Positions 1-14,015 of a stretch of DNA of 14,015 nucleotides are shown here, one piece after another. The stretch's first letter is position 1. Each line of letters begins with the position of its first letter. The stretch is from Octopus sinensis (taxonomy: Eukaryota). The position numbers and the translations under genes were made by a program. The notes under the pieces are model-generated. The model did not search any database and had not been told where the DNA came from. It worked only from the letters and a program-made list of their open reading frames with translations. The DNA lies in contig NW_021826032.1 of the NCBI RefSeq assembly GCF_006345805.1, positions 1-14,015 on the forward strand, read 5' to 3'.

Positions 1-57
1 AACTTGAAGGCCACATGTTCGGGGCAGAAACCTCTTAACCAGACAGCCTCGCCTGCA
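1..57 (-). mobile_element. Degenerate tRNA-like SINE head fragment
   Basis: CTCTTAACCAGACAGCCTCGCCTGCA resembles the reverse complement of the SINE head seen at 7803 (GGCGCAGGAGTGGCTGTGTGGTAAG). Diverged and cut by the window edge. Confidence 0.3.
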
Positions 58-79
58 TGCAGAGACACACAGACACATA

Positions 80-322
80 CAGGGTGTGAGTGGTCGTTTA
101 AGACACTTATCAGGGTATTACTCACTCAAAAGCAATTAAAAGACTATTTATTTCTTTCAGCTTCCCCATGGCAGATGAAATGCTAATACAAGAAATGGGA
201 AGAGATGCTGGCATCGTTGTTGCCATATGTGCAGAACAGAGCGATTTGGAAATTACCAAACTTTCTAAATGCTGAGAAGACCTTTCGAACGCAAAGTTCA
301 TATGGAACTGGAAACCTCTAAC
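80..322 (+). mobile_element. Tc1/mariner-superfamily 5' stub (left end plus frameshifted transposase N-terminus)
   Basis: Starts TA|CAGGGTG. Piecing frames over ~205-322 gives GIVVAICAEQSDLEITK/FLNAEKT/FERKVHMELETS, resembling HTH N-termini of invertebrate Tc1/mariner transposases (from memory). No right TIR found. Confidence 0.45.
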
Positions 323-395
323 CAACAGTGGTGGGAGACAAACACTAACGCACAATATATATATATATGTATGTATTATGTATGTATATATAAAA

Positions 396-700
396 TGTGA
401 TCACGTGACCGACCAGACCATCAGCTGTTGTTACACATCGCTGGCCACAATGCGCTTCGCATTGTTTTAGCCTTCGAATGACGTCACCCCGCTGGCTAAG
501 CGAGCAGGCCAACAGAAGAAAGAGTGGGAGAAAGTTGTGGTGAAGGAGTACAGCAGGGATCACCACCCCCTGCCGGAGCCTAGTGGAGCTTTTAGGAGTT
601 TTCGCTCAATAAACACTCACAATGTCCGGCCTGGGAATCGAAACCGCGATCCTGTGACCGCGAGTCCGCTGCCCTAACCACTAGGCCATTGCGCCTCCAC
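396..700 (-). mobile_element. tRNA-derived SINE (family D here)
   Basis: Minus strand begins GTGGAGGCGCAATGGCCTAGTGGTTAGG (A box) ... GGTTTCGATTCCC (B box), followed by ~230 nt of non-tRNA body. Embedded in (TA)n. Confidence 0.85.
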
Positions 701-727
701 ATATATATATATACATATATATATGTA

Positions 728-1088
728 CTAGCAGTATCGCCCGGCGTTGCTCAGGTTTGTTTTGACCTTTTAAAATTGGAATTTTTGAAAAGTAAAAATT
801 TTGCATTATGTAGCTTGTTATTCTCTTTTAGTGAACATTTTTCTGGTTGAAATACACCGAAAAATGGCGACACAGCAGTAAAAAAAAATCGTAAAAAATA
901 GGGATTTTCATAGAAAAAAAGCACCTTTTTGGTGTAAATAATTTTTGGTGTTAACATGGTCCGATTTGAATTTTTTCTTCTACGGAATGAAGAGCAAGCC
1001 TTCTTCTATCATACTCTCAATTTTGCTCACTTAGTTGAAGGCTGCCAAACCTGCCATACACAGACAACTTCAGCTTTATAAATAAAGA
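728..1088 (-). mobile_element. Non-autonomous Helitron-like element
   Basis: On the minus strand: 5' A|TC start (TCTTTATTTATAAAGCTGAAGTTGTCTG), subterminal GC-rich imperfect hairpin (CCTGAGCAACGCCGGG, 740-755) and 3' CTAG|T end. Inserted between A and T with no TSD. Confidence 0.7.
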
Positions 1089-1090
1089 TA

Positions 1091-1310
1091 TATAAAACAA
1101 TAATAAAAGTGAAATTCTGTCTGTCTGGGACCCCTGTATCTTAATTTACATTTGCTCTACATAGACATATCTTTTTGGAATCAGGATGGTCCTGGGATTG
1201 AAAACCTACCCTTCATTTGGTTGTGTATATCTATGTCACAAGATACAGATCCAAGTAATCCAGAAGTATTCCTAAAAAAAGGCTTCTTAGAGTTTGTCAT
1301 AGCATAAACC
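1091..1310 (+). mobile_element. Possible Helitron/DINE-like 5' fragment
   Basis: AATAATAAAAGTGAAATTCTGTCTGTCTG start resembles 5' ends of non-autonomous Helitrons. No 3' hairpin or CTAG seen. Confidence 0.25.
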
Positions 1311-1392
1311 ATATAGAGCATGCATGGGAAACCTGTGGCCCATGGGCAACCTGTGGCCCATGGGCCACATGCGGCCCTCGATGAGTTCCTAG

Positions 1393-1492
1393 GTTACTAA
1401 TTTGCATCAAAACCTAAGAGTAGCAACATCTCAAATTCTACCCAATATTGAAAATTTGGTAAAGAATGGGAATAGGCAAAAAATCTCATTGA
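1393..1492 (+). pseudogene. C-terminal remnant of a hAT (Buster/Charlie/GTF2IRD2-like) transposase
   Basis: Translates VTNLHQNLRVATSQILPNIENLVKNGNRQK. Removing one A from the homopolymer at 1478-1483 gives the ending QKSH*, matching the LRVAT...PNI..LV...QxSH* tail typical of this family. Confidence 0.6.
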
Positions 1493-1580
1493 TAGAAATA
1501 ATGAAATTTGTTCTTTAACAAAATATCAATTAGTTTTCTTTTTTTTAACTTCTATTTTGAACTATTTTTTTTCTTTTATT

Positions 1581-2255
1581 CTTTTATTTGTTTCAGTCAT
1601 TTGACTGCGGCCATGCTGGAGCACCACCTTTAGTCGAGCAAATCGACCCCTGGACTTATTCTTTGTAAGCCTAGTACTTATTCTATCGGGGATATAAACA
1701 CACCAGCATAGGTTATCAAATGATGGTGGGGGAACAAACACAGGCACACATACACCCACACCAACACACCATATGTATATATGTATATATATATATATAT
1801 ATATAATATATAATAATATATTATAATATATATATATATATAATATATATATATATAAGACAGGCTTCTTTCAGTTTCTTATTTCTGCATTACCCACTAG
1901 GGGCTAAACAGAGGGGACAAACGAGGACAGACAAACGGATTAAGTCGATTACATCAACCCCAGTGCATAACTGGTACTTAATTATCGACCCCGAAAGGAT
2001 TGGACGCAAAGTTGATCTCGGCGGAATTTGAACACAGAACGTAACGGTAGACGAAATACCACTAAGCATTTTTCGCCCGGTGTTCTAACATTTCTGCCAG
2101 CTTGCCTTCTTTCAGTTTCTCACTACCAAATCCACTCATAAGGATTTGGTTGGCCCGAGGAAGACAACACTTGCCCAAGGTACCACACAGTGGGAATGAA
2201 CCCGGAACCATGTGGTTGGTAAGCAAGCTACTCACCACACAGCCACTCCTGCACC
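1581..2255 (-). mobile_element. tRNA-derived SINE family A (internal deletion, interrupted by SINE-B)
   Basis: Head revcomp CCACACAGCCACTCCTGCACC at the right, tail CTTTTA(T/C)TTGTTTCAGTCATTTGACTGCGGCC at the left. Lacks the TCTCTTTTGCCGAACCGCTAAGTGACG segment of full copies. Internal (TA)n. Confidence 0.9.
1880..2105 (-). mobile_element. tRNA-derived SINE family B nested in SINE-A
   Basis: Minus strand GGCAAGCTGGCAGAAATGTTAG...GTTCAAATTCCGCCGAG (A/B boxes). Flanked by 15-bp direct repeat CTTCTTTCAGTTTCT (1865-1879, 2106-2120). Confidence 0.9.
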
Positions 2256-2510
2256 TATAATTTATTTACACTAGTAATTACCATTATTATCAATAGGAAA
2301 TAACGAAAGAGATGTCAGCTTAATGTAAACTTCCGTACTAAAACAAATAAATTACAAAAAACAGCAAAAAACTCAGTGTGAAGTGGGCAAATAATATTTC
2401 ATGCATGTGGGTTTTATCATGCGGTCCTCTCCCAGTTGGAAATGGTACGATGTGGCCCCAGTTGGCATGAAGTGGCCCATCCCTGATATAGAGTATACGG
2501 TAATCTCTCT

Positions 2511-2724
2511 CTTTTACTTGTTTCGGTCAGTTGAATGCGGCCATGCTGGAGCACCGTCTTTAGTCGAGCAACTCAACCCCGGGACTTATTCTTTGTAAGC
2601 CCAGTACTTATTCTATCAGTATTCTTTTTGCCGAACCGCTAAGTGACAGGGACATAAACACACCAGCATTGGTTGTCAAGCGATGTTGTGGGGACAACAG
2701 ACACACAAACATACATATATATAT
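2511..2724 (-). mobile_element. SINE family A, 3' half
   Basis: Matches the tail half of the full copies at 5900-6312 and 7803-8205; ends at the internal microsatellite. Confidence 0.85.
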
Positions 2725-2770
2725 AACCCATGCTAGCATGGAGAACGGACGTTAAACGATGATGATAATA
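2725..2770 (+). mobile_element. 3' tail of SINE family C
   Basis: AACCCATGCTAGCATGGAGAACGGACGTTAAACGATGATGAT; the same tail occurs at 4875-4920 and 12129-12173. Confidence 0.6.
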
Positions 2771-2872
2771 TGTGTGTGTGTGTGTGTGTGTGTGTATACA
2801 TCACATGCCCACACATATGCATAGCTAATGTACTTCTACATACCTTTATATCTATCTATATATATATATATA

Positions 2873-3510
2873 TGAGCAAAACGCCCCCCATCCAATGGAC
2901 GGTGCTGAGTTGTCAAACATTTAAACCAAATTTTCTCAAAACAATTTGTCCGACCGTCCCATAGGTCTCCCCTTTGAGAAACACTGATTTAACCTAAATT
3001 TGAGACACCAGCAAAAGAAATAAAGATAGATTTTTTTTCTATTCCAAAGAAAAACGATTTTATTCACACAAATATGCAACCGAAGAGTTAAAATACCAGT
3101 AATGATAAGGCTGTTGACTGGGAGAACACAAACATTGTTTAAACAGTAAGCTTGGCAGGAAAGAAACGTGCCTTTAAGCAGTACAAAAACACACAAAAAA
3201 TGGAAGGTGCAGTGATGGACAGGTTGACGGAAGAAAAGCAAGACAAAAAACGATGCATGCAAATGGGTTAGCTGGAGGTAAATCTAGATGGAAAAGCATG
3301 ATGTACTTGCACGTACAAATGCACGTTCCCACGGCTTTATCAATCGCATTCTCACCTGGAATTGATTTTTGTAATTTTTTAAAGATTTATACACGCCCTG
3401 ATACCGTCGGTATCTACATATCAAATTTGAGCGCAATTGGATGGAGGATGCCCGAGATCCTAGAAGACACACAGACAGACAGACAGACAGAATGGATTTT
3501 ATATAATGGA
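2873..3510 (-). mobile_element. Non-autonomous Helitron/DINE-like element
   Basis: Minus-strand 5' A|TCCATTATATAAAATCC followed by a (TCTG)n microsatellite. Hairpin CCATCC-AAT-GGACGG (2888-2902) near the other end. Terminal CTAG appears mutated (plus-strand TGAG). Confidence 0.55.
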
Positions 3511-3760
3511 TATAACCTTCCCCTCGACTTATGACCATAACCCTAACCACAAAAACCTAAATATAGAAACAAATAAAAAATCGATTTTCGGACATTGGAC
3601 AGCTGCACATACGATAGCTATGGCAGCATCTAGCAATGCGGCCCCTCAGACCCGAACATTCACTACCTGGGTCTGAGGAAGGTAATGGACCCTAATGTCA
3701 AATGCTTTGCAAAAGTTGAACATATTCAAGATGCTGTGCATTGTAATCACAAGATATACT

Positions 3761-3936
3761 CTTTTACTTGTTTCAGTCATTTGACTGCGGCCATGCTGGA
3801 GCACCGCCTTTAATCGAGCAAATCGACCCTGGGACTTATTCTTTGTAAGCCCAGTACTTATTCTATCGGGGATATAAACACACCAGCATAGGTTATCAAA
3901 TGATGGTGGGGGAACAAACACAGGCACACATACACC

Positions 3937-3986
<50 letters not shown>

Positions 3987-4407
3987 TATATATATATATA
4001 TATATATAAGACAGGCTTCTTTCAGTTTCTTATTTCTGCATTACCCACTAGGGGCTAAACAGAGGGGACAAACGAGGACAGACAAATGGATTAAGTCGAT
4101 TACATCAACCCCAGTGCATAACTGGTACTTAATTTATCGACCCCGAAAGGATGAGACGCAAAGTTGATCTCGGCGGAATTTGAACACAGAACGTAACGGT
4201 AGACGAAATACCATTAAGCATTTTTCGCCCGGTGTTCTAACATTTCTGCCAGCTTGCCTTCTTTCAGTTTCTCACTACCAAATCCACTCATAAGGATTTG
4301 GTTGGCCCGAGGAAGACAACACTTGCCCAAGGTACCACACAGTGGGAATGAACCCGAAACCATGTGGTTGGTAAGCAAGCTACTCACCACACAGCCACTC
4401 CTGCACC
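3761..4407 (-). mobile_element. SINE family A at the duplication junction (chimeric), interrupted by SINE-B
   Basis: Left ~90 bp shares variants with the 5907 copy; the remainder shares the deletion and nested SINE-B of the 1581 copy. Confidence 0.85.
4031..4257 (-). mobile_element. SINE family B (duplicate of 1880-2105)
   Basis: Same sequence and same 15-bp TSD (4016-4030, 4258-4272). Confidence 0.9.
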
Positions 4408-4635
4408 TATAATTTATTTACACTAGTAATTACCATTATTATCAATAGGAAATAACGAAAGATGTCAGCTTAATGTAAACTTCCGTACTAAAACAAATAA
4501 ATTACAAAAAACAGCAAAAAACTCAGTGTGAAGTGGGCAAGTAATATTTCATGCATGTGGGTTTTATCATGCGGTCCTCTCCCAGTTGGAAATGGTACGA
4601 TGTGGCCCCAGTTGGCATGAAGTGGCCCATCCCTG
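4408..4635 (+). mobile_element. Orphan right end of the hAT element (duplicated)
   Basis: GTGGCCCATCCCTG followed by ATATAGAG (4636-4643); no left end inside the duplicated unit. Confidence 0.85.
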
Positions 4636-4660
4636 ATATAGAGTATACGGTAATCTCTCT

Positions 4661-4874
4661 CTTTTACTTGTTTCGGTCAGTTGAATGCGGCCATGCTGGA
4701 GCACCGTCTTTAGTCGAGCAACTCAACCCCGGGACTTATTCTTTTGTAAGCCCAGTACTTATTCTATCAGTCTCTTTTGCCGAACCGCTAAGTGACAGGG
4801 ACATAAACACACCAGCATTGGTTGTCAAGCGATGTTGTGGGGACAAACAGACACACAAACATACATATATATAT
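4661..4874 (-). mobile_element. SINE family A, 3' half (duplicate of 2511-2724)
   Basis: Collinear duplicate. Confidence 0.85.
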
Positions 4875-5016
4875 AACCCATGCTAGCATGGAGAACGGAC
4901 GTTAAACGATGATGATGATATGTGTGTGTGTGTGTGTATATACATCACATGCCCACACATATGCATAGCTAATGTACTTCTACATACCTTTATATCTATC
5001 TATATATATATATATA

Positions 5017-5647
5017 TGAGCAAAACGCCCCCCATCCAATGGACGGTGCTGAGTTGTCAAACATTTAAACCAAATTTTCTCAAAACAATTTGTCCGACCG
5101 TCCCATAGGTCTCCCCTTTGAGAAACACTGATTTAACCTAAATTTGAGACACCAGCAAAAGAAATAAAGATAGATTTTTTTTCTATTCCAAAGAAAAACG
5201 ATTTTATTCACACAAATATGCAACCGAAGAGTTTAAAATACCAGTAATGATAAGGCTGTTGACTGGGAGAACACAAACATTGTTTAAACAGTAAGCTTGG
5301 CAGGAAAGAAATGTGCCTTTAAGCAGTACAAAAACAACAAAAAATGGAAGGTGCAGTGATGGACAGGTTGACGGAAGAAAAGCAAGACAAAAAACGATGC
5401 ATGCAAATGGGTTAGCTGGAGGTAAATCTAGATGAGAAAAGCATGATGTACTTGCACGTACAAATGCACGTTCCCACGGCTTTATCAATCGCATTCTCAC
5501 CTGGAATTGATTTTTGTAATTTTTTAAAGATTTATACACGCCCTGATACCGTCGGTATCTACATATCAAATTTGAGCGCAATTGGATGGAGGATGCCGGA
5601 GATCCTAGAAGACACACAGACAGACAGAATGGATTTTATATAATGGA
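5017..5647 (-). mobile_element. Helitron/DINE-like element (duplicate of 2873-3510)
   Basis: Collinear duplicate with the same termini. Confidence 0.55.
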
Positions 5648-5899
5648 TATAACCTTCCCCTCGAATTATGACCATAACCCTAACCACAAAAACCTAAATA
5701 TAGAAACAAATAAAAAATCGATTTTCGGACATTGGACAGCTGCACATACGATAGCTATGGCAGCATCTAGCAATGCAGGCCTCCCTCAGACCCAAACATT
5801 CACTACCTGGGTCTGAGGAAGGTAATGGACCCTAATGTCAAATGCTTTGCAAAAGTTGAACTATTCAAGATGCTGTGCATTGTAATCACAAGATATACT

Positions 5900-6312
5900 C
5901 TTTACTCTTTTACTTGTTTCAGTTATTTTGACTGTGGCCATGCTGGAGCACCGCCTTTAGTCGAGCAAATCGACCCCGGGACTTATTCTTTGTAAGCCCA
6001 GTACTTATTCATTCGGTCTCTTTTGCCGAACCGCTAAGTGACGGGGACGTAAACACACCAGCATCAGTTGTCAAGCAATGCTAGGGGGACAAACAGACAC
6101 ACAAACATATACATACACATACATATATATATATATATATACATATATACGACAGGCTTCTTTCAGTTTCCGTCTACCAAATCCACTCACAAGGCATTGG
6201 TCGGCCCGGGGATTAAGCAGAAGACACTTGCCCAAGATGCCACACAGTGGGACTGAACCCGGAACCATGTGGTTGGTTAGCAAGCTACTTACCACACAGC
6301 CACTCCTGCGCC
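5900..6312 (-). mobile_element. Full-length SINE family A
   Basis: Minus strand GGCGCAGGAGTGGCTGTGTGG (A box) ... GGTTCAGTCCC (B box), internal (TA)n/(TG)n, tail ACAAGTAAAAGAGTAAAG. Confidence 0.92.
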
Positions 6313-7011
6313 TATATATAGCAAAAAAATTTTAAAACCATTCAAAATTCACCAAGTTCCTCAAAAAAACCATCTACCTCAATCCAAGAACGTGACTGAA
6401 GATTAAAAATCTATTTTCATTTGCACTTTTCGCACAGGAAGTAGTTTGTTTATTGTATGTATGCAGATTTTCATTTCTATTAATTTTTACATTAATTTTA
6501 GATTGTATTCTTGTTTACAGTACAATAGAGTGTTTTTCACATCATGTACAATAATTATGGATTAAATTTTTGTGTTTTATATTTTTATAATCCATCTGAA
6601 TGAAAATTGTGTTCTAAAATATAAATCTGACATATGACTAGATCGACTTGCCACCTGTCGTCTGTAAGCTGAGGAGGTGTATATATAAGTTACAATATAT
6701 GGATTTAGGTAATCCGGTAGTATTCATAAATAAGTTCCTCTGTCATAGAACAAACCATAAAGAGTGTATAGTAATAGACATGACAAGAGAACAAGGAGAA
6801 TATGAAGATATGACAGAGAAGAATGAAGAATTTTGTTTAGCAATAAACAAGGAATAATCATTAGAAATTGGTTTGGGGACGATAGCAACTAATTTGTAGT
6901 GATTTTTCAATGTTTATTATTAAATAAAATTCATCTTTTTTCCACCATTTATATATATATATAAATCCGTGGGGTGATTATAATCAAAATAAGCAACAAG
7001 AATGACTCCGG

Positions 7012-7104
7012 TAATTTGGTACGATCGTTTCGTACTACACCATTTTATTAAATGTTGTAAGTATTACAACAGTTTTAAAATGCTGAGCACTCATCAGCAA
7101 ATTA
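7012..7104 (-). ncRNA. Type I hammerhead ribozyme motif (P1 left arm)
   Basis: Minus strand: TAATTTG-CTGATGA-GTGCT...AGTAC-GAAA-C-GATC-G-TA-C-CAAATTA. Core intact, G10.1-C11.1 pair, helix II extended with TGTTGTAA/TTACAACA, helix I 7 bp with one bulged C. Confidence 0.8.
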
Positions 7105-7233
7105 TAGAGGCTTTCCATTAATATAAAAATTTTCATATCAAGTGGCAACATTATAGATAAGGTAGATACATAGACAAAGATGTGGATTTAAATTTTAAGA
7201 ACATTTGAAGTAGTGGAGCCCAGAAAACCTCTA

Positions 7234-7326
7234 TAATTTGCTGATGAGTGCTCAGCATTTTAAAACTGTGGTAATACTTACAATATTTAATAAAATGATG
7301 TAGTATGAAACGATCGTACCAAATTA
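7234..7326 (+). ncRNA. Type I hammerhead ribozyme motif (P1 right arm)
   Basis: CTGATGA 7241-7247, GAAA 7307-7310, C-GATC-G-TA 7311-7318. Four substitutions relative to the left arm, including a G-U pair at 10.1-11.1. Confidence 0.7.
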
Positions 7327-7386
7327 CCGGAGTCATTCTTGTTGCTTATTTTGATTATATATACACACACACACGCATATATATAA

Positions 7387-7600
7387 CAGGGTGTGGAAGC
7401 AAAATTTACAATGAACGTTAAGTTGCTTTTTCTCAGCAGTCACTAATTCAATTGTTTTGAAACCTAGCATATATTGATGTCGTAATCATACCTAACACTA
7501 TTATCCTTACCTTTTCTGAAACTGTTGCCCATAAAAGTAATTAGGAAAGCAAACGTCCAAAAGTGTGTGATTTGCTGAATGCACTCGTCACACCAAATAA
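7387..7600 (+). mobile_element. Tc1/mariner-superfamily 5' stub
   Basis: Begins CAGGGTGTGGAAGC. 7545-7595 translates ESKRPKVCDLLNALVTP, resembling N-termini of invertebrate Tc1/mariner transposases (from memory). No right TIR. Confidence 0.5.
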
Positions 7601-7660
7601 TCAGAGAGAGAAAATAGAAAAAGGTTTAGTGGCTAGCGATCTATCATGGCGAATATATTG

Positions 7661-7784
7661 GTTTCAAATTTTGATACAAGGCCAGCTATTTCAGGAACCG
7701 GACTAAATTGATTACATTAATCTCAGTGCATAACTGGTACTTATTTTATTGATCCCCGAAAGAATAGAAGGCAAAGCTGACCTT
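7661..7784 (-). mobile_element. Degenerate SINE family B fragment
   Basis: CAGTGCATAACTGGTACTTATTTTATTGATCCCCGAAAG matches the SINE-B body at 1962-1996. Confidence 0.7.
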
Positions 7785-7802
7785 ATTATATATATATATA
7801 TA

Positions 7803-8205
7803 GGCGCAGGAGTGGCTGTGTGGTAAGTAGCTTGCTAACCAACCACATGGTTCTGGGTTCAGTCCCACTGCGTGGCATCTTGGGCAAGTGTCTTCTGCTA
7901 TAGCCCTGGGCCGACCAATGCCTTGTTAGTGGATTTGGTAGACGGAAACTGAAAGAAGCCTGTCGTATATATATATATATATGTATGTGTGTGCATTTGT
8001 GTGTCTGTGTTTGTCCCCCCTAGCATTGCTTGACAACCGATGCTGGTGTGTTTACGTCCCCTTAACTTAGCAGTTCGGCAAAAAGATACCGATAGAATGA
8101 GTACTGGGCTTACAAAGAATAAGTCCCGGGGTCGATTTGCTCGACTAAAGGCGGTGCTCCAGCATGGCTGCAGTCAAAATGACTGAAACAAGTAAAAGAA
8201 AAAGA
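7803..8205 (+). mobile_element. Full-length SINE family A
   Basis: GGCGCAGGAGTGGCTGTGTGG...GGTTCAGTCCC head, internal microsatellite, tail GACTGAAACAAGTAAAAGA. Confidence 0.92.
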
Positions 8206-8208
8206 AAC

Positions 8209-8430
8209 TATATAAAGTTAATCCAAACATGAAAACACAAAGAGAAAACACAACGCATGGACGTGGAACAAGTATGGTGTTATTGGATGCTCAGGAAAGG
8301 AAAGAAAGAGGGAGGATTTAACGTTTCAAGCGGAGCTCTTCGTCAGAAACATAGGAAAAAATAAAAGTCCAAAGAAGGGAAGACGGAGAAAGAAAATCAC
8401 CAACGATATACACGCGGTCACATATTGAAA
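8209..8430 (-). mobile_element. Penelope-like pLTR fragment (element P2, different family)
   Basis: Pyrimidine-rich minus strand containing CTGACGAAGAGCTCCGCTTGAAACGTT, a motif typical of PLE pLTR hammerheads. Flanked by TATATA on both sides. Confidence 0.55.
8316..8350 (-). ncRNA. Minimal hammerhead ribozyme-like motif
   Basis: GTTT-CTGACGA-A-GAGC-TCC-GCTT-GAAA-C-G-T-T-AAAT. Helix I GTTT/AAAT, helix II 4 bp, loopless palindromic ACGT helix III, GUU cleavage triplet. Confidence 0.55.
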
Positions 8431-8520
8431 GATATATATATGTATATACAGTTTGTTTTTATGTTATAGTAAAAACAATTTTACATAAAATTGAAGGATT
8501 ACTCAATACATTTGGTAGAG

Positions 8521-8587
8521 TATATATATATATGTATATATATAATATATATGTATATTATATATATATATATATATATAATATATG

Positions 8588-8630
<43 letters not shown>

Positions 8631-8678
8631 TATAATGTATATATATATATATGTATATATATATATAATATATATATG

Positions 8679-8712
<34 letters not shown>

Positions 8713-8715
8713 TAT
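8521..8715. repeat. Long interrupted (TA)n microsatellite
   Basis: ~195 bp of TA with occasional G or AA interruptions. Confidence 0.97.
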
Positions 8716-8769
8716 GTTTTACTTTACTGAAATGAAATGAAATGAAATATATATATATATATATATATA

Positions 8770-9443
8770 TATAAGCGAGAAAGAAGCAACAAGAATGGAT
8801 AGGTTTTTAGTACGATCGTTTCATACAAGGACAGGTTTTATTAAAAGTTGCAAAGTAATGTGATTAATATGGCAAACACCTAATCATATAACAAGGATTG
8901 ATACCTACCTCATTGTGTTCAACATTGTAAAATTTATCGCCTGTGAATATGAAATTCTCTCCATTTCTCTGGAAATTTACATCTACACCATTGGAATCTG
9001 TGCATATATACAAAGGATTAATTCACCCTCTCTGTAATGCTAATAAGCAGGAATTGAGACCCACCTCGTTGTAATTAACAATGGATAAATTTGTCTTCTG
9101 TGAGTATATAATCCCTCATCATATCTATGAAATTCATATGGATTAGGTCACCTTCTCTGTGATGCTATCAAAACTTTTTAAAATTCTGTGATAAGACTGT
9201 ACATCATCTTTAAAGAACTTTAATGAACTTTAGAAATCTGTTTAATTATCTACATTACTTCATGAGTATAGCCTCAAACACTAGGATGTCTAGAGAACTT
9301 ACATGTATTTTAGCTGATGAGTACGGGACTCGTTTATATGCTGTAATCTTTGCAACTTTTAATAAAACCTGTCCTTGTATGAAACGATCGTACTAAAAAC
9401 CTATCCATTCTTGTTGCTTCTTTCTCGCTTATAATCACCCCAC
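8770..9443 (+). mobile_element. Penelope-like pLTR remnant, inverted-repeat form (element P3, related to P1)
   Basis: Perfect 86-bp inverted arms 8770-8855 and 9348-9433. One-sided extension ATCACCCCAC is the reverse complement of the P1 extension. Shared blocks with P1: AAGCAACAAGAATG, GTACGATCGTTTC, TTTTATTAAA, ACTCATCAGC. Confidence 0.7.
9308..9398 (+). ncRNA. Type I hammerhead ribozyme motif (P3)
   Basis: TTTTAG(9308-13)-CTGATGA-GTACGGGAC...GTCCTTGTAT-GAAA(9381-84)-C-GATC-G-TA-CTAAAA(9393-98). Perfect 6-bp helix I; predicted cleavage after A9392. Confidence 0.82.
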
Positions 9444-9545
9444 ATTACTGTATTGTTAAATCAGTATAGTTTTTTTTGGTGCATCTAAGTTAGGTACCAT
9501 ATTCAAGTAAATTTTTTAAAATTAACTTGAATCTTTATGCTCTTT

Positions 9546-9576
9546 GTATATATATATATATATATATTATATATAT

Positions 9577-9614
<38 letters not shown>

Positions 9615-9615
9615 T
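9546..9615. repeat. (TA)n microsatellite
   Basis: Interrupted TA run. Confidence 0.95.
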
Positions 9616-9616
9616 G

Positions 9617-9910
9617 TTTTACTTTTTTCAGTCATTAGGCTGTGGCCATGCTGGAGTACCACCTTAGAGAAGTTTTTTTTAATGAATTGACCACAAGGCT
9701 TATTTTTTTTTTAAAGCCTAGTTTTTATTCTATCGGTCTCTTTTTTGCCAAATTGTTAAGTTCCAAGGATGTAAACACACCAACACCAGTTGTCTATCTG
9801 TGGTGGGGGACAAATACGCACAAGGATATACGCAATTTTTTTTCAGTTTCCATCAACCAAATCCACTCAAAAGGCTTTGGTTGGCCTGGGGCTATGGTAG
9901 AAGACACCTG
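9617..9910 (-). mobile_element. Older, diverged SINE family A copy lacking its head
   Basis: Recognisable GGCCATGCTGGAG, TATCGGTCTC, GTAAACACACCA and TTCAGTTTCC...CAAATCCACTC blocks. Ends at GAAGACAC where MITE sequence begins. Confidence 0.75.
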
Positions 9911-9915
9911 TACAA

Positions 9916-10029
9916 GGGACATAAATTGTGACTAAGGCTTAGTGGAAGATTTTAATTCAGAATGTATGAAAACAAGTCATTGGTACTACAGAGCCAGAGG
10001 CGGTTTCAGCCAGATTTATATCGAAAGTG
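9916..10029 (+). mobile_element. 5'-truncated, diverged piggyBac-type MITE copy
   Basis: Homologous to the 3' part of 10054-10274; degenerate right end followed by TTAA (10030-10033). Confidence 0.65.
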
Positions 10030-10053
10030 TTAAAAATATCATGGTCACTTTAA

Positions 10054-10274
10054 CCCTTTTGTTACCATATTTATTTTGAGATGCTCTGTGTTTCTTTCAA
10101 TTACTTTAAATATAACAAAGAACTTAGTAAAATAACTTAGTTATCATTAAGCTAGTGTTAGGAACATAAATTGTGACTAAGGTTTGGTGGAAGGTTTTAA
10201 TTCAGAACTTATGAAAACAAGACATTTGTACTATAGAGCAAGAGGTGGTTTCAGCCAGGTTAGTATCAAAAGGG
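10054..10274 (+). mobile_element. Complete 221-bp piggyBac-type MITE
   Basis: TTAA|CCCTTTTGTTACCA ... TAGTATCAAAAGGG|TTAA: 14-bp TIR (12/14) and TTAA on both sides. Confidence 0.85.
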
Positions 10275-10305
10275 TTAAGAATTGTTTCTCTATTATATAT
10301 TTTAA

Positions 10306-12029
10306 CCCTTTCATTACCATATTACTATTGAGATGCTCTGTGTTTCTTTCAATTACTTTAAATATAACAAAGAATTTAGTAAAATAACTTAGTTATCATT
10401 AAGCTAGTGTTAGGAACATAAATTGTGACTAAGGTTTGGTGGAAGATTTTAATTCAAAACTTATGAAAACAAGACGTTTGTACTACAGAGCCAGAGGTGG
10501 TTTCAGCCAGGTTGGTATCAAAAGGTTAAATATAACAAAGAATTTAATAAAATAACTTAGTTATCATTAAGATAGTGTTAGGAATATAAATTGTGACTAA
10601 GGTTTGGTGGAAGATTTTAATTCAAAACTTATGAAAACAAGACGTTTGTACTACAGAGCCAGAGGTGGTTTCAGCCAGGTTGGTATCAAAAGAGTAAAAT
10701 ATAACAAGAATTTAGTAAAATAACTTAGTTATCATTAAGCTAGTGTTAGGAACATAAATTGTGACTAAGGTTTGGTGGAAGATTTTAATTCAAAACTTAT
10801 GAAAACAAGACGTTTGTACTACAGAGCCAGAGGTGGTTTCAGCAGGTTGGTATCAAAAGAGTAAAATATAACAAAGAATTTAGTAAAATAACTTGGTTAT
10901 CATTAAGCTAGTGTTAGGAACATAAATTGTGACTAAGGTTTGGTGGAAGATTTTAATTCAAAACTTATGAAAACAAGACGTTTGTACTACAGAGCCAGAG
11001 GTGGTTTCAGCCAGGTTGGTATCAAAAGGTTAAATATAACAAAGAATTTAATAAAATAACTTAGTTATCATTAAGATAGTGTTAGGAACATAAATTGTGA
11101 CTAAGGTTTGGTGGAAGATTTTAATTCAAAACTTATGAAAACAAGACGTTTGTACTACAGAGCCAGAGGTGGTTTCAGCCAGGTTGGTATCAAAAGAGTA
11201 AAATATAACAAAGAATTTAGTAAAATAACTTAGTTATCATTAAGCTAGTGTTAGGAACATAAATTGTGACTAAGGTTTGGTGGAAGATTTTAATTCAAAA
11301 CTTATGAAAACAAGACGTTTGTACTACAGAGCCAGAGGTGGTTTCAGCCAGGTTGGTATCAAAAGAGTAAAATATAACAAAGAATTTAGTAAAATAACTT
11401 GGTTATCATTAAGCTAGTGTTAGGAACATAAATTGTGACTAAGGTTTGGTGGAAGATTTTAATTCAAAACTTATGAAAACAAGACGTTTGTACTACAGAG
11501 CCAGAGGTGGTTTCAGCCAGGTTGGTATCAAAAGAGTAAAATATAACAAGAATTTAGTAAAATAACTTAGTTATCATTAAGCTAGTGTTAGGAACATAAA
11601 TTGTGACTAAGTTTGGTGGAAGATTTTAATTCAAAACTTATGAAAACAAGACGTTTGTACTACAGAGCCAGAGGTGGTTTCAGCCAGGTTGGTATCAAAA
11701 GAGTAAAATATAACAAAGAATTTAGTAAAATAACTTGGTTATCATTAAGCTAGTGTTAGGAACATAAATTGTGACTAAGGTTTGGTGGAAGATTTTAATT
11801 CAAAACTTATGAAAACAAGACGTTTGTACTACAGAGCCAGAGGTGGTTTCAGCCAGGTTGGTATCAAAAGGTTAAATATAACAAAGAATTTAATAAAATA
11901 ACTTAGTTATCATTAAGATAGTGTTAGGAACATAATTGTGACTAAGGTTTGGTGGAAGATTTTAATTCAAAACTTATGAAAACAAGACATTTATACCACA
12001 GAGCCAGAGCCGGTTTAGTAACAGAAGGG
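10306..12029 (+). repeat. piggyBac-type MITE internally expanded into a 10-unit 168/169-bp tandem array
   Basis: TTAA|CCCTTTCATTAC at the left and GTAACAGAAGGG|TTAA at the right. The unit runs from an internal TTAA (10358) to the right-end TTAA (10526). Marker GGAA(C/T)ATAA recurs at 10413, 10581, 10749, 10917, 11085, 11254, 11423, 11591, 11759, 11927. Confidence 0.92.
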
Positions 12030-12040
12030 TTAAATCTTGG

Positions 12041-12173
12041 TACTTATTCTGTCAGTATTGGAAAGAGCATCCAGCTGTAGAAACCAGGGCAAATCAGACT
12101 GGAACCTGGTGCAGCTCTCCAAATTGTCAGCATGGAAAACGGACGTTAAAAAATGATGACGGTGATGACGATG
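12041..12173 (+). mobile_element. SINE family C fragment
   Basis: GAGCATCCAGCTGTAGAAACC...CAGCATGGAAAACGGACGTTAAA followed by a (GAT/GAC)n tail, as at 2725. Confidence 0.6.
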
Positions 12174-12482
12174 TCGCCTCTACATCCAGTCTTCAAAGGA
12201 ACGGTTTTTTTGGCATCACAAGAACTGCTCTATTATTCCTGTTATTGTTTTAAATAAAACTTCCCAAACGAGTAATTACTCTCACCGACTTAGGCGTGCT
12301 GACTCATCTAATTGTTGAATAAACATCTTGGAGCCATTTGTGAAAACATCTTTTCAGTTGGGTTTTTTTTTTTTCCATTTTTTTTTTTACGTGTGTGTGT
12401 TTTTTTAAATACTCTTAGGTCTTTCTGGAATCTGCTTAAAAGATTGTGTTGTCAGCCTAAAGAGTTTAATATCTTTTTTTAA

Positions 12483-12869
12483 TGGCTGTGTGGTAAGTAG
12501 CTTGCTAACCAACCACATGGTTCCGGGTTCAGTCCCACTGTGTGGCATCTTGGGCAAGTGTCTTCTGCTATAGCCCCGGGCTGACCAATGCCTTGTGAGT
12601 GGATTTGGTAGACAGAAACTGAAAGAAGCCTGTCGTATATATGTATATATATATATATATATAATATGCATGTGTGTGTTTGTCCCCCTAGCATTGCTTG
12701 ACAACCGATGCTGGTGTGTTTACATCCCCGTCACTTAGCGGTTCGGCAAAAGAGACCGGTAGAATAAGTACTGGGCTTACAAAGAATAAGTTCCGGGGTC
12801 GATTTGCTCGACTAAAGGCGGTGCTCCAGCATGGCCACAGTCAAAATGACTGAAACAAGTAAAAGAGTA
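12483..12869 (+). mobile_element. SINE family A (first ~10 nt missing)
   Basis: TGGCTGTGTGGTAAG...GGTTCAGTCCC...GACTGAAACAAGTAAAAGAGTA. Confidence 0.92.
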
Positions 12870-12909
12870 TTCAAACGCATAAGAACAGACATGCTTATCT
12901 GCACACATA

Positions 12910-13179
12910 CTCTCTTTTTACTCTTTTACTTGTTTCAGTCATTTGACTGCGGCCATGCTGGAGCACCGCCTTTAATCGAGCAACTCGACCCCGGGACTTA
13001 TTCTTTTGTAAGCCCAGTACTTATTCGATCGGCCTTTTTTTTGCCGAACTGCTAAGTAACGGGGGACATAAACACACCAGCATCGGTTGTCAAGCAATGC
13101 TAGCGGGACAAACACAGACACACAAACACACACACATATATATATATATATCTATATCATCATCATCGTCCATATATAG

Positions 13180-13221
<42 letters not shown>

Positions 13222-13396
13222 CATATATACATATATACGACGGGCTTCTTTCAGTTTCCGTCTACCAAATCCACTCACAAGGCTTTGGTCGGCCCGAGAC
13301 TATAGTAGAAGACACTTGCCCCAGGTGCCACGCAGTGGGACTGAACCTGGAACCATGTGGTTTGTAAACAAGCTACTTACCACACAGCCACTCCTG
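12910..13396 (-). mobile_element. SINE family A with expanded internal microsatellite
   Basis: Reverse-complement copy lying tail-to-tail with 12483-12869. Confidence 0.92.
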
Positions 13397-13627
13397 ATGA
13401 TGATTGCTGATTCCTGATGGTGTCCGTTTCCATTACCCCACAACCCAGCCAGAAGGACATGTCCAGGATCTTTGTTCAAGAGCCTGGAAAATTGTAACTC
13501 CCACTTGAAAACAAGTAGAATCTGATGACAAGGATATCCGGCTGCTGAAAACTAAGTACTCTCATTTGATCTTGCGAACATGGGAAATGGAGACGTTAAA
13601 ACGATGCTGACAGCTGAGGGCCTTCAC

Positions 13628-14015
13628 ACCTGCATGTGTGCCTGCACTTCTGCTTGTGTGCCACTGTGTGTGCCTGCACTTCTGCTTGTGTGCCTGCACT
13701 TCTGCATATGCGCATGCACTTCTTGTGTGCATATGTACTTCCGTGTGCCATCTGCACTTCTGCATATGCACTTCCGTATGTGCAACTGCACTTCTGCATA
13801 TGCGTCTGTACTTCTGTGTGTGTGCCTGCACTTTTGCGTGTGTCTGCAACTGTGTGCATCTGCACTTCTGCACATGGTCCTGCACTTCTGTGCATGCTCC
13901 AGTACTTCTGTGCATGCTCTTGTACTTCTGTGCACGCACCTGCACTTCTGCGTATGTACCTACACTTCTGCAGCATGTGTCTGCACCTCTGCATGTACGC
14001 CTGCACTTCTGCATG
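13628..14015. repeat. Degenerate 20-bp minisatellite (consensus ~CCTGCACTTCTGCATGTGTG), runs off the window end
   Basis: The (C/T)ACTTC core recurs mostly every 20 bp (e.g. 13863, 13883, 13903, 13923, 13943, 13963). Confidence 0.9.

Follow-up and report, generated by a model that had tools for sequence, protein, structure and literature searches.

Introduction

The transition from transposon to satellite DNA is accepted in reviews as a general route, and such transitions are usually inferred from consensus sequences. The closest described systems include Xmix and Xstir of Xenopus, in which an internal segment of a T2-MITE was amplified (Hikosaka and Kawahara 2004, after the summaries in PMC6004289 and PMC12628747), and two elements that were proposed as satellite DNA seeds, DTC84 of the clam Donax trunculus and miDNA4 of Xenopus (PMC3879986 and PMC12628747; miDNA4 after Scalvenzi and Pollet, via the latter). 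Tandem amplification as a class of mechanism is also documented for other MITEs (PMC12628747), and a piggyBac-derived MITE of corals has the termini CCCTTT.../...AAAGGG (PMC2872659), in agreement with those of the element described below.

Here we analysed a window of 14,015 nt from Octopus sinensis, the whole stretch being positions 1 to 14,015 of contig NW_021826032.1. Our reading of the sequence is that one element in this window, M3, is probably a non-autonomous piggyBac-like MITE of about 225 bp plus TTAA flanks that carries an array of its own right-hand two thirds. The whole analysis of M3 rests on one assembled haplotype. We regard the locus as a tidy local case of a process for which frogs, clams, and corals have already provided examples; the literature searched yielded no account of a CCC...GGG piggyBac-type MITE whose repeat unit extends from an internal TTAA to a terminus.

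Results

Architecture of the array-bearing element

M3 is a single TTAA-flanked element (window 10302-12033) that consists of a 52-bp left arm, differing from the left arm of the upstream copy M2 by 5/52 substitutions in the alignment, and ten units (Table 1). TRF confirmed the head-to-tail arrangement of 168-bp monomers (168-bp period, 9.9 copies, 97% matches, score 3132, at 10360-12016), and when periods up to 2000 were allowed it listed the 168-bp array again and nothing else in this interval. The units run from the internal TTAA to the right-end ...GGG/TTAA and are 167-169 bp long; the last one, U10, is 162 bp long because of a 10-nt deletion. The left end of the element, CCCTTT..., starts at 10306, and the right end, ...AGAAGGG, is followed by the TTAA at 12030-12033. 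TRF, the boundaries, and the unit alignment agree with the original prediction, which had described a left TIR occurring once, ten tandem units reaching from an internal TTAA to the right-end TTAA, and two outer termini that are still recognisable.

Table 1. Positions of the features discussed, in window coordinates.
Feature	Position	Strand	Basis
M1, old 5'-truncated copy, unit positions ~55-169, degenerate right end GAAAGTG+TTAA	9915..10033	+	
M2, complete solo copy, 229 bp with both TTAAs counted, one unit; comparator	10050..10278	+	
Left TTAA flank of M3, putative target-site duplication	10302..10305	+	sequence reading
Unrepeated left arm of M3, including left TIR CCCTTTCATTAC (10306-10317)	10306..10357	+	single occurrence
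Internal TTAAAT, left-hand copy of the 6-nt direct repeat at the putative founding breakpoints	10358..10363	+	
U1, first unit, from the original internal TTAA; ancestral Y-like body; ends in an X junction	10358..10525	+	
U2	10526-10694		
U3	10695-10861		
U4	10862-11029		
U5	11030-11198		
U6	11199-11367		
U7	11368-11536		
U8	11537-11703		
U9	11704-11871		
U10	11872-12033		
First X-Y-Y2 trimer (U2, U3, U4), 504 bp	10526..11029	+	
Second X-Y-Y2 trimer (U5, U6, U7), 507 bp	11030..11536	+	
Y-Y2 dimer (U8, U9)	11537..11871	+	
Homogenised 5' part of U10, X type	11872..11987	+	0 substitutions/116 nt vs U5
Unhomogenised tail of U10 with degenerate right TIR (12018-12029; reverse complement CCCTTCTGTTAC)	11988..12029	+	
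Right flank, TTAA with two adjoining host bases (TTAAAT); right-hand copy of the 6-nt repeat	12030..12035	+	
SINE-like copies	1570-1700, 2500-2730, 3750-3870, 4650-4880, 5900-6320, 7795-8205, 9608-9917, 12483-12870, 12915-13400		

Assignment to the piggyBac superfamily

The superfamily is recognised by TTAA flanks and by TIRs of 12-19 bp that start with CCC and end with GGG (PMC5381638), and the element has these features. TTAA is present on both sides (at 10050 and 10275 in M2, at 10302 and 12030 in M3), its duplication on insertion being putative, and the TIRs are 12-16 bp long with the ends CCCTTT.../...AAGGG. In M2, the left TIR TTAACCCTTTTGTTAC matches the reverse complement of the right end, TTAACCCTTTTGATAC, at 15/16 positions with TTAA included and at 11/12 without it (CCCTTTTGTTAC/GTATCAAAAGGG). 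The TIRs of M3 (CCCTTTCATTAC/GTAACAGAAGGG) match at just 9/12 positions, and the element is probably immobile now. Kolobok, the other well-documented superfamily that targets TTAA, has the termini AG/AGGRR (PMC6004289), and membership in Kolobok or among the T2-MITEs was rejected because the termini here are CCC...GGG rather than purine-purine AG/AGGRR.

The element is small and lacks coding capacity, with a solo copy of 229 bp and a longest stop-free stretch of 68 codons. No ORF was found in it, no transposase-like ORF in the 14-kb window, and no match in Rfam. The original description of a TTAA-flanked, CCC...GGG-ended, non-coding element of piggyBac type was upheld by the termini, the TIRs, and the ORF check. 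One unit in M2 and ten in M3 sit between the same kind of piggyBac-like ends, which is the arrangement, core repeats in varying number between inverted-repeat arms, that characterises tandem-repeat-containing MITEs. As context only, families of piggyBac with recent activity appear in a recent repeat annotation of O. vulgaris (PMC13282606).

Two upstream copies of the element

The original prediction had missed M1 and M2, both of which bear on the possibility that two copies were fused at this locus. M1 is 86.6% identical to M2 over 119 nt (BLAST), and in the alignment it differs by 13-14% substitutions from M2 and from the array units alike. In M2, TTAA occurs at 10050, at 10106 (the internal site), and at 10275, and the distance from the internal to the right-end site is 169 bp, which led us to equate the monomer with the interval between the internal TTAA and the right end of the parent element.

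M1, M2, and M3 lie within 2.1 kb in the same orientation, separated by spacers of 16 nt (M1-M2) and 23 nt (M2-M3); M2 is found 24 bp upstream of M3. TRF lists a 252-bp period over the three copies. A 252-bp tandem duplication as their source was rejected since the two spacers are unrelated in sequence, and the copies represent three separate insertions. BLAST found no further copy of the element or of the monomer elsewhere in the 14-kb window.

M1 adjoins a truncated SINE-like repeat. The junction between the two (window 9905-9920, ...ACAAGG|GACATAAATTG) has a short microhomology with MITE sequence (TTAGGAACATAAATTG), and its make-up suggests that one deletion may have taken the 3' part of the SINE-like repeat and the 5' part of M1 together.

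Reconstruction of the founding junction

The right end of M2 reads ATCAAAAGGG-TTAA, and the internal site reads TTAA-ATATAAC. The two types of unit junction in the array, X and Y, can both be derived from AAAAGGGTTAAAT, read against the M2 right end ATCAAAAGGGTTAA. The X junction is AAAAGGG-TTAA-ATAT minus one G, and the Y junction is the same sequence with two substitutions, G>A and a T>A inside TTAA. Because both types derive from AAAAGGG-TTAA-ATAT, the first junction must have consisted of an intact right end, a single TTAA, and internal sequence.

The host bases that follow the right TTAA of M3 are AT, and the direct repeat at the breakpoints is the 6-nt TTAAAT (10358-10363 and 12030-12035), which extends 2 nt into the host flank. 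As the shared repeat in M3 is TTAAAT, the breakpoint cannot be pinned to TTAA, and the claim that TTAA microhomology defines the monomer is not upheld. The element and its 30-nt flanks contain about 15 6-mer pairs of this kind, TTAAAT among them. The terminal TTAA is involved in 2-7% of the 4-nt direct-repeat pairs that lie 50-400 bp apart in the element and flanks, and the coincidence of the founding breakpoint with a transposon end is mildly notable by this post hoc test.

Linked variants and their order

In the unit alignment, the X units (U2, U5, U10) start with AAAAGG|TTAA and carry AATTTAATAA and AAGATAG, the Y units (U3, U6, U8) start with AAAAGAG|TAAA and carry CTTAG, and the Y2 units (U4, U7, U9) are Y-like with CTTGG. 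TTAA is kept at three of the nine internal junctions, all of X type (10526, 11030, 11872), and is lost at the six Y-type junctions. From U2 to U10, the order is X-Y-Y2-X-Y-Y2-Y-Y2-X, in which the cycle X>Y>Y2>X is obeyed in 7/8 steps. The linked variants with their motifs, their order, and the loss of TTAA at Y junctions had all been predicted exactly so.

The further prediction of a higher-order repeat, a trimer with an added dimer, stands in part. The order is non-random, as only 15 of the 1680 ways to arrange three units each of X, Y, and Y2 are equally regular; U9 is identical to U4, U8 and U3 have a 1-nt A deletion in common, and the mean number of differences between units is 2.2 at lags 3 and 5 compared with 3.4-4.3 at other lags. 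On the other side, TRF reported no 504-bp period with long periods (up to 2000) allowed, and the evidence amounts to about 2.7 trimers with three informative substitution sites and two junction types. A monomer phylogeny, which had been proposed as a check, recovered the X clade by maximum likelihood (89/90) and left the remaining groups without resolution. The higher-order pattern is real but thin, and "incipient higher-order repeat" is a fair but generous label for it. The order fits one duplication of a 3-unit block together with a 2-unit gain or a 1-unit loss, and a 5-unit register for the right half of the array is as possible as the 3-unit reading.

Single-base deletions occur at ~10706, 10844, 11548, 11613, and 11935, all five in homopolymer runs (AAA, CC, GG). 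These could be homopolymer errors of long reads, and because of this signature the 1-nt deletions are unfit as evolutionary markers before a read check.

A chimeric last unit

U10 is a chimera of two parts. Its first 116 nt have 0 substitutions relative to U5, whereas 8 substitutions (19%) and a 10-nt deletion separate its last 42 aligned nt from the tail of every other unit (0/116 vs 8/42, Fisher p = 1.5e-5). At two sites, the U10 tail keeps the ancestral A/A that is also found in M1 and M2, whereas U1-U9 have the derived G/G. Five or six changes are private to the tail, which has none of the derived states seen in the array tails; one CpG site places the array tails with M2 and the U10 tail with M1. 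Its divergence equals that between separate family copies. U1, at the left edge of the array, lacks an unhomogenised stretch of this kind, and the two edges therefore differ in behaviour.

The distal part of the last unit can never be replaced by unequal exchange. For this reason, the last 42 nt of U10 and the right TIR drifted away from the homogenised units, and being beyond the reach of exchange they record the time since the founding event. The units differ by at most 1-3% among themselves, and it would be the present expansion alone that is recent. The sequence of the tail leaves two readings: either the first duplication may be old, dating from about the time of insertion with the inner units homogenised since, or the founding dimer may have been built from two different copies. 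The notion of an "incipient" satellite caught at its birth is contradicted by the tail, with its 19% and 10-nt deletion, while the remainder of U10 equals the X units.

Satellite status and monomer length

Nothing at the locus would mark the array as a true satellite; judged from this window, it is a single array of 1.7 kb with ten units. None of the seven array-derived ORFs was present in the protein collection by exact look-up, and a word-based protein search gave no candidate for the 46-aa array ORF. A 27-mer had 0 matches in a DNA scan of metagenome contigs. DNA scans with an 18-mer returned 12 metagenome, 0 viral, and 7 prokaryotic matches, all of which end at 18-23 nt by BLAST and are due to chance. 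In sum, no monomer copy was found in the metagenome, viral, prokaryotic, or protein collections searched.

For the near-chromatosome length remarked on earlier, no evidence of nucleosome phasing was found. The length of 168-169 bp results from the TTAA positions in the parent element, and the monomer has no roughly 10-bp WW periodicity as a nucleosome-positioning signal.

Other repeats in the window

The window is non-coding and full of AT microsatellites and SINE-like repeats, and the abundance of the latter together with the (AT)n richness gives it a cephalopod (octopus) look. One composite repeat of SINE-like type (...GTTTCAGTCATTTGACTGCGGCCATGCTGGAGCACC... and ...TTTCAGTTTCCGTCTACCAAATCCACTCACAAGG...) occurs in at least nine copies in both orientations (Table 1), each with an internal or adjoining AT/AC microsatellite. 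It had no match in Rfam, its 85-aa ORF had none in the word-based protein search, and a literature search with its sequence strings found nothing.

A tandem segmental duplication of about 2.15-2.2 kb occupies 1577-6010 (1577-3863 vs 3757-6010). Identity between its copies is 96% as a whole and reaches 99-100% in stretches of 285-300 nt, and the duplication is either very recent or a product of the assembly. The terminal inverted repeats of an element of about 660 bp at 8770-9433 are 86 nt long and perfect (100% complementary). This element has TA on both sides and long (TA)n tracts next to it, and its appearance is that of a young Tc1/mariner-type MITE or a foldback element. A second foldback-like structure is formed by the inverted repeat at 6958-7115 and 7223-7385, the arms of which are about 160 nt long, 93-96% complementary, and 107 nt apart. 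A degenerate minisatellite with a 20-nt period (CTGCATGTGTGCCTGCACTT) and about 64-88% identity between copies starts at 13560 and continues past the window end at 14015, with spurious 100-150-aa ORFs on the minus strand.

Discussion

How the array arose

We consider it probable, with due reserve, that the array arose by a microhomology-mediated duplication in situ followed by unequal exchange among the units. The founding event would have been a tandem duplication with its breakpoints in TTAAAT, at 10358 inside the element and at 12030 at the right end, where the TTAAAT copy would be made up of the TTAA flank and two host bases. Replication slippage, microhomology-mediated end joining, or unequal sister-chromatid exchange could each have produced the junction ...AAAAGGG-TTAA-ATAT..., in which an intact right end would be joined to internal sequence. 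The variant map suggests that the copy number may then have grown through unequal exchange or slippage between units, and mutations would have been propagated blockwise. The junction would have split into an X form, with one G lost and TTAA kept, and a Y form, with two substitutions and TTAA destroyed, while the X bodies acquired two marker substitutions and the Y2 bodies one. Duplication of an X-Y-Y2 block (~504 bp) may have come next, and a further gain of two units (Y-Y2) or loss of one (X) would give the present order. We prefer this account because TTAAAT includes host bases and because it is the simplest. Counted against it are the character states of the U10 tail, the unlike array edges, a breakpoint at a terminus that is expected in ~2-7% of cases, and the single haplotype. 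Given that the tail has no derived states in common with the array tails, an in-situ duplication must have followed the insertion almost at once.

A breakpoint exactly at the terminus hints that a transposase or a second copy was involved. A fusion or nesting of two copies is a serious rival, which we rate as rather unlikely. The founding dimer would then come from two separate MITE insertions and be expanded later by unequal exchange; the second copy may have inserted into the first at its internal TTAA, after which a duplicated left arm would have been lost, or a deletion may have run from the right-end TTAA of one copy to the internal TTAA of a neighbour in the same orientation. The locus has in fact gathered at least three insertions of the same orientation with unrelated spacers of 16 and 23 nt, and the U10 tail (19% plus the 10-nt deletion) has diverged as far as the old M1, while the array tails resemble M2. 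The left arm plus U1 (10302-10529) alone amounts to a full-length element that is 94% identical to M2, and the merging of adjacent MITEs into hybrid repeats has been proposed for Xstir (PMC12628747). However, such an origin calls for one more deletion, placed exactly at TTAA. The 5' parts of the units, including U1, are identical, which would require full homogenisation of the 5' parts later on without the tail, and the 2-nt extension of TTAAAT into the host fits an event in situ, although in this AT-rich DNA chance alone would give it in roughly 1 in 8 cases.

In piggyBac chemistry, the cut ends carry TTAA overhangs, and their rejoining gives back a single TTAA. A transposase of this type could have made the founding junction by cutting at the right-end and internal TTAA sites, for example on sister chromatids, with the self-complementary overhangs ligated afterwards, and the repeat phase would in that case be set by the target motif of the transposon itself. 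The junction is exactly a right end, one TTAA, and internal sequence, and a random microhomology event would reach a terminus in just ~2-7% of cases; precise excision of piggyBac is noted in PMC5381638. However, the sequence beside the internal TTAA (ATATAACAAAG) is unlike a TIR and gives no reason for cleavage there, the window has no transposase gene, and the TTAAAT repeat is simpler to explain as homology-driven repair. Attractive as this route is, we hold it to be improbable. Still a little less probable is its extension, in which a transposase made the founding junction and the X junctions (...AAAAGG/TTAA) act as right ends that mobilise sub-arrays of 1, 4, or 9 units; if true, it would give the target motif of a cut-and-paste transposon a direct route to set the phase of a satellite and to seed that satellite genome-wide. 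The least probable source of the copy number or variant order is a mis-assembled shorter tandem repeat. All five 1-nt indels of the array lie in homopolymers, suggesting imperfectly polished long reads, and the window has another near-perfect tandem duplication of 2.2 kb. An assembly artefact is nonetheless unlikely, given units that are non-identical with linked substitutions in a coherent order, an array that at 1.7 kb fits well within a single long read, and a diverged terminal unit and unique flanks that anchor both ends.

On the preferred account of duplication in situ and unequal exchange, the array, which has no evident function, is read as neutral repeat turnover inside a dead transposon. 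As it stands, this is ordinary turnover in a repeat-rich non-coding region. Its value lies in the readability of every step at a single locus, with the parent element alongside, a founding junction that can be reconstructed to the base, block duplications recorded by linked variants, and an unhomogenised edge unit that dates the origin relative to the expansion. If the monomer forms longer arrays elsewhere in the genome, the locus would serve well as an intermediate stage in teaching and in models of array growth.

Comparison with known systems

CMITE of Acropora corals (PMC2872659), which is piggyBac-derived, resembles the octopus element in its TTAA flanks, in its TIRs (13-14 bp, starting with CCCTTT and ending with AAAGGG), and in its tandem arrays, which were put down to replication slippage. 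In CMITE, however, the whole element of roughly 100 bp is repeated, sometimes with spacers, whereas here the portion from the internal TTAA to the right end alone is repeated and the left arm remains single. The two elements have no sequence similarity past the first six bases of the terminus.

DTC84 (PMC3879986) and miDNA4 (via PMC12628747) have core repeats between inverted-repeat arms in numbers that differ from copy to copy, with short direct repeats (microhomology) at the repeat borders that are proposed to drive gain and loss. They differ from the octopus element in belonging to other superfamilies (Tc1/mariner for miDNA4) or being unclassified, and in having repeats that are thought to be captured or internal, without a terminus. 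DTC84 has up to five repeats (PMC3879986) compared with ten in M3.

Xmix and Xstir match the octopus locus in that part of the internal sequence of a TTAA-targeting MITE is tandemly amplified, that solo MITEs, composites of MITE and array, and arrays are found side by side, and that adjacent copies are part of the proposed mechanism. Unlike the CCC...GGG element here, Xmix ends in AGGRR and is at present placed in Kolobok (PMC6004289), and Xstir is a large genome-wide repeat family, in contrast to the one array known here. A further difference is that the repeated segment of the octopus element takes in the right TIR itself.
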